This document shows, piece by piece, positions 1 through 64,000 of a DNA stretch of 64,000 bases. The notes beneath the pieces are model-generated. The model had not been told where the DNA came from, did no database searches, and saw only the letters and a program-made list of their open reading frames with translations. Both the position numbers and the translations under genes were made by a program. The stretch lies in NCBI GenBank assembly GCA_963771175.1, contig CAVYSY010000026.1, positions 192,001 through 256,000 on the forward strand, read 5' to 3'. Within the stretch, counting starts at the first letter, position 1, and each line of letters begins with the position of its first letter. Source of the stretch: an uncultured delta proteobacterium (lineage in GTDB: Bacteria; Myxococcota; Myxococcia; Myxococcales; Myxococcaceae).

Positions 1-106
1 GCCCTGGGCCTGTGAGCACCCTGAGCTGAAGTAGGGCTGAGGAGATTCATTCCCCCGGCCAGTAGAGGCCCACCACTGGGTGCTCAGCTCAAAACGGGGC
101 CATGCG

Positions 107-361
107 CGTCATCATCGGCAGGGCATCACGCCAGGATCTCGATTCCGACCAGGACTCCATCCTGGTCGAAGTCGAGCACCACATCGGGGCCCGTGTAGGA
201 ACCCAGGAGTTCGGCCAGCCTGATCGACTTCGACATCTTGCAGGTCTCACCGGGGTGACTCGGGAGGCGCAAATAGGCCACGTCCTGATCGTCCTCGGAG
301 ACTCGCAGCTCGAAGCGCCCGAGCGTCTTCTTTGAATCCGTCTGCCCCATTACGGCCTCCA
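107..361. repeat. Direct repeat A, copy 1 (copy 2 at 8900-9154)
   Basis: Near-identical sequence at constant offset 8793; covers DUF2283 and the last bases of toxin 1. Confidence 0.9.
126..350 (-). CDS. DUF2283-family protein, probable immunity protein of the upstream toxin
   Basis: DVAYLRL...VVLDFDQDGVLVGIEIL motif; ATG overlaps the toxin stop (TAATG) and follows a GGAGG RBS. Confidence 0.8.
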   Translation of the reverse strand: MGQTDSKKTLGRFELRVSEDDQDVAYLRLPSHPGETCKMSKSIRLAELLGSYTGPDVVLDFDQDGVLVGIEILA

Positions 362-1666
362 CTGCAAAACGGTCTTCAGCTTCAATACACCATCCCTGAG
401 CTGATAGACGACCGCACCACCTCGGCCAAAGCCAGGAACGATGACGCGGTCCGCGTGGGCCGTGTCCCGAATGGTTCCGGGCGGAAGCCCCGACTTCTCG
501 ATCTGTCGGCCGAACTCCTGCAAGGCCGCGCGAGCATCCTGCACGCTTGAGAAACCAGCCCGTTCAACCGCACGTTCCGCCGCGTGCGGCATGTTGCTGT
601 TGACCACCTTGTCAACGTGGATATCCGACGCGCCTCCTGTCAGCTCGCCCGTGACATGACCGTTGCCTCGGCCATCTCCGGCCGACATCGCGACCGCATT
701 GGGGGCAAGGGTGATGGTGACGGCCTCGGCACTCACGGCAACCGTCTCTATCTCCCCCACTGCCGCGAGGCGGAGGCCCACCTGCGTCTCCGCCTGCGCC
801 GCCGCCTGCATCGCACCGGGCAGCGTCGGCACCTTCGCCGCCAACCCCGTCGCCGTGTTGCCGAGCGCCACCGTGGCCAGCATGGCGAACGCACGCGCTG
901 CGTTGCGGCCCATGACCTTCCCGTACCGCTCCCCGGCCTCGCGCAGCTCATTGAACGTGGTGGCCCGATCCGCCGCGTCCATCAGCCGCTTGAAGCCCAC
1001 GACGAGGCCCCAGAAGGTGTCGACGCCCACGTAGGAGATGAGGGTAGCGGTCATCACCGCCGCGAGACCCTTCGAGACCGTCACGTCGGGAATCGAGATG
1101 AGGAGCATGTACGTGGTCCAGGTCCAGAGCACCGCCGCCACCATGGCGTGGGGGTCGGCCATGTCCTTGAACGCCTCCAGCATCTCGTCGAGCACGGCGC
1201 CCTTGGCGAGGGCCAGGGCCAGCGCGAAACGGCCGTCCCCGTTGACGATGGAGCTCTCCGTCAGCAGGCGGAGACAGTCTCCGGGCCTGCCGGTGCGCTC
1301 GCACCAGCGCAGATAGTCGCGCGTCAACTCCACCTCCGCCGCCGATGGTGCCCCCTCCAGATGTTCGTCCGGCCCGAGCGGAGTGACGCGGCGGCTGCGT
1401 GTCTCGTACGTGTACGAACCACTCCGCGCCTCGACCTCGAACAACTTCCGGGCGGCCTCCTGGGGCCGAGCGGAGGGCCGAACCTCCCAGGCACGCTTCG
1501 CCACGGCCTCCTTGAACTCGTCGCCGTTCAACCTCACCGGCTCGGCACCGGAGCGTGGGGTGAAAACGAGAGTGTCGGCCTGGCCCGTGTCCAGGCGCAC
1601 GACCCGAGAAGCGGTAGCACACCCGGCGAGGAGCACCAGCAGCGCCGCCGTCCAGCCCAGCTTCAT
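350..1666 (-). CDS. sitA5: SitA5-like lipoprotein polymorphic toxin, copy 1, with putative RNase C-terminal domain
   Basis: Lipobox LLAGC followed by SRVVRLDTG; YLRWC...GDCL motif; VAMSA junction; C-terminal HAAERAVER...LKTVL; small coupled gene downstream. Confidence 0.75.
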   Translation of the reverse strand: MKLGWTAALLVLLAGCATASRVVRLDTGQADTLVFTPRSGAEPVRLNGDEFKEAVAKRAWEVRPSARPQEAARKLFEVEARSGSYTYETRSRRVTPLGPDEHLEGAPSAAEVELTRDYLRWCERTGRPGDCLRLLTESSIVNGDGRFALALALAKGAVLDEMLEAFKDMADPHAMVAAVLWTWTTYMLLISIPDVTVSKGLAAVMTATLISYVGVDTFWGLVVGFKRLMDAADRATTFNELREAGERYGKVMGRNAARAFAMLATVALGNTATGLAAKVPTLPGAMQAAAQAETQVGLRLAAVGEIETVAVSAEAVTITLAPNAVAMSAGDGRGNGHVTGELTGGASDIHVDKVVNSNMPHAAERAVERAGFSSVQDARAALQEFGRQIEKSGLPPGTIRDTAHADRVIVPGFGRGGAVVYQLRDGVLKLKTVLQWRP

Positions 1667-2172
1667 GGGAATTCCCCCTGATGATGGCCACCCCCTGATG
1701 GGTAGCCAGTCCAACTGTGTACCCTATTGGTCTGACAACTCCCGGTGTTCGCCGCTCTCGGCGGCGTCATTCGAGGGGCTCATCAAGAGCGCCCGTGCTT
1801 CGGCATAAGGACCTTGGCGGTCATCCCCGCTGACGTCCTGGCTGGTCGGCCAGTGCGTCTTCATCCAATCCACCCGAGGAGGAATGCAGATGGAACACGT
1901 CAGCCTCTCCGCTGAGCTGGGGGAAATTCGTTACGCCATCGAGGGCGCCCACTGGATCGCGGACAGCGTCGCCATGGGCGCGGTGCCCGACCCGGATCGG
2001 GTGCACAGCGCGCCCGTCATCATCAGCGCCATCCTGCTGCTGGTGGAGACCAGGCTGCATCAGCTCGGCCGTGTGCTCCGAGGCGAGGAGAACCCGGCGC
2101 ACCTGTTGACGCCGCACAACGTCACCGCCGGGGAGAACGCGGACAGGGATGACGTGGTTCTGCGGCCTTGGG
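681..2172. repeat. Direct repeat B, copy 1 (copy 2 at ~9914-11405)
   Basis: Near-identical toxin N-terminus, intergenic region and divergent ORF at offset ~9233. Confidence 0.9.
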
Positions 2173-2238
2173 ACTGGAGCGCCGCGCCGAGGCCGTCTCC
2201 GTCCGAGAAGAAGGAGACCGAGCAGCCCCGTCCAGTAG
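1890..2238 (+). CDS. Hypothetical protein divergent from the toxin; 3' end uncertain
   Basis: GAGGAGG RBS; MEHVSLSAELGEIRY... is conserved in copy 2 at 11124; the frame stays open to 2756, but an out-of-frame TAG at 2236 followed by a hairpin suggests an earlier true end. Confidence 0.55.
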
Positions 2239-2385
2239 CGGGAACCGAGTCCCCCGTCCGTTGGAGGAGAGCCCTCCCGCCCAGCCCGGCACGCAGGGGG
2301 CGCAACCGCCCCCCACCGGGGAGCCGGGCTGATCGGCTGCGGCCTGTATCGTGCCTGGAGTACCAGGGGAAGGGAGGTGAAGACG

Positions 2386-2499
2386 ATGCTGGGTGCCGTG
2401 AAGAAGCTGGCCGCCTCACCAATCACCCTCCGGGTGGCAGCGGCCATTTTGATCGGACTGGCCGAGCACCTGCGCGAGGTGACGCGGCACGGGCGGTGA
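2386..2499 (+). CDS. 37-aa small hydrophobic peptide, candidate type I toxin
   Basis: Strong SD GGGAGGTGA; MLGAVKKLAASPITLRVAAAILIGLAEHLREVTRHGR; below the ORF-track length cut-off. Confidence 0.5.
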   Translation: MLGAVKKLAASPITLRVAAAILIGLAEHLREVTRHGR

Positions 2500-2519
2500 A
2501 GATGCCCGGAGTTGAAGCA

Positions 2520-2676
2520 CGGTCCCCGTCGCACCAACACCAGCGTGATGCTCCCGGTCTTGGCCGGGTGGTGTGGCGGGGGCCGGTTCGTCTCCACGGG
2601 CTCCGATCCCGGTGGCACCAGCTCCGGTGCAGTTCCACCGCCGGAGGTCCCCGGTCACTTCTCCCGGTGGTCCTCC
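2520..2676 (+). ncRNA. Putative structured RNA or structured 3' UTR
   Basis: 17-bp stem 2520-2536/2569-2585 with three G-U pairs; inner hairpin 2553-2568; hairpin 2622-2646. Confidence 0.45.
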
Positions 2677-2985
2677 AGATTTTTAAGTATCAGGGGCGCC
2701 CTACCCCCTCGTGCGCGAGGAGCTGGAGGGCGAACACTGGGTACGGCCATCAGTAACCCCTGGGCGAAGATCGCCAGGGACCGCGTACCGGGGAGCAGCC
2801 CGCTGGAGAGTCCCCCCGAAAAATCTTGAGAGCCCCCATCCCCCCAGGGGCGCGAAGAAGACCAGGGGGCTTACAGGTGGACCTGCGACAAGGGAACCCC
2901 AGTCCCCCCATCCCCGGGGGTGCTCACCCAGGTTGGATAGGGCTACCGATTAGCGAGTCAGGGCGAAGAGGGCCCGGGAGAGGCG

Positions 2986-3872
2986 TCAAAACGAACCCGA
3001 GGGCGTCACTTCACGAGCCGCAGGCGTCACGCGCAGCTCCTTGGCCTCGGCCGGGTTCTCGGCCTTCACGGTGGCCACCTGGGCGCGGAGCTGGTCGAGG
3101 AGCCCGAGCTGCCGCTGCATGGCGGTCTCCAGCAGCTTGCGGTGGCGCTCCAGCTTCCGCAGGTCCGCGTCTTCCAGCAGCAGCACCTCGGCGGCCAGCC
3201 GTTCGCGCACCGGCGCGAGCGCGCCCTCGTCCTCGGCCAGCTTCGCGGAGAGGGCGCCCTTCACACCTGGGCCGCGTTTCCCAGGTCTCGGTAGACGGCC
3301 GGGGGGATGCGCTCCGTCCTTGAGTTCTCCTGGGCATGTGTTGAGCGCGAAGGCCAGGGGCTCCACCACGACCATCGGCAGGCCCGGCACCTCGCGCAGC
3401 ACGGTCACGGTCTTCTCCACGCCGGTGAGGAAGGCGTCGGTCTGCTCCGCGTCCTTCGGCGGTGGGGAGGCATCCACGAACTCGACGAAGGCGCTCACCG
3501 CCAGCGCCCGGCGGGTGAGGTCGTAGGTCTTGAACTCGTCCGTCTTCTCCAGCTCCTCCTCCAGCCGGGCCCGGATCCGGCCGTTCTCCACCCGGCTCAG
3601 CCGCTCCAGCTTCCAGGCCGTGTCCGCGAGCTGCGCCACGATGGTGGCCTCGGGCAGGGTGGTGGGCGAAGCTGGAGAACCACGAGTCCACGTGCGCCTC
3701 GTACTCGGCGGCATCCTCTCCGGGAAGGAGCAGATGCGTGGCGCTCAACCCGTGGCGGAGGGAATTGAGCGAGGATGTAACCTTCCCCTCGGGGGTCTTC
3801 GGGCCGTTCGAGCGGGCCCCATTGAGCGCGCTGGTGAGCGGCCTGTCGGGCGGAGCGGACGGAGGGGTTCAT
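2986..3872 (-). pseudogene. MGE-associated protein with GPKTPEGK...NSLRHGL motif, frameshifted
   Basis: Joining frames gives ARSNGPKTPEGKVTSSLNSLRHGLSATHLLLPGEDAAEY...EATIVAQLADTAWKLERL. Confidence 0.55.
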
Positions 3873-4072
3873 ACGGGAATTCTCCGGTCTGGCTCGCACA
3901 CTCGTGGGAAGAGGAACGTATAGCCTCAGACGCGGATGGCCCCATGACGGTGCTACTGCACCAATGAGGAAGGCGAGCGAGGGCTGGGCTCCCTGCTCGT
4001 CACTTCCATTGGGCACAGAGAGCCAATCCGACGCCTCTTCGGATTAAGGGTCGAGGGGTCTATCCGGCTCTT

Positions 4073-4493
4073 TGTATGTTGTAAATCCAGGGTCTCTTCT
4101 GGAGCGAGGCCAGGACTAGTTCTTCAAGGGCTTCGTTCCGAAGAACTCCTGGTATCTTGTAGTTTCTGCTCCCTCTCCGAAATCGAGAGAAAGGACCTTC
4201 AGTCCTTTCTCTCTTTCTCTATTCTCCTTATATGATGCAATTACAAGATATAAAGAGATTGAAGAATGAATGAACGAGGACTTGGAATAGAGTCCTCGTT
4301 CTTGGACGAAAGAGAGTAGGGGAATTACAAGATACAATGGCTGCTTGAACCCCTCGCCCTTGAATCCACCGAGGCATTTGGAGGGGTGAAGAAGGCACCT
4401 GGATTACAACATTCAAGATGTTCCCGGAGAGGCGCCCTTGATCTCCACCAAGACCTCGCCGGAAGAAGAAGACGCCCGGAATTACAAGATGCA
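4073..4493. repeat. Array of six 16-bp repeats (consensus GGAATTACAAGATACA), candidate replication origin
   Basis: Copies start at 4073(-), 4151(-), 4237(+), 4321(+), 4400(+), 4478(+); spacings 78/86/84/79/78; AT-rich centre at the orientation switch. Confidence 0.75.
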
Positions 4494-4504
4494 AAGAGTC
4501 CGAG

Positions 4505-5552
4505 TTAGCTGGTGCGTACGGGCTTCTTGTTCCTGAGTTGGAGCCCATAGGCGTCCCTAGCCGCGTCCTCCTCGGTGTACCGACCCGTATCCGGCACCCA
4601 CCTCAACTTGTAAGTGGCTGCCCTCGTGCCAGCCGAGTGGCCCTCGTACAGCTCGAAGACGTGGGAGCCGAAGAATTTCCGTAAGAACTCTGGAGTGCCC
4701 GGAGGCTCCAAGGATGGCCTCTTCGTTCGTTCCGGCGCCGCGCAGCCAATCCGATCTCCACCGAACCAAGTAGCCCTGGGCCTGAGCATTCCATTGCATG
4801 TAGGCGGCCATTCGTTGGAGGCACCTGAAGAGATAGAAGGCGACTATGGGGCCATGCGTCTGGCTTACCCGATGGACCCACTCCATGCTGCTGGGCCCCA
4901 TCTTGGCGAATAGAACTTCGGGATGCTCGTTGAGTAGGTTATTCCTGAAGCCGGCGAGCTGTCCCCTGAGCCCTCGAAGGGTATTACCATCCGTGACGCC
5001 GCTCGCTTGAGCCCATACCTGGAGGAAACTGAAATAATCAGGCACTCCATCTTCGGGGTGGTACTCGACCGCCTTACGTAGCCTCTCGCTTCGCATCAGC
5101 ACCCCGGCCGAGAGATAGAACGGCTTTCCTTTCGGCCATGGAGGACTCCCCAGATGACGAGGGTATCCTCTTCGTTGATACTCGGAGGGGTGGCCCCCTC
5201 GGCAGCTTCGACCAGGTTCGTTCGGAGCTTGTAGAGCGGGGTGCCCCTGCATGGATGCCGAGTGGCTGGGCCATCAACCAGTTCCACTCCGCGTCACCCA
5301 CCTGTCGAGTGAGCCCGAACCGGGTGATGACGCCTCCTGCCAGTACGTGGAGGGGGCGTAGCGACAGGCCAGCACCGAGCTCCTGCACGCTCATCACTCC
5401 TTGGAGCCTTAGGTCCACGTCACCCAGGAACGGAAAGACGTCCAGCACGCTCCCGGTGGGGAGCGGAGTCCTGGGAGGCAGTCACGCTGGTAGTAGGGGA
5501 TTTTCTTGCGTCGGCTGACGCTGGGGATGTCGCATGTCTGTACGTCGCTCAT
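4505..5552 (-). pseudogene. Candidate replication/initiator protein, frameshifted
   Basis: Four overlapping ORF segments from MSDVQT...; C-terminal EGHSAGTRAATYKL resembles a wHTH wing; ends directly beside the repeat array. Confidence 0.4.
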
Positions 5553-5744
5553 GGCTCTGCTCCTTCTTGTGCACGCTGCAACGGGAGCTGGTGGCCCTGC
5601 CCGTGCACTTCTCAATGAATCAACCCGGCGAGCAGGACAGGCACTAATCCAAGGTTGCTCTGCCGTGGACCGTCCTGCCTGACGGGCCCTCGGTAGTGGG
5701 GTCCAGCGGGCCGTCCTAGTGTTTCCCTGTTGAGGAGATGAGCG

Positions 5745-6448
5745 ATGGCGAAGCTCACGGATGAATCGACCATGGAGTCCCTGCCACCAGCCGGGAGCCT
5801 GGAGCCTCCGGGAGGGGAGCCCGGGACGGGCAGCGAGCGTCCCAAACCCCTTCCCCCCATTCCCCTCGGGTACTCGTGCGCGCCACCGCCACCGCCGCTT
5901 CCGGAGTACCTCCGTCCTCCGCTTCCCGTGAGGCGGGGGCGTCCCGATGGATGGGTGTGCAGACGATGCACGGAGTGGTGGGAGTGGCACCCGTACCGGC
6001 CTCCGACAGAGCAGGAACTCGACACGCCCTGCGTTGAATGCCGCAAGGCGATGGAGCCCGAGGAGCGCGCGGTGGAGGTGAACCGGCACCTGCTGGCGAG
6101 GCTCAGCGCGGGATTGGGCTGCCTGGCCCTGCCGACGCCCACTATGTCTCCGGTCCCAGGCCGGCGGCAGCGCACAGACCAGCTGCCGAGCTGTTGTCGA
6201 AGAAGTCGGCTGCGCGTCTCCTGGGCGTGGACCGGGCAACGACCTTGGAGGAGTGGATTGCCACTGGCCGTATCAAGGTGGTGGACCTCGACGGCCGAGT
6301 CCGCATCCCACTGGCGGAGGTCGAGCGCATCTTGAACGAGGGCATCCCGGCTCAAGAGGTGCGCTCCAAGCCCCATCGCTCAGCGAGAGCGGCTGCGTCT
6401 GTGCCATCCGAATCTCCAGGGAATGCGATTCGAAAGTTGAAGGTCTAG
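5745..6448 (+). CDS. Excisionase-like HTH protein with an N-terminal CxxC..CxxC region (frameshift ~6177)
   Basis: LLSKKSAARLLGVDRATTLEEWIATGRIKVVDLDGRVRIPLAEVER is HTH_17-like; CRRC and CVEC lie upstream. Confidence 0.65.
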
Positions 6449-6497
6449 AGTGAGTTATACGCGATCTTCTGGCTACTATCGGTCGATGGGGAGGCTA

Positions 6498-7442
6498 ATG
6501 AGTTCCGACATGAAGGCGGTCTCAATTATTCAGAACGCTCTACCAGGGCTGGAGATTGAACTTCAGCGGGTGCACGAAGCACTACACGAGGTGGAAGAGT
6601 ACGAGTTCAACCGCATTCACGGGAGAGAGCTCGGTCTCATCCAGAAGAAGACTTGGCTAGAGAGATCTTCACGTCCAGAATGAAAAGGCTCTCGCGGCTT
6701 GTGCTCATATGCCTTGATGCTGCTGGCATGGTGGCGACGCGCGATGACTTCCGGGAAACATGGGCCAAATTCACCCTAACGGAAACCGAGTACGTCCACG
6801 AACTCGATGTGCTGCATAGCGAGCCATCCATCTACCTGGGAGACATGATTGACGGCCTACGCCTCATCGCAACTAGAGGCGAAAGCCCAACCGAAAAGGT
6901 GGATCTTCAGCGACTTCAGGATATGCTGCAAGCAACGCCCACGCTAATGCACAGGAGGAATATCGTTCCCCAGCGGGAGCACGACATCCAGTTGGTTATG
7001 GCTGATTATCTGGAGGCATGTTTCCCACGAGAGTTCGTGCCCTCTCCAGGTGTCCCCGGCTTCATCAAGAACTTCAAAGCCGATGCCGGGGATACGGCAT
7101 CTCAAAGCAGCGGTGGAATTCAAGTTCGCCTCTACTCCCACCGAATTGAAGCAAGCAGTATCTGGAATCTTCGAGGACACAGCGGGGTACAAGGGATCCC
7201 TCGATTGGACCCGCTTCTACTCGGTTATTTATATGACTGAACCGTTCGAGTCGCCTGCTCGCTTCCACGCGGATATGAGCCGAGCGGGGGCTCTGAACTG
7301 GACCGTGATCCCGGTTAGTGGAGCGGGCGAAAAGCAGCGGAGGTTCCGGAAAGGGAAGGGTAAGGTAGAGCCAGTCGAGCCGAAGAAGGCCGAGCCAGTC
7401 GAGCAGAAGAAGGCCGAGCCAAGCGAGCCGAAGAAGGAGTAA
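6498..7442 (+). CDS. PD-(D/E)XK nuclease, DpnII/MboI-like REase domain (frameshifts ~6660 and ~7095)
   Basis: EHDIQLVMADYLEACF...FKADAGIRHLKAAVEFK...ED pattern; lower GC; C-terminal 24-bp tandem repeats (EPVEPKKA). Confidence 0.6.
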
Positions 7443-7557
7443 CTCACCGCTGTTAGGAAGCCGGTCATGGGCAAATTACGGGCAACCACCTCTCCCGTTT
7501 TCGACGGTTCCAACCCCCTCTCCAGGGGAGGAGTGGCGGTGCCCCCGGCCTTTTCAC

Positions 7558-7602
7558 GACTGTTAATCACTAGGTCCGAGGTTCGAGTCCTCGTCGGGGA
7601 GC
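7558..7602 (+). mobile_element. att site: 3' half of tRNA-Asn(GTT)
   Basis: Anticodon loop CTGTTAA, perfect T-arm CGAGG-TTCGAGT-CCTCG and acceptor 3' strand; no D-arm or 5' acceptor strand. Confidence 0.85.
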
Positions 7603-7604
7603 AC

Positions 7605-7644
7605 AAGAAGGGCGTCAGACGAAAGTCTGGCGCCCTTTTCTTTT
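7605..7644 (+). terminator. Intrinsic terminator after the tRNA fragment
   Basis: AAGGGCGTCAGAC-GAAA-GTCTGGCGCCCTT followed by TTCTTTT. Confidence 0.8.
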
Positions 7645-7689
7645 GCCCTCTCTGCCCCATCGGCACAACACGGGCAACCCCCTTCGAGC

Positions 7690-8308
7690 GCGGTCCTCAA
7701 GCGCGTCTACTCCTGGTTGCGCAAGGTGAAGCACGTCCTCTCGGTGGCCGAGGACCCGACCTTCGAGCGGCTCACCGTGCCCCAGGCCCGGCCCGAGCAG
7801 TGGAAGCGGACCAAGGTGATTCCCCGGGAGCACTACCTGCTCGCCCGCGAGCACCTCGCGCCTCACTGGCGCGACGGGATGGACGTGCAAGCGGGCACCG
7901 GCTGGCACGTCTCGGGAGCTGGTGCGCTTCGCCAGGATGGGCAGCGTGGAGCCATACCGGGGCGAGGCCGAGGGGATCGCGGGCGTGCTGGTGTGTCCGC
8001 AGACCAAGAGCGGCGAGCCCTTGCGCACTGCCGTGTCCGCCGAGGTGCAGGAGGCCGGGAAGCGGCTGCTGGAGCGCGGCTCGTTCAGCTTCGAGAAGTA
8101 CGGTCTGGCCATCAAGGGAGCCTGCAACGCGGCGGGCATCCCGGCCTTCACGCCGGGACGGTTCCGGCACTCCGTCGCCACCTGGGCCATCGAGAAGGGA
8201 GCGGACCCGGCTTCCGTGGCGGCCTTCCTCAACCACAAGAGCCCGACCACCACGCGGCGCTTCTATGCGACGCACGCTGTCCCGGTGAAGATCCCCACCC
8301 TGGCATAG
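7690..8308 (+). pseudogene. Tyrosine recombinase/integrase, N-terminally truncated, one frameshift ~7915
   Basis: GTGWHVSEL, TK, GRFRHSVATW, LNH and RRFY motifs; no start codon or N-terminal domain. Confidence 0.75.
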
Positions 8309-8503
8309 GACACCGAGAGCGACGGTTTCCTAACCCTTGAAGGGCCCCTCGGTCCTCGGGTGGAGCCGGGTAAACCCCCGAGATTACTGGACGCTGGCGT
8401 TCATCCACGTTCACCCGCGACCGACCGATTACGTACAGATTACGTACTGGTCGAACCGATTCCGGGACTTTCGTCCCGAGTCGTGGCAACCCAGGTTTCA
8501 GGG

Positions 8504-8839
8504 ATGAGTTCCAACAACAGCACGGTCAGTCCAGAACTCCAGCACTACATGCGCTGCACTGCATGTAAGCGGCGCGTAAGCGAGCACGCTCCTGGTAAGT
8601 GCCTCTACCAGGAAACGGCTCTCGCTCCGTTGACACACAACAATTTTTGTTGCGACACCTTCAAGTCCATTGATTCAGAACTGAGCGCTGATCTGCTTGG
8701 TCGGAAGGAAGACGAGCAGCTCTACGTCAAGCGTCACAATGAACTCGTCGCACTGTGCCCGCATCCACCAAATCGAGTGAGCACGGGCGAATACGGCCTG
8801 GAGTTCTGTACCTGCTGTAACTCCGTCATCGAGAGCTAG
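8504..8839 (+). CDS. Small Cys/His-rich hypothetical protein
   Basis: CTAC...H...C, CC, CPH and CTCC; lower GC. Confidence 0.5.
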   Translation: MSSNNSTVSPELQHYMRCTACKRRVSEHAPGKCLYQETALAPLTHNNFCCDTFKSIDSELSADLLGRKEDEQLYVKRHNELVALCPHPPNRVSTGEYGLEFCTCCNSVIES

Positions 8840-8918
8840 ACGGGCTCGATGAACGAGAAGCTGCAACGCACTCCAAGGGAGGCGGCTCGGGCTGCTCGCC
8901 GTCATCGTCGGCAGGGCA

Positions 8919-9143
8919 TCACGCCAGGATCTCGATTCCGACCAGGACTCCATCCTGGTCGAAGTCGAGCACCACATCGGGACCCGTGTACGAGCCCATG
9001 AGTTCGGCCAGCTTGATCGACTTCGACATCTTGCAGGTCTCTCCGGGGTGACTCGGGAGGCGCAAATAGGCGACGTCCTGATCGTCCTCAGAGACTTGCA
9101 GCTCGAAGCGCCCGAGCTTCTTCTTGGAATCCGCCTGCCCCAT
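8919..9143 (-). CDS. DUF2283-family protein, copy 2 (probable orphan immunity)
   Basis: Near-identical to 126-350. Confidence 0.8.
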   Translation of the reverse strand: MGQADSKKKLGRFELQVSEDDQDVAYLRLPSHPGETCKMSKSIKLAELMGSYTGPDVVLDFDQDGVLVGIEILA

Positions 9144-9163
9144 TACGGCCTCCAGGCCATGAA

Positions 9164-9598
9164 CTACGGCGTTTCCCCCAGCTCACGGAGCTTGCCGCGT
9201 GCAATCTCGTTCAGCGGCTCCTTCTGGAGGATGCGACGGTAGAGCCGCACTTTCTCGGCCGGCTCACGTGCCAGCGCCGCCTCCAAGGTGAGAACCTGCA
9301 CGTGCTCCGGGTCCAACGCCTGGGCCATGCCGAGCTGCCGACTCGCTTCGCCGTCTTCTCCCATGAGGAAATAGATGAATCCGAATTCAACCCGTGCGAG
9401 CACATCCTTGGGCATCAGCTCCAAGAGTCGTTCATAGGTGGGCACCGATACCTCGGGCTCAGCGTAGAACTTTCCTGCAAGCACCGGGAGTACAGCGGGA
9501 TCGGAAACGTGACGGAGCGCATCGCGGAAGGCCCGCTCTGCCTCTGCTCCTCCTGTCTCCAGCACTCGCTTCGCCAGATATTCGAAATGGTCCGTCAT
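9164..9598 (-). CDS. TPR-like protein, probable cognate immunity protein of toxin copy 2
   Basis: ATGA overlap with the toxin stop; helical TPR-like repeats (ARVEFGFIYF...ALDP). Confidence 0.65.
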   Translation of the reverse strand: MTDHFEYLAKRVLETGGAEAERAFRDALRHVSDPAVLPVLAGKFYAEPEVSVPTYERLLELMPKDVLARVEFGFIYFLMGEDGEASRQLGMAQALDPEHVQVLTLEAALAREPAEKVRLYRRILQKEPLNEIARGKLRELGETP

Positions 9599-10900
9599 GG
9601 GGGAATGAAAGCGGTGTTGATGGTGATTCGACCGTCCGTGTACTTGAACCAGCGAATGGTCAGGTTCGCAATCCCCCCGAACCTATCATTGATCTTGAGG
9701 GTGCTCTCGAAGATGGACCCTTTGGGGGTTGTGGCCAATGCGCTCACCTTCCCATCGAGCTGGCGGACAGCGTCGATGAGGAACTGTCGTTGCTCTGGCC
9801 ACGTTGGAGCCAGGCGGTCCAGGTTGTGCTTGGGAACGTCTACGTGCGCATCTTTGACCGAGATGTCATCACCGCTCGCCGGGAGCGGAGCGCTCGTGGC
9901 ACCCGACCCCTGAGCCGACATCGCCACGGCGCCCGGAGTAAGTGCGATGGTGACGGCCTCGGCACTCACGGCAACCGTCTCGACCTCCCCCACTGCCGCG
10001 AGGCGGAGGCCCACCTGCGTCTCCGCCTGCGCCGCCGCCTGCATCGCACCGGGCAGCGTCGGCACCTTCGCCGCTAATCCCGTCGCCGTGTTGCCGAGCA
10101 CCACCGTGGCCAGCATGGCGAACGCACGCGCTGCGTTGCGCCCCATGACCTTCCCGTACCGCTCCCCGGCCCCGCGCAGCTCGTTGAACGTGGCGGCCCG
10201 ATCCACCTCGTCCATCAGCCGCTTGAAGCCCACGACGAGGCCCCAGAAGGTGTCGACGCCCACGTAGGAGATGAGGGTGGCGGTCATCACCGCCGCGAGA
10301 CCCTTCGAGACCGTCACGTCGGGAATCGGAGATGAGGAGCATGTACGTGGTCCAGGTCCAGAGAACCGCCGCCACCATGGCGTGGGGGTCGGCCATGTCC
10401 TTGAACGCCTCCAGCATCTCGTCGAGCACGGCGCCCTTGGCAAGGGCCAGGGCCAGGGCGAAACGGCCGTCCCCGTTGACGATGGGGCTCTCCGTCAGCA
10501 GGCGGAGACAGTCTCCGGGCCTGCCGGTGCGCTCGCACCAGCGCAGATAGTCGCGCGTCAACTCCACCTCCGCCGCCGGTGGTGCCCCCTCCAGATGTTC
10601 GTCCGGCCCGAGCGGAGTGACGCGGCGGCTGTGTGTCTCGTACGTGTACGAACCACTCCGCGCCTCGACCTCGAACAACTTCCGGGCGGCCTCCTGGGGC
10701 CGAGCGGAGGGCCGAATCTCCCAGGCACGCTTCGCCACGGCCTCCTTGAACTCGTCGCCGTTCAACTTCACCGGCTCGGCACCGGAGCGTGGGGTGAAAA
10801 CGAGAGTGTCGGCCTGGCCCGTGTCCAGGCGCACGACCCGAGAAGCGGTAGCACACCCGGCGAGGAGCACCAGCAGCGCCGCCGTCCAGCCCAGCTTCAT
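9595..10900 (-). CDS. sitA5: SitA5-like lipoprotein polymorphic toxin, copy 2 (extra base ~10328), with a different C-terminal toxin
   Basis: N-terminus near-identical to copy 1; after VAMSA reads ...AHVDVPKHNL...ITINTAFIPP. Confidence 0.75.
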
Positions 10901-11123
10901 GGGAATTCCCCCTGATGATGGCCACTCCCTGATTGGTAGCCATTCCAACTGTGTACCCTATTGGTCTGACAACGCCCGGTGTCCGCCGCTCTCGGCGGCG
11001 TCAATCGAGGGGCTCATCAAGAGCGCCCGTGCTTCGGCATAAGGACCTTGGCGGTCATCCCCGCTGACGTCCTGGCTGGTTGGCCAGTTCGTCTTCATCC
11101 AACCCACCCGAGGAGGAATCCAG

Positions 11124-11492
11124 ATGGAACACGTCAGCCTCTCCGCCGAGTTGGGGGAGATTCGTTATGCCATCGAGGGCGCCCACTGGATCGCGGACAG
11201 CGTCGCCATGGGCGCGGTGCCCGACCCGGAGCGGACGCACAGCGCGCCCGTCATCATCAGCGCCATCCTGCTGCTGGTGGAGACCAGGCTGCATCAACTC
11301 GGCCGTGTACTTCGAGGCGAGGAGAATCCGGGGCACTTGTTGACGCCGCACAACGCCACCACCCAGGAGGAGGCGGACAAGGATGACGTGGTTCTGCGGG
11401 CCTGGGTCCAGGTCACTTCGGTGCGAGCACCTTCGCGCGGTTCGCCGCGCTCATCGCGTTTGGCCACCCTGCGTAGAACGCGAGGTGCGTGA
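11124..11492 (+). CDS. Hypothetical protein, copy 2; homology ends ~11405 (truncated at the island edge)
   Basis: Near-identical to the ORF at 1890. Confidence 0.55.
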   Translation: MEHVSLSAELGEIRYAIEGAHWIADSVAMGAVPDPERTHSAPVIISAILLLVETRLHQLGRVLRGEENPGHLLTPHNATTQEEADKDDVVLRAWVQVTSVRAPSRGSPRSSRLATLRRTRGA

Positions 11493-11736
11493 TCATCTCG
11501 ACCAGCTCCTCCTGCGTGACGCCGTTCGCGAGGGCCTTCGGGAAGTGGAAGTCCATCTGCTCGGTCTTGCCCATCGCGATGAGGGCCGCGCAGGTGATGA
11601 GACTCCGGTCGCGCTTGCTGAGCTGCGGTCGCTCCCAGACATCGGCAAAGAGGACTTCATCGGTGAGCTCCACGAGCTTCGGCGCGAAGTCCCCGAGTGC
11701 CTGCTGGGCAGCGGTGGGTTCGGACTTGGTACTCAT
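11413..11736 (-). CDS. Carboxymuconolactone decarboxylase family protein
   Basis: LFADVWERPQLSKRDRSLIT...HLAFYAGWP. Confidence 0.9.
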   Translation of the reverse strand: MSTKSEPTAAQQALGDFAPKLVELTDEVLFADVWERPQLSKRDRSLITCAALIAMGKTEQMDFHFPKALANGVTQEELVEMITHLAFYAGWPNAMSAANRAKVLAPK

Positions 11737-11782
11737 GGTGTCTGCTCCTTCTCGGGCGGCAGGTTGCACATCTGACGCGGCT

Positions 11783-12292
11783 TCACGGCGCCTCCTCGGC
11801 CAGCTCGAAGCGGACCACAAAGCCGCCGCGGGCTCCCGCCAGCTTCTCGACCCCCGACTCGATGTGGCCCAGCTTGACGAGCCCGCTCGAGTATCCGAAG
11901 TCGCGATAGAAGATCGCCAGGTTTCCCCACGGGGCGTAGTACGTGAGATCGCCGATCTCTGGGTCCACGCCCGGCGGCGTGCCGCTGGTCGAAAGCCGCC
12001 TCGGCAAGTCGCTCACCTTCTCCGTCCCCGCGTAGTCGCGCAGCGTGAGGTTGAGCGGCAGCAGCGAGACGAAGTCACGCGTCGCGGCGTTGTCGTCCAA
12101 CGTGGCGGTCAAGACCGTGTCTTCCGTGATCAGTCGGAGCTTCATGGTGGCAACCTGTCGGGGTGAACTGTCGGTATCGGTCGAAGGCGACGGTGGGCTC
12201 TCGGCATCCGCCGCACGAGACGGCCCAGTACAGTCGCAGCTCGCCAGGGCGAGGACAGCGAGCACGAGCTTGATGGTCGAACGCCTACGCAT
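11783..12292 (-). CDS. Cyclophilin-like fold protein with signal or lipoprotein leader
   Basis: ATLDDNAATRDFVSLLPL...EK...GDLTYYAPWGNLAIFY. Confidence 0.8.
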   Translation of the reverse strand: MRRRSTIKLVLAVLALASCDCTGPSRAADAESPPSPSTDTDSSPRQVATMKLRLITEDTVLTATLDDNAATRDFVSLLPLNLTLRDYAGTEKVSDLPRRLSTSGTPPGVDPEIGDLTYYAPWGNLAIFYRDFGYSSGLVKLGHIESGVEKLAGARGGFVVRFELAEEAP

Positions 12293-12309
12293 CGGCTCCT
12301 CCCAAGCAC

Positions 12310-13327
12310 TCACGGCCGCAGGAGCGTCTTGATGGCGCGCCTTTCGTCCATCGCGCGGTAGCCCTCGGCGACCTGGTCGAGGGGCAGCGTGAGGTCGAAG
12401 ACCTTTCCGGGTTCGACCTTCCGGTTCCAGACGAGGTCGATGAGGTTCGGCAGGTAGCGGCGCACCGGCGCGGGGCCGCCGTGCAGATGGACGTGCGTGA
12501 AGAACAGGCTCTGCCCGTCGAGGGTGACGCCATGCGGCACGCCGACGTAGCTCACGTAGCCCCCGGGGCGCGTGGCGCCGATCGCCTGCTGCATCGACTC
12601 CTGCGTGCCCACGCACTCGAGCACCGCGTCGGCGCCCACGCCCCTGGTGAGGTCTTTGATGCGCGCGACGCCCTCGGCGCCACGCTCGGTCACGATGTCC
12701 GTCGCGCCGTACTCGCGCGCGAGCCTCTGCCGGGAGGCGTGCCGGCTCATCGCGATGATGCGCTCGGCGCCCATCTGCTTTGCGGCGAGCACGGCGAGGA
12801 GGCCGACCGCTCCGTCGCCCACGACGGTGACGGTCATCCCGGGTTTCACGTTGGCCGCGTCGGCCGCGAACCAGCCGGTCCCGAACACATCGGACGCAGC
12901 CAGCAGGCTCGGCACGAGGTCGTCCGGTGGGACCTCGGGCGTCGCGACGAGCGTCCCGTCGGCGAGCGGGACGCGAAGCCTGGGGGCCTGCGCGCCGACG
13001 ACGGACTCTCGGTGCTGACACGACGTCTGGTAGCCCGCTTTGCAGTGAGGGCAGGTGTTGTCGGAAGCGAAGAAGGAGCCGATGACGAACTGGCCCGGTT
13101 TGACCGAGGTGACGGCGCGTGCCGACCTCCTCGACGATGCCGCAGTACTCGTGGCCCATCGGCGTCGGCTCGGTCACCTCCTGTACGCCTCGATAGGGCC
13201 AGAGGTCCGAGCCGCAGACGCACGTGGCCGAGATCCGGATGACGGCGTCCGTCGGCGTGAGGATCTTCGGGTCGGCTCGCTCTTCGAAACGTACGTCACC
13301 GGGCCTGTAGAGAACGGTGGCTCGCAT
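12310..13327 (-). CDS. Zinc-dependent alcohol dehydrogenase family protein (frameshift ~13115)
   Basis: CVCGSDLW, GHE and GDGAVG motifs. Confidence 0.85.
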
Positions 13328-13399
13328 GGCAGTTCCTTTCGTCGTGGCTCGTGGAAGAAACATGCGCCTCCGCGGCCGCACGGAGAAGGCCCGGGTGCG

Positions 13400-13426
13400 G
13401 GATGGGCTGTTAAGCCAGGATTGACA
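13400..13426 (-). promoter_or_regulatory. Putative LysR operator, copy A
   Basis: TGTCAA-N5-GCTTAACAGCCCATCC, also present at 14480-14506. Confidence 0.6.
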
Positions 13427-13466
13427 ATCGTCACTGGGGCGGGGATGTAGATCGCAGGCCCAGCCC

Positions 13467-14396
13467 GTGAACACGACCCTGTTTCCCCAGCTCCAAGCCT
13501 TCCTCGCCGTCGCTCGGTCGCGGAGCTTCAGCGGCGCCGCACGCGAGCTCGGTGTCTCGCGCTCGGCGGTGAGCCAAAGCGTGCGCCAGCTCGAGGAGGA
13601 GCTCCGAGTGACCCTCGTTGCACGCACGACGCGCAGCGTGTCCCTCACCGATGCGGGAAGGCGCCTCTTGGAGTCTGCGGGCCCGGCCGTCGCACAGGTG
13701 CGCGCGGCACTCACGGAGGTCACCGCGAAACCTGGGGAGGTGGTCGGCCGCGTGCGGTTGACGGTGCCCCGCTCAGCGTTCCACTTCGTGATCGAGCCCG
13801 TCTTGCCGAAGTTCCGAGAGCGCCATCCTCGCATCGAGGTCGAGCTTGTCTTCGAAGATCGACGGGTGGACATCGTCGGTGAGGGCTACGACGCGGGCAT
13901 TCGCCTGAGTGAGTTCGTCGAGCGCGACATGGTGAGCGTCCGACTCACCGACTCCTTTCGGTTCATCGTCATCGGTGCCCCCGACTACCTCGACAAGCAC
14001 GGGACTCCAGAGCGCCCCGAAGATCTCCTTCATCATGAGTGCCTGACGTTTCGCTCGGACACCACGGGCTCGCTGTATGCGTGGGAGTTCGAACGGGGCC
14101 GCCGGACGTGGCGCGTTCCGGTTCGAGGAAGCCTTGTCGTCAATGACGGTCTTTTCTGCACGGCATGGGCTGAGCAGGGGCTCGGCCTGGCGTACGCGAT
14201 GGAACCTCTGGTCAACGAGCAGCTCCGCACGGGAAGTCTTCGGCGCGTGCTCGAGCCGTACGCTGCGGCTGTTCCCGGCTTCTTTCTCTACTATCCCAGT
14301 CGAGCCCAGAGCTCCGCCCCGCTCCGGCTCTTCGTCGAGACGGTTCGTGAGCTGACCGGGAAGCCGCCGTCGGCGAAGACGCGGCCTCAGCCTTGA
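13467..14396 (+). CDS. LysR-family transcriptional regulator
   Basis: FLAVARSRSFSGAARELGVSRSAVSQ HTH; RTTRSVSLT. Confidence 0.95.
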   Translation: MNTTLFPQLQAFLAVARSRSFSGAARELGVSRSAVSQSVRQLEEELRVTLVARTTRSVSLTDAGRRLLESAGPAVAQVRAALTEVTAKPGEVVGRVRLTVPRSAFHFVIEPVLPKFRERHPRIEVELVFEDRRVDIVGEGYDAGIRLSEFVERDMVSVRLTDSFRFIVIGAPDYLDKHGTPERPEDLLHHECLTFRSDTTGSLYAWEFERGRRTWRVPVRGSLVVNDGLFCTAWAEQGLGLAYAMEPLVNEQLRTGSLRRVLEPYAAAVPGFFLYYPSRAQSSAPLRLFVETVRELTGKPPSAKTRPQP

Positions 14397-14479
14397 GGCC
14401 ATCTCCGGCCTCGCCGTCGAGGTCGTCGAAACCGGGGCGATTTCAACGCGCCGACCCGCCGGCCGACGCCGTCGCGCAC

Positions 14480-14506
14480 TGTCAAGCTCCGCTTAACAGC
14501 CCATCC
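14480..14506 (+). promoter_or_regulatory. Putative LysR operator, copy B
   Basis: Same motif as 13400-13426, oriented towards the hydrolase operon. Confidence 0.6.
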
Positions 14507-14613
14507 ATCAACCGACGCCTAGTTCGTTGACGAGAGCGAGCGCATGTTCCTGTTGCAGCGGTCAGGAGGGCAACAGCGACTGCGGCGATGACGTCACGAC
14601 AAGGAGATCAACG

Positions 14614-15729
14614 ATGGAAACCAGGTCTGATGCCGCGGAAAACGCGGCTCCAAAGCAATCCGTAGGCCTGAGCGTCAGCCGACGCCACCTTGTGAAGTTG
14701 GCAGGTGTCGCTGCCGCCCTGGGGGCGCTCGCTTGCCAGAGTGCGGCGCATCCCACGCGAGGCGCTGCGTTCGCGCAGGGCACCGGGGTCTGGGACAAGA
14801 CCTTTCCGCAAAGCGCTCTGGTGAATCACGAGAAGGTGTCCTTCAACAATCGACTCGGTATCAAGCTCGTCGCTGATCTGTACGTACCCAAGAACCTGGA
14901 CCGGAAGAAGCGCTCCCCCGCCATCGTCGTCGGACACCCGTTCGGTGGCGTAAAGGAACAGACGTCGGGGCTCTACGCCCAGACGATGGCCGAGCGAGGC
15001 TTCGTCACCCTGGCCTTCGACGCTTCCTACAACGGAGAGAGCGGCGGCCAGCCCCACTTCATCGCGTCACCGGAAGCCTTCGTCGAGGATTTCAGCGCCG
15101 CCGTGGACTACCTCGGCCTGAACCCGCTGGTCGACCGGAACCGCCTCGGCGTCATCGGCATCTGCGGCAGCGGCGGATTCGCGCTCAGTGCGGCGCAGAT
15201 CGACCCGCGGATGAAGGCCATCGCGACGGTCAGCATGTACGACATGGGGCGCGATCGCCGGCAAGGCTTTGGCGACACGATGTCCGAGGCGGATCGCAGG
15301 AACGCGCTCGAGGACATCGCCCAGCAGCGCTGGATCGAGGCCGAGGGCGGCGAGAAGAAGTACGTCATCGGGACACCCGAGAAGATCACCGCCGATTCGC
15401 CCGACGCTGCGAAGGAGTTCTACGACTACTACCGCACGCCGCGCGGCCAGCACCCCCGCTCGACGACGGCCATGTCATTGACCAGCAACGGCGCGCTGAT
15501 GCAGTTCTACCCGTTCGAGCACCTCGAGATGATCTCCCCGCGCCCGCTCCTCCTCATCGCGGGCGAGGTCGCCAACTCACGGTACTTCAGCGAGGAAGCG
15601 TTCCGCCGCGCCGCCGAACCGAAGGAACTCTACATCGTACCGGGTGCCGGCCACGTGGATCTGTACGACCGCGTGCAGCTCATCCCCTGGGACAAGCTCA
15701 CGTCGTTCTTCAACGAGCATCTTCGCTGA
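14614..15729 (+). CDS. Alpha/beta hydrolase (YcjY-like) with Tat-type leader
   Basis: SRRHLVK leader; HPFGGVKEQ; GICGSGG; HVDLYD. Confidence 0.85.
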   Translation: METRSDAAENAAPKQSVGLSVSRRHLVKLAGVAAALGALACQSAAHPTRGAAFAQGTGVWDKTFPQSALVNHEKVSFNNRLGIKLVADLYVPKNLDRKKRSPAIVVGHPFGGVKEQTSGLYAQTMAERGFVTLAFDASYNGESGGQPHFIASPEAFVEDFSAAVDYLGLNPLVDRNRLGVIGICGSGGFALSAAQIDPRMKAIATVSMYDMGRDRRQGFGDTMSEADRRNALEDIAQQRWIEAEGGEKKYVIGTPEKITADSPDAAKEFYDYYRTPRGQHPRSTTAMSLTSNGALMQFYPFEHLEMISPRPLLLIAGEVANSRYFSEEAFRRAAEPKELYIVPGAGHVDLYDRVQLIPWDKLTSFFNEHLR

Positions 15730-15791
15730 ACAGAAGCGCGCACCCCGGGAATGCGTTGAGCGCGTCGGCTGCGCTGAGTGGAGGAAAGACC

Positions 15792-16565
15792 ATGAGTACA
15801 TCGGAAGAGAAGAGGGACTTCGACGGCAAAGTGGCATTCGTGACCGGCGCCGGAACTGGAATCGGCCGCGCCACGGCGCTGGCATTTGCGCGAGGGGGCG
15901 CCAGCGTGGTGGCCACCGGGCTCTCGGAGCAGCACGTACAGGAAACGGCCCACTTGATCGAAGAGGTCGGCGGGCGAGCCCTCGCCGTGAAGTGTGATGT
16001 CACGCGCACGGAGGACGTGCAGTCGGCGCTGGGTAAGACCATCGAGGTCTTCGGGCGCCTGGATTTCGCGTTCAACAACGCAGGGGTGGAGCAGGCGATC
16101 ACGGCGACGGCGGACCTCACAGAGGAGGAGTGGGACCGGATCGTCAACATCAATCTGCGAGCGGTGTTTGTCTGCATGAAGTACGAGATCCCGCTGATCC
16201 TCGAGCAAGGCGGTGGGGCGATCATCAACACCTCTTCGGGCGCTGGCGTGAAGGGCTTTGCTGGTCAAGCCGCCTACGCTGCGGCGAAGCATGGCGTGAT
16301 CGGTCTCACCCGGTCGGCTGCGCTCGACTACGCGAGCTCGAAACTACGCATCAACGCAGTATGTCCCGGGATCATCGCCACGCCGATGATGGATCGGTTT
16401 ACCGGCGGCACTGCAGAAGGCAGGCAGCGCGTGATCTCCCAGGAGCCGGTCGGTCGCATGGGGCAGCCCGAAGAGATCGCCGCGGCGGTGGTCTGGCTGT
16501 GTTCGGAACCGGCCGCCTTCGTCGTCGGACACGCCATGGTGATCGACGGCGGTCAAACGGCGTAG
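15792..16565 (+). CDS. Short-chain dehydrogenase/reductase
   Basis: TGAGTGIG, NNAG and YAAAK. Confidence 0.95.
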   Translation: MSTSEEKRDFDGKVAFVTGAGTGIGRATALAFARGGASVVATGLSEQHVQETAHLIEEVGGRALAVKCDVTRTEDVQSALGKTIEVFGRLDFAFNNAGVEQAITATADLTEEEWDRIVNINLRAVFVCMKYEIPLILEQGGGAIINTSSGAGVKGFAGQAAYAAAKHGVIGLTRSAALDYASSKLRINAVCPGIIATPMMDRFTGGTAEGRQRVISQEPVGRMGQPEEIAAAVVWLCSEPAAFVVGHAMVIDGGQTA

Positions 16566-16729
16566 CGGTGACTGCACGCCCCCGACAGGTCGCTCTACGC
16601 GCCGGGACAGTCCAGGCGAATGGACGGCTCGCACGTTGTTGAACGTGTCCCTGCTCAGCGACAACTACACCTCCCCATCCTGAGTAACGGCAGCCGTCGG
16701 TAGAACCCGGTGACTCCTGAGGCTCGGCG

Positions 16730-17063
16730 TCAGCCGGTCTCATTCTTCAGCCAGTAGGCGCGACCATCACGAAGTGCCCGCACCAGGAAGTCCGAGAAGG
16801 AGGTGGCGATCTGATCGCAATACTTCGGGTCCGGCCACGCCTCGTGCCAGCCGTCGATAACGGGATAGCGGCCATTCTCCTGCCGGGCCACATCCACCAG
16901 CAGGTAGTTGCCGTCCTGCACGTCGCAGATGGCGTACACCGAAGCCGGACCCCATCTATCGTCATCCTCACCGTAGATTGCCACCCGGGCCCGGACTATC
17001 TCCGAGAGAGGAAGTATCTGGTAGGGTGAATCAGGTAGCCGTTCAATCGAGCAAGCTGCTCAT
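16730..17063 (-). pseudogene. SMI1/KNR4 (SUKH) immunity protein remnant
   Basis: YQILPLSEIVRARVAI...DVQDGNY...IATSFSDFLVRAL; N-terminal part missing. Confidence 0.65.
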
Positions 17064-17168
17064 TGGCGTGGCCATCATCAATTGTCCGTGTAGGGCAGCT
17101 CGGGTCCCACTGCATTCCAGGGGGCTTTGCCTTCATGCTTGAAGTCCGGCGTCTACATCGGCGCATGG

Positions 17169-18314
17169 CTAATGAGCCGTCGGTGAAGCGTCATTCTCGA
17201 GGGAAGTCTCCACGAGTCCCTCGGTCTGCCCCTCCCGCGCACGCACGGCCCGGGGCAGGTGCAGACGGAAGGTGCTGCCCCGGCCCAGCTCGCTCTCCAG
17301 TTCCAGCGTCCCGCCCTGCGCCACCGCGGCACGGAAAGCGATGCTCAAGCCCAGCCCAACGCCACCGGGTTGCCCGGGCCGCACGGGCCGGAAAAGCTCT
17401 CGCTGGCGCTCGGGGCTGATGCCGGGGCCGGAGTCCTCCACCTTGAACACCACCTCGTCCTCCTGCTCCTCCAGCGTGACGCGCACGAAGCCCTTTTCGG
17501 TGTACTTGATGGCGTTCTGGATGAGGTTTCCGAGCGCGTCCACCAACAGGTCCCGGTCCACCCGCATGCGCGCGGACCGGTTGGCGGAGATGTCGAGCCG
17601 CAAGCCCTTGCCGCTGGCATCGTGCTCGTAATCCGCGACGAGCTGGTCGATGACCTGGGCCGGGGCGAGGGTCTCCGGGTGGACCGGCAGCTCCTCGGGT
17701 TTGAAGCGCTCCAGCCGGAGGATGCCGTCGACAAGCCGGCTCAGCCGGCCCACCGTGCGGCGTAGCCGCTCCACGGCCCGGGTGTCCGGCGCGCCCTGCC
17801 CTCTTTCTAGCTGCTGGACATACAGGTTCAGCGTGGAGACAGGCGTGCGCAACTGGTGTGCGATGCCCGCCACGTACTCCGAGCGCTCACGGGCCACCTC
17901 CTCCGCCTGGTACTTCGCGAACCGGCGCGCCGACTCGGCGGCGAGATCGAAGATGGCGATGGAGAAGAACGAGTAATCCTGGACGGAAACCTGCTCGTCC
18001 CGCTCGTCAAGCCAGATGCGGACCGCCTCGATGACGTAGGCGTACTCGCGCACCACCTCCTCGATGGGCACCGCATCGCGCACGCGCTGCTCGGGGTCCA
18101 TCCGTCCGTGGTGCTCCCACAACTTCCGGGGAGACTCAGAGGCTCCTCCCTCGCGCAGCGCACCGCCGATGGTCCGGAGTTGGACGGGCAGGTGGTTCTT
18201 GATTGCGGCCTCCGTCATTTCCGGGATCGCGGGCCCCTCCTGACACCACCGCTCGTACCACCGTTGCACGAGCTCGTCGGTATGGTTGCAGAGCAGCTCT
18301 CCGAGTGAGGCCAT
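17169..18314 (-). CDS. Cytoplasmic sensor histidine kinase
   Basis: AHQLRTP H-box; NLIQNAIKY; DSGPGI; GLGL. Confidence 0.9.
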   Translation of the reverse strand: MASLGELLCNHTDELVQRWYERWCQEGPAIPEMTEAAIKNHLPVQLRTIGGALREGGASESPRKLWEHHGRMDPEQRVRDAVPIEEVVREYAYVIEAVRIWLDERDEQVSVQDYSFFSIAIFDLAAESARRFAKYQAEEVARERSEYVAGIAHQLRTPVSTLNLYVQQLERGQGAPDTRAVERLRRTVGRLSRLVDGILRLERFKPEELPVHPETLAPAQVIDQLVADYEHDASGKGLRLDISANRSARMRVDRDLLVDALGNLIQNAIKYTEKGFVRVTLEEQEDEVVFKVEDSGPGISPERQRELFRPVRPGQPGGVGLGLSIAFRAAVAQGGTLELESELGRGSTFRLHLPRAVRAREGQTEGLVETSLENDASPTAH

Positions 18315-18443
18315 TCCTCGCCTTCCCATGGGGCACCAGGCCACAGAGGAAGATGGCGATTGCGACCGTTATTGCCCACACCGCCCCCGGTGCCCCATCG
18401 AGAAGGGGGCAGCCGACCGAGCAGGGACGCCTGTTGAACCAGC

Positions 18444-19614
18444 TCACCGCACCTGGCTCAGACGCGTCCAGGCCTCGGCGAGGGCATGCGCGGCGGCGAC
18501 CACGTCCTCCCGGGTCGTCGTCCGCCCCAGGGACAGGCGCACCGAGCCGAGCGCCGCTCGCGGCTCGACGCCCATCGCCGTGAGCACGGAGGAAGCGGAC
18601 TCCTCGCCCGCGTGGCACGCCGAGCCCGTGGACGCGGCGACCTCGGGAGTCGCCGCCAGGAGCGCCGCGCCGCTCACGCCGGGGAAGCGCACGTTCAGCG
18701 TGTTGGGCAGCCGCTCCGTCGGGATGACCGTTGAGCGCGAGCCCGGGGACGCGCGTCCGCAGCCGCTCCCAGCAGCTCGTCGCGCAGTGCGCGCACCCGC
18801 GTCGGCCTCCTGCCTCCAGGTCGCGGCGGGCCACGCTCGCACGCGACCCCGAGCCCCACGATGGACGGCCACGTTCTCGGTGCCCGGGCGCAGGCCGCGC
18901 TCGTGCCCGGCGCCGAGCAGCACCGGGCGCAGCGGCGTACCCGCGGCGCACGTACAGCGCGCCGACGCCCTTGGGCGCGTAGAGCTTGTGCCCGGCGACC
19001 GAGAGCAGGTCGACGCCGAGCTCGTCCACACGGTGGCGGCATCTTGCCGACGGACTGGGCCGCGTCGGTGTGCACCAGCGCGCCCGCGCGCGCGGGCGAC
19101 GTCGCGCAATCTCGGCGATCGGCTGCAGCACGCCGGTCTCGTTGTTGGCGTGCATCACCGTGACGAGCGCCGTGTCGTCGTCGCAGCGCGCGCGCACCGC
19201 CTCGGCGACACGGACCCGCCCGTGCTCGTCCACGCGCGACGCGACGTCACCCGCACGCCGTGCGCTCCAGGTCACGCGCACGGCTCCGCGGTGGCCGGGT
19301 GCTCGATGACCGAGGTCACGAGGTGCCGCTTCTCCGGCGAGCGCGTCCGCGACGCCGCGGATCGCGAGGTTGTTCGGCCTCGGTCCCGCCGCGACGTGAA
19401 GACGATCTCGTCCGGCTGCGCAGCCGAGCAGCGCCGCCACCTGCGCCCGCGCGCGCGTCGACGGCGCTCGTGCGCCCGCGCCCGTAGACGTGCGCGCTCG
19501 ACGGGTTGCCGAAGTGCTCGCGCAGGTACGGCAGCATCGCGTCGACGCACCTCCGGGCAGCACCGGCGTCGTCGCGTTGTGGTCGAGGTAGATGGGGTCG
19601 CGAGGCGCGGTCAT
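18444..19614 (-). CDS. Cysteine desulfurase (IscS/NifS family), many indels
   Basis: YLDHNATTP, HANNETG, GHKLYAPKG and STGSACH fragments across frames. Confidence 0.85.
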
Positions 19615-19648
19615 GGCGCCGGCATTCTCTCCCATCCGGAGCCCGGGT

Positions 19649-20345
19649 TCACGGTTTCCCGGCGAGCCCCGGCACGTCCTCCTTCACACACTGGAACGTC
19701 CCCGAGGGGAATGACTTGCAGCGCAACGCCGTACCCGCGGGCAGGTTCCCGGCCTTGCCTTGCTTCCTCACGCACACCAGCTCGTCGTAATCCGGCTCAC
19801 ATCGCAGCTCGCTGGCGTCCCGCGGAGGGCCCCAGCTCCTGTCGGGCGAGAACGCCTCATTGCAGACGGTGTGCCCCGTCCCCGCCGGCTCACACGTCAG
19901 GGTGGTGGGCTCCTCGGGGTCTGGACGCAGAGAGGTGCAGGGCCTCTGTGAGACGACGGCCGCACATTTCCGACCCCCTCCCGCGGGATCACTGTCGTAC
20001 CAGAGCCTCGACAACGACCCATCCGTCCGGCGGACGAACGCGGCGCGGATGGTCGAGTCGATACCGGCCAGGTCGAAGCCCACATGGAAGGGCTTTCCCG
20101 CTGCCTCTGCCTTTCGGGCACACGCGACGGCGGTCTCCCGCTGCGCCTCCTCGTGTGCCCACCCGCAGTCCACGGCGATCGCCGCCCGCGACCTGCCGAG
20201 CGAGCACTTCGATATCACAGGGATCGCAGCGCGAGTCCTGCAGGAGCCTGAACGTCGGGCGAGCCGCTGCGCTCCGATGGCCGCAGGCACTCACCCACAG
20301 ACACGAGACCACGAGGAAGACCACACGAACGGTGGAGAGGTGCAT
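19649..20345 (-). CDS. Cys-rich hypothetical lipoprotein (frameshifted)
   Basis: VSAC lipobox-like leader; Cys-rich downstream ORF. Confidence 0.45.
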
Positions 20346-20403
20346 GCTCCCGAGCCTAGAGCGCACCGCCCGCGGACGGGAGGTGCTATGCCCGGTTGTC
20401 GCC

Positions 20404-20976
20404 ATGACCCGCACCCTCACCATCGTCCCCCGTTGGGCCGGTCACTCCGACTCGGACTTCTATCCCTGGCTCATGCTCGAACGGCCCTCGGGATTCGACA
20501 CTGTGCGCGCGCTGGACATGCCGGACCCGAAGCAGCCCACCATCGACGCCTGGGTCTCCGCGCTCACCACCGCCGTGAGCCCGTCGCCCGCGTCCGGAAC
20601 CGTGCTCCTGGGACACAGCGTCGGGTGCCAGGCGGTGCTGCGCTACCTCGCGACGCTGCCTCCGGGCTGTACCGTGGACGGCGTGCTGCTCGTGGCCGGC
20701 TGGTGGAGCGTGGACAAGCCGTGGGACAGCCTCCGCCCGTGGACGGACACGCCGGTGGACCTCGCGCGGGCCCGGGCCGCCTCGCGCCGCTTCGTCGTCC
20801 TGCTGTCCGACAACGACCCCTTCACCTCGGACTTCCGCGAGAACGGCCGCCTCTGGCGGGAGCGCCTCGGCGCCGAGGTGGTGCTCGTGCCCGGTGCGCG
20901 TCACTTCAACGGCGCGCAGGAGCCCTCGGTGCTCGACGCACTGCGTTCCTTCTCCCAGCCACTGACCAATCCCTGA
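20404..20976 (+). CDS. RBBP9/YdeN-family serine hydrolase
   Basis: GHSVGC, SDNDP and HF. Confidence 0.85.
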   Translation: MTRTLTIVPRWAGHSDSDFYPWLMLERPSGFDTVRALDMPDPKQPTIDAWVSALTTAVSPSPASGTVLLGHSVGCQAVLRYLATLPPGCTVDGVLLVAGWWSVDKPWDSLRPWTDTPVDLARARAASRRFVVLLSDNDPFTSDFRENGRLWRERLGAEVVLVPGARHFNGAQEPSVLDALRSFSQPLTNP

Positions 20977-21096
20977 CGAGCCGTCAGGGCCCCCCCTGGT
21001 GGGACGTCCGATACCCGACGCCCAGCCGCCATGCAGGCAGGGCTTGGACCGAGCTTGGTTGACCGGCCACACGCTGGGTCAAAGGATTGAGACGTC

Positions 21097-21504
21097 ATGA
21101 GCACGCTAGAGCCGAAGATCGTCGTCACGTCGTCCGACATGGAGCGGCTGCGGACCCTCATCGACACGACCGCGGGCGACCGGGCGGACGTGCTCGACGC
21201 GGAGCTGATGCGCGCCGTGGTGGTCGAACCCTCCGAGGTTCCACCGGACGTCGTCACCATGAACAGCCGCGTCGTCTACAGGGACGAGGACTCCCACGAG
21301 ACGCGCGAGGTGACGCTCTCGTACCCGAAGGATGCCTCCCTTGAGCAGGGACGGGTATCCGTGCTGGCGCCCGTGGGTGCGGCGCTGCTCGGGCTCTCGG
21401 TGGGGCAGGAAATCGAGTGGTTGCTGCCCGGGGGGAAGCACAAGCGCCTGCGCATCATCTCGGTCCCCTATCAGCCGCAGGCGGCGGGCAACACCCACCA
21501 CTGA
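21097..21504 (+). CDS. rnk: Nucleoside diphosphate kinase regulator (GreA/GreB family)
   Basis: PPDVVTMNSRV...SVLAPVGAALLGL...YQP. Confidence 0.85.
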   Translation: MSTLEPKIVVTSSDMERLRTLIDTTAGDRADVLDAELMRAVVVEPSEVPPDVVTMNSRVVYRDEDSHETREVTLSYPKDASLEQGRVSVLAPVGAALLGLSVGQEIEWLLPGGKHKRLRIISVPYQPQAAGNTHH

Positions 21505-21619
21505 GCGGAGCGGGAGGAGGGGTTCCATCCCCTCGGGTTGAACCCCAGCAACCGGCTCCGGGGCGAGAGCAGGAGCTCGGAGCACGAGCCCGGCCTCCTC
21601 TGCTACAAGCCCCCCGCGC

Positions 21620-23095
21620 ATGTCGGTTCCCCGCTCCCCTCCCCCGCCCCCGCTGTCTCGTGAGCGCTTCGAGGCCCTCGTGGCGGAGGGCTACAACCAG
21701 GTCCCCCTGGTCCGCCGGCTCGCGAGTGACGGGCTCCGACCGCTGGACCTGCTGCGAGCCCTGCCCCCGGGACATCGCTTCCTCCTGGAGAGCACCCGCG
21801 CCTCCACCGAGGGCCGCTACTCCTACGTGGGGGCAAAGCCCTTCCTCACCTTCCGGGCCAAGGGCTCGCGGTGCGAGGTGAACGGCGAGCCGCATCCGGG
21901 TGAGCCCCTGTCCACCCTGCGCGAGCTGCTGAAGCGCTGGCGGGGCGTGCGGCTGCCGGGGATGCCCCTCTTCTGCGGCGGCGCGGTGGGCTTCTTCGCC
22001 TACGAGGCCGCCCACTATTTCGAGTCCCTCCCGCGCCACCCGAACGACGACCTGGGCCTGCCGGACATCGCCCTCGACTTCGTGGACACCTTCGTGGCGG
22101 TGGATCACCAGGAGGGGCACGCGCTGGTGGTGGCCACGGGCGACGACTACGACGACTGCACCCGGCGGGTGGAGGCGCTGGAGCGCGTGGTGCGTGGTGT
22201 CCTGGCCACCGAGCCTCCTGCCCCTTCCTGGCACCTCGCGGACGGGCAGACGCCGGACGTGGCGTGGCGCTCCAACTTCACCCAGGAGGACTACCTGCGC
22301 GCGGTGGAGCGCGTGCGCGAGTACATCCGCGCGGGAGACACCTACCAGGTCAACCTCTCGCAGCGGTTGGAGGTGGAGCCGAGGCTGCCCGCGCTGGCGC
22401 TGTACGAGGCGCTGTCCGCCCTCAACCCGGTCCACTTCGCCAGCTACCTGGAGGTGGACGGCGTCGAGGTGGTGAGCGCCTCGCCCGAGCGGCTGGTGCG
22501 GGTGGAGGACGGCCAGGCCATCACCCGGCCCATCGCGGGCACGCGCCGCAAGGGCACGCCGGAGGAGAACGCGCGCTTCGTCCACGAGCTGCGCACCAAC
22601 GAGAAGGAGCGCGCCGAGCACGCGATGCTGGTGGACCTGGAGCGCAACGACCTGGGGCGCGTCTGCGCCTACGGCAGCGTCCAGGTGACGAAGCTGATGG
22701 AAATCATCGAGTACGCCCACGTCATCCACATCGAGTCCGAGGTGGTGGGCCGGCTGGCCCCGGGCGTGGAGCCGCTCGACGTGGTGGCGGCGGTGTTCCC
22801 GGGCGGCACCATCACCGGGCGTGCCGAAGATTCGCACCAGCAGCTCATCACCGAGCTGGAGCCACATGCCCGAGGGCTCTACACGGGCTCGCTCGGCTAC
22901 CTGAGCTTCACGGGCGAGCTGGACCTGAACATCGTCATCCGCACGATGGTGCTGAAGGGCGGCCGGGCCTGGGTGCAGGTGGGCGCGGGCATCGTCCACG
23001 ACTCGGAGCCGAGACGCGAGTACCAGGAGACGCTGCACAAGGCGCGCTCGTTGCTGCTCGCGCTGTCCGCGCGCCCGGTGGAGGACGCGGCATGA
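21620..23095 (+). CDS. pabB: Aminodeoxychorismate/anthranilate synthase component I
   Basis: [40 protein letters not shown]; clustered with an amidotransferase and a class IV lyase. Confidence 0.8.
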
Positions 23096-23661
23096 TGCTG
23101 CTCATCGACAACTTCGACTCCTTCACCTTCAACCTCGTCCAGGCGCTGGGCAGCCTCGGGGCGGAGCTGAAGGTGGTGCGCAACGACGCCCTCACCCTCG
23201 CCGACGTGGAGGCGCTGCGGCCGGACCACATCGTCATCTCCCCGGGCCCGTGCACTCCGAACGAGGCCGGCATCTCGCTGGACGTCATCCGCGCCTTCGC
23301 GGGCCGGGTGCCCGTGCTCGGGGTGTGCCTGGGTCACCAGTCCATCGGACAGGTGTTCGGCGGGCGCGTCGTCCGGGCCCCGGTGCCCGTCCACGGCAAG
23401 ACGGCCGACATCCACCACGATGGCCGGGGTGTCTTCCGGGGTCTGCCCAACCCGTTCGTCGCCGCGCGCTACCACTCGCTGGTGGTGGACCGGGCGAGCC
23501 TCCCGGACTGCCTGGAGGTGTCGGCCTGGTGCGGCGACCTGGTGATGGGCCTGCGGCACCGCGAGTACCCGTGGCTGGAGGGCATCCAGTTCCATCCCGA
23601 GTCCTTCCTCACGCCGCACGGGAACCAGTTGCTCGCCCGGTTCCTGGAGGCACGGCTCTGA
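23092..23661 (+). CDS. pabA: Glutamine amidotransferase component II
   Basis: [19 protein letters not shown] and QFHPES. Confidence 0.85.
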
Positions 23662-24530
23662 TGATGGAAACCGTCGCGGTGAACGGAGAGGTGCGAAGGC
23701 TGGGGGACCTGCGGCTCCAGGACTTCCTCCAGTCCTTCTTCTTCGGCGCGGGGTTCTTCGAGACGTTCCTCGTCACCGAGGGCGCCCCGATGTTCCTCGA
23801 GCGGCACCTCGCACGGCTGCGGGCGAGTCTCGCGGCCCATCACGACTGCGTGCGCCCTCCCCCGCCGGAAGCCCTCACCGCCGAGGCCGTCCTCGAGGCC
23901 CTGCGCCGATGCCTGGAGGCGGATGCCAGCCTGGGGCCGCGCTTCACCGGCGTGGGCAAGCTGGTGGCGGGAGATGGCCGGCTGCTGCTGTCCTTCCGTC
24001 CCCTCCCAAGCGACCACGAGCGCACCCTGCGCGAGGGTCGCGTCCACGATGAGTTGGAGCGCCAGGGTTACCGACGGGGTGACCCCACGCTGAAGCACAA
24101 GAGCGTCTCGTACCTCCGGCAGTACGCGCACCTCGGGCGGGGAACGGTCTTCTGCAACGAGCTCGGGGAGCTCTGCGAGGCGCCGAACGGGAACCTGTTC
24201 TTCCTCGTGGAGGACGCGGTGGTGACGCCGCCGCTGGAGGCCCCGTGCCTCCCGGGCATCATCCGCTCCGTACTGCTGGAGGAGGGGCGGCTCGGGGAGA
24301 TGCCCGTCGTGGAGCGCGCGGTGCCGCTGGAGCGGCTGGAGGACGTGCGCGGGTGTGTCCTCACCAACTCCGTCAGCCTCGCGCTGGCCGTCCCGCGATT
24401 GCTCGGGCGGGAGCTGCCCGCGAGCCGGGAGCTGGCCGAGCGCGCTCGGGCCGTGGCCCTCGTCCAGGGGGAGCGGGTCCTTACGCGGGCCCCTGGAAGT
24501 CGAGGCCCTGTCGCACCTCGGCGTCCGTGA
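23661..24530 (+). CDS. pabC: Aminotransferase class IV / aminodeoxychorismate lyase
   Basis: FFET, HLARL, HKSVSY, LPGIIR and TNS. Confidence 0.75.
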   Translation: MMETVAVNGEVRRLGDLRLQDFLQSFFFGAGFFETFLVTEGAPMFLERHLARLRASLAAHHDCVRPPPPEALTAEAVLEALRRCLEADASLGPRFTGVGKLVAGDGRLLLSFRPLPSDHERTLREGRVHDELERQGYRRGDPTLKHKSVSYLRQYAHLGRGTVFCNELGELCEAPNGNLFFLVEDAVVTPPLEAPCLPGIIRSVLLEEGRLGEMPVVERAVPLERLEDVRGCVLTNSVSLALAVPRLLGRELPASRELAERARAVALVQGERVLTRAPGSRGPVAPRRP

Positions 24531-25281
24531 GCAACCGGTAGGAGCCCTCCGGCACGTCGAGCGTCACCTCGCCCACGGCCTCGCGGTGCAGCGTCCGCAC
24601 CGGGTGCCCCACCGCCGCCAGCATCCGCTTCACCTGGTGGTGCCGTCCCTCGGTGAGCACCAGCTCGACCCGACTGGGAGTCAGCAGCCGAGCCCCCGCT
24701 GGCCGGGTGGGCCCATCCTCGAGCACCACGCCCTCCGCGCAGCCTCGCAGGGCCTCCTCCGAGGGCTGTCCCTCGACCTCCGTCACGTACCGCTTGGAGA
24801 CGTGCGTCTCCGGAGAGGTCGCGTGCGCCACCAGTCGCTCCTCGTTGGTGAAGAGCAGCAACCCCGTCGTGTCCCGGTCCAACCGCCCCACCGCGTACCA
24901 CTCGTAACCGCGCAGCTCCGGCGGCAGCACCGCCCGTAGACGCTCGAAGACCGTTCCGATGCCCTCGGGGTCGTGCCCCGCCACCACCACGCCCGCGGGC
25001 TTGTGGAACATCAGCACCAGCGTCCGCGCCTCCAGCGAGCGCGGCTGCCCCTCCACCCGCACCGCGCTCCCCGCGTGCACCGGCGCGAAGGGGTCTCGCT
25101 CCACGCGTCCGTCCACCTCCACGCGGCCCTCCTGGATGGCCTGCTCCGCCTCGGCCCGGGGCAGCACTCCCGCTCGCCCCAGCGCACGCGCGAGCCAGTC
25201 CACGCGGCTTCCCTCCGGCACCGGCTCCTTGCGCCGACGCGCGGCCTCCAGCCACCGCGGCGTCTTCGACTTCCTCGCCAT
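24481..25281 (-). CDS. RNA pseudouridine synthase (RsuA/RluB family)
   Basis: S4 domain; HKPAG; VGRLDRDTTGLL; EGRHHQVKRM. Confidence 0.9.
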   Translation of the reverse strand: MARKSKTPRWLEAARRRKEPVPEGSRVDWLARALGRAGVLPRAEAEQAIQEGRVEVDGRVERDPFAPVHAGSAVRVEGQPRSLEARTLVLMFHKPAGVVVAGHDPEGIGTVFERLRAVLPPELRGYEWYAVGRLDRDTTGLLLFTNEERLVAHATSPETHVSKRYVTEVEGQPSEEALRGCAEGVVLEDGPTRPAGARLLTPSRVELVLTEGRHHQVKRMLAAVGHPVRTLHREAVGEVTLDVPEGSYRLLTDAEVRQGLDFQGPA

Positions 25282-25467
25282 CCCCGACTCCTTCTCCAGC
25301 GTCCGTATCTTCTATTCCCCGACCCCGCGTGCGCCCCTCCGCTGCCCGCCACACGAGCGCGCCCGACCTGATTCCTGGCACTTGCCCACGCATGCCTACC
25401 TTGAACCATGTGTGGGTCAGCCCCGGCATGCGCAGCATCCATTCCCAACCTACTCGGAGGAGACTGC

Positions 25468-25911
25468 ATGGCAACCGTGACTGAAGGAGGAATCCAGGGC
25501 ACCACCCATGCCGGCAGCAGCACCGGCGCATCGCCAGGCTCCAGTGAGGTCTCGTCCCAGCAGTCAGACATCGGCATCACCGCCCAGGGCAAGGAGCAGG
25601 TGAAGCGCGTCACCGGAGTGACCCGGGAGCGGGTCTACCACCAGGTGGACAACAAGAAGGAAGATCTCATCAAGGGCCTGCACGGCTTCGTCTCCACGTT
25701 GGAGAACGCCTCGCGGAACACCGAGGGCTTCTCGCAGCAGTTGCTGGGTGGCGCCGTGGGCTACGTCCGCAAGTTCTCGGACCGCATCGAGAACGGCTCC
25801 ACCGAGGAACTGGTGCAGGAGGCCCGGCAATTCATCCGCGAGCGGCCCGTGCCCTTCTTCGCCGGCTGCATCGCCGTGGGGTTCCTCGCTGCCCGAGTCC
25901 TGAAGGAATAG
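25468..25911 (+). CDS. Hypothetical protein with C-terminal membrane anchor (ElaB/YqjD-like)
   Basis: FIRERPVPFFAGCIAVGFLAARVLK tail. Confidence 0.6.
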   Translation: MATVTEGGIQGTTHAGSSTGASPGSSEVSSQQSDIGITAQGKEQVKRVTGVTRERVYHQVDNKKEDLIKGLHGFVSTLENASRNTEGFSQQLLGGAVGYVRKFSDRIENGSTEELVQEARQFIRERPVPFFAGCIAVGFLAARVLKE

Positions 25912-25921
25912 GGAGGACACG

Positions 25922-26398
25922 ATGCAGCCCTACAACACAGACAACCGAGGCAGCCCCCGCTACGAGGACCGCACCGTCCCGGGCGATGGCTCGTCGGGCC
26001 GTGAGTTCGGCTCGCTCCTGGGTGAGTTCTTCGACCAGGGCAAGCGGCTGATCCGCGCGGAAGTCACCCTCGCGAAGACCGAGCTGCGCGATGAGCTGAC
26101 GAAGTTCAAGGCGGGCGGCGCGATGGTGGGCGCGGGTGGCGCGCTGCTCTTCATCGGAGGCATCGCCTTCATGCTCTTCGCCTGCACCGCGCTGGCGCTG
26201 GTGATGCCCTTCTGGGCCGCGGCCCTCATCGTCACGGTGCTCTTCCTCGCCGTGGGTGGAGGCATCGCCTACGCCGGCATCCAGCGCATGAAGAAGCTCC
26301 ACGCACCCGAGAAAACCATCCAGACCCTCAAGGAGGACAATCAATGGGCGAGCAGGACGTTCCAATCCGTGAAATCTCAGATGCACGGGCACGCATGA
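25922..26398 (+). CDS. Phage-holin-family (YqjE-like) membrane protein
   Basis: LIRAEVTLAKTEL, two TM helices, PEKTIQTLKED. Confidence 0.75.
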   Translation: MQPYNTDNRGSPRYEDRTVPGDGSSGREFGSLLGEFFDQGKRLIRAEVTLAKTELRDELTKFKAGGAMVGAGGALLFIGGIAFMLFACTALALVMPFWAAALIVTVLFLAVGGGIAYAGIQRMKKLHAPEKTIQTLKEDNQWASRTFQSVKSQMHGHA

Positions 26399-27309
26399 GC
26401 GAGCTCGCCGACGAAATGGCCCGCCGCATGGAACCGGAGCACCTCAAGGCGATCGCCGCCGAGAAGGTCTCCGATTTCAAGGAGCAGGCCCGAGAGCGAG
26501 CGACGGAGAAGGTCGACGAAATCAAGACGCACGCCAAGGAGGCGGTCATGCGCAGGACAACGGAAATCAGGGAGCGAGCGGACACTCCCAAGGGATGGAG
26601 CATGCTCGGAGCCATTCTAGGCGCCGGGGTCGGCTCGCTGCTGATGAAGAAGGCCTTCGACGTGCGCCGAGAGTCCGGCGGGCACATGGGCTACCAGGGC
26701 CGGCGCATGTACGGCCGCTATGACCTGGAGACGCCGGAGCTGGTGCCCGCCCCCGAAGGTGGCCTGATGCGGCCCACCGGTGACGTGCGCGGCACGCTGG
26801 GCAGCGACATCGGCGTGCGGACCAGCACGGACGTGGGCAGCGTGGACACGGGAGAAGGCGGGCTGAAGGCTCGCGCCTCGGATGTCATCGACACGGCGAA
26901 GGAGAAAGCCTCCGAGCTCAAGGGACGCGCGAGCGACCTCGTGGACCGGGCCACGGAGAAGACCCATGGGCTGCGTGAGCGCATTCCGGATCGGGGCGAG
27001 CTGCGGCACCAGGCCTCGGACTGGTACGGCACCGTGAAAGACAACCCGGTGCTGCTGGCCATCGGCGGCCTCGCGGTCGGCGCGCTGTTCGCCAGCTTCA
27101 TCCCGGTGACCAACCGCGAGCGCCAGCTCTTCGAGCCGGCCAAGAGCAAGGTGAAGGAGCGCATCTCCACCCTCGGCGACCAGCTCGAGAGCAAAATCTC
27201 AGGCCAGGAGGAGGAAGTCGAGGCGTCCGCCGCCTCGGAGAGCGAGCGCGAGCGCGGCACCATTCCGCCGCTGCCGCCGCTTGACGACTACACCTCCACC
27301 ATTCACTGA
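26395..27309 (+). CDS. DUF3618-like hypothetical protein
   Basis: Coupled to the previous gene; NPVLLAIGGLAVGALFASFIPVTNRE. Confidence 0.55.
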   Translation: MSELADEMARRMEPEHLKAIAAEKVSDFKEQARERATEKVDEIKTHAKEAVMRRTTEIRERADTPKGWSMLGAILGAGVGSLLMKKAFDVRRESGGHMGYQGRRMYGRYDLETPELVPAPEGGLMRPTGDVRGTLGSDIGVRTSTDVGSVDTGEGGLKARASDVIDTAKEKASELKGRASDLVDRATEKTHGLRERIPDRGELRHQASDWYGTVKDNPVLLAIGGLAVGALFASFIPVTNRERQLFEPAKSKVKERISTLGDQLESKISGQEEEVEASAASESERERGTIPPLPPLDDYTSTIH

Positions 27310-27367
27310 GCAGGGTGCGGAGCGCACGAGGCCGGACGGGGAGACCACCGCCTCGCCCGGCCTTGCG

Positions 27368-27943
27368 CTATCCGCCGTCCACCGGAGCCGCGGCGCGTGC
27401 CCGCCACTCCCGATCGAGGACGGCGTAGATGAGCGAGTCGCACCACTCGCCCTTGATGAAGGCGTTCTCGCGGAAGTGTGCCTCCTGGCGCATGCCCAGC
27501 TTCTCCATCACCCGGACGGAAGCGGGGTTGCGCGGATCACAGTCTGCCCACACGCGGTGCAGGCCGAGCGTCCCGAAGCCGAAGTCCACGAGCGCCCGCG
27601 CCGCCTCGGGGATGTAGCCCCGGCCCCACTGAGAGCGGTCGAGGATGTACCAGAGGGTGGCCTCGCGCAGCTCGGGGTCGGTGATGTTCATGCCACAGCG
27701 CCCGATGAGCTGGTTGCCATCACGCAGCACCACGGCCAGGTCATAGATGCGCCGGGGCGTCTCACGCGCCACGGCCCTCACGCGGCGGATGTAGTCCCGG
27801 CTCTCCTCGGGAGTGCGGACCCCGTGGGACTGGTAGCGCACCACCTCCGGATCGGACTCGTAGGGGTGGGTGGCGCGCCAGTCGTCCTCCTCGAACTCGC
27901 GCAGCAGCAGGCGAGGCGTGGTCAGCGGCGAGGTGAACAGCAT
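27368..27943 (-). CDS. GNAT N-acetyltransferase (RimJ/RimL family)
   Basis: TPRLLLR, WGRGY and NPASVRVMEKLGM. Confidence 0.9.
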   Translation of the reverse strand: MLFTSPLTTPRLLLREFEEDDWRATHPYESDPEVVRYQSHGVRTPEESRDYIRRVRAVARETPRRIYDLAVVLRDGNQLIGRCGMNITDPELREATLWYILDRSQWGRGYIPEAARALVDFGFGTLGLHRVWADCDPRNPASVRVMEKLGMRQEAHFRENAFIKGEWCDSLIYAVLDREWRARAAAPVDGG

Positions 27944-27947
27944 GACG

Positions 27948-28529
27948 TCAGGCCTCCTGGGCCGGAGCACCGGGGAAAAAGGCGTGGGCCTTGCCCTGCG
28001 CGTCGATGTAGCTGAAGTCCTGGAAGCGCGCGGCATCGGGGGAGTCCGGGTGCTGGCGAGCCTCCGCGAGTCGCGCGTACGAGAGGGAGTCGATGTCCTC
28101 CTCCTTCACGCCCGCGAGCGCGAGGAACCCGGGGCGGCTGTCCCCATCGCGCAGGAGCGTGGGCCGGTGGCCCTTGAAGTCGAGGGCGGTGGACACCCGC
28201 TGGAGGGCGGCATGGGCCTGGGAGAGCTGCTTCGCGGTGCGCATCCGCAGGGCCACCTCCTCGCGGGTCTGGCAGCTCCCGTCCACGTGGACGCTGACCC
28301 GCAGACTGTCCTCGGTGACGGAGAAGACGAGGACGCGGCTCTTGGGGAGCTCGCGGGAGAGGGTGGTCGCGGCCTCCTCGGCGGCCTCGCCCTCTGCGTG
28401 GGGCCACAGCCGCAGCGCCTTGCCCGGACCGGCGGCGAGGAAGGCCGACAACTGGCGGGAGCCGAGCCAGCGCTGCACCTTGGTGCGGGCCGCTCCCAGC
28501 ACGATGAATCCCTGCGCGAAGTCACTCAT
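27948..28529 (-). CDS. Hypothetical protein
   Basis: GC3-biased ORF in an operon-like position. Confidence 0.55.
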   Translation of the reverse strand: MSDFAQGFIVLGAARTKVQRWLGSRQLSAFLAAGPGKALRLWPHAEGEAAEEAATTLSRELPKSRVLVFSVTEDSLRVSVHVDGSCQTREEVALRMRTAKQLSQAHAALQRVSTALDFKGHRPTLLRDGDSRPGFLALAGVKEEDIDSLSYARLAEARQHPDSPDAARFQDFSYIDAQGKAHAFFPGAPAQEA

Positions 28530-28562
28530 GGGGCGCAAGAGCACGTCGAAGCAGCGTTCTCG

Positions 28563-29060
28563 TCAAGAGGCAGGAACGATTCGCCACGCTTCGGAGCCCT
28601 TGCCTTCTTCGGCAACCATCCGGACCGGCCTGGCCTCGACGAGTCCCGTCTCCTCGAGCGGGTACTCCTCGATGGGCTTGTCCACCATCACCATGAGCCG
28701 CAGGAGCCTCTCGGCAGGCTGACCCATGGGCGCCGGAGCATCGACGCGCTCCCACTTGGAGACGGTCGTCTTGTCGACCCCCATCTTGTCCGCGAAGTCC
28801 TTGCTGGAGAGCCCGAGGTATTTCCGCAAGAAGCGGATCTCCTTCGGACCGAGCTTCTCCCGACGCCTGGCCACCGTCATGGCCAGACGGCGGTGCAGCT
28901 CTTCAATCTTGAAGATGCCCACCTCGCGCTCGCCGCACTTGGGGCACCGGTAGACCATGACCCCCTTCAAAGTGACGTTATCCAACCCGATGAGGTCGTC
29001 CTTGATGTTCTCCCGGGTCCCCTTCATGGGCGTGCCGCACATGAGACACTTGTCGTTCAC
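28563..29060 (-). CDS. MqsA/YgiT-type Zn-finger + HTH antitoxin
   Basis: CLMCG...CPKCGE; EIRFLRKYLGLSSKDFADKMGVDKTTVSKWE. Confidence 0.85.
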   Translation of the reverse strand: MNDKCLMCGTPMKGTRENIKDDLIGLDNVTLKGVMVYRCPKCGEREVGIFKIEELHRRLAMTVARRREKLGPKEIRFLRKYLGLSSKDFADKMGVDKTTVSKWERVDAPAPMGQPAERLLRLMVMVDKPIEEYPLEETGLVEARPVRMVAEEGKGSEAWRIVPAS

Positions 29061-29342
29061 CGGTTCCTCCGCATGGCGGTCACCACCACGAGCGTGCTCT
29101 CGTCCGAAAGGCGATGACCACGCGAATCATCGAAGTCTCGACGTGGTACCGCCAGCTCCCGTTCTCCCACTCCGGCTCACGCACTACGCCTCCGCGGAGC
29201 ACGTTTTCCACGTCCCTTCGTGAGAGCTCGTCCTTTCGCATTTCGTCTTCGGCGTGATTGCTGAAGAAATCACCCTCCTTCAGGATGGCCTGACCAGCTT
29301 CTTGGCATCACCTGCCCGGAGTTGACCTGTAACGTCGTACAT
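29057..29342 (-). pseudogene. DUF4258-like toxin, frameshifted; absent from the ORF track
   Basis: FSNHAEDEMRKDELSRRDVENVLRGG...WRYHVET...LVVVTA; stop overlaps the antitoxin GTG start. Confidence 0.7.
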
Positions 29343-29478
29343 TGGGAAAATACCAACTCTTGGAGAAACCTCAACTGCGCTCGCCTGCTCTCCGGGCGTT
29401 CTGCAAGCTGCTCGCCAGTTCGGACCCCAAGGGATTTCGCGCCTTTGCCGTACTGCACATGGCTCACGACTGAGACGG

Positions 29479-30819
29479 GTGAGCGCCTCCTCGGACGCTG
29501 GCCCGAGGACAGGCTGGCGGCGAACCTTCACGGAGGCTTCGTTTGACTCCCCCGGGGGCCTCTGCCATGTGCGCCCCGTGCTCCCCGCGGAACAACTCGT
29601 TGCACTCCAGGAACCGCCTCCGGTGCCGGCGGTGGCGTTCACGCTGCGGCTCGGACAGGCGCTGCATCGCTACGGCACTCCGGCCCACCAACTGGAGGAG
29701 CAGATGCGGCTGGTCTCGCAACGGTTGGGGCTGGAGGCTCGCTTCTTCTCCACGCCCACCTCCATCTTCGCGTCCTTCGGTCCTCCCGAGGCGCTGCGCA
29801 CCAGCCTCATCCGCGTGGAGCCGGGGGAGCTGGACCTCGGACGGCTCGCCCACCTGGACGCGCTGGCGAACTCGGTCATCCGCGGTGAGCTCTCCCCCGA
29901 GGAGGGTGCGGAGCGCGTGGAGGCCGTCCTCTCCGAGCCCCCTCGCTACGGCAACGCCCTCCTCCTGCTGTGCTGGGCGCTCGCGGCGAGCGGCGGGGCC
30001 CGGCTCTTCGGCGGTGGCCCCCGGGAGATGGGCGTGGCGGCGGTCATCAGCCTCCTCATCGGCGGGTTGGATCTGTGGACGCGGCGAAAGCCCTCGACGG
30101 TCTGGGTGCTGGAGCCCGTGGCCGCCGTCCTCTCCTCGGCGCTCGCGGTCGTGGCGGCGAGCCTCCTGGGGCCCCTGTCCGTGCAGATCGTCACGCTCGC
30201 CGGCCTCATCGTGCTGCTGCCCGGCCTCAGCCTCACGGTGGCCATCAACGAGCTCGCCACGCGCAACCTCATCTCCGGCACGTCCCGGCTCATGGGCGCG
30301 GCGCTCGTGTTCCTGGAGCTCGGCTTCGGCGTGGCGCTGGGCACCCGGTTGACGGAGCTGTTCCCGCTGCCCGCGAAGCTCGGCCCGGTGCCCGCGCTCC
30401 CGGGGTGGACCGAGCCCCTCTCCCTCGTGCTGATGCTGTTCGCGGTGAGCATCCTCTTCCGGGCCCGGCCTCGGGACTGGGGGTGGATCGCCGTGGCCGG
30501 GACGCTCTCCTACGCGGGCTCCCGCCTGGGTGCGCAGGTCCTCGGGCCGCAGCTCGGCGCGTTCCTCGGCGCGCTCACCGTGGGGCTCGTCACCAACCTG
30601 CTCGCGCGGGCGCGCAACCGGCCCACCGTCATCACCCTGGTGCCCGCCATCATGCTGCTGGTGCCCGGCAGCATCGGGTTCCGCAGCATGGAGTCCCTGC
30701 TCGCCCGCGATGTGCTCGCGGGCGTGGACACCGCCTTCTCCATGCTCATGGTGGCGGTGGCCCTGGTGGCGGGCCTCCTGTTCGCCAACACCCTCTACCA
30801 GCCGCGCAAGGTGCTCTGA
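29479..30819 (+). CDS. Threonine/serine exporter (ThrE family); true start probably ~29570
   Basis: LGQALHRYG, PTSIF, LLPG...EL...SG and LVPG motifs; multiple TM helices. Confidence 0.85.
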   Translation: MSASSDAGPRTGWRRTFTEASFDSPGGLCHVRPVLPAEQLVALQEPPPVPAVAFTLRLGQALHRYGTPAHQLEEQMRLVSQRLGLEARFFSTPTSIFASFGPPEALRTSLIRVEPGELDLGRLAHLDALANSVIRGELSPEEGAERVEAVLSEPPRYGNALLLLCWALAASGGARLFGGGPREMGVAAVISLLIGGLDLWTRRKPSTVWVLEPVAAVLSSALAVVAASLLGPLSVQIVTLAGLIVLLPGLSLTVAINELATRNLISGTSRLMGAALVFLELGFGVALGTRLTELFPLPAKLGPVPALPGWTEPLSLVLMLFAVSILFRARPRDWGWIAVAGTLSYAGSRLGAQVLGPQLGAFLGALTVGLVTNLLARARNRPTVITLVPAIMLLVPGSIGFRSMESLLARDVLAGVDTAFSMLMVAVALVAGLLFANTLYQPRKVL

Positions 30820-30825
30820 GCCGCC

Positions 30826-33195
30826 TCAGCGCGGCGCGGCCCGGGCCTGCTCCACCGCGCGAAGGATGGCCTCCGGCGTCGCGGGCGAGGCCAGCTCCAC
30901 CGGCGTGCGCGGCGGCCCGAAGGCGGCGACCGCCTGCCGCAGCGCCGTCACCGCGCCGATGGCCAGCATGAAGGGAGGCTCTCCCACTGCCTTGCTGCCG
31001 TGGATGGTGTCGTCCTGCGGCGCGCGCTCCAGCAGCGAGACGCGGAAGTCCTCGGGCGCGTCCCCCACCGCCGGAATCTTGTACGTGTCCGGCGAGTGCG
31101 TGAGGAGCCGCCCCTTGGAGTCGAACAGCACCTCCTCGCACGTGAGCCACCCCAGGCCCTGGATGAAGCCGCCCTCCACCTGGCCCCGGTCGATGCTCGG
31201 CACGAGCGAGGTGCCCACGTCGTGGAGGATGTCCACCCGCCGCACGCGGTGCTCGCCGGTGAGGCCGCTCACCTCCACCTCCACCACGGCGGCACCGAAG
31301 GCGTAGTAGTGGAAGGGCTTCCCGCGCCCGGCCACCCGGTCGTACGTGATGTCCGGCGTGCGGTAGTAGCCCGTGGCCGACAGCGACACCTGCGCGAGGT
31401 ACGCGGCATGCACCACCTCGGCGAAGGACGCCGAGCGCTCGGGGCGCGAGTGCAGGAAGACGCGGCCCCCGGCGAAGACGAGCGCATCCGCCTCGCCGCC
31501 CCGCTCGAGTTGCAGCAGCCGCGCCGCCACCGGGCGCAGCCGCTCCCGGAGGACCTCGCACGCCTGCTTCACCGCCTGCCCGTTGAGGTCCGAGCCGCTG
31601 GAGGCCGCCGTGGCCGAGGTGTTGGGCACCTTGTCCGTGGCGGTGTGCATCACCCGCACGCGCTCGGGGAGCACGCCCAGCTCGTGGGCGCACACGGCCC
31701 GCATCTTGGTGTGCAGTCCCTGCCCCATCTCGGTGCCACCGTGGTTGAGCTGCACGGTGCCGTCCGTGTACACGACCACCAGGGCGCCGGCCTGGTTGAG
31801 GAAGCTCGTGGTGAAGGAGATGCCGAACTTCACCGGCTGGAAGCCGATGCCCCGCTTCGTCCACCGCGAGCTGGCATTGAAGGCGTCGATTTCCGCGCGG
31901 CGCCGGGCATAGTCGCTGGAGGCCAGCAGCTCCGCGTGGATGCGCTGCAGGCGGTTGCCCTCGACGACCTGGCCGTACTGGGTGACGTTCGCGGGCGCGT
32001 CCTTGTAGTAGTTGCGCTCGCGCACCACGGTGGGGTCCAACCCGAGCCGCTCGGCGGCGCGGTTGAGCACCTCCTCCATCACGAACACGCCCTGGGGCCC
32101 GCCGAAGCCGCGGAAGGCCGTGTTGGAGGGCAGGTTCGTCCGGGCCACCTGGCCGGTGAAGCTCAGCGCCGGGACGAAGTACGCGTTGTCCAGGTGGAAG
32201 AGCGCCCGGTCCAGGATGGCGCGCGACAGGTCCGAGCTCCACCCACCGTCGGAGATCAGCTCCACCTTCAGCGCGAGCAGCCGCCCCTCGGCGTCGAAGC
32301 CCGCGTCGTACCGGCCCCAGAAGGGGTGACGCTTGCCCGTGGAGGCCATGTCCTGGTCGCGGTTGAGCCACACCTTCGCCGGCCGCCCGGTGACGCGCGC
32401 CCCCAGGGCCGCCAGGGCCGCGAAGGGCGCGGCCTGCGTCTCCTTGCCACCGAAGCCGCCGCCCATGCGCGGCACCTCCACCACCACCTGGTGCCGTCCC
32501 AACCGCAGCACGCCGGCCACGATGGCCTGCACCTCGGACGGGTGCTGGGTGGAGCACCACAGGTGCACCGACTCGTCCTCTCCGGGCACCGCCAGCGACA
32601 CCTGGGTCTCCAGGTAGAAGTGGTCCTGGGCGCCCGTCATGCACTCGCCCGAGAGGCGCACCGGCGCGGCGGCGAGCGCGGCGTCCGGCTCGCCCCGGCG
32701 GATGGTGTGCGGCTCCGAGAGGAAGGCCCCCGCCTCCACCGCCGCCTTCATCGTCAGCAGCGCGGGCAGCGCCTCGTACTCCACCTCCACCAGCGCGGCG
32801 GCGCGGCGGGCGAGGTCCGCGCTCTCCGCGAACACCACGGCCACCGTCTGCCCCAGGAAGTGCACCTCGCCCTCGGCGAGCAGGGGCTCGTCGTGGATGA
32901 CGGGGCCCACCTGGTTCTCCCCGGGCACGTCCTCGGCGAAGAGCACGGCGTGGACACCGGGCAGCGCGCGGGCCTTCGTCGCGTCCTTGCGGAGGATGCG
33001 CGCGTGCGCGTGCGGCGAGGTGACGAGGTGCCCCGCCAGCATCCCGGGAGGCTGGGGCATGTCGTCCACGTAGAGGGCCTCGCCGCTGGTGTGCTTCAGG
33101 CCACTCTCGTGCGGGGCCGGGGCATGCAGGGGCGTGCTGGCCGGCGCGGGCTGCTGGGCGCGGGCGGACTCGGGAGAAGAAGGAAGCGTGCTCAT
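30826..33195 (-). CDS. xdhB: Xanthine dehydrogenase molybdopterin subunit
   Basis: HFYLETQ, MGGGFGGKE, AFRGFGGPQG and SKAVGEPP. Confidence 0.95.
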   Translation of the reverse strand: MSTLPSSPESARAQQPAPASTPLHAPAPHESGLKHTSGEALYVDDMPQPPGMLAGHLVTSPHAHARILRKDATKARALPGVHAVLFAEDVPGENQVGPVIHDEPLLAEGEVHFLGQTVAVVFAESADLARRAAALVEVEYEALPALLTMKAAVEAGAFLSEPHTIRRGEPDAALAAAPVRLSGECMTGAQDHFYLETQVSLAVPGEDESVHLWCSTQHPSEVQAIVAGVLRLGRHQVVVEVPRMGGGFGGKETQAAPFAALAALGARVTGRPAKVWLNRDQDMASTGKRHPFWGRYDAGFDAEGRLLALKVELISDGGWSSDLSRAILDRALFHLDNAYFVPALSFTGQVARTNLPSNTAFRGFGGPQGVFVMEEVLNRAAERLGLDPTVVRERNYYKDAPANVTQYGQVVEGNRLQRIHAELLASSDYARRRAEIDAFNASSRWTKRGIGFQPVKFGISFTTSFLNQAGALVVVYTDGTVQLNHGGTEMGQGLHTKMRAVCAHELGVLPERVRVMHTATDKVPNTSATAASSGSDLNGQAVKQACEVLRERLRPVAARLLQLERGGEADALVFAGGRVFLHSRPERSASFAEVVHAAYLAQVSLSATGYYRTPDITYDRVAGRGKPFHYYAFGAAVVEVEVSGLTGEHRVRRVDILHDVGTSLVPSIDRGQVEGGFIQGLGWLTCEEVLFDSKGRLLTHSPDTYKIPAVGDAPEDFRVSLLERAPQDDTIHGSKAVGEPPFMLAIGAVTALRQAVAAFGPPRTPVELASPATPEAILRAVEQARAAPR

Positions 33196-33200
33196 CCGGG

Positions 33201-34652
33201 TTACCTCACCTGCACCGTGGCCGGGTGCTGCTCCGCGAGCCGGGGCATGGGCGATTGCTGTGTCTCGAGGAAGAAGCCGCGCAGGAGGTTCTTCGCCACC
33301 TGGGCGCGGTACCACGCCGAGCCTCGATGGTCGGACAGGGGCTTGAAGTCCTCGTCCAGCCGGACCAGCGCCGCCTCCACGGTGGCCTCCGTCCAGGGCT
33401 GGCCCACCAGCGCGGCCTCGGTGCGCCGGGCCCGCGCGGGCGTGGCCGCCATGCCGCCGTAGGCCAGCCGCGCCTCCGTCACCTTCCCCTCCCCGTCCAC
33501 CACCACCCGGAAGCCCGCGGCCACGGCACTGATGTCCAGCTCACGCCGCTTGGACACCTTGTACGCGAGCGCCCGGGCCCCCTCGGGCTGCGCCGGCACG
33601 TCCACGTACGCCAGCACCTCACCGCGTCCGAGCGCCGTGCGCCGGTAGCCCAGGAAGAAGTCCTCCAGCGGCATCCGTCGCTCGCCCGCCCGCGAGCGCA
33701 GCACCACCTCGGCCCCGAGCGCGAGGAGCACCGGCGCCAGGTCACCAATCGGCGACGCGTTGCAGAGGTTGCCGCCCACCGTCGCGCGGTTCTTGATCTG
33801 CCGCGAGCCGAAGTAGCGCAGCATCCGCTCCAGGGGCGGGCTCGCGGCGCGCGCGTAGTCCTCCAGGTCCGTCAGCCGCACCGAGGCGCCCAGGCGATGT
33901 CCGCCGTTTCGAGGCTCCAGCGCGCGCAGCTCGGGCAGGGCCTCCAGCGACACCAGCAGCGGGGGCTCCGCGTACTTCTTGGTCACCTCCAGCGACAGGT
34001 CCGTGCCGCCCACCACGAAGCGGGCCTCCGGGTGCTTGTCCAGCACGTCCCAGAGCGCGTCCAGCGAGCCGGGGGTGAAGAAGCGCTGGGCACCGGCCTC
34101 GTAGGAGAGGTCCATGGGCTCGGGCTGCGTCTCCGCGAGCGCTCGGGCGAAGCGGTCCTGGGGGCGCAGGCCGGCCACGCGGGTGGCGGCCTCGCGGATG
34201 GGCCGGTAGCCGGTGCAGCGGCAGAGGTTGCCGCACAGCTGCGCGTCCAGCTTCCAGGGCTCGTCCAGGTCGCGGCGGTGGCAGGCCTCCAGCATCGACA
34301 TGGCGACGCCCGGCGTGCAGTAGCCGCACTGAGAGCCCAGCTCGCGCGCCAGCGTCTCCTGGACGAGGTGGTACTTCCCGCTCTCCTTGAGCGACTCCAC
34401 CGTGTACACGCGTTTGCCCTGCACCATGGGCAGCAGCACCAGGCACGCGTTCACCGCGCGCAGGGCCGGTGCCCCCTGGCCATCGTGCTCCAGCACGACG
34501 ACGGAGCAGGCCCCGCAGTCGCCCTCGGCACAGCCTTCCTTGGTGCCGGTCAGGTGCGCCCTGTCCCGCAGGTAGCGCAGCAGGGTCGTGGTGGGAGAGA
34601 GTCCCGTCTCCTCGACGGGTCGGTCATTCAGGAAGAAGCGCAGCCGTTCCAT
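33201..34652 (-). CDS. xdhA: Xanthine dehydrogenase small subunit (2Fe-2S/FAD)
   Basis: GTKEGCAEGDCGAC, QCGYCTPG and NLCRCTGY. Confidence 0.95.
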   Translation of the reverse strand: MERLRFFLNDRPVEETGLSPTTTLLRYLRDRAHLTGTKEGCAEGDCGACSVVVLEHDGQGAPALRAVNACLVLLPMVQGKRVYTVESLKESGKYHLVQETLARELGSQCGYCTPGVAMSMLEACHRRDLDEPWKLDAQLCGNLCRCTGYRPIREAATRVAGLRPQDRFARALAETQPEPMDLSYEAGAQRFFTPGSLDALWDVLDKHPEARFVVGGTDLSLEVTKKYAEPPLLVSLEALPELRALEPRNGGHRLGASVRLTDLEDYARAASPPLERMLRYFGSRQIKNRATVGGNLCNASPIGDLAPVLLALGAEVVLRSRAGERRMPLEDFFLGYRRTALGRGEVLAYVDVPAQPEGARALAYKVSKRRELDISAVAAGFRVVVDGEGKVTEARLAYGGMAATPARARRTEAALVGQPWTEATVEAALVRLDEDFKPLSDHRGSAWYRAQVAKNLLRGFFLETQQSPMPRLAEQHPATVQVR

Positions 34653-34745
34653 GGGCCTCCCCCAGCCCCCTGGAGGGTGGCCGGGGGGCCAGCGTACTAC
34701 GGCGGGCGGCTTCCCGCCCTTCAGGATTGCCTAACGCCGGACACT

Positions 34746-35159
34746 TCAGCCGCGCAGGGCGAAGAGGGCGACCAGGCTGACGAGGAAGTAGGGCACCAGG
34801 GCGGCAGCGCCCGCGTACTCCTTGGCCATGCGCTGGCCGAAGAAGAGGGCCACGAAGGAGAGCCCGGAGAGGGCCGCGCCCCACATGGCCACCCGCGTGC
34901 TCCCGGACAGCACCAGCGACACCACCCCGGCCGCGCTCACCGCGCCAGAGGCCAATTCCATCACCGTGAGGGTGAGCAGCATGGGGACCACCACCCCGCG
35001 CAAGAGGCTCTTGGAGAAGTGTCCGGTGAGCCACCCCAGGTTGCCCTTCCAGTCGAAGACCTTGTCCAGGCCGGACTGCAGGAAGGTGATGGCGAGCAGG
35101 AGGGTGCTCAGCACCTGGATGAGCCAGAGGGGGAAGAGGTTCGAGTCGAGTGACGGCAT
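34746..35159 (-). CDS. DoxX-like membrane protein
   Basis: FLQSGLDKVFDWKGN...FGQRMAKEY. Confidence 0.75.
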   Translation of the reverse strand: MPSLDSNLFPLWLIQVLSTLLLAITFLQSGLDKVFDWKGNLGWLTGHFSKSLLRGVVVPMLLTLTVMELASGAVSAAGVVSLVLSGSTRVAMWGAALSGLSFVALFFGQRMAKEYAGAAALVPYFLVSLVALFALRG

Positions 35160-35278
35160 GGGGCGCGTACTCTACCCGGCCTGCCCGCTTCCCCAAGTAC
35201 CGAGCCGCCGTCACGAGCAGCCAACCGGGCGGACCCCCACCCCTTCCGCTCGCTGGGGGGCGCCCCCATCGTCCGACC

Positions 35279-36448
35279 ATGGCCTCGGAAAAAGTCGCCC
35301 GGCGGGTCTTCATCGGGCTCATCCTGCTGTCCATCGCCCTGGTGCTGGTGGTTGCCTCGCCCTTCCTCGAGGCCTTCTTCCTGGCCGCGGTGCTCGCCGG
35401 AGCCTTCCAGGGCCTGCAGAGGTGGTTGACGCTGCACTTCAGGGGGCGGGCCGGGTTGTCCGCCAGCCTCATCTGCGTGGGCTTCGTCCTGGCCCTCCTG
35501 GCGCCGCTCGCCAGCCTCACCGCCTTCATCGTCTCGGAGCTCATCGAGGGGGTGAACTTCATCTCCACCGTGGTCCAGCAGCGGGGGCTGGAAGGACTGC
35601 TGACCTACGTCCCCGGCCCGCTGCGAGAACCCGCCGGACGGATGTTGGACCGCTTCCAGGCGGAGAGCGCCGGACTGTGGCAGACCCTGCAGGAGCAGCT
35701 CAGCACCCGGGGCTCCACCGCGGCCCAGACGGTGGGCGGGGTGGTGATGACCACGGGCTCGGTGGTCTTCCAGACCGTGATGATGCTCATCGCGCTGTAC
35801 TTCCTGCTGGTGCAGGGCAAGGAGCTCGTCGCGTGGCTGGAGAGCGTGTCCCCCCTCAAGCGCGGGCAGACGATAGAGCTGCTCACCGAGTTCCGCCGCG
35901 TCACCAAGGCGGTGCTGGTGTCCAGCATCGCCACCGCGGGCGTGCAGGCGGTGGCGGCCCTGGTGGGCTACCTCATCGCCCGGGTGCCGGTCCCCATCTT
36001 CTTCGCGGCCATCACGTTCTTCTTCGCCCTCATCCCCGCCGTCGGCGCCGCCGTGGTGTGCCTGGCCGCCGCCCTGCTGCTGCTGGCCACCGGCCATCCC
36101 TGGGCCGCCCTGTTCCTGGCGATCTGGGGACTCGTCGTGGTGGGGCTCTCCGACAACGTCATCAAGCCCCTGCTCGCCAAGCGCGGCATGCACATGCACG
36201 GCGCCATCGTCTTCTTCGCCCTGCTCGGGGGCCTGTCCGTCTTCGGCGCCATCGGCCTGCTGCTGGGGCCGCTCATCGTGGCCTTCTTCCTCGCCGTGTT
36301 GCGCATCTACGAGCGCGACTACGGCCGGCCCTCCGCCCTCCCCGGAGACCCGGGCACCCCGCCCCAGAACAAGCCCACCGTGGCGGAGGGAGAGGAGTGG
36401 GAGCCCACGGTGTTCCATCCGAATGGGAAGGAGCGGCCCTCCCACTGA
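35279..36448 (+). CDS. AI-2E family transporter
   Basis: DNVIKP...GGLSVFGAIGLLLGP. Confidence 0.9.
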   Translation: MASEKVARRVFIGLILLSIALVLVVASPFLEAFFLAAVLAGAFQGLQRWLTLHFRGRAGLSASLICVGFVLALLAPLASLTAFIVSELIEGVNFISTVVQQRGLEGLLTYVPGPLREPAGRMLDRFQAESAGLWQTLQEQLSTRGSTAAQTVGGVVMTTGSVVFQTVMMLIALYFLLVQGKELVAWLESVSPLKRGQTIELLTEFRRVTKAVLVSSIATAGVQAVAALVGYLIARVPVPIFFAAITFFFALIPAVGAAVVCLAAALLLLATGHPWAALFLAIWGLVVVGLSDNVIKPLLAKRGMHMHGAIVFFALLGGLSVFGAIGLLLGPLIVAFFLAVLRIYERDYGRPSALPGDPGTPPQNKPTVAEGEEWEPTVFHPNGKERPSH

Positions 36449-36478
36449 CCCCCTGAAGCAGGTGCCTTCAGGGGGCTC
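36449..36478 (+). terminator. Hairpin after the AI-2E gene
   Basis: CCCCCTGAAG...CTTCAGGGGG. Confidence 0.5.
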
Positions 36479-36500
36479 GCCGCCACCTCGCGAGCACGAC

Positions 36501-36567
36501 CTCCCGGGCGCGCGGTGCGAAAACCTGTCCGACAGTCGGACAGGTTTTTCGAGCGCGCGCCCGGGAG
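36501..36567. repeat. REP-like intergenic palindrome
   Basis: AAAACCTGTCCGAC-A-GTCGGACAGGTTTT core with outer arms CTCCCGGGCGCGCG/CGCGCGCCCGGGAG. Confidence 0.75.
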
Positions 36568-36579
36568 CCCTGCTGACGG

Positions 36580-38622
36580 CTACGGCTGGACGCCGGCTCC
36601 GGTCACGTCGAGCGAGTAGCTGCCGGTGGCGCCCGCGTAGCCCACCACCTTGACGTAGTAGGTGCCCGCCCCCGAGACGTTGTAGCTGCCCAGCTCCGGG
36701 TTGCTCGTGGTGTAGCCGCGCTCCAGGTACAGGTTGAGGTCGGAGGCGGAGTACAGGTACCAGTCCAGGTCCTGGCCACCGGGCATGGACAGCGACACCG
36801 TGACGGTGGTCGGCGCGTCCACCGTGAACTTGAACCAGTCCACGTCCGTGGAGGTGGAGACGTTGCCACTCACGCCGGTGCCCGCCGCCACCCGCCCGTT
36901 GGCGGTCGCCGCGGTGTCGTTGGACTCGGTCTCCGAGGTGATGACGACCTCACCCGGCGTGCCGCCGTCCGTGCCTCCCGTGCCGCCGTCCGTGCCTCCC
37001 GTGCCGCCGTCCGTGCCGCCGCCACCACCGGCAGCCGACCCATCCACCAGCGTGCCCGGAGAGGTGGAGAGGCTCGACAGGCTCGTATGCAGCACGAAGG
37101 AACCACTGGCGCTGACATCCGGGCTCCGGTTCATCGACACCCCATCCGTGCCCGACAGCGACGACGTGTAGCTGAAGCCGTCCACCGTCGTACCGGACGC
37201 GCTCTTCAGCGTCACCGTGCCCCCGCTGTTGCCCAGCACCAGCGAGCCCGTCGAGGCAGAGACCGCGTTCGTCAGCTCCGCGGGAATGCCCGACGCGCCC
37301 GCGAAGACGACCAGCATCGAGCCAGCGCCCAGGGTGCTGCCACTCGCGAAGGAGTGCCGCGTGGTCGTTCCGATGACCAGGGTCCACCCGCTCAGGTCCG
37401 CCGCCCCGGTCCCCACGTTCACCAGCTCGACGAACTCGCGAGTGGTGTCACTCGACGGCTCGTTGGCCAGGATCTCGTTGATGATGACCTGCGCCGTGCC
37501 CGTGCCCGTGCCCGCGTCCGTCCCCGTGCCCGCGTCCGTCCCCGTCCCCGCGTCCGTCCCGTGCCCGCGTCCGTCCCCGTCCCCGCGTCCGTCCCCGTCC
37601 CCGCGTCCGTCCCCGTCCCCGCATCCGTCCCCGTCCCCGCGTCCGTCCCCGTCCCCGCGTCCGTCCCCGTCCCCGTGTCACCCGGAATGAGGAAGTCCTT
37701 GATGACGGCCATGTGCTGCATGTTGGAGGCGCCGCTGTCACTGGACTGCGCGGGGGAGATCTCGCGAGATGGGCGAGTACACGCGCGTGTCCACCACCAG
37801 GCCCGCGGGGAAGGAGCTCCCGCCGATGACCGTGGCCGTCTGGTAGGCGCGCAGGTCCGCGTCCACCAGCACGTGGTCGTACGGCTTGCCACGGCAGGCG
37901 TTGGTGTTGCCGTTGCCGTTCTTGTCCGCCGGGTACGGGCTGCTGGTGCGTCACCACCTGGCTGAAGGTGCTGAAGCAGCTCTCGGTGCGGCTGCTGGTG
38001 TTGAAGTCACCGCCGATGACCAGGAAGTCGCCCGCGGGGATGTGCGCCTGGATGAACTGCACCAGGCTGTTCGCCTCGCTGTTGCGCACGCTGCTGCTCG
38101 CGGTGAGCAGGTGCACGCTCACCACCCAGAGGTCCTTGGGCCCGGGAATGTCGATGCGCGCCCAGGCGAAGTCCCGGTTGCTCGACGTTCGGGTCGTCCC
38201 ACTCGCCCGCGGCGATGATGGGCCAGCGGCTGATGACGCCGTTCGGAATCTGCGCCCCGCCCTCGCGGTAGTAGTAGAAGCCCGGCCCGAACGCCGTATC
38301 CACGAAGCCCCGGATGGCGCTGGCCGAGTTGTCGCCGTAGTTGAACTCCTGGATCATCACCACGTCCGGCTTCGGTGCCCTGGAAGATGCGGAGGCCGTG
38401 GCCCGGGTCGTAGCTCTGCAGGTTGCCGCTGGTGATGTTGGCGGCCATCAGGCGCACCCGGACATCGGTGAGCGAGGCCCCAGTGGAGGTGATGCCCTCG
38501 TCCGAGGACTCCATCGGGTCCACGGCGCCCTCACCACATGCGGCGAGGGCCAGGGCGAACAGCGGCAGCAACAGCCAGGCTCGGAGGCTGGCCCGCGGCG
38601 AGGGGGGGAGGTGCTGGGACAT
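36580..38622 (-). CDS. Lipoprotein nuclease/phosphatase (EEP) + lamin-tail + PPC-like domains, frameshifted
   Basis: LAAC lipobox; IQEFN, VHL, GGDFN, YDHV; IINEILAN...EFVEL; ETESNDT...DVDWF. Confidence 0.75.
37495..37678. repeat. 18-bp tandem repeat encoding a (GTGTDA)n linker
   Basis: Repeated CCGTCCCCGTCCCCGCGT. Confidence 0.9.
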
Positions 38623-38708
38623 AGGCGACTTCCTGCCCGCGACGAGCGGGCGCTCGAGAAGGACGACGGCCCCATCATCCTCGATTTTCCCCCTGCTGTC
38701 TCGCAGCC

Positions 38709-39197
38709 TCACTGTGAAATTACAGCTTGGGTCGCCGCGGCGGCGGACAGTGCGACAAAGAGGTAGCGCAGCCCCTTGCCCAGTGTGACGAAGGCGACGA
38801 AGGGCGCCCAGCGCACCCCCACGAGGCCGGCGGCGAGGACGAACACGTCTCCCACCACGGGCACCCAGGAGAAGACGAGCACCGGCGCGCCCCAGGTGGC
38901 CAGCCGCGCCTTGGCCCGCTCCAGCCGGGGGCCCTCCTGGTCGATGCGCCGCCGAACCCAGCGCCCCACCGCGCCGCCTCCGCCTCCCGCCACCCAGCGC
39001 CCCAGGAGGTAGACGGTGAGGGCACCGAGCACGTTGCCCCCGGTGGCCACCGCCACCGCCGGCCCCGGAGGCACCCCTCCATAGACGAGCGCGGCCAGCA
39101 CCGCCTCGGAGGGAGCGGCGAGGATGGAGCCGGCCACCACCGCCACGAGGAAGAGCCCCGGCAGACTCCATTGGCTGAGTGTGGACACTTCAAACAT
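38709..39197 (-). CDS. YqaA/DedA-family membrane protein
   Basis: PSEAVL, GNVLG, SWVPVVGD and GKGLRY. Confidence 0.85.
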   Translation of the reverse strand: MFEVSTLSQWSLPGLFLVAVVAGSILAAPSEAVLAALVYGGVPPGPAVAVATGGNVLGALTVYLLGRWVAGGGGGAVGRWVRRRIDQEGPRLERAKARLATWGAPVLVFSWVPVVGDVFVLAAGLVGVRWAPFVAFVTLGKGLRYLFVALSAAAATQAVISQ

Positions 39198-39329
39198 GGA
39201 CGGCGTCCACTTTAGAGCCTTCCGCGCCCGTCAGGACAGGCACGGACTCCCTGTACTCCCGGGAGGGCTGGACGCCTGCCTACCCATCCCTACCTTCCAC
39301 CCAACACCCACCCTGTCTTGAGGTCTCCC

Positions 39330-40010
39330 ATGAAGTCCCTCGTCGCCCTCGCGGCCATGGGCCTGCTGCTCACCAGCGGGAGCGGTCTGGCCCAGTCCGC
39401 CAGGTACACCGTGCGAATCAGTGAGTTGCTGCTGCTGCCCGAGGTCACCACCCCCACCGCGAACCAGACGGCCAGCGGCGAGTGGAAGGACCTGCTCCAC
39501 ACCACCCTGACGACGGGGCAGCGCAAGAACCTCACCCTGCAGGTCTCGCTGGAGGCCGGCCTGCACACGGCCGCCCAGGCACGCGCCCGGTACGGCACGG
39601 CGGAGGGCGCCCCGGCCAGGGGCCTCCTCGAGCTCCGGGTCGTGGTGGACGGGACCCCGGTGACCCCCGGCACCGTCCTCCTCACCGAGCGCCCGCGGCA
39701 CCTCCTGAACCGCCTGGGCGATGTGCTGGAGAGCTGCGCCGACTCCGACGCCAACGGCACCATCGTCGCCGACGAGTGCATCTTCACCGGCGAGGAGCAG
39801 CGACGCGTGCTGCGCGCCCTCGAGACGTACGCGCTCACCTTCGCGCTGGATGACATCGACACCGGCACCCACGACATTCGCGTGCAGGCGCGCGTCAGCG
39901 TCTCCACCCAGGGCGCCACCGGCTCGGCCTCCGCGGGCGCGTGGATCGGCCGCGGTGCCGTCAGCGTCGAGGAGGTCCGACTGGTGAAGAGCTTCGACAT
40001 CTCCCAGTGA
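39330..40010 (+). CDS. Secreted hypothetical protein
   Basis: Signal peptide; GC3-biased ORF. Confidence 0.6.
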   Translation: MKSLVALAAMGLLLTSGSGLAQSARYTVRISELLLLPEVTTPTANQTASGEWKDLLHTTLTTGQRKNLTLQVSLEAGLHTAAQARARYGTAEGAPARGLLELRVVVDGTPVTPGTVLLTERPRHLLNRLGDVLESCADSDANGTIVADECIFTGEEQRRVLRALETYALTFALDDIDTGTHDIRVQARVSVSTQGATGSASAGAWIGRGAVSVEEVRLVKSFDISQ

Positions 40011-40013
40011 GAC

Positions 40014-41270
40014 TCACGCCGCGGCGGCGTGGTCCAGCGAGCGCCAGGTGCCCAGCGCCCAGTCCTGCTCATCCGGGTCATCGAAGCTGACGACGCACAG
40101 CGCCCGGTGCGCACCGGCCTCGCACAGGGCCGTGAGCCGGCACTCACCCGGCTCCATGTGCAGCGTCGCCCGTCCACTCACCCGCTCGCCGTGGTGTTGG
40201 AGCTCGTAGGGCAGCTCCGCCTCGGGCCCCGGAGCGCTGCCCCGCACGTCCCCCAGCGGAACGAAGCGCACGCTGCGCCGGTGGTCTCGCGCCACCCAGC
40301 TCCCGTCCGCGAGGCGCTGCTCGGCCAGCGAGCCGGGGATGCGAATCTCCCAGCCCTCGGGCAGCGTCACCTGCACCGAGCCCCGGCGATAGCCGATGAG
40401 CGGACCCGACGGCGCCGCGGCGGCGCGCTCGGAGACCTTCTCCGCCAGCGTGCCCCCGATGCCGAGAAACCCCAGCACCTCCTGCCACTCGCGCCACGGG
40501 TAGGGCAGCGAAGGGTCCTCCCGCCACGCCAACTCCAGCAGCCGGGCCACGTCGCGGAACAGATGACGCTCCTCCTCGAGCAGCGGCGGGCGCCACACCA
40601 TGTCCGTCCAGATGCGGCTGAGCGCGCGGCCCAGCCTCGTCGAGGCCCCCTGGCCGGGCTCCCACCACGGGAAGATGTCCCGGCCTCGCAGCGGCTCCTC
40701 GTGCACGGCCCGCACCCAGGCCTCGTCCCGGGGACCCAGGGGAGTCAGCAGGGCCCCGGGGTACTCGAAGCCATGCCCGGAGCGCAGCGACAGCGTGGCC
40801 CCCGAGTTGCCGAGCCTCCGGAAGTCCAGCACCCGCCGGCCATCTCCGCCAGCCAGGCGAGCATGAGCGGGGCGATGTCGCTCGCGTCCCCGGTATGGAA
40901 GTACCCCGTGGGGTCCCCCACCCCGGCGGTGGTGAGGGCCGGATCCGCCCAGTCCACCTGCGAAGGCATCCCCCAGGGAATGCAGCAGGTCGCAGAGGTA
41001 GCGGTGGTAGCCGGGCCCCACCATGGAGGTGTTGGCCGAGACGACCACCCGGCCCTGCCCGGCGGCCACGATGGCCACCTCCTCCGCGGCCGGGTGCAGG
41101 CGCAGGAACAGGATGGGCCCCTGGGGACTGTCCACGGTGCGCGAGCTCTCCAGCAGCTCCTCCGCGGCCTCGTGGACCCAGCGCTCCACCCTCCGCAACC
41201 ACGGCCGAGAGGCCTCGGGCGCGGTGAGCTCGCCTCCGTACCAGCCCGCCAGCAGCAACTTCACTCCCAT
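40014..41270 (-). CDS. Hypothetical protein (internal compensating frameshifts)
   Basis: Long ORF containing GPGYH. Confidence 0.55.
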   Translation of the reverse strand: MGVKLLLAGWYGGELTAPEASRPWLRRVERWVHEAAEELLESSRTVDSPQGPILFLRLHPAAEEVAIVAAGQGRVVVSANTSMVGPGYHRYLCDLLHSLGDAFAGGLGGSGPHHRRGGGPHGVLPYRGRERHRPAHARLAGGDGRRVLDFRRLGNSGATLSLRSGHGFEYPGALLTPLGPRDEAWVRAVHEEPLRGRDIFPWWEPGQGASTRLGRALSRIWTDMVWRPPLLEEERHLFRDVARLLELAWREDPSLPYPWREWQEVLGFLGIGGTLAEKVSERAAAAPSGPLIGYRRGSVQVTLPEGWEIRIPGSLAEQRLADGSWVARDHRRSVRFVPLGDVRGSAPGPEAELPYELQHHGERVSGRATLHMEPGECRLTALCEAGAHRALCVVSFDDPDEQDWALGTWRSLDHAAAA

Positions 41271-41343
41271 CGCATCGTCTCCTCTCCGTCGGGCCGGGGG
41301 TCCATCTCCACGCAACGGGCGTCGGGAGCCGATTATGTCGCCA

Positions 41344-41939
41344 TCAGCTCCAACTGATGTCGTAATCGACATCGAGCGAGGCCAGCCGCCGCCCCTGCAC
41401 CACGAGGTCTCGGGCCGTCGATTTCTCCAGCGCCGCGGTGAGGACGCCCTCGTTGTAGGCCACGGGCAGGAAGTCCTGGCGCGCCATCATGCGTGCCTTC
41501 CTATCCCCAGTTTCTCCACCGAGCGCTCGCCATAGCTGAGAGAGGCCCGGTAGGAGCTGGGGAAGCTGGCCAGCAGCCGGTGGGGATCCGTCCCGGCGAG
41601 CGCCATCATCGTCCTGCCCACGGTGGAGTGCAGGAAGTCCTCCGTGGCCCGCCGCCCGAGCTGGCGCATCACGGCGTCCCGTCCCCCGAGCCTCGGCCCG
41701 AGCAGGTCCGCGGCCGTGAAGAGGGCCTTCATGAAGTCCGCCACCGGGTAGCTGAAGAAGTCCACGAACTTCTTCTCACCGGCGGCGGCGAAGCACCTCG
41801 CCCGGGCCTCCTCGCCCCCGAGCGCGCGCACCGCTTCGAGCAGGCCGTTGAAGAACATCCCGCGACACGTATCCACGGGCGTGACGAGGGTGAGCAGTTC
41901 CTCCAACGAAGGATCGACGGGACCGGAGGTGGCGGGCAT
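41344..41939 (-). CDS. DUF2378 (myxobacterial) family protein, frameshift ~41495
   Basis: RGMFFNG, FFSYPV and YRASLSYGER. Confidence 0.75.
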
Positions 41940-42042
41940 CGACACGATAGGGGCTCCTGCGGAGGGTCCAGCGAGTGCTCGGTCGTCCGCGAGCTGCGCG
42001 GGGGGGGCCCGCATTTAGAGCGCAAAACGCCACTGCCTGGGC

Positions 42043-43682
42043 TCAAGCAGTGCGGATGGCCGCGGCCGACTCCAGCCCCAGCTCCGAGACCGCCATCTCG
42101 CGCATCCGGAATTTCTGGATCTTTCCCGTCACCGTCATCGGGAACTCGTCGACGAACTTCCAGTAGCGGGGAATCTTGTAGGTGGCGATGCGACCTGTGC
42201 AGAAGCGACCAGATCCTCCTGGGTGACGGTGGCGCCGGGCTTCGGCTTGACCCAGGCCATCACCTCCTCGCCGTACTTCTCGCTGGGCACGCCGATGACC
42301 TGGGCCTCGCTGACGGCGGGGTGGGTGTGGAGGAACTCTTCGATCTCGCGCGGATAGACGTTCTCGCCGCCGCGGATGATCATGTCCTTGATGCGGCCGA
42401 CGATGTTGACGTAGCCCTCCTCGTCCATGGTGGCGAGGTCGCCGGTGTGCATCCAGCCGGCCGCGTCGATGGACGTGCGGGTGGCCTCCTCGTTGTTCCA
42501 GTAGCCGAGCATGACGCTGTAGCCGCGCGTGCACAGCTCGCCCGGCGTGCCGCGAGGCACCACCGCGCCCGTGCCCGCGTCGACGATCTTCACCTCCACG
42601 TGCGGATGGACGCGGCCCACGGTGCAGACGCGCTTGTCCAGCGGATCGTCCAGCGCGCTCTGCGTGGACACGGGCGAGGTCTCGGTCATGCCGTAGCAGA
42701 TGGTGACCTCGCGCATGTTCATGCGCGACTGGACCTTCTTCATCACCTCGATGGGGCAGGGCGAGCCGGCCATGATGCCGGTGCGCAGCGTGGAGAGGTC
42801 GAACTCGCCGAAGCGCGGGTGATCGAGCTCGGCGATGAACATGGTGGGCACGCCGTAGAGCGCGGTGCAGCGCTCGACGCCCACCGTCTCCAGCACCGCG
42901 AGGGCATCGAAGGCCTCGCCAGGAATCACCATGGTCGCGCCGTGGGAGGTGCAGGCCAGGTTGCCCATCACCATGCCGAAGCAGTGGTAGAAGGGCACGG
43001 GGATGCAGACGCGGTCCTCGGGCCCCAGGCGCAGCCCCTCGCCCACGAAGAAGCCATTGTTGAGGATGTTGTGGTGGGTGAGCGTGGCGCCCTTGGGGAA
43101 GCCCGTGGTGCCGGAGGTGTACTGGATGTTGATGGCGTCGTCGAACTGGAGCGAGGCCTCGCGGTCCGCCAGCGTGCGCTCGCTCACGTGGGTGCCGTTC
43201 TTGAGGAGCAGCTCCCAGTCGTCGTCGAGCACGAGCGAGACGCGCAGGTCGGGGCAGCGCGGGCGCACCTCCTCCAGCATCTTGCGGTAGTCCGACTGGC
43301 GGAAGCCGCGCGACAGCAGCAGCACGCTGACGCCGGACTGCTGGAGCGCGTACTCCAGCTCGGCCGTCTTGTAGGCGGGGTTGATGTTCACGAGGACGGC
43401 CCCGAGGCGCGCCGGGGCGTACTGGACCACCACCCACTCGAAGCGATTGGGAGACCAGAGGCCCACGCGGTCGCCCTTCTCCACGCCGAAGGCCAGCAGG
43501 CCCAGGGCCACCCGCGTCGTCTCGTCCCAGAACTGGCGCTACGTGGCGCGGTAGCCCTGTGAGATGACGACGAGCGCCTCGCGGTCCGCGTAGCGCTCGA
43601 CGGTGCGACGCAGGTTCTGGCCGATGGTCTCCCCAAGCAGCGGGGTCGTGCTGGTGCCGTGGACGTAGGACGGAGAGGACAT
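42043..43682 (-). CDS. AMP-binding acyl-CoA synthetase (frameshifts)
   Basis: [20 protein letters not shown] and TGKIQK. Confidence 0.9.
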
Positions 43683-43860
43683 GGAGCGGATCCTTTCCGC
43701 CCGCCGCCGCCTCGCGCAAGCCCCGAACGCACTTGCTCGCTCCCCGAGGCGATTCACCTCCCGACACTCCCGTCCCCCGGGCCGTCGCGCAGTGGATGCT
43801 CGCCGCCTCGCGCCGCTCGGGAGCCTTGCCTGTCCCACCGCTGTATTCAAAAGAGCACGG

Positions 43861-46167
43861 ATGACCGCCGAGCCGAAACGACGCGAGCTCCTCATCTCCA
43901 AGGGCTGGGTGCAGGCCGCCGCCCTGGTGATGCTCTTCGGCTTCTTCGTCCTGGGGCTCCTCGCCTTCCGCGCCTATCGAGACAGCGCGCCCATCCCCCA
44001 ACGGGTCGTCAGCCCGGACGGGAGGCTCGTCTTCACCGGAGAGGACGTGCTCACGGGGCAGGGCCTCTTCCTGCGCAACGGGCTGATGCAGTACGGCTCG
44101 GTGTTCGGCCACGGCGCCTACCTGGGGCCGGACTACACCGCGGACTACCTGCGGCGCGCGGCGCTCTCCGTGCGCAATCGCCTCGGCGGAGAGGGAGAGA
44201 CCTCGGCCCAGGCGCGCACCGTCATCGCCTTCAAGGAGAACCGGTACGACGCGGCCACCGGCACGCTCACCCTCACCGCGGAGCAGGCCCTCGCCTTCGA
44301 GGAGCTGGCGGCGCACTACCACGCCACCTTCTCCTCGCCGGACACCGGAAAGGGACTGCGCCCCCGCGCCATCGCGGAGCCGGGAGACACCCGGCGGCTC
44401 ACCGCCTTCTTCGCCTGGACGGCCTGGACGGCCTCCACCCTGCGCCCGGGGCTCGATTACTCGTACACCAACAACTGGCCGCCGGAGCCGCTGGTGGGCA
44501 ACGGCCCCACGGGGGCCATGGTGGTGTGGAGCGTGCTGTCGCTCATCGCGCTGCTGGGCGGCATCGGCCTGCTGTTCGCCGCCTTCGGCCGGTGGGACTT
44601 CCTCGGCTGGCACGGCCGCGAGCGCCAGACGGTGTCCTTCCGCCGCCCCGGCGAGGTGGTCCTCACCGCCGTCCCAGCGCGCGTGCGCGTGGTTCTTCCT
44701 GGTGATGGCGGTGCTCTTCCTCGTGCAGTCCCTGCTGGGCGGCGCCACCCAGCACTACCGCGCCGAGCTGACCGGACTTCTTCGGCTTCGACCTGGCCGC
44801 CCTCCTCCCCTTCAACCTCGCGCGCACCTGGCACGTGCAGCTCGCCATCTTCTGGGTGGCCACGTCCTTCCTCGCCGCCGGCATCTTCCTGGCGCCCCTG
44901 GTGGCCGGCCACGAGCCGCGCGGACAGCACTGGCTGGCCTACGGGCTGCTGGGCGCGCTCGCGGTGGTGGTGTTCGGCAGCATGGCGGGCGAGCTCGCCG
45001 GCATCCACGGGTGGACCACCAGCGTGTGGTTCGGCAACCAGGGCTTCGAGTACCTGGACCTCGGGCGCTTCTGGCAGGTGCTGCTGTCCGTGGGGCTGCT
45101 GCTCTGGGTGGCGATGCTCTTCCGCGGGCTGCGGCGCCGGCTGCGCACCGAGCACCTGGGCAACATGCCCTGGCTCTTCTTCTTCTCGGCGCTGGCCATC
45201 CCCGCCTTCTACGCGGTGGGCCTGCTGGCCCGGCCCGACTCGCACTTCACCCTCACCGACTTCTGGCGCTTCTGGGTGGTGCACCTGTGGGTCGAGGACT
45301 TCCTCGAGCTCTTCACCACCATCATGGTGGCCTACATCTTCGTGCTGCTGGGCGTGGTGTCCGAGCGCGTGGCCCTGCGCGTCATCTACCTGGACATCAT
45401 CCTGTACTCGGTCGGCGGCGTCATCGGCACCATGCACCACCTGTACTTCTCCGGCACGCCGGTGGAGCACATGGCGCTCGGCGCCTTCTTCTCCGCCGCC
45501 GAGGTGATTCCGCTCACCTTCCTCACCGTGGAGGCGTGGAGCTTCCTGCGGCTGGGCCGTGAGCAGGGAGCGCAGGTCCAGCGCGCCCTTCCCCCACCGC
45601 TGGGCCATCCTGTTCCTGGTCTCGGTGGGCTTCTGGAACTTCCTGGGCGCCGGCATCTTCGGCTTCCTCATCAACCTGCCCATCGTCTCGTACTACGAGA
45701 TCGGCACCGCGCTGACCTCCAACCACGGCCACGCGGCGATGATGGGCGTCTACGGCATGCTGGCGGTGGGGCTGGCGCTCTTCGCGCTGCGCTACCTCAT
45801 CCCCGAGGACCGCTGGTCCGAGCGGGCCGCGAAGCTGAGCTTCTGGTCGCTCAACCTCGGGCTGGCGTGGATGGTGTTCGCCACGCTCTTCCCGCTGGGC
45901 GTGCTGCAGCTCTACGAGTCCGTCAGCCACGGCTACTTCGAGGCGCGCCAGCTCGACTTCCTCACCAGCGAACGGATGGAGCTGCTCGAGTGGATGCGGC
46001 TGCCCGGCGACGTCCTCTTCATCGTGGGCGGCGTGCTGCCCCTGCTGCTGCTGTGCTGGCGGGGCGTGCGCCACCGGGTGCCCCACCCGGAGCACGCCGG
46101 GCCGGAGACCGCGCCCCTCTTCACCCACGTCGAGGGCGCGGTCGAGCCAGCGGAGCCGGGGCGATGA
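43861..46167 (+). CDS. norB: Quinol-dependent nitric oxide reductase (qNOR), frameshifted
   Basis: [29 protein letters not shown] and WMRLPGD. Confidence 0.9.
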
Positions 46168-46484
46168 ACCTCCACGCCGAGGTGCTGTTCGCTTCCGGGT
46201 ATGCGCTCTTCTTGCTGGGAGTGGCCCGGGGCCTGGTGGCGATGGGACGGCGGGCGCGTGCGGGGGACGACACCTGGCCGCGCACGGACGTCGCCCGCTT
46301 CCACCAGGGACTGTCCATGGTCCTCATCTTGCTGGCGGGCCTGCTCGTCGGCGCCTGCGCGGTGCGTCACCCCGAGGGCCTCGAATTGGGGTTGCTCGGC
46401 GGGGTGTCGCTGGCAATCGCCTGGAGGGCCCGTCGCGCCTGGGTCGAGTGGTGGGCGGAGGCCTCCGCCAGCGGGGAGGGATAG
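46164..46484 (+). CDS. Small membrane protein coupled to qNOR
   Basis: ATGA overlap; three hydrophobic segments. Confidence 0.6.
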   Translation: MNLHAEVLFASGYALFLLGVARGLVAMGRRARAGDDTWPRTDVARFHQGLSMVLILLAGLLVGACAVRHPEGLELGLLGGVSLAIAWRARRAWVEWWAEASASGEG

Positions 46485-46519
46485 ACGAGCAGCCGCACAT
46501 GGACGCCGGGAGCCCGGCC

Positions 46520-48151
46520 TCAGGCCAGCCCCCCCGCGCCCTCCTCTTCCAGCTCGATGTCCCGGCCCTGGGGCATGTCCACCAGGGCCCCGAGCGGATA
46601 GATGATGAGGTGGCGCTGGGGCTCGCTGCCGTGACTCACCGTCTCCAGGTGGTAACGCGAGACGAGCCGGTGCTGCAGCTTGCGCAGCCGGGGCGGCCTC
46701 GGGGCCAGCGGCACCACCACACTCTCGCTCAGCACGCGCTGGATGGCGTGCTCGGCCTCCAGCACCGCCTCGCGCACCTGCTCCTCGTCCACGCCCTCTG
46801 CGATGAGGAAGGCATCGCGCAGCACCCGCCGCATCTCCGACGAGCTGTTGCGCTTGATGGCCAGCACGCGCGCGCCCGTCTTCTCCGACACCTTGCGCAT
46901 CTTCGGATCATTGGCGCGCGAGCGCAGCGTGAGGATGACGTCCGCGTTCTCCAGGCGGCCCACCACGCGCGCATCCGCTCCGAGATCGCGCAGCACCCGC
47001 TCGAGCAGGTCCCTGCTGGCCGCGTGGACGTAGACGCGCGAGGTGCCCTGACGCAGGCCGGGCTGGCGCCTCGGCCCGAGCCGCGAGGCCTCGCGAGCGG
47101 GCTCGGCGGAGACCGGAGCCGGCAGCGGGGCCACCGCCTTCGGCTCCTCCTTCACCTCCACCTGGCCCTCGACGAGCTGGCGCCGCTCGCCGCCCACGTC
47201 CTCGCCCGCCAGCAGCCGGTCCACCGACTGGGCGGTGTCGCGGTGCACCAGCACCTCGTCGCGGTTCACCATCTCCACCACCACGTCGAAGGTGGGCGGC
47301 GCCCGGCGCTCGTTGATCGTCTTCTGCGTGCGGCGGCGCCGCGCCTCCTCGTCGCTGAGCGTGACGGTGTGCACGCCGCCCACGAGGTCCGACAGCGTGG
47401 GGTTGAGGACGAGGTTCTCGAGCGTGTTGCCGTGGGCGGTGGCCACCAGCTGCACGCCGCGCTCGGCGATGGTGCGGGCCGCGGCGGCCTCGGCCGAGGT
47501 GCCGATCTCGTCGACGATGATGGCCTCGGGCATGTGGTTCTCCACCGCCTCGATCATCACGTCGTGCTGTTTGTCCGGCCGCGACACCTGCATGCGGCGC
47601 GCGGTGCCGATGCCCGGGTGGGGGATGTCGCCGTCGCCGCCGATCTCGTTGGAGGTGTCGACCACCATCACGCGCTTGCCCAGGTCGTCGGCGAGCACGC
47701 GGGCCACCTCGCGCAGCTTGGTCGTCTTGCCCACGCCGGGCCGGCCGAGCAGCAGGAGGTTGAGACCGGTGTCGATGAGGTCCCGCAGCATGTCGATGGT
47801 GCCGAAGATGGCGCGACCCACGCGCAAGGTGAGGCCCACCACCTCGCCCTGGCGGTTGCGGATGGCGGAGATGCGGTGGAGGGTGCGCTCGATGCCGGCG
47901 CGGTTGTCCTCGCCCACCGAGCCCACCTGGCCCACCACGTGCTCCAGGTCCTTGCGGGTGACGGGAGACTCGGACAAGCGGGCCACTCGCCCGACCAATC
48001 GGGCTTCGGGCGGGCGACCGAGATCCATCACCACCTCCAACATCTCACCCGGTGGAAGCTCCCGCACCGCCGCCTGCAGGGGCGCGGGGAGGATGTCCAC
48101 GAGGAGCTGGAAGTCGTCATTGGGAACGGGAGTGGCGTCGCGCTGACTCAT
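46520..48151 (-). CDS. Ycf45/SpoIIIAA-like AAA ATPase with C-terminal R3H domain
   Basis: GRPGVGKTT, DTSNEIGG, DEIG, ATAHG and RKLQH. Confidence 0.85.
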   Translation of the reverse strand: MSQRDATPVPNDDFQLLVDILPAPLQAAVRELPPGEMLEVVMDLGRPPEARLVGRVARLSESPVTRKDLEHVVGQVGSVGEDNRAGIERTLHRISAIRNRQGEVVGLTLRVGRAIFGTIDMLRDLIDTGLNLLLLGRPGVGKTTKLREVARVLADDLGKRVMVVDTSNEIGGDGDIPHPGIGTARRMQVSRPDKQHDVMIEAVENHMPEAIIVDEIGTSAEAAAARTIAERGVQLVATAHGNTLENLVLNPTLSDLVGGVHTVTLSDEEARRRRTQKTINERRAPPTFDVVVEMVNRDEVLVHRDTAQSVDRLLAGEDVGGERRQLVEGQVEVKEEPKAVAPLPAPVSAEPAREASRLGPRRQPGLRQGTSRVYVHAASRDLLERVLRDLGADARVVGRLENADVILTLRSRANDPKMRKVSEKTGARVLAIKRNSSSEMRRVLRDAFLIAEGVDEEQVREAVLEAEHAIQRVLSESVVVPLAPRPPRLRKLQHRLVSRYHLETVSHGSEPQRHLIIYPLGALVDMPQGRDIELEEEGAGGLA

Positions 48152-48356
48152 GGCGTGTCTAAAGGTGAATCCTTCCCGGGCGTCGTGCACCGTGTCCCGC
48201 GGCCGGGGGGCAGCGGAGCACCCGAAGCTAGCGGGCATCCAGGCGCAGCGCCTCTCTCTTGTGACTGGGTACGGCCCGGAGCCCTGCATAGCTCACGAAA
48301 TGGGTGTGACTGGAGGCCGCGCCCCCAGCCCCCCACCACCCCTTAGGAGCAAGGCC

Positions 48357-48821
48357 ATGGCCCAGCACGACAAGGACAAGGACATCACCCGCAGTACCCC
48401 GAATACCGAGAACAACATCGACAAGCCCAAGGGGCAGATGAGCATCCGTGACGCTGCTGCGAAGGAGATGCCGACACAACACATTGAGACCAGCATGCCG
48501 GGAACGGCGGTGCACGGCTTCGGCGAAGGTCAGGCCGACACGGTGAAGCGCCATACGAGCACCGCGGACATGGCCATGGGAATGCCGCAGCCGAGCGCGG
48601 GGGAGTCGGTGACGAAGCTCGTCGAGCAGATCTTCCAGCTCCCGTTCCACGCGCAGCTCGGCGTGCTGCGGATGATCGCGCCCAAGATTCTGGGTGCCAT
48701 GGACGCGAGAGACCGAAAGAATTTCCTGAGCACGCTGAGCTCGGAGACGAGCGAGGAGGGCACCGCCGAGAAGGGCACCGCGGCGAGTCCCATGAGCATG
48801 GAGGACATCCAGGGCATGTGA
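48357..48821 (+). CDS. Hypothetical protein
   Basis: AGGAG RBS; GC3-biased ORF. Confidence 0.6.
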   Translation: MAQHDKDKDITRSTPNTENNIDKPKGQMSIRDAAAKEMPTQHIETSMPGTAVHGFGEGQADTVKRHTSTADMAMGMPQPSAGESVTKLVEQIFQLPFHAQLGVLRMIAPKILGAMDARDRKNFLSTLSSETSEEGTAEKGTAASPMSMEDIQGM

Positions 48822-48865
48822 TCGACCTCCACTGGGGAGCACGACGAGCGGAGACCCGAGTGCCG

Positions 48866-49765
48866 TCACCGCCCCCGTGGGGAGCCTTCACCACCCCCTG
48901 AGGAGCGAATGCCCGCGCTGGCGGCGGCGGCCATGAAGCGAAGCACCATCCGCGGATCCTCCAGCATCCGCTGCAGCTCGCCCCCGAGCTCCCGGAACAG
49001 GGAGCGGCACAGCTCCACCTTCTCCTCGTCCGAGAGCGGGGAGGCATGCCCCAGCGGAGGCATCCGCTGCCGCCAGGTGCGCGAGCGCAGCAGGTGCGAG
49101 CGGAGGAAGTCCAGGATGTCGATGGGGGTCGGCGGCATGAGTCCCACCGAGATGGGAATGGACTCCTGCTCCGGCGCGGTGACCTCGTGCCAGAAGCCAC
49201 CGGGAATGTAGAGCCAGTCGCCGGCTTCGAGCCGGCACTCGAGGGTCGGCGTCCGCTCGCGCGCGATGTTCGTCTCGGCGGTGAGCGTCTCGAGCAGGGG
49301 CACCGGGTTGAGCGTGTTCTCCCGCAGCAGGTAGCGCTTGGCCCCCTGGGTCTGGAAGATGAAGACCTCCTCCGGGTCGCAGTGCCAGCCGAAGCTGCCG
49401 TGGCCCGGAGGGGTGCAATAGACCTGCAGGTTCACCGTGCCGTGCAGCTCGGCGGAGAGCGTGCGCCCCAACTGCGCGAGGCCCGCGTCATGCCGATCCG
49501 CGTGCCTCAGGGCGAGCGAGTACCCCTCCTCGTAGAGCTTGCGGGCCTCCTGGGCACTGGTGGGCCGGGGGCCCGACCACAGCACGCCGTCGCGGACCAG
49601 CAGCAGGTCGCACGCGGGATTCTCGACGAGACGCTCGACGGTGGCCCAGGTCGCCAGCTCCCGCAGGTGTGCGGCGGCGGCCGGCCGCGCGAGCGGCTTC
49701 TGGAGGTAGTGCTCCTGGAGGAAGACAGGGCGAGGAAGCTCGCCCAGCAGCGTGTCGATGAGCAT
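48866..49765 (-). CDS. JmjC/cupin 2-oxoglutarate oxygenase
   Basis: WHCD...GAKRY...GDWLYIPGGFWH. Confidence 0.85.
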   Translation of the reverse strand: MLIDTLLGELPRPVFLQEHYLQKPLARPAAAAHLRELATWATVERLVENPACDLLLVRDGVLWSGPRPTSAQEARKLYEEGYSLALRHADRHDAGLAQLGRTLSAELHGTVNLQVYCTPPGHGSFGWHCDPEEVFIFQTQGAKRYLLRENTLNPVPLLETLTAETNIARERTPTLECRLEAGDWLYIPGGFWHEVTAPEQESIPISVGLMPPTPIDILDFLRSHLLRSRTWRQRMPPLGHASPLSDEEKVELCRSLFRELGGELQRMLEDPRMVLRFMAAAASAGIRSSGGGEGSPRGR

Positions 49766-49880
49766 GGAGAAACCTGGTGGGCCCCATGAACCAATGTCGG
49801 GCCTTCACCCGGAATATACGAGGGAAACCGAAGAAAGAAGGCCCCCGGAGCGCGTGCCCTCGGAGGCCTTCTCGGCGTCC

Positions 49881-50990
49881 TCAGAGGGCCTCGAGGCGCT
49901 GCCGGAGCCGCGCCGCCACGCGCGGCAGGTCGTCGGGCTCCTTCACCGGCTCGAACCGGCTGGTGGCCGGGTCCGTCCGGCTCACCTCGACGAAGACGAC
50001 GGGGAAGAGCGGCTGGCCATCGGGGCCGGTGAGGCTGCTGGCCTCCGCCGTCACCTGCTCGAGCTGAATCACGGGCTGCCCGTCCACCTTCTTGGAGACC
50101 GCCCGGTAGGGAATGGGGATGTCCTTCCGGAGCATCGCGTCCAGGTCGAAGGTGATGTTGTTGGTCGAGATGAACGGGTGCTGGGTCGGGTCCACCTTCT
50201 CGACGAGCTGGAGCAGCCCATTGAGGCGCAGCGGTGCCGCGCCCGCGTCGAGCGCCCCGCTGGGGTTCTTCCGCGGCGTCACCTCCACCGTCATGGACTT
50301 GCCCAGCTTCAGGTGCATGCCGATGACGACCGGGTCGAGCGTCGCCGCCAGGTTGTCCACGTTGGAGAAGTACACGCAGCGCACGCCACGCCGGCGCAAC
50401 TCCTCCCCCACCCCGCTCTCACGCAAGGCCCGGAAGACATCTCCGTGCCCGGAGGGGGCGAACGAGAGCTGACCATCCGCGTCCTTGAACAGCTCGCCGC
50501 TCGACGTGAGCCGCGGGAGCATCCGCTGGCGGAAGAGGAACACGTTCTCCTGTGCACCCTGCTTCGCCAGGTGCGCGGTGATGTCCTCATGGGTGAGGAA
50601 GGACGTCATCAGCGCCACGGGCACCGGGCGTCCGAAGCGAGCCCCCAGCCGGCGCGCCTCCGCCAGCTTGAAGTCGAGGAAGGTGCGCTCCCCCAATACC
50701 GGGACGAGCCCCTTCACCCCGCCGCCGAAGCGCGTCCCGGCGCCGCCGGCCACCACGAGGGCGGCCACCTGGCCCTGCCGGAACGCCTCCTCACCGCGAG
50801 CCCGGCACTCCTCGTACTCGGGGGTCCCCTCCCGTGGGAGCGGCTGGACGTCACCCTCGCGGGGCGGTTCGAGGGTGCCGGTGAGGGGCGCGGTAGCGGC
50901 GAGCTCACCGCGTTTGAACTGGGCGAGCAGCTCACGGAAGCTCGCGGCGTCGAAGCCGTCACGGGCGAGCTGAGGACTGTCGAGATCCAT
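49881..50990 (-). CDS. UTP--glucose-1-phosphate uridylyltransferase (UDPGP family)
   Basis: [24 protein letters not shown] and RFEPVK. Confidence 0.8.
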
Positions 50991-51330
50991 ATCGGTCGGT
51001 TGGCCTGTCACGGGACGAAGGTACTGCGCACCTCCATGATGCGCATGGTCCTTTGGGACAAGATAAACCGGTCCGCTGAGCGGCCGGCCATCCAATCCGC
51101 AGGAGGGCCGCCATCCGCGAACAATCACTGGGGCCAGACCACTCCGATGAGGACCTGCGGCGCTGGGAGCGTCGTTTCCTCGATTGACACTCGCTGCACA
51201 CCCCACCGCGGACCTGTGCGAGCCGCTGCACAAGCGTTGCACACCGCGCCCCGCCGTCCCTCTGCGTGACGCACGGCGCCACGGCTGGCGCGCGAGGTGC
51301 ATCGAGCCCTCCTCCCGGAGGGTTCAATCC

Positions 51331-52035
51331 ATGAGCGCGACAATGATGGCAACGAAGTGGGATGTGCGGGTGCTCGCCGTGGCGGGCGCGGGGCTGCTGG
51401 GGCTCGCGGGCGTGTTCCTGTGGAGGGACTTGCAGGTGCCGCACGAGCTGCTGCTCGCGGTGGCCGCGGTGCTGGCCTCGGCGGTGGCCCTGGCCGAGGT
51501 GCCCCGGCACCGCCCGCTCGCCGGTCCCATCGCCCTGCTCGTCACCGGCCTCGCTGGCGGCCTGTGGTACGCGTCGGTGAAATCCGGGCTGCTGCTGCCG
51601 GGCCTGGGGCTCACCGTCCTCGCCACCGCCGTCACCGTGGCGCGCACCTGGCGCCGCACCGAGGCGCGCGAGGACAAGCTGCAGGGCGTGCTCCTCTGGT
51701 ACGGACTGACGGCGGCGGTGCTCGCGGCCTCGTGGGCCTTCTACTTCCACTTCTTCACCCTGGGCTTCGCCGCCGATGACATTGGCCGCCGGCTGGTGCT
51801 CACCCTGGGCTGGCTCGTCTCGGGCGTGGGGCTCGTGGTGTACGGCCGCAACCGGGGCGAGAACGTCATCCGCGACGCGGGCTTCGCCTTCATCGCCGTG
51901 GCCGTGGGCAAGGCGCTCGCCTATGACACCACGCACCTGAGCGGCATGCTGCGCGTCGCGGGCCTGGCCGGCGCGGGCGCCCTCATGCTCGGCGGCGCGT
52001 GGCTGTCCCTCCACCGTCAGGCCCGGAGCGCGTGA
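51331..52035 (+). CDS. Multi-pass membrane protein (DUF2339-like C-terminus)
   Basis: About eight TM segments; KALAYD...RV. Confidence 0.55.
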   Translation: MSATMMATKWDVRVLAVAGAGLLGLAGVFLWRDLQVPHELLLAVAAVLASAVALAEVPRHRPLAGPIALLVTGLAGGLWYASVKSGLLLPGLGLTVLATAVTVARTWRRTEAREDKLQGVLLWYGLTAAVLAASWAFYFHFFTLGFAADDIGRRLVLTLGWLVSGVGLVVYGRNRGENVIRDAGFAFIAVAVGKALAYDTTHLSGMLRVAGLAGAGALMLGGAWLSLHRQARSA

Positions 52036-52036
52036 C

Positions 52037-52702
52037 ATGGGTGCCCTCACCGCACTCGTGCTGGTGCTCGCCGCGGGCTCGCCCCAGCGCTCCTGTTTCG
52101 TCCCCTCGGACCAGACGGCGGGGTGGAAGCGCGTGGTGCTGCCGGAGGAGGCCCCGGCCCTCGCCGCCCCGGAGGACGTGGACCAGTTCCGCTCCGGCGA
52201 GCCCGCACTCTTCCTCCAGGAGGACGCCTCCGCGTACCTCGGCGCCGACAAGGAGCACCCGGGCCGCATGGCGTATGACTTCCGGGTGCCCTGGGACGCG
52301 CGCCGTCTGGAGCTCGGCTTCCTCGACGACCTGCGCGGCGCGAAGGTGGACGCCGTGGCCTACAGGGGTGGCCGCGCCTTCCCGCTGCTCGACGAGAAGC
52401 GGCTCGCGGGCAGGCAGCTCGCGCTGGAGTGGACGATGGAGGGTGTCGACCTGGTGAGGGTGTCCGTCCACCACCACTTGCGCGAGAAGCCGGTGGTGCG
52501 CACGTGGCGGGTGGTCCGCCTGCTGACGCCCTCGGAGGCTCCGACGATGCCCGAGTCCTTCCGCGCGCCGCGCTCGCTCTACTTCCACCACCCGGGTGGG
52601 CGGAGGCTCGAGCTGTGCGATGCGCCGGGACGCGCGCTGCGACTCGCCCGCTGGCCAGAGGCCAACAGCGCCATGCAGGTGACTCTCACGCCTCGGCACT
52701 GA
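52037..52702 (+). CDS. Exported hypothetical protein
   Basis: Starts 1 bp after the previous stop; hydrophobic leader. Confidence 0.55.
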   Translation: MGALTALVLVLAAGSPQRSCFVPSDQTAGWKRVVLPEEAPALAAPEDVDQFRSGEPALFLQEDASAYLGADKEHPGRMAYDFRVPWDARRLELGFLDDLRGAKVDAVAYRGGRAFPLLDEKRLAGRQLALEWTMEGVDLVRVSVHHHLREKPVVRTWRVVRLLTPSEAPTMPESFRAPRSLYFHHPGGRRLELCDAPGRALRLARWPEANSAMQVTLTPRH

Positions 52703-52840
52703 GGTCCTCGACTGCTCGTCTTCGTGCTCATTGGGCGTTGTTGCTGAGTCATTTCGGACGCATGGAACCGGGTAGCTCAGGCGAAAATGAGCCCCAGGGG
52801 GAAGGCAGCGGTACTATGAGCATGGTTGGAGTCCTGTCCC

Positions 52841-55453
52841 ATGCCAACGCATGAACCCCCTGGCGCAGCACCCTCTCCAGCCTCGACTTCCGTAACCGGA
52901 GGCATGCCGCCACGTGCGCAGCCTCCGGAATCCAAGGCCTGGGTCTGGAGACTCCACCGCTTCGTGGGCTCTCCGCTCGGGCGCTACGGCTTTGCCCTCC
53001 TGAGCACCGCACTGGCGCTGCTCATCCAGAAAGCCCTCGGACATTTCGTCTACCCCACGCCGTTCCTGATGTTCTTCGGCGCGGTGATGCTGTCGAGCTG
53101 GTGGGGAGGATGGGGACCTGGCCTGGTGTCCATCGCGCTGTCCCTGCTGGCTGTCGACTACTACTTCATCCCGCCCTTCAACTCGTTCAAGCTCCAGGCG
53201 GGCAGCGCCCTGTTGCTCGGCCTCTTCAGCGCAATCAGCGGCGTCATGATCCGGTTGAACGCGGCGCGGAGGCGGACGAGCGCCGAGCGGGCCGAGATGC
53301 TGGAGCGCGAGCGCCAGGCCCGGCGCGAGACGGAGACCGAGCGGGCCCGCCTGTACAATCTGCTCATGCAGGCCCCTTCCTTCGTGGCGCTGTTCCGAGG
53401 GCCGAAGCACGTCTACATCCTGTCCAACCCCCCGAACGACGAGCTGCTGGGCCACAAGCAGGTGCTGGGCAAAGCGGCCCTCGAGGCCGTGCCCGAGGCG
53501 AGGGAGCAAGGGCTCATTGCTCTCCTCGATCGCGTGTACGAGACCGGCAAGTCCTTCTCGGCCAAGGAGGTGCACCAGATGTTCCTCCGGCCCGACGGCT
53601 CGCAGCGGGAGTATTTCATCAACCTCGTCTATCAGCCCACCCGGGATGCCCAGGGCCAGATCGACGGTGTGGCCGCCTTTGGTTTCGACGTCACGGACTT
53701 CGTCCATGCGCGCCAGAAGGAGGAGGCGCTGACCGCCGAGCTCAAGCGCACCGAGGAGCGCTACCGGACCTTCGTCAACCAGAGCACCGAGGGAATCTTC
53801 CGCGTCGACCCCAGCCGCCCCATCCCCGTCACCCTACCCGTGGAGGAGCAGGTCCAGCGCATATTCCGCGACGCCTACATCGTGGAGTGCAACGACGCCA
53901 TGGCCCGGATGTACGGCTTCGACAGCGCGGCGGCGTTCCTGGGCGCCCGGATGGACCAGTTCATCGCGCAGGAAGACATCCACAACCTCGAGACCATGCG
54001 GGCCTTCATCCAGAACGGCTATCGGAGCGTGAACATGGAGTCCCATGAGAAGGCCCGTGGTGGCACTCCCAGGATCTTCCTCAACAACCTGGTGGGGATC
54101 ATCGAGCACGGTCACTTCCTCGGGATCTGGGGCACCCAGCGGGACGTAACGGAGCAGCGCCACGCCGAGGAGGAGCTCAAGCGCGCGGAGTCGAACGCGC
54201 GGTTCCTCTCCGAGGCGAGCGCCGTGTTGGCCTCTTCCCTGGACTACGAATCCACCTTGCGAAACGTGGCCCGGCTCGCCGTCCCCACGCTCGCGGACTG
54301 GTGCCTGGTGGACCTGGCCCAGCCGGACGGGACACTCAAGCGGGTGGAGACCGTGAGTTCCTCGCCCGAGGATGCAGGGATCGCGCTGCAATCCCAGCAC
54401 ATGGGGGGCATCCCGGAGAATCACCCCGGGTCCCCGGTGGTGCAGGCGCTCCTTCGTGGGCAGCCGGTCCTCATCGAGCGAGTCACTCCCGAGCACATCC
54501 AGGAGCTCGCGCGGGGCGAGGAGCATGCGCGGCTGTTGTCCACCCTCCAGCCGGTCTCGTTCATCTCGGTGCCGTTGATGGTACGAGGCCGCGCACTCGG
54601 GGTGCTCAGCTTCTTCACCTCGCGCTCCGGCCGGCGCTACACGGAGACCGCGGTGACGCTGCTGGAGGAGCTCGCGCGGCGCGCGGCCCTCTCGGTCGAG
54701 AACGCGCGGCTCTACCGGGAGGCCCAGGAAGCCATCCACCTGCGCGACGAGTTCCTCTCCATCGCCAGCCACGAGCTGAAGACGCCTCTCACCCCGCTGA
54801 GCCTGAGACTGCAGATGCTCGCGCGAGAGGCGCGGCAGCAGCCCGAGTCCCCCTTCCGGAACGCCGTGGAGGACTACATCGCCGTCGGCTCCCGGCAGGT
54901 GAAGAGGCTGTCCGAGCTCGTGAGCGACCTGCTCGACGTGGCCCGGATCGTCGGCGGGCGGCTCCGCCTGGAGTTCGAGGAGGTGGATCTGTCCACGCTC
55001 GCGCGGGAAGTCATCGCACGCTACGAGCCCGAGGCGGCGCGGGCCGGCTCGACGCTCGTGCTGGCGGCCCAGGAGTCCGTGGTCGGGCACTGGGACCGGC
55101 TCCGCCTGGAGCAGGTCCTCACCAACCTGGTCGACAACGCCATCAAGTACGGAGCGGGAAGGCCCATCCACGTCCAGCTCGAGGCGGACGCCAGCCGAGC
55201 TCTCCTGCGCGTGAGGGATGAGGGCATCGGCATCGCGCCAAAACACCTGTCGCGCATCTTCGAGCGCTTCGAGCGCGCCGTGTCCGATCGTCACTATGGA
55301 GGCCTGGGCCTCGGCCTCTACATTTCCCGCACCATCGTGGAGGCGATGGGTGGGAGCATCCAGGCCGAGAGTCAGCCCGGCCAGGGTGCCACGTTCACGG
55401 TGGTGCTCCCCCGGGCGCCGCGTGAGGCTCCTGCTGTGGGCCCCTCGGCCTGA
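52841..55453 (+). CDS. Sensor histidine kinase (DUF4118-PAS-PAS-GAF-HisKA-HATPase)
   Basis: SHELKTP, NLVDNAIKY, DEGIGI and GLGLGL. Confidence 0.9.
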   Translation: MPTHEPPGAAPSPASTSVTGGMPPRAQPPESKAWVWRLHRFVGSPLGRYGFALLSTALALLIQKALGHFVYPTPFLMFFGAVMLSSWWGGWGPGLVSIALSLLAVDYYFIPPFNSFKLQAGSALLLGLFSAISGVMIRLNAARRRTSAERAEMLERERQARRETETERARLYNLLMQAPSFVALFRGPKHVYILSNPPNDELLGHKQVLGKAALEAVPEAREQGLIALLDRVYETGKSFSAKEVHQMFLRPDGSQREYFINLVYQPTRDAQGQIDGVAAFGFDVTDFVHARQKEEALTAELKRTEERYRTFVNQSTEGIFRVDPSRPIPVTLPVEEQVQRIFRDAYIVECNDAMARMYGFDSAAAFLGARMDQFIAQEDIHNLETMRAFIQNGYRSVNMESHEKARGGTPRIFLNNLVGIIEHGHFLGIWGTQRDVTEQRHAEEELKRAESNARFLSEASAVLASSLDYESTLRNVARLAVPTLADWCLVDLAQPDGTLKRVETVSSSPEDAGIALQSQHMGGIPENHPGSPVVQALLRGQPVLIERVTPEHIQELARGEEHARLLSTLQPVSFISVPLMVRGRALGVLSFFTSRSGRRYTETAVTLLEELARRAALSVENARLYREAQEAIHLRDEFLSIASHELKTPLTPLSLRLQMLAREARQQPESPFRNAVEDYIAVGSRQVKRLSELVSDLLDVARIVGGRLRLEFEEVDLSTLAREVIARYEPEAARAGSTLVLAAQESVVGHWDRLRLEQVLTNLVDNAIKYGAGRPIHVQLEADASRALLRVRDEGIGIAPKHLSRIFERFERAVSDRHYGGLGLGLYISRTIVEAMGGSIQAESQPGQGATFTVVLPRAPREAPAVGPSA

Positions 55454-55599
55454 TGGCGGCGAGGGCTCGGAGGAGGCCTCAATTCCTCCCACGCTCTCAG
55501 CGCCCCATCTGTCCGCTATATGACACTCCAGGATTTTCCGCTCAAGCTTGATTTTCTCGACCTCGACAACCTTCTCCCGAGGGTGAGCTGGCCCAGCGC

Positions 55600-55673
55600 A
55601 ATGAAACCATTTACATCCGAATGTGTATGGTCCAGCGCATGAGCCGCGAATGAAACCATTTACTTCCGAATGT
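55600..55673 (+). repeat. 25-bp direct repeat (period 49) upstream of the peptidase
   Basis: AATGAAACCATTTACATCCGAATGT / AATGAAACCATTTACTTCCGAATGT. Confidence 0.85.
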
Positions 55674-55699
55674 ATAATGGCGCGGCGTAGAAGCCGCCC

Positions 55700-58600
55700 A
55701 TGAAAAAATCATGGCTGTCCATTGCCCCCGTTCCCCTTCTGCTGCTCACCTCCTGCTCGCCGAGCGCGCCCGACACCGAGCTTTCACAGACGGCTGAGAG
55801 CCGTCTCGACTCCCAGCTCGTGCGGTCATCGCTCCAGCGGCTGAAAGACATGCGCACGGAGTTGGGCCTCACCGCGGAGCACTCGTTCCAGCCCCGTGCC
55901 CAGCACCAGGACTCGCTCGGGCAGTCTCACGTCCGCTTCAATCAGTACTACCGCGGCGTGCGAGTCTGGGGCAGCGAGGTCATCACCCACACCGGCACCA
56001 ACGGAGAGTCATTGGCTCCGACCACCGCGCTGAGGCAGGGGATCCGGGTCGACGTGGTGCCCTCGCTCTCGGCCACCGAGACGGCGAACCTCGTCAAGGC
56101 GATGCTCGCACCGGCCCAGGGATTCGCGAGCGAGCCCCTCGTCGACATCGAACTCGTCGTCTACCCCAAGACGGTGAGCCACGTGCTCCCCAACCGCGCC
56201 CACCTTGCCCAGGCGAAGCTGAACGCACTCGACTTCGTCACTGAGGTTGAGAGCTACCATCTCGCCTACCACGTCCACACCGAGCTCGAGAACCCCGGTG
56301 ACACGCGGCACACGGACCTGATCATCGACGCTCACACGGGCAGCGTCCTCGAGCAATGGAACAGCCTTCAGACTGGGGCTGCCGTCGGCACGGGCAACAG
56401 CTACTACAGCGGCACGGTGCAAATCACCACCGACAGCATCGCGGGCGGCTACCAGATTCGGGACCTGACCCGGCCCGCGAGCGGCGCCAACGTTATCTAC
56501 GACCTCAACCACCAGACCTCTGGGTTCGGGTCCCTGTATCAAGACGTCGACAACGTCTGGGGCGACGGCGCCAACTACAAGGAAGACCCCGAGCCGACGA
56601 CCTCTCCCAACGGGCAGACCGCGGCGGTGGACGCGGCCTATGGGCTTCAGTCGACCTGGGACATGTACAAGAACGTCTTCGGGCGCTACGGCATCGACGG
56701 GCTCGGCACCGCCACCTACGCGCGCGTCCACTACGACTACGCTTTCGACAACGCCTTCTTCTCCGACAACTGCAAGTGCATCACCTATGGAGATGGGACC
56801 AAACTCCAGACGTTGACGTCTCTCGACGTGGCGGCGCACGAGTTCTCCCACGGGGTCACGAGCGCAACCGCTCGCCTCATCTACTCCAAGGAATCCGGTG
56901 GCCTGAACGAGTCCAACTCCGACATCTTCGGAGCGCTCACCGAGTTCTACATGCGGGGCGCCAACGGCCAGGGCAGCGTCATCCCGGACACCGGCGGAAC
57001 GTGGACGCAAGGTGAGCAGATCACGACTGCCGCTTACCCCCTGAAGATGCGCTTCCTCTACAAGCCCAGCAAGGACGGCAAGAGCGCCGACGCCTGGAGT
57101 CCGACCCTGAAGGATCTGGACGTCCACTACAGCTCGGGGCCGATGAACCGCGCCTTCTACTTCCTGAGCCAGGGCGCGACCACCACGGGGGACACCTCCA
57201 CGACCTACCTGCCGGAGGGAATGACTGGCATCGGAAACCAGAAGGCCGCCCAGATCTGGTATCGAGCCCTGACCACCTACATGACGCCGTCCACGGACTA
57301 CGCCGCCGTCCGGATTGCGTGCATCCAGGCCGTGCGCGACCTCTTCCCCGTGTCGGGACCCGAGGAGATCGCCGTGTGGAACGCCTTTGCCGGAATCAAC
57401 GTCGGCGGCCCGTGGGCCGGGCCCGACGCGGCGCCCACGGCCACCGTGAGCCAGACGGGCGAGAGCGGGACACTCACCTTCAGCGCCACGGCGAGCGACG
57501 ACAAGGGCGTGGCCAGGGTCGACTTCTTGCTCGACGGCTTGCTGGTCGGGTCGACCACCGCGGCTCCCTACTCCATGGCCTACGACTCCACCCTCCAGGA
57601 CGACGGCATCCACACGCTGGTAGCGCGCGCCACCGACACCGTGGGCCTGTTCACGGACGCGACGATGACCTTCACGATCGCCAACGGGCAGCTGCTCAAG
57701 AACGGCAGCTTCGAGAAGGGATACGGCGTGGGTTGGTCGAACACCAATGGCATGCAGATCGGCGCCATCCTCAACACGCCCTGCTACAACGGGCTCAAGT
57801 GCGCGAAGTTCAATGGCTTGGGCGAGGCGAAGAGCGTCTCCCTCTTCCAGACCGTGAGCGTCCCGGCGACGGCGACGTCCGTGACCCTGAGCTTCGCGCT
57901 GCAGGTGCAAACGCAGGAAACGTCGAGCTTCGCCCGGGACACCTTCGTCGTAGAGATCCGCGACACCGCCGGAGCGCTCCTGGGAACCGTGGCGAGCTAC
58001 AGCAACCTGAACGCGGGGGCGGGCTACACCGTCTATAATTTCGACCTCTCCGCCTACAAGGGACAGACGGTCCAGCTCTACTTCACCGGGACCGAGGACG
58101 CCGCGATCTCCACGGGGTTCCTCCTCGACCGGGTGAGGTTCTACGCGACCGGAACGGGCCCCGCGGACACCACGGCGCCGACGGTCAGCGTGACGGAGAG
58201 CGGCACCAGCGGCACCATCACGTTCTCCGCGACGGCCTCCGACGACGTGGGGGTGTCCAGGGTCGAGTTCCTCGTTGACGGAGTGCTCGCTGGGTCGGAT
58301 ACGACCGCGCCTTACTCCGTGACCATGGACTCGCTGACCCTGACCAACGGCAGCCACACGCTCGTCGGCAAGGCCTACGACGCCGCGGGCAACGTCGGCA
58401 CCTCGACCTCCGTGCCCTTCTCGGTGAGCAACACGGGGGGCGGGGACACAGAGGCCCCGGTCGTCTCCGCGAGCGAGACCGGCACGAGCGGCGTCATCAC
58501 GTTCAGCGCCACCGCCACCGACAACGTCGGCATCACCCGCGTGGAGTTCCAGGTGGACGGCGTGCTCAAGGGGAGCGACACGACGTCGCCCTACTCGATG

Positions 58601-59077
58601 ACCCTCGACTCCACCACGCTGACGAACGGCAGCCACACCCTGGTGGCCCTGGCCTACGACGCCGCCGGCAACGTCGGCACCTCGACCTCCGTTGCCTTCT
58701 CGGTGAGCAATACCGTCTCCACGACATTCAACGAGGTAGAGAGCAACGGCACCACGTCCACGGCCAATGCCGTCGCGGACGCCGTCACGAAGATCGTGGG
58801 CTTCATCGGCACGTCCACGGATCAGGACTACTTCCGAATCACCGTCCCCGCGGGACGCACCCTGACGATCAACATGACCGGCCCGGCGAGGGATTACGAT
58901 CTCTACCTGCTGAACACCAGCGGCGGCACGCTGCGAAGCAGCGCCAACTCGGGATCCACCGAGTCGGTGACCTACACGAACTCGCTCACGACGACGGCCA
59001 CCTATTACATCAAGGTGGTCGGGTTCGGAGGAGCGTTTGACACCGTCAATGTCTACAACCTGAACCTCACCCGCTGA
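55700..59077 (+). CDS. M4 (thermolysin-family) metallopeptidase with Ig-like and PPC-like domains
   Basis: NAF, AHEFSH, GGLNESNSD, DVHYSSG; three Ig-like repeats; LTSC lipobox-like leader. Confidence 0.9.
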   Translation: MKKSWLSIAPVPLLLLTSCSPSAPDTELSQTAESRLDSQLVRSSLQRLKDMRTELGLTAEHSFQPRAQHQDSLGQSHVRFNQYYRGVRVWGSEVITHTGTNGESLAPTTALRQGIRVDVVPSLSATETANLVKAMLAPAQGFASEPLVDIELVVYPKTVSHVLPNRAHLAQAKLNALDFVTEVESYHLAYHVHTELENPGDTRHTDLIIDAHTGSVLEQWNSLQTGAAVGTGNSYYSGTVQITTDSIAGGYQIRDLTRPASGANVIYDLNHQTSGFGSLYQDVDNVWGDGANYKEDPEPTTSPNGQTAAVDAAYGLQSTWDMYKNVFGRYGIDGLGTATYARVHYDYAFDNAFFSDNCKCITYGDGTKLQTLTSLDVAAHEFSHGVTSATARLIYSKESGGLNESNSDIFGALTEFYMRGANGQGSVIPDTGGTWTQGEQITTAAYPLKMRFLYKPSKDGKSADAWSPTLKDLDVHYSSGPMNRAFYFLSQGATTTGDTSTTYLPEGMTGIGNQKAAQIWYRALTTYMTPSTDYAAVRIACIQAVRDLFPVSGPEEIAVWNAFAGINVGGPWAGPDAAPTATVSQTGESGTLTFSATASDDKGVARVDFLLDGLLVGSTTAAPYSMAYDSTLQDDGIHTLVARATDTVGLFTDATMTFTIANGQLLKNGSFEKGYGVGWSNTNGMQIGAILNTPCYNGLKCAKFNGLGEAKSVSLFQTVSVPATATSVTLSFALQVQTQETSSFARDTFVVEIRDTAGALLGTVASYSNLNAGAGYTVYNFDLSAYKGQTVQLYFTGTEDAAISTGFLLDRVRFYATGTGPADTTAPTVSVTESGTSGTITFSATASDDVGVSRVEFLVDGVLAGSDTTAPYSVTMDSLTLTNGSHTLVGKAYDAAGNVGTSTSVPFSVSNTGGGDTEAPVVSASETGTSGVITFSATATDNVGITRVEFQVDGVLKGSDTTSPYSMTLDSTTLTNGSHTLVALAYDAAGNVGTSTSVAFSVSNTVSTTFNEVESNGTTSTANAVADAVTKIVGFIGTSTDQDYFRITVPAGRTLTINMTGPARDYDLYLLNTSGGTLRSSANSGSTESVTYTNSLTTTATYYIKVVGFGGAFDTVNVYNLNLTR

Positions 59078-59089
59078 TTGGAGTTCGCA

Positions 59090-59122
59090 GCCCTCTCCCC
59101 CAGCGAAGTCGGGGGAGAGGCC
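59090..59122 (+). terminator. Hairpin after the peptidase
   Basis: CCTCTCCCCC...GGGGGAGAGG. Confidence 0.55.
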
Positions 59123-59342
59123 TCATCCCTCCGCGGCAAAACAAACGTTTTGTTTGAAATGTTCTGGGCGATAAGCCATGTGACAAAGAATTTTGAATTT
59201 GCTTGACGCCCTGTGTTGTCCGCGCCTATTGCCCTCGCCCTCAAATGCCTGATTGTCATGAAAAATAGGCATTGCAAGGTTTTTCCCAGAGCCTCGCGAC
59301 GACGAGGCTTTCGCGCCCGGAGGGCGCATGGAGAGGAGCAAC

Positions 59343-61418
59343 ATGGTTCGGAGAGGTAATGCAGTGCGGCTCGCGGCGCTGGTGCTGACGGTGCTCGGAG
59401 CTGGGCGCGCCAACGCCTATTACGCCCAGTCCTCGGTTGCGTATGACGCGGCCTCGGCGCCCACCCTGCTCTCGACGGTGTCTGGCTGTGACGACTGCTC
59501 GCAGGTGGTGAGCCTGCCGTTTACGTTCCCGTTCTACGGGAAGACGTTCACCCAGGTGACGGTGTCCAGCAACGGCTACCTGGTGATGGGCAACACGACG
59601 GCCGCTGCCTACGCCAACACGCAGCTGGCGTGGGAGGGCACGAGCTCGGCCCCGGCGGGACTTCTCTCTCCCATGTGGGACGACTGGAGCCCGGAGGCGG
59701 GCGGAGACGTGTACGCGGGCGCGGTGGGCTCGGCCTACGTGGTGGAGTGGCGCAACCTCCGCCGCTATGGCCAGTCCAGCGGCAGCGGCTACACCTTCAA
59801 GGTCAAGCTCTTCAGCGACGGCACCTTCGAGTTCCACTATGGCAACACCATCGGCGGAGTCTCGACTGCCGACAACGGAGCCCTGGCCACCTCCGGCTAT
59901 CAGGAGGGAGTGGACACCATCGGCCACCCGCTGAGCTACAAGCAGGCGGTGCTCACCAGCTCCACGGCGAAGCGCTTCACCCGCCCGGGTGCGACGGCCC
60001 TCTACGTCAACGTGAAGGACGGCCTCTACAACCAGCCCCGCGTGGGCCTGAGCTACACGGTGCCCTACCAGTGCACCTCGGGGAGCACCCCCGTCTCCGG
60101 CGCGCTCTCGATGGTGAGCACCAGCTCGGCCGCCAATGCGGGGTGGAACCTGGTGGCGGCCTCTCCCGCGTGCACCGGCCTCACGGTCGGCACCACCACC
60201 TTCAACGGAGACACGAACGGCTACAGCGTGTCCTCCTACCCGCTCATGGGCGCTGCCGTGGATCGCGCCAGTGGCACCTACCGCTTCATCCGGCGCGCGG
60301 ACCTCACCCCGAGGCAGACCTCGCAGAGCGCCTTCACCGTTACCTATGGCGGCACCACCAGCCACCGCGCGGTGCTGGACTACTGGGTGAGCGGCGCCTT
60401 CGACAAGCCGCTGGTCATCATCACCGGCTTCGACCCGCTCAATGAGGACAGCACCGCCAGCTACCTCATGCTCATGGGAGAGATGGTGCGCACCCTGCAG
60501 AGCGAGGGCTACGACATCGCCATCGGCAAGCATGGGGATGGCAACCAGCGGCTCGGGTGGTTCCGCGGCGAAGTGGCGGCGTGGATCGATGATGCGGCCA
60601 ACAGGCTGCCGGCGGGCGGCAAGGTGCAGGTGGCTGGCATCAGCCAGGGCGGTATCGTGCTGCGTGACACCCTGTCCAACAACACCAATGGCGTGCTCAG
60701 CCGGGTGAAGGCCTGGTACTCCATTGACGCCCCGCAGCTCGGCGCCAACCTGGGCAGTGCGACCCGAGGCATCCAGAACCTGGTGCTCTGCAACAAGCCG
60801 GAGTGGGACCCGGCTCGCAAGAAGCTCACCTCGGCCTCGGCGCAAGACCTCGTCTACACCATGGCCACCACCTGCACGTGCGAGACCGAACCGGAGAACT
60901 CCACCTGCGGCAGCTCGTCCGCCAGCCACGACGCGTACTACGGAGCCATTGGCTGGCCCACCTCCGCCGTGCCGCGCTACGCCCTGGCCTTCAGCGATGC
61001 CAACCCCACCGGTGGGTACTCGACGAACGGCAGCAGCACCAGCCTGTATGACTTCTACTATACGGGATGGTTCTGCTCGGAGGACCAGGACTGGAAGCCG
61101 GGTCAGCGCGACTGCGTGGCGGGCTCGCGCAGCATCTCCGCCGCGGATGTAAACACGGACGCGGACGCGTCGCTGTGCGGCACCTTCCAGCTGCGCCTCA
61201 ACTTCGAGCCGGCCTTCATCAACGCCGACTCGGCGCTGGCCGTCACCGGCAACACCCTCTCCACCGAGACGACGAGCGCGAGCTGCGCGGTGAACTACAG
61301 CTCGCTCTCCCCCACGCAGTGGAAGGGCTGGGCCAGCAATACCTACAACGAGAAGCACCAGGTGCTCACCTCCACGCTCGCCAACCAGCTGATGACCTGG
61401 GTGCGTGCGGAGCAGTAG
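59343..61418 (+). CDS. Secreted protein: nidogen-like N-terminal domain + lipase-like alpha/beta hydrolase
   Basis: LPFTFPFYG...VSSNGY; DKPLVIITGFDP; GISQGG; DAPQLGAN; C-terminal NEKH. Confidence 0.7.
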   Translation: MVRRGNAVRLAALVLTVLGAGRANAYYAQSSVAYDAASAPTLLSTVSGCDDCSQVVSLPFTFPFYGKTFTQVTVSSNGYLVMGNTTAAAYANTQLAWEGTSSAPAGLLSPMWDDWSPEAGGDVYAGAVGSAYVVEWRNLRRYGQSSGSGYTFKVKLFSDGTFEFHYGNTIGGVSTADNGALATSGYQEGVDTIGHPLSYKQAVLTSSTAKRFTRPGATALYVNVKDGLYNQPRVGLSYTVPYQCTSGSTPVSGALSMVSTSSAANAGWNLVAASPACTGLTVGTTTFNGDTNGYSVSSYPLMGAAVDRASGTYRFIRRADLTPRQTSQSAFTVTYGGTTSHRAVLDYWVSGAFDKPLVIITGFDPLNEDSTASYLMLMGEMVRTLQSEGYDIAIGKHGDGNQRLGWFRGEVAAWIDDAANRLPAGGKVQVAGISQGGIVLRDTLSNNTNGVLSRVKAWYSIDAPQLGANLGSATRGIQNLVLCNKPEWDPARKKLTSASAQDLVYTMATTCTCETEPENSTCGSSSASHDAYYGAIGWPTSAVPRYALAFSDANPTGGYSTNGSSTSLYDFYYTGWFCSEDQDWKPGQRDCVAGSRSISAADVNTDADASLCGTFQLRLNFEPAFINADSALAVTGNTLSTETTSASCAVNYSSLSPTQWKGWASNTYNEKHQVLTSTLANQLMTWVRAEQ

Positions 61419-61475
61419 GTTGCCAGGAGCCGCGCCCGGGAGCCTTGGGCCCCGGGCGCTCACACAGGAGTGTCA

Positions 61476-62666
61476 ATGAAACCAGCAGCCAGACAACATC
61501 CCAGGTGGGGCCGGTGGTTGGCCGGCCTGGTGCTCGTTGCGGCGCTGGGGGCCGGTACATTCCTGTCACGCGGCGAGGCGCCAGCGCAGCCAGGGCCAGC
61601 TCCCACGGCTCTCTCCCAGGCCGCGCCCGCGCCTCGCCCCGAGCCCGAAACGGGCCTGAAGGTGAGCCGCCTCACCGCCTCGCCATTGGATGTACCGCTG
61701 GGGGGGCGATCGCAGTTGGAGTGTGAGGTGACAGGCGCGCGGGGAGACCCGGCCGCGCTGCGCTACACCTGGGTGGCCACCAAGGGGCGAATCGAAGGCC
61801 AGGGCGGGCCGAGGGTCTCGTGGGTGGCGCCGAAGACGCCGGGGGTGTACCAGGTTGGCGTGCTGGTGGAGGACGGTGAGGCACGAGCGCGGCAGACGGT
61901 GACGCTGCAGGTACACGTCCCCCGCCCCGAGGACGTGCGGGCGCTGCTGCAGGACAAGGACTGGCAGGAGGCACAGCGGCAGGCGCGGGCACGGCAGCAG
62001 GAGGTGGAGGCCCAGCTCACCGCCCTGCGCGAGGTGGTGGCGAAGCGGCAGACGCATGAAGATCGGTTGCGGGGCTTCCTCGCGTTGGAGGACCTGGCGG
62101 CGCTGCTGCTGAGCGAGGGGCGCCACGAGGAGGCGCTGGCGGCGTACGAGGAGCTGCTGGGGAGCGTGCTGGAGACGGAGCCGAAGCGGCGGAAGTACCT
62201 CTCGGGCAAGGCGAGCGCGCTGTTCGCACTCGGGAGGGAGGAAGAGGCGCTGGCGGCCTTCCAGGCGGCGGGGGACTACAACCAGCCGATGTCTTTCTAT
62301 TACGCGGGGCTGTTGCTGGAGGCGCGAGGACGCTCGACCGAGGCGATGGAGCTGTATCGCAAGGCCTCGGAGGCCAACCCCTGGTTCAGTGATCCGCTGC
62401 TGCGCCATGCCGAGCTGCTGTTGCGGCAGGGGCGGTCAGAGGCGGAGGTGGTGGAGCTGTTGGTGGCGGCCTCTCCAAGGTACGGGCGGCAGGCTCTGCT
62501 GGAGCGGCTGGGCACGGATCCGCAGCTCGCGCAACTCAACGAGGCGCTGGAGGCGAGCGGCCGTGCGGGGCAGTTGGAGGAGCAACGTCCCATCGAGCGC
62601 AACCTCCCGGAGCCGCCGCAAGCACCCAAGCCCGGCGAGGACTCCGTGGTGGAGCGGGTGAAGTAA
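61476..62666 (+). CDS. Membrane-anchored Ig/PKD-like + TPR protein
   Basis: N-terminal TM helix, Pro/Ala linker, LRYTW...WVAP..PGVY, TPR repeats. Confidence 0.7.
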   Translation: MKPAARQHPRWGRWLAGLVLVAALGAGTFLSRGEAPAQPGPAPTALSQAAPAPRPEPETGLKVSRLTASPLDVPLGGRSQLECEVTGARGDPAALRYTWVATKGRIEGQGGPRVSWVAPKTPGVYQVGVLVEDGEARARQTVTLQVHVPRPEDVRALLQDKDWQEAQRQARARQQEVEAQLTALREVVAKRQTHEDRLRGFLALEDLAALLLSEGRHEEALAAYEELLGSVLETEPKRRKYLSGKASALFALGREEEALAAFQAAGDYNQPMSFYYAGLLLEARGRSTEAMELYRKASEANPWFSDPLLRHAELLLRQGRSEAEVVELLVAASPRYGRQALLERLGTDPQLAQLNEALEASGRAGQLEEQRPIERNLPEPPQAPKPGEDSVVERVK

Positions 62667-62797
62667 GGGAACTCCCATCCCTGGGTGCGGCCGGCACCTC
62701 TTGGTAACCGCGACAGCTCTCCCGCGTAACAGGGTGCACGAACCAGCGGGAGTGCCTCCATTTCGAGGGCACTCGTTCTCGACTGGTGGGAGAAGAC

Positions 62798-63418
62798 ATG
62801 AAGCCGTCCGTGCTGTCTGCCCTGGCCTCCGTGATGCTCGCCGTTCCGTCCCTCGCCTCCGCGGCCGAATACGTCATCGACGCTCAGCATTCGAGCGCCC
62901 AGTTCTCCGTGAAGCACCTGGCCGTGTCCAACGTGCGGGGCGAGCTCGGGAAGATGAGTGGCACCATCCTCTTCGATGAGAAGGACCCCTCCAGCTCGCG
63001 AGTGGAAGCCACCATCGACGTCACCACCATCAACACCCGCGAGCCCCAGCGCGACGAGCACCTGCGCAGCGGGGACTTCTTCCATGTGGCGAAGTACCCC
63101 AACCTCGTCTTCAAATCCAAGCGCGTGGAGAAGCTGGGGAACGAGCACTACAAGGTGACGGGCGACCTCTCCCTGCGTGGAGTGACGAAGGAAGTGGTAC
63201 TCGACGTGGAGGGCATGGACACCGTGGTGAAGGACCCCTGGGGCAACCACAAGCGCGGCGCCGTGGCGACCACGAAGCTCAACCGCAAGGACTTCGGGCT
63301 CACCTGGAACAAGGTGCTGGAGGCCGGCAGTCTGGTGGTGGGTGACGAGGTGTCCGTCACGCTCGACCTCCAGCTCAACCAGAAACAGCCCGAGAGCAAG
63401 GCCGCTCCGGCGAAGTAG
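62798..63418 (+). CDS. YceI family protein
   Basis: IDAQHSSAQFSVKH, RDEHLRSGDFF and NRKDFGL. Confidence 0.92.
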   Translation: MKPSVLSALASVMLAVPSLASAAEYVIDAQHSSAQFSVKHLAVSNVRGELGKMSGTILFDEKDPSSSRVEATIDVTTINTREPQRDEHLRSGDFFHVAKYPNLVFKSKRVEKLGNEHYKVTGDLSLRGVTKEVVLDVEGMDTVVKDPWGNHKRGAVATTKLNRKDFGLTWNKVLEAGSLVVGDEVSVTLDLQLNQKQPESKAAPAK

Positions 63419-63645
63419 TCCGATCAGTGACCGCTCTCGACCCCGAGCGCTCCGCGTTCTTCGCCTTCTGACGGAGGGCCGCCCGCCTCCGCCGGAGGCT
63501 CGCGGCTGGCGCTGGCTCGGGGGCCACCTCAGCAGGCGTGCTGTCGAGACATTTCGCCTGTGCGCTCGTCCCCCTCGATGCACCTCCGAGAGCGCCCCCC
63601 CAGATTCAGGCATGGGGCCATCGCGTGGCCCGTCCGGAGGAACTC

Positions 63646-64000
63646 ATGCATACCGTCGGAGACCTGATGACCCGAGAGCTCGTCACCCTGGACGAGACAG
63701 ACGACCTGGGCCTGGCCTCGGCCATCACCCAACTCGGTCGGCTCCGGCACCTGCCCGTCGTGCGTGACGGCAAGCTCGTCGGCCTCGTCACCCACCGCGA
63801 CATCCTGCGAATCTGGGCCCGCCGGGGCGAGGACTCCGGGCGCCGGGCGCTCGCCCGGGAGGTCATGGTCCGGGACGTCATGCGCGTCTACCCGCATACC
63901 CTGCTCCGGGATGCCCTCCAGCGGATGCTCACGCACAAGTACGGCTGCCTGCCCGTGGTGGCGAGCGAGGAGGATGACACCCTCGTCGGCATCCTCACCG
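63646..64000 (+). CDS. CBS-domain protein (partial, runs off the window)
   Basis: VGDLMT...RHLPVVRDGKLVGLVTHRD. Confidence 0.85.
   Translation, partial: MHTVGDLMTRELVTLDETDDLGLASAITQLGRLRHLPVVRDGKLVGLVTHRDILRIWARRGEDSGRRALAREVMVRDVMRVYPHTLLRDALQRMLTHKYGCLPVVASEEDDTLVGILT

Follow-up and report, generated by a model that had tools for sequence, protein, structure and literature searches.

Does the stretch of DNA analysed here (the window, 64,000 nucleotides from an uncultured member of the Myxococcaceae) hold a self-contained mobile element, and if so, where does it end and what kind of element is it? A sequence-only reading had proposed a compact satellite-like integrative element of ~7.5 kb at 107..7683. 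We find mobile DNA that is inserted in a tRNA gene of this soil myxobacterium and is a member of a seemingly undescribed family of small satellite-like elements.

Borders and state of the element

An integrative element bounded by tRNA attachment sites is indeed present, but its borders and size differ from those proposed. The spacing between the att repeats gives a length of 10,234 bp (10.2 kb, not 7.5 kb), with the left border at window position -2676, i.e. 2.7 kb before the window start, and the right border in a perfect 46-bp att repeat, the tRNA-Asn 3′ half that had been recognized earlier as an att fragment (Table 1). Position 107 is merely the start of a repeat shared with a second, decayed unit (7604-11406). 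Upstream of the window, where the sequence-only reading had suggested looking for them, lie both an intact tRNA-Asn and a full integrase; the ordinary full prophage that would be at odds with a compact element is not there. Near the right border, an ARAGORN tRNA-Glu call (7520-7602) was rejected as a tRNA and represents the attR half-gene, and an Rfam ctRNA match (7606-7646), under the gathering score, is a terminator.

Table 1. Features of the element and its flanks (positions in the window).
Feature	Position	Strand	Remarks
Intact tRNA-Asn(GTT) with attL	upstream of window, contig 189295-192000 stretch		arm repeats alongside
Tyrosine integrase, full	upstream of window		374 aa; phrog_1 E 2e-15, phrog_8 E 3e-11 (upstream part)
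Two small ORFs	upstream of window, between left border and window start
XRE-type HTH gene, end	1..29	+	remainder upstream of window
DUF2283 protein, putative cognate immunity (SitI)	126..362	-	PF10049 E 1e-9; overlaps toxin stop
SitA5 lipoprotein toxin	350..1666	-	438 aa, intact; lipobox LAGC; NF050093 370 bits (cut-off 160)
c1 cluster gene	1890..2332	+	conserved, ~147 aa; transcribed divergently from sitA5; in this copy the frame appears to break close to the 3′ end
37-aa amphipathic peptide ORF	2386..2499	+	Shine-Dalgarno sequence; after c1
GPKT gene, family hallmark	3006..3872	-	290 aa in relatives; 5 frame breaks in this copy
Promoter-like motif TTCCCAC-N17-GA[C/G]AAT	3873..3910	-	spacer N19 in this copy; 5-7 nt ahead of GPKT start codon
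Convergent repeat array, candidate origin	4073..4493	.	motifs 78-86 bp apart, facing central near-palindrome 4231-4252
Winged-helix (wH) protein gene, novel, candidate initiator	4505..5552	-	7 frame breaks in this copy
Excisionase-like gene	5745..6448	+	Cys-motif N-part + HTH_17; PF12728 E 2e-7, phrog_66; 2 frame breaks
Cargo nuclease, PD-(D/E)XK REase-like	6498..7442	+	2 frame breaks in this copy
Arm-type integrase site GGGCAA..CGGGCAA	7466..7491	+	similar copies at -2551, -2494, 7670
attR	7558..7603	+	100% repeat, 46 bp, of tRNA-Asn 3′ half
Older decayed unit	7604..11492	.	follows attR directly

No attP joint of an excised circle was found in four runs. One joint, 11650->1458 (runs X1/X2), was rejected as the element's attP joint; it fits the attL of a relative, with a native-type terminator followed by the integrase, as in loci L177, L179 and L182. 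Terminal overlap was seen in 0/8 whole-contig loci. The core genes of this copy carry 16 single-base frameshifts in 3.4 kb, ~10 times the assembly background; these are either assembly errors or decay, and given their number the copy may be dead. The neighbouring decayed unit starts with a native-type terminator and an arm site, and retains the C-terminal half of an integrase (94% identical), an XRE remnant, an orphan DUF2283 gene, a TPR immunity gene, a SitA5 copy (9595-10900) and a truncated c1; GPKT, array and xis are all absent from 7604-11492.

A family marked by GPKT and an exchangeable slot

The 'GPKTPEGK' gene noticed earlier (GPKT) was confirmed at 3006-3872(-), and it is this gene that defines the family, not the toxin or the rep/array of this copy. 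GPKT-marked members occur in 45/208 Myxococcaceae genomes. Of 49 loci, 17 have tRNA att repeats at both ends. These measure 7.6-21.5 kb (median 10.4 kb), use seven tRNA types and three integrase clusters, share the same gene order and all carry GPKT inside. Pyxidicoccus fallax DSM 14698 (L135) and Corallococcus sp. RDP092CA (L142) possess int-xis-wH-GPKT-SitA5, and Archangium gephyra PVMSAZ (L146) has a member at tRNA-Phe. Another genus has a twin element at its tRNA-Asn, with 93-97% identity across int, SitA5 and c1. At the same tRNA-Asn site in relatives, stripped int-plus-cargo remnants prevail, and a GPKT or wH gene was found in 0/14 regions.

The GPKT protein is all-helical with a central four-helix bundle (model pTM 0.54, N-part of low confidence). 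The promoter-like motif ahead of it recurs in most GPKT loci with an intact 5′ end, regardless of the upstream module, and is a probable leaderless promoter; a sigma-70 scan detected no promoter. The idea that GPKT is a small terminase arose from what we take to be a likeness of its 'NA..HG' motif, and was also prompted by the HNH genes directly upstream of GPKT in 15 members. It gained no support: there was no PHROG, Pfam, NCBIfam or fold match to a terminase and nothing in its favour from phage records, IMG/VR or BFVD, PDB matches were four-helix bundles of a generic kind (Z scores up to 11.4), and the ESM Atlas gave unnamed clusters only. GPKT is absent from the phage collections searched (phage records, IMG/VR), and a Planctomyces plasmid carries a homolog of the GPKT N-part close to parA/repA. 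The wider set of homologs extends to Acidobacteria and Planctomycetes (L155-L167).

As in the sequence-only reading, no capsid, tail or conjugation gene was seen. Among 75 proteins scanned there were no head, tail or lysis PHROGs, and no relaxase or coupling protein was found among the family proteins scanned. Members have no AlpA/Stl-type switch or capsid-size gene in common, and most lack the XRE gene. The divergent excisionase proved to be an HTH_17 excisionase-like gene; apart from a weak HTH cross-match of its product to phrog_57, no head PHROG was matched in this element.

Between excisionase and GPKT lies a slot that has been swapped repeatedly, holding PolB, PolA, primase/helicase, HNH, or wH plus array. 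Slot families in members comprise PF03175 PolB, PF00476 PolA, PF08706 D5 primase-helicase, PF09250 Prim-Pol and PF12965, and primase/helicase PHROGs were also matched. In 15 members the slot holds an HNH nuclease alone, without recognizable replicase, so that it is not always a replication module. Here it contains the iteron-like array and adjoining ORF of the sequence-only reading, both of which held up; a search for their synteny showed the order xis-ORF-array-GPKT kept in six further loci from four genera. Counted over starred branches, the GPKT tree requires the wH label to change at least five times.

The wH protein is intact in relatives at 346-355 aa (346 aa in the nearest). Its structure model is helical with a C-terminal winged helix (pLDDT 92.7) and gives wHTH fold matches with Z up to 5.5, the best being CRP/Fur/GntR-type winged helices. 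Neither family nor fold searches matched a known initiator: KilA-N and known Rep proteins were rejected, and RepA (1hkq) reached a Z of only 3.7, amid many generic winged helices. No wH relatives were confirmed in viral and metagenome contig scans. Two distant homologs (P0019, P0026) bear an N-terminal Cys/His extension that, on our own reading and with no family match, resembles a primase zinc finger. The array is AT-rich with hairpins in the spacers; its motifs, ~80 bp apart, number 5-7 in 6/7 wH loci versus 0-2 in 40 other loci, and it recurred unprompted in another family, beside a 32%-identical wH homolog and again adjoining GPKT. We infer that wH probably binds the convergent array and initiates replication with host enzymes; a dimer would occupy the central palindrome, and more copies the half sites spaced ~80 bp apart.

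Toxin and other cargo

The predicted toxin/immunity pair was recovered as SitA5, by NF050093 and its LAGC lipobox, and an overlapping DUF2283 gene, by PF10049, the putative cognate immunity gene (SitI). The pairing recurs in loci L024, L039 and L062. The C-terminal ~95 aa of SitA5 are unlike those of the copy in the decayed unit, and the C-terminal domain has no Pfam match. SitA toxins are passed on by TraAB outer-membrane exchange; in line with this established biology, SitA5 would serve as addiction and kin-discrimination cargo, siblings without the element, or losing it, being killed. TraA was found in 5/5 relatives and not in the source genome assembly (81.7% complete). To regard the element as a spreader of kin-discrimination toxins was an overstatement: SitA5 is exchangeable minority cargo, carried by 8/47 GPKT loci and 2/16 other att-bounded elements, and 18 of the 19 SitA5 matches above cut-off in the source genome lie outside the element.

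The gene c1 is present in 29/47 GPKT loci and has no Pfam, PHROG or NCBIfam match. Of the proposed small peptide with a structured RNA, the peptide is conserved (48-100% identity), turning up at 28 separate places in a set of 67 loci that overlap in part, but the RNA structure was not established: folding against shuffles gave z = -1.96 (3/100 as good) and -1.74 (10/200), and no Rfam family reached the gathering score. The suspected nuclease was borne out through homologs, present in 4/207 genomes, that match PF18742 REase and, weakly, Aga_Helical-REase. It was not found in the other family members fetched, and PADLOC gave no match with the window's own nuclease pieces.

Competing explanations and known systems

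The locus combines an integrase, arm sites, 46-bp tRNA att repeats, an excisionase-like gene, an exchangeable slot and cargo, and, behind a promoter-like motif of its own, the conserved GPKT gene. On balance, we favour a site-specific integrative element from a Myxococcaceae family with PICI-like anatomy that would excise, replicate and depend on a helper. Int and Xis very probably excise a ~10-kb circle. Transfer might involve a helper phage, with GPKT, the only gene besides int/xis retained in all members, as hijacking or packaging factor, a proposal that falls just short of an even chance; TerL and capsid families of a helper phage were not found in the source genome (81.7% complete). Alternatively, the array of the same element could be a wH operator, a partition or a packaging site, with no autonomous replication. 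The CRP/Fur/GntR-type fold matches, a spacing of 80 bp that far exceeds that of classic iterons and the HNH-only members agree with this, but the slot position is that of the PolB, PolA and primase modules, origins typically show an AT-rich core and the rep-then-array order, and the extension of the two distant homologs looks to us zinc-finger-like; we consider it unlikely.

Still less do we expect an integrative mobilizable element whose spread needs no phage and goes instead through a conjugative helper, vesicles, natural uptake or cell contact. The absence of a recognized phage-hijacking gene, of GPKT from phage collections, and the plasmid-borne homolog speak for it, while the lack of a relaxase or coupling protein among the proteins scanned, and the narrow size range, which would suggest a packaging limit, speak against. 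That these loci are remnants of ordinary prophages, retained for their toxin or defence cargo after loss of late genes, is improbable: integrases, xis, HNH and polymerases are phage-type genes and stripped remnants do dominate the tRNA-Asn site, but perfect att pairs surround compact units of the same order at seven tRNA types with three integrase clusters, structural gene remnants occur in none of the elements, and the cross-genus twin is 93-97% identical. Returning to the PICI-like element, a bolder reading, less likely than not, is that of the first myxobacterial phage-satellite family, with GPKT as packaging/hijacking protein, plug-in replication modules, a new winged-helix initiator class acting on a wide-spaced convergent origin, and SitA5 barcodes spread between genera by some members. 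Two unknown protein families can now be assayed: one that, with its array, may be a new initiator and origin, and a hallmark protein that is maybe a new helper-hijacking factor. If the bolder reading is true, Myxococcota would gain from this origin a replicon that is badly needed, very few being available in myxobacteria (PMC11705834).

Family sizes match the PICI/P4 medians of 9.5-10 kb given in the excerpt of PMC10085698. Like SaPI-like and Gram-negative PICIs, the element is ~10 kb and att-bounded, with integrase and att direct repeats, excisionase/regulator, cargo and a presumed replication slot followed by a conserved gene in late position; tail, holin and structural genes are absent. It differs in lacking the AlpA/MerR/Stl-pri-rep order and any detectable TerS or capsid-morphogenesis gene (no PHROG head match among the 75 proteins), in a far more variable replication slot and in a hallmark gene of unknown family. 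It has an HTH_17 xis-like and an XRE gene, with no AlpA match, and a primase-replicase, unmatched in this copy, occupies the same slot in other members. P4-like satellites share tRNA integration, a size of ~10 kb and defence cargo, and P4 ori1 has repeats in both orientations, like this array; Psu, Delta, Sid, Ash and the alpha primase-helicase had no Pfam/PHROG match in the element's proteins. Pipolins and marine VEIME satellites (PMC9618062, PMC11551731) are likewise tRNA-integrated, with PolB (as in some members here) or a mixture of replication strategies together with HNH/TerS genes. In the present family, by contrast, the slot can hold several other modules besides PolB, and this copy has no polymerase.

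The sitAI loci ride on mobile DNA and divide populations into kin groups, and the vehicle on record in the papers cited here is the large Mx-alpha prophage, which is ~80-100 kb and produces particles (PMC6070905, PMC5562445). Both Mx-alpha with sitBAI1-3 in M. xanthus and our element are myxobacterial mobile DNA stabilized by SitA toxin-immunity, in tandem units; in contrast, the element is ~10 kb and carries SitA5 without sitB. A compact att-bounded family in about one-fifth of Myxococcaceae genomes, including named cultured strains, thus offers a second, PCR-testable vehicle for sitAI. The toxin itself, an NF050093 member with modular C-terminus and putative downstream immunity gene, belongs to the already known SitA5 polymorphic family, and its vehicle is the sole novelty.

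Borders of the element and state of its copy

The window corresponds to C26:192001-256000 of the source genome, G000, and the names of its homologs suggest Myxococcaceae, probably Archangium. The sequence-only reading had pointed upstream for an intact tRNA-Asn and a full integrase, and both were found there, from 2.7 kb upstream of the window onward. The last 46 bp of the tRNA recur as a perfect second copy at 7558-7603, giving a spacing of 10,234 bp, and both att cores are flanked by arm-type repeats. Directly beyond attR lie the terminator seen 3' of tRNA-Asn in relatives without the insertion and then an older stripped unit, an arrangement which indicates that the element arrived later, ahead of a unit already resident there.

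Features of the element and its flanks (bare coordinates refer to the window)
Feature	Position	Remarks
tRNA-Asn(GTT), intact	C26:189295-189368	2.7 kb upstream of window
Tyrosine integrase, complete, 374 aa	after tRNA-Asn(GTT), upstream of window	phrog_1, E 2e-15
Two small ORFs, then XRE gene	3' of integrase; XRE gene ends at 29	
DUF2283	inside element	
SitA5	inside element	NF050093, 370 bits
c1	1890-2332(+)	conserved, ~147 aa
37-aa peptide ORF	inside element, after c1	
GPKT	3006-3872(-)	family hallmark gene
Repeat array	4073-4493	convergent
wH ORF	4505-5552(-)	
HTH_17 gene (xis)	inside element	excisionase-like
REase-like nuclease	inside element	
Older stripped unit	7604-11492, terminator included	half integrase, SitA5 copy with other C-terminus and other immunity gene, orphan DUF2283

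Within this genus, tRNA-Asn is a hotspot for integration: the element's integrase, whole or broken, stands directly 3' of it in 13 of 17 same-genus genomes. GPKT and the wH ORF occurred in none of the 14 tRNA-Asn regions of same-genus relatives examined. Stripped units are stacked at this tRNA (7604-11492 here; L188-L197 among relatives) as an integrase fragment with c1/SitA5/DUF2283 remnants, and L189, L193 and L194 have second att cores. The low-complexity nuclease tail (PVEPKKAE) is encoded by three 24-bp tandem repeats (7362-7437). No attP joint was found in the four read runs searched, X1 among them, and no helper phage in the source genome, G000 (81.7% complete).

Single-base frame breaks interrupt wH (seven), GPKT (five), xis (two) and the nuclease (two), with no nonsense codon; 11 are extra and five missing bases, those judged from distant references being less certain. 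We consider assembly errors a slightly better than even explanation. The G000 assembly is error-prone, with 11 of 31 tested orthologs frame-split and no fewer than 16 breaks over ~40 kb, and extra bases outnumber missing ones, which favours read errors because bacterial gene decay is deletion-biased. However, breaks occur here at about ten times the background density and spare integrase and toxin; true decay of this copy has a little less than an even chance. The X1 contig over 3692-6020 differs by 52 other letters and 28 gaps. As about a third of the tested orthologs are frame-split, apparent pseudogenes in G000 need caution; family conclusions were drawn from intact relatives.

A GPKT family across Myxococcaceae

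Small integrative elements with GPKT form a real and apparently undescribed family. The GPKT profile matched 45 of 208 Myxococcaceae genomes in 16 of 51 genera, a few by N-terminal matches only. A tRNA call was present at 35 of 49 examined loci, and tRNA repeats of 25-51 bp enclose 17 of the 49, including the window's, many of the others being ended by contig ends or the 20-kb extract size. The enclosed elements measure 7.6-21.5 kb, with a median of 10.4 kb, and sit at tRNA-Pro, Met, Asp, Phe, Glu, Gly and Asn. All 16 other att pairs have GPKT inside. Gene order is shared among members: an integrase (three clusters) comes first, then xis, the variable slot and GPKT, with cargo and c1/peptide last. 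The order xis, wH ORF, array and GPKT recurs at six further loci of four genera, and other members hold different modules in the slot. Another genus has a twin at tRNA-Asn (L062/L101): integrase, SitA5 and c1 are 93-97% identical, whereas the twin's slot module differs and its cargo is TIR/RNase H. A promoter-like motif 5-7 nt 5' of the GPKT start is kept regardless of the upstream module. No head, tail or lysis family came up when 75 family proteins were scanned against PHROGs; the set comprised 62 of 78 cluster representatives, from which transposase, kinase and a number of short ORFs had been removed, and 13 further proteins (slot, GPKT and wH). We found no published description, the 2026 myxophage preprint included, in a search that covered subscription literature thinly; sitAI surveys may describe such contexts.

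By its position and universality, GPKT is the strongest candidate for a role in mobilisation. The 290-aa protein is all-helical, its N-part modelled poorly (pTM 0.54), and counterparts of its first ~100 residues occur in Acidobacteria, Planctomycetes and other groups. Its presumed likeness to a small terminase found no support in any profile, phage-record or fold search.

The c1 gene and the amphipathic 37-aa peptide (1890-2499) are a conserved two-gene module, within G000 at this locus only, and may be toxin-antitoxin-like. For the structured RNA proposed beside the peptide, folding statistics gave no support beyond a z of about -2, and no Rfam family reached its gathering score. Cargo beyond GPKT includes a DUF932 gene (14 loci) and a Ser/Thr kinase next to a ~280-aa gene (nine loci; for these types, L041:5821-6798, L053, L067, L068). 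Defence-type cargo comprises RNase H + TIR (PDC-S35; L062:8665-9928), a GNAT-type pair (L029:14009-14858) and PDC-M30A (L025:11051-12172).

The exchangeable slot and its repeat array

Among members, the slot between xis and GPKT holds PolB (PF03175), PolA (PF00476), D5 primase-helicase, Prim-Pol-AAA, DUF3854, primase/helicase PHROGs, a 512-aa protein without family, an HNH nuclease or, as here, the wH ORF. Because intact homologs of 346-355 aa exist, the window's ORF is evidently a real gene. A search of 1.84 billion representatives returned 56 matches (one spurious-looking), and no Pfam match of note was obtained in 42 members. The structure model is confident (pLDDT 92.7); its C-terminal ~110 residues weakly resemble winged helices (best Z 5.5, rmsd 2.6, 74 aligned), and fold comparison of the rest gave no clear match.

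The array motifs lie 78-86 bp apart and point inward to a palindrome of the TGTAATTACA type within an AT-rich stretch; between relatives, motifs are conserved and spacers divergent. Six of seven wH loci (about five independent lineages, from which the motif itself was derived) have five to seven motifs in the 1.3 kb 5' of GPKT, compared with zero to two at 40 loci with other modules; in the seventh the gene is inverted, with a compact three-motif array at its 3' end. Out of sample, L121, from another family, has a 32%-identical wH homolog, behind which come a convergent array of five motifs and a homolog of GPKT; for a second wH homolog, L120, the palindrome lies past an IS. On the GPKT tree (43 rows, after four of the 47 loci were dropped because their GPKT was short or broken; the window's row is a 112-aa piece), the wH module needs at least five changes, forced by starred branches. 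Collectively, this co-occurrence, the out-of-sample loci and the tree argue that protein and array travel as one cassette. The protein very probably binds the array, which is a reasonable candidate for a replication origin, although 15 members carry just HNH in the slot.

In L023:12811-15096, L060:11917-14238 and L074:11683-13968 the slot encodes a 760-aa organellar/viral-type family B polymerase; these members are possibly pipolin-like self-replicating variants. The 512-aa protein occupies it in L038, L062:1359-2897 and L063, and different direct repeats, CTTTCCCCGA x3, follow the L038-type sequence, together a second candidate Rep/iteron pair.

SitA5 cargo and relation to known elements

SitA toxins are TraAB-delivered lipoproteins of six families, often on mobile DNA (PMC8546572, PMC5562445, PMC10047993), and were proposed to secure its transmission and retention (PMC5562445). 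In this element SitA5 is cargo; the idea of a toxin-spreading element is overstated for the family, in which a SitA5-like gene is nearby in eight of 47 GPKT loci and inside two of the 16 other att-bounded elements. G000 has 19 SitA5 matches over cut-off versus a single GPKT locus. TraA was present in five of five relatives and gave no match in the incomplete G000. The units at 126-1666 and 8919-10900 (also L024:12902-18765) have near-identical SitA5 escorts and different C-termini; the one at 8919-10900 still has the DUF2283 gene of the other, orphaned behind an immunity gene of TPR type, a signature of C-terminal swapping. A third close SitA5 (83% identical; G000:C40:421249-422483) lies beside an ARAGORN tRNA-SeC call.

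Profile searches of the element proteins gave no capsid-morphogenesis gene as in PICIs and no Psu, Delta, Sid, Ash or alpha primase-helicase as in P4; as to TerS, GPKT matched no small-terminase family, with its N-part poorly modelled. We therefore file it neither as a PICI nor as a P4 satellite. It is also not Mx-alpha (PMC6070905, PMC12390754). In size and anatomy it nevertheless resembles PICI/P4-type satellites, whose core components are given in PMC10085698 (myxobacteria go unmentioned in its satellite passages), and VEIMEs (PMC9618062) provide a further satellite comparison.

Follow-up and report, generated by a model that had tools for sequence, protein, structure and literature searches.

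A half-site array beside a rare ~350-aa protein gene as a candidate replication origin of tRNA-integrating myxobacterial islands

The array and its neighbours

In the 64-kb stretch of myxobacterial DNA analysed here (the window), a gene of a rare family of ~350-aa proteins is followed directly past its stop codon by about 420 bp of AT-rich DNA carrying seven 16-bp half-sites, and a gene of a 290-aa family lies on the other side. The array is present only once in the whole 9.8-Mb assembly. Its features are listed below by window coordinates and strand, with scores in bits from a position matrix (PWM) built from the sites of all homologous loci (consensus TTATATCTTGTAATTC).

3028..3873, minus: gene of the 290-aa all-helical family, the neighbour on the array's other side; one apparent frameshift near 3665
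4072..4087, plus: half-site 7, outermost, on the arm beside the 290-like gene; TTGTATGTTGTAAATC; 24.4 bits, 2 mismatches
4150..4165, plus: half-site 6; TGGTATCTTGTAGTTT; 20.2 bits, 3 mismatches
4185..4213, no strand: hairpin or palindrome by the centre, 12-bp perfect stem, 5-nt loop (inverted repeat I17)
4214..4273, no strand: AT-rich core, candidate DNA unwinding element; 27% GC, least stable 60-mer of the 64-kb window
4228..4253, no strand: central pair of overlapping, opposed half-sites (4228–4243 and 4238–4253); 20.1 and 25.6 bits
4272..4301, no strand: second hairpin or palindrome by the centre, 11-bp perfect stem, 8-nt loop (inverted repeat I21)
4322..4337, minus: half-site 3; TTGTATCTTGTAATTC; 26.6 bits, exact match
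4401..4416, minus: half-site 2; TTGAATGTTGTAATCC; 20.8 bits, repeat family D1
4479..4494, minus: half-site 1, 11 bp past the stop codon of the ~350-aa-family gene; TTGCATCTTGTAATTC; 23.0 bits, 1 mismatch
4505..5552, minus: ~350-aa-family gene, encoding the candidate array-binding protein; three frames in this assembly
5697..6146, plus: island HTH protein, N-terminal and middle part; the C-terminal HTH_17 part, present in the intact homologue, was not found

A first-pass annotation of this DNA had described six repeat copies, two reverse (starting at 4073 and 4151) and four forward (4237, 4321, 4400 and 4478), spaced by 78, 86, 84, 79 and 78 bp. All six lie at those places, and a seventh half-site had been missed. 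Searching the 64 kb with GGAATTACAAGATACA at up to three mismatches gave five matches against 0.05 expected, a number reached in none of 100 shuffles; the sixth copy (4400–4415) has four mismatches and was recovered as a member of repeat family D1. The repeats are thus real and far beyond chance. The PWM finds seven matches at 9 bits or more in the window, every one within the array; it is circular for its own training sites, and outside the arrays it gave only one match in 140 kb of other loci.

The additional half-site, at 4228–4243, overlaps the one at 4238–4253 by 6 bp to form a central palindrome, and what had been read as an orientation switch is therefore itself a site pair. Half-sites at 4072, 4150 and 4228 share one orientation and those at 4238, 4322, 4401 and 4479 the opposite one, so that the outlying half-sites, three on one arm and two on the other at steps of 78–86 bp, all aim inward at the central pair. 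Composition flips there too: on the gene strand purines account for about 30% of the letters before the centre and about 80% beyond it, which makes the whole 420 bp one large imperfect dyad. The core of the palindrome reads TGCAATTACA in the window compared with TGTAATTACA in relatives. Metagenome contigs about 98% identical to the window have a T at 4238, giving the perfect TGTAATTACA core, and an A at 4491, restoring the consensus in half-site 1. One of them differs by one letter at 4440, within the array; given this difference and an indel-prone assembly, the array spacings are accurate to about ±1.

The array had been noted as AT-rich, and it is: GC content falls to 44–46% per 300 nt, compared with about 68%. 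Its core 60-mer, at a dG of −67.8 against a window mean of −97.4 (sd 5.2), lies 5.7 standard deviations off the mean. The second-lowest GC spot, 33% in 60 nt, is at 59140–59200. Two hairpins flank the core on opposite sides, the 12-bp one 25 bp and the 11-bp one 34 bp from the centre; the former is terminator-like on the plus strand and the latter on the minus strand, both facing the centre. These are two of four inverted repeats first reported in the spacers, and both were found again and have counterparts at the same place in relatives. The other two, an 8-bp repeat at 4119–4147 and an imperfect one near 4350–4390, are visible in the sequence and may be chance, as neither has a counterpart in the nearest relative.

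Perfect Watson–Crick stems of 7–12 bp occur on either side of the centre in eight of nine arrays, at a distance of 21–49 bp, or up to 71 bp in one locus (G129). Seven of the eight other arrays scanned have a hairpin of different sequence at the position equivalent to 4185–4213. Because hairpin sequences vary between clades with perfect pairing kept, it is the pairing itself that is conserved. We found no DnaA box at up to one mismatch in any of seven arrays, and no sigma-70-like promoter was scored in the array, with the proviso that myxobacterial promoters may differ.

In this assembly the ~350-aa-family gene is split into three frames, and the first-pass annotation had regarded it as needing repair. 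Intact homologues measure 346–355 aa. Contigs from three metagenome runs of one study, about 98% identical to window positions 3899–5600, are one or two letters shorter at no fewer than eight points in the gene and encode an intact 346-aa form (P0002). In the same assembly (81.7% completeness in only 58 contigs), the essential gene rpoB, which lies outside the window, likewise falls into three reading frames within 1.7 kb (G000:C25:96973-98669). The split rpoB and the completeness figure mark the assembly as indel-prone and call for caution with apparent pseudogenes anywhere in this genome. Because the 98%-identical contigs carry the intact form and rpoB is also split, the frameshifts in 4505–5552 are probably an assembly artefact and the gene is probably intact in reality. 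A reading of the locus as a decayed pseudogene relic was dropped once the assembly itself proved indel-prone. The window copy of the island HTH protein lacks the C-terminal HTH_17 part and no island-type integrase was found beside it; these may be real losses.

Several further observations concern the surroundings. At the start of the 290-like gene, window positions 3826–3899, the 98%-identical metagenome contigs have 69 other letters instead. ARAGORN predicts an 83-nt tRNA-Glu(ttc) at 7520–7602 (plus), where Rfam reports no tRNA at E ≤ 1, and it is followed by a sub-threshold ctRNA_p42d-like match at 7606–7646 (plus; 37 bits against a cut-off of 50) and a weak integrase-like frame at 7660–8296 (plus).

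Conservation of the array and its link to the ~350-aa gene

Equivalent arrays had been proposed as a check on the locus, and they exist. The same architecture lies directly 3' of the ~350-aa-family gene in 11 of the 12 loci with downstream sequence and in seven of eight clades. The 12 loci are the window; G170 and G105, 96% identical to each other; the close kin G010, G008, G011 and G003; and G122, G129, G436, L041 and G045, the last having a near-identical metagenome copy, L040. In 11 of the 12, the first half-site begins 11–35 bp past the stop codon, and the shared layout runs from inward half-sites through a hairpin, an AT-rich palindrome and a second hairpin to opposed half-sites. In G003 (locus L019) an insertion cuts the array after the third half-site, and the frame of the inserted coding sequence may be that of an IS66-family transposase. 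The G045/L040 clade has the gene and no array in the 1.5 kb of downstream sequence available.

At the matrix threshold used, relatives have one to three sites on one arm and one or two on the other; G122 has a single outlying site on its second arm, and the sites of L041 are weak. The regular ~80-bp spacing described earlier holds in three clades, with steps of 78–86 bp in the window, 78–81 bp in G170 and 73–80 bp in G010, G008 and G011. Elsewhere it does not: steps are 68–105 bp in G122, 69–113 bp in G436 and 17–20 bp in G129. Given these differences between clades, the ~80-bp period is a clade feature and not a family rule. The sites themselves are better preserved than their surroundings, with 62% identical columns among three representatives compared with 28% of other array columns. 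The PWM detected no motif copy at the ~350-aa gene's own promoter and no second array in the loci examined. L041 additionally carries, at 6010–6140, four direct repeats of GAT(C/T)GTGATCC(TGTTTG) set 31–46 bp apart between the outer half-sites and the AT-rich centre; this locus encodes a primase–P-loop protein, and the repeats may be a second iteron set.

On the far side of the array the 290-like gene runs co-directionally in four clades, and in G436 and L041 it converges on the array; G129 has it at another place, with an HTH gene next after the array. No gene starts behind the array in these last three loci. The 290-aa family is much commoner than its neighbour, occurring in 46 of 208 genomes of the bacterial family, in most of which the ~350-aa gene and array are absent. 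Its model is an all-helical bundle for which Foldseek returned only generic coiled-coil-like rows, and its members (L010 7607–8479 and relatives) conserve an N-terminal motif, N-G-x4-GP-x-T-x2-GK-x2-S-x2-N-x3-HG.

Loci with both genes all show (8 of 8) an AT dip to 29–39% GC with two to six TGTAA-type words. By comparison, 22 loci with a 290-like gene and no ~350-aa gene have minimum GC contents of 46–56% and zero to two such words, and none of the 22 has an AT dip or motif cluster within 1.5 kb. The accompanying integrases and HTH proteins belong to different families in different loci, and the DNA motif stays constant. Since the neighbours vary, the 290-only loci have no array, and the integrase and HTH families differ, we tie the array to the ~350-aa gene. 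The earlier suggestion that the neighbouring protein binds the array thus gains a genomic link, seen in 11 of 12 loci, to the gene at 4505–5552; the binding itself is a step that we infer.

Host islands and the ~350-aa protein family

The array belongs to small integrated islands whose ends are tRNA-sequence direct repeats. Two complete genomes define them: an 11.1-kb island in G008 bounded by a 45-bp repeat (ends at 14021 and 25133) and a 9.7-kb island in G122 bounded by a 31-bp repeat (ends at 13030 and 22723). In both, the array is intact about 3 kb inside the island ends. An attP or arm site is thereby ruled out, the array being internal and the ends being the tRNA repeats; that different integrase families accompany the same motif also speaks against attP.

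The island backbone consists of an integrase, an HTH protein, the ~350-aa protein, the array and the 290-aa protein. The cargo is variable: besides genes of unassigned family it includes DUF932, a candidate defence gene, and an AHH nuclease accompanied by an immunity protein. In L010 the AHH-nuclease protein matches the AHH domain of Pfam, and the next gene is an Imm11/SUFU immunity gene; two copies of a gene on the minus strand of the window, 617–1666 and 9889–10900, resemble this toxin at 46% and 43–53% identity. The G010 island holds a gene matching PDC-M30A in PADLOC with a GMT-like wHTH domain (L046 12012–13172, plus), from which we conclude that the islands carry variable defence or competition cargo. 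The two most distant relatives have replication genes within the module. In L041, 1.6 kb from the ~350-aa gene, an 886-aa protein joins a DnaG-type primase to a P-loop domain, and G436 has a CHC2-zinc-finger DnaG primase together with a decayed homologue of the L041 P-loop part. The Myxococcaceae islands contain no recognisable primase or helicase.

The ~350-aa family is rare: at E ≤ 0.001, a search of 1.84 billion clusters gave 56 representatives. It occurs in 9 of 208 genomes of the bacterial family (single protein query) and in 10 of 401 genomes sampled phylum-wide (profile search), and an 8-member alignment search for related loci added three metagenome loci. A DNA search with array and gene gave no DNA-level match in 60 relatives' genomes, so a protein search was needed. 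No match to the family came from the plasmid and phage collections searched by tblastn or from the viral contigs covered by a pattern scan. Pfam, PHROGs and PADLOC returned no matches for either the ~350-aa or the 290-aa protein, and a PDB sequence search with a 35-member profile of the ~350-aa family gave nothing below E 0.1.

The AlphaFold model of the ~350-aa protein (pLDDT 85) is a helical protein that ends in an alpha/beta part. Within this C-terminal part, residues 233–323 align with the winged helix of CooA (Z 5.2, rmsd 2.6, 74 residues) and also with CRP- and Fur-type winged-helix domains; 5.2 is the best Z, a weak match in a range where chance arrangements are common. Foldseek found no match to the model at E ≤ 0.001, and its Cre recombinase rows (E 0.7–3, TM 0.12–0.15) were judged noise. 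No Rep-type fold, Rep_3 included, was among the listed fold matches, which leaves room for a distant relationship. A protein atlas placed the protein in unnamed clusters only, named clusters scoring below 0.9; integrase N-terminal SAM-like clusters reached 0.86–0.88, under the atlas's lead threshold. Two homodimer predictions scored 0.00, which carries no weight for or against a dimer.

Among 35 family members the only invariant residues are G, W, R and I, and the best-conserved stretch is WRSxWLRG...AIPG. No catalytic residues are conserved in these members, whether Tyr, His or a Lys set (Tyr315 is Phe in 3 of the 35), and the family has no NTPase motif or domain. This absence of enzyme-like conserved residues suits a non-catalytic, DNA-binding protein.

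Function of the array and known systems

Taken together, the comparisons suggest that the array is a cis-acting protein-binding site of ~10–11-kb tRNA-integrating myxobacterial islands, and most likely their vegetative origin, a ranking we give because the layout agrees in every point with the published description of SaPI origins. To this reading, in which the array is a replication origin built on SaPI/P4 logic and bound by the ~350-aa protein, we give a probability of about 0.5. In its favour are the array's tie to the gene, its placement inside the island, a core that is the least stable DNA in the window, and the primase genes in two relatives. The first-pass annotation had already proposed an origin from the opposed iterons and the AT-rich core, a proposal that fits everything testable here; replication itself, the opening of the DNA and the identity of the binder are the parts that we infer.

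On this proposal, the ~350-aa protein, encoded immediately upstream, would bind the 16-bp half-sites through its C-terminal winged-helix-like part. Two copies would sit head to head on the central palindrome and further copies would fill the outlying, centre-pointing sites. Protein–protein contacts could then wrap or fold the array DNA, about 420 bp long, straining the 27%-GC core that lies between the hairpins until it opens. A helicase and a primase would enter at this point, supplied by the host in the Myxococcaceae islands; in the deeper-branching relatives, entry might be by the island's own DnaG-type primase–NTPase. The hairpins, which read as inward-facing terminators, may shield the core from transcription.

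Several observations count against an origin. An NTPase domain is missing from the ~350-aa protein, and no resemblance to known initiators was detected; seven arrays contain no DnaA box at up to one mismatch, and the PWM found no motif copy at the gene's promoter, unlike in many iteron plasmids. The Myxococcaceae islands have no recognisable primase or helicase. The flanking genes of G436 and L041 converge on the array, an arrangement more typical of a terminus or a neutral intergenic site. The family was also not found in the plasmid, phage and viral-contig collections searched, and the G045/L040 clade has the gene with no array in the 1.5 kb available. A bolder version of the origin reading, tentative and somewhat improbable as it stands, is that the ~350-aa family represents a new class of origin-binding initiator free of enzyme domains. 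It would assemble on the central palindrome and on inward-facing sites ~80 bp, or about one superhelical turn, apart, and would wrap about 420 bp of DNA to open an insulated AT-rich core.

Two other roles for a bound array seem to us improbable, and about equally so. The array could be a centromere-like partition or stabilisation site with the ~350-aa protein as its centromere-binding protein; bending at the AT-rich centre would then pair the arm sites that lie roughly 80 and 160 bp to either side. At bent centromeres, P1 parS for example, two arms are brought together in this way, and the adjoining gene for a non-enzymatic, DNA-binding-like protein, the mirror symmetry with matched distances on both arms, and the lack of an initiator-like fold among the listed matches would all suit such a site. 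However, the scan of island ORFs recognised no NTPase of the ParA, ParM or TubZ type, integrated 10-kb islands would need partition only if they also replicate, and neither the primase genes nearby nor the extremely unstable core would be explained. Alternatively, the ~350-aa or the HTH protein could act as a repressor or activator on a promoter in the AT-rich centre, serving the 290-aa gene or an unannotated transcript. In a genome of 68% GC a promoter is likely to lie in AT-rich DNA, and the array does lie upstream of a co-directional 290-like gene in four clades. Against such an operator, no gene starts behind the array in G436 and L041, where the genes converge, or in G129, where the 290-like gene is elsewhere; 22 loci have the 290-like gene alone and no array; seven sites across 420 bp exceed usual operator needs; and the array scored zero sigma-70-like promoters, allowing that those of myxobacteria may differ.

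Slightly less probable again is a site for transfer, packaging or recombination, such as an oriT, a helper-phage pac- or cos-like site or a recombinase resolution-type site. These are mobile elements, and inverted repeats by an AT-rich centre are also known at such sites, but no relaxase, coupling protein or terminase was recognised in the islands and the array lies away from their ends. One could also cite for it the Cre rows and the integrase SAM-like clusters at 0.86–0.88, both within noise by the tools' own notes; against it, no catalytic set of Tyr, His or Lys is conserved in the ~350-aa protein. We consider it very unlikely that transcripts of the region are processed into structured RNAs of ~80 nt, an alternative raised by the first-pass annotation that found no support here. 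The regular ~80-bp units of three clades and the two stable hairpins would fit it, but the two halves hold the units in opposite orientations, which would put both sense and antisense copies on a single transcript, and spacing across the family runs from 17 to 113 bp. In addition, Rfam has no match at E ≤ 1 in positions 1–12000, RNAalifold pairs only left with right sites with an unsupportive covariation term of +0.68, both hairpins face inward like terminators, and spacer hairpins beyond the two central ones are not conserved.

If the origin reading is correct, small tRNA-integrated myxobacterial islands would have an extrachromosomal replicative phase like that of PICIs and P4, and the islands in question carry toxin–immunity and candidate defence cargo. 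The initiator family would then be a new one, and the origin layout, with its wide spacing, an unusual one. Should the array instead be a partition or control site, it would still offer a defined protein–DNA recognition system with a 16-bp motif and natural spacing variants to exploit. Myxobacteria are major natural-product producers and are short of replicating vectors, for which reason a replicating gene-plus-site module would be a useful tool; under the new-initiator reading, gene and array would form a self-contained replicon native to myxobacteria. The plasmid pMF1 is reported to be the sole endogenous autonomously replicating plasmid found in myxobacteria (PMC6091211), and a later paper counts only two myxobacterial organisms known to harbour a plasmid (PMC11705834). 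Judged by titles and abstracts, the literature on myxobacterial integrative elements, iterons and pMF1 does not describe this module.

Among known systems, the iteron plasmids (Rep_3-type RepA, RepE, pi, TrfA) use a non-enzymatic winged-helix initiator with host helicase and primase; in these plasmids the iterons form a series of direct repeats, spaced by about 22 bp, to one side of the unwinding element, and DnaA boxes as well as inverted half-iterons at the rep promoter are usual. The proposed non-enzymatic initiator and the repeated sites by an AT-rich element recall this design, whereas the sites here are opposed and 68–113 bp apart (17–20 bp in one locus), with no DnaA box and no motif copy found at the promoter. 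P4 is an ~11-kb tRNA-integrating element whose ori and crr contain repeated octamers in both orientations near an AT-rich stretch, bound by the primase–helicase alpha through a C-terminal winged-helix domain; its sites are short and clustered, and the second set (crr) lies kilobases away. The islands share with P4 the sites in both orientations near AT-rich DNA and a tRNA-integrated element of similar size, and differ in that the loci examined have no second array and the ~350-aa protein has no NTPase domain. The actinomycete elements pSAM2, SLP1 and pMEA300 have rolling-circle or prim-pol Rep proteins and FtsK-like transfer genes, none of which was recognised here. The likeness to them is that of a tRNA-integrated element in a high-GC soil bacterium, theirs being 10–17 kb long and equipped with int, xis and a replication module (PMC2440964).

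The closest parallel in layout is with SaPI origins, which are described as iterons immediately downstream of rep, two or more on either side of an AT-rich centre and opposed in direction (PMC9371898). The array likewise follows a candidate initiator gene directly and has an AT-rich centre with opposed sites on each side (in the window, three, the central pair and two), and where SaPI recognition is by a C-terminal winged helix, the ~350-aa model has its weak winged-helix-like match (PMC9371898). The islands, too, are small, with an integrase and variable cargo. The SaPI Rep, on the other hand, is a helicase that loads itself, and a primase is often its neighbour or fusion partner, while the ~350-aa protein has no NTPase domain; Pfam, PDB and the listed structure matches gave no clear relationship between the two by sequence or fold. 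SaPI iterons are 5–6 nt long and close-packed, in contrast to 16-bp sites 68–113 bp apart in most loci, and here the centre is a palindromic site pair between two hairpins. The array would thus work like origins of a known kind, in which opposed iterons surround an unwinding element. Its candidate initiator sets it apart from the SaPI and P4 kinds and probably from Rep_3, and it differs further in the size and spacing of its sites, in its central palindrome and in its inward-facing hairpins.
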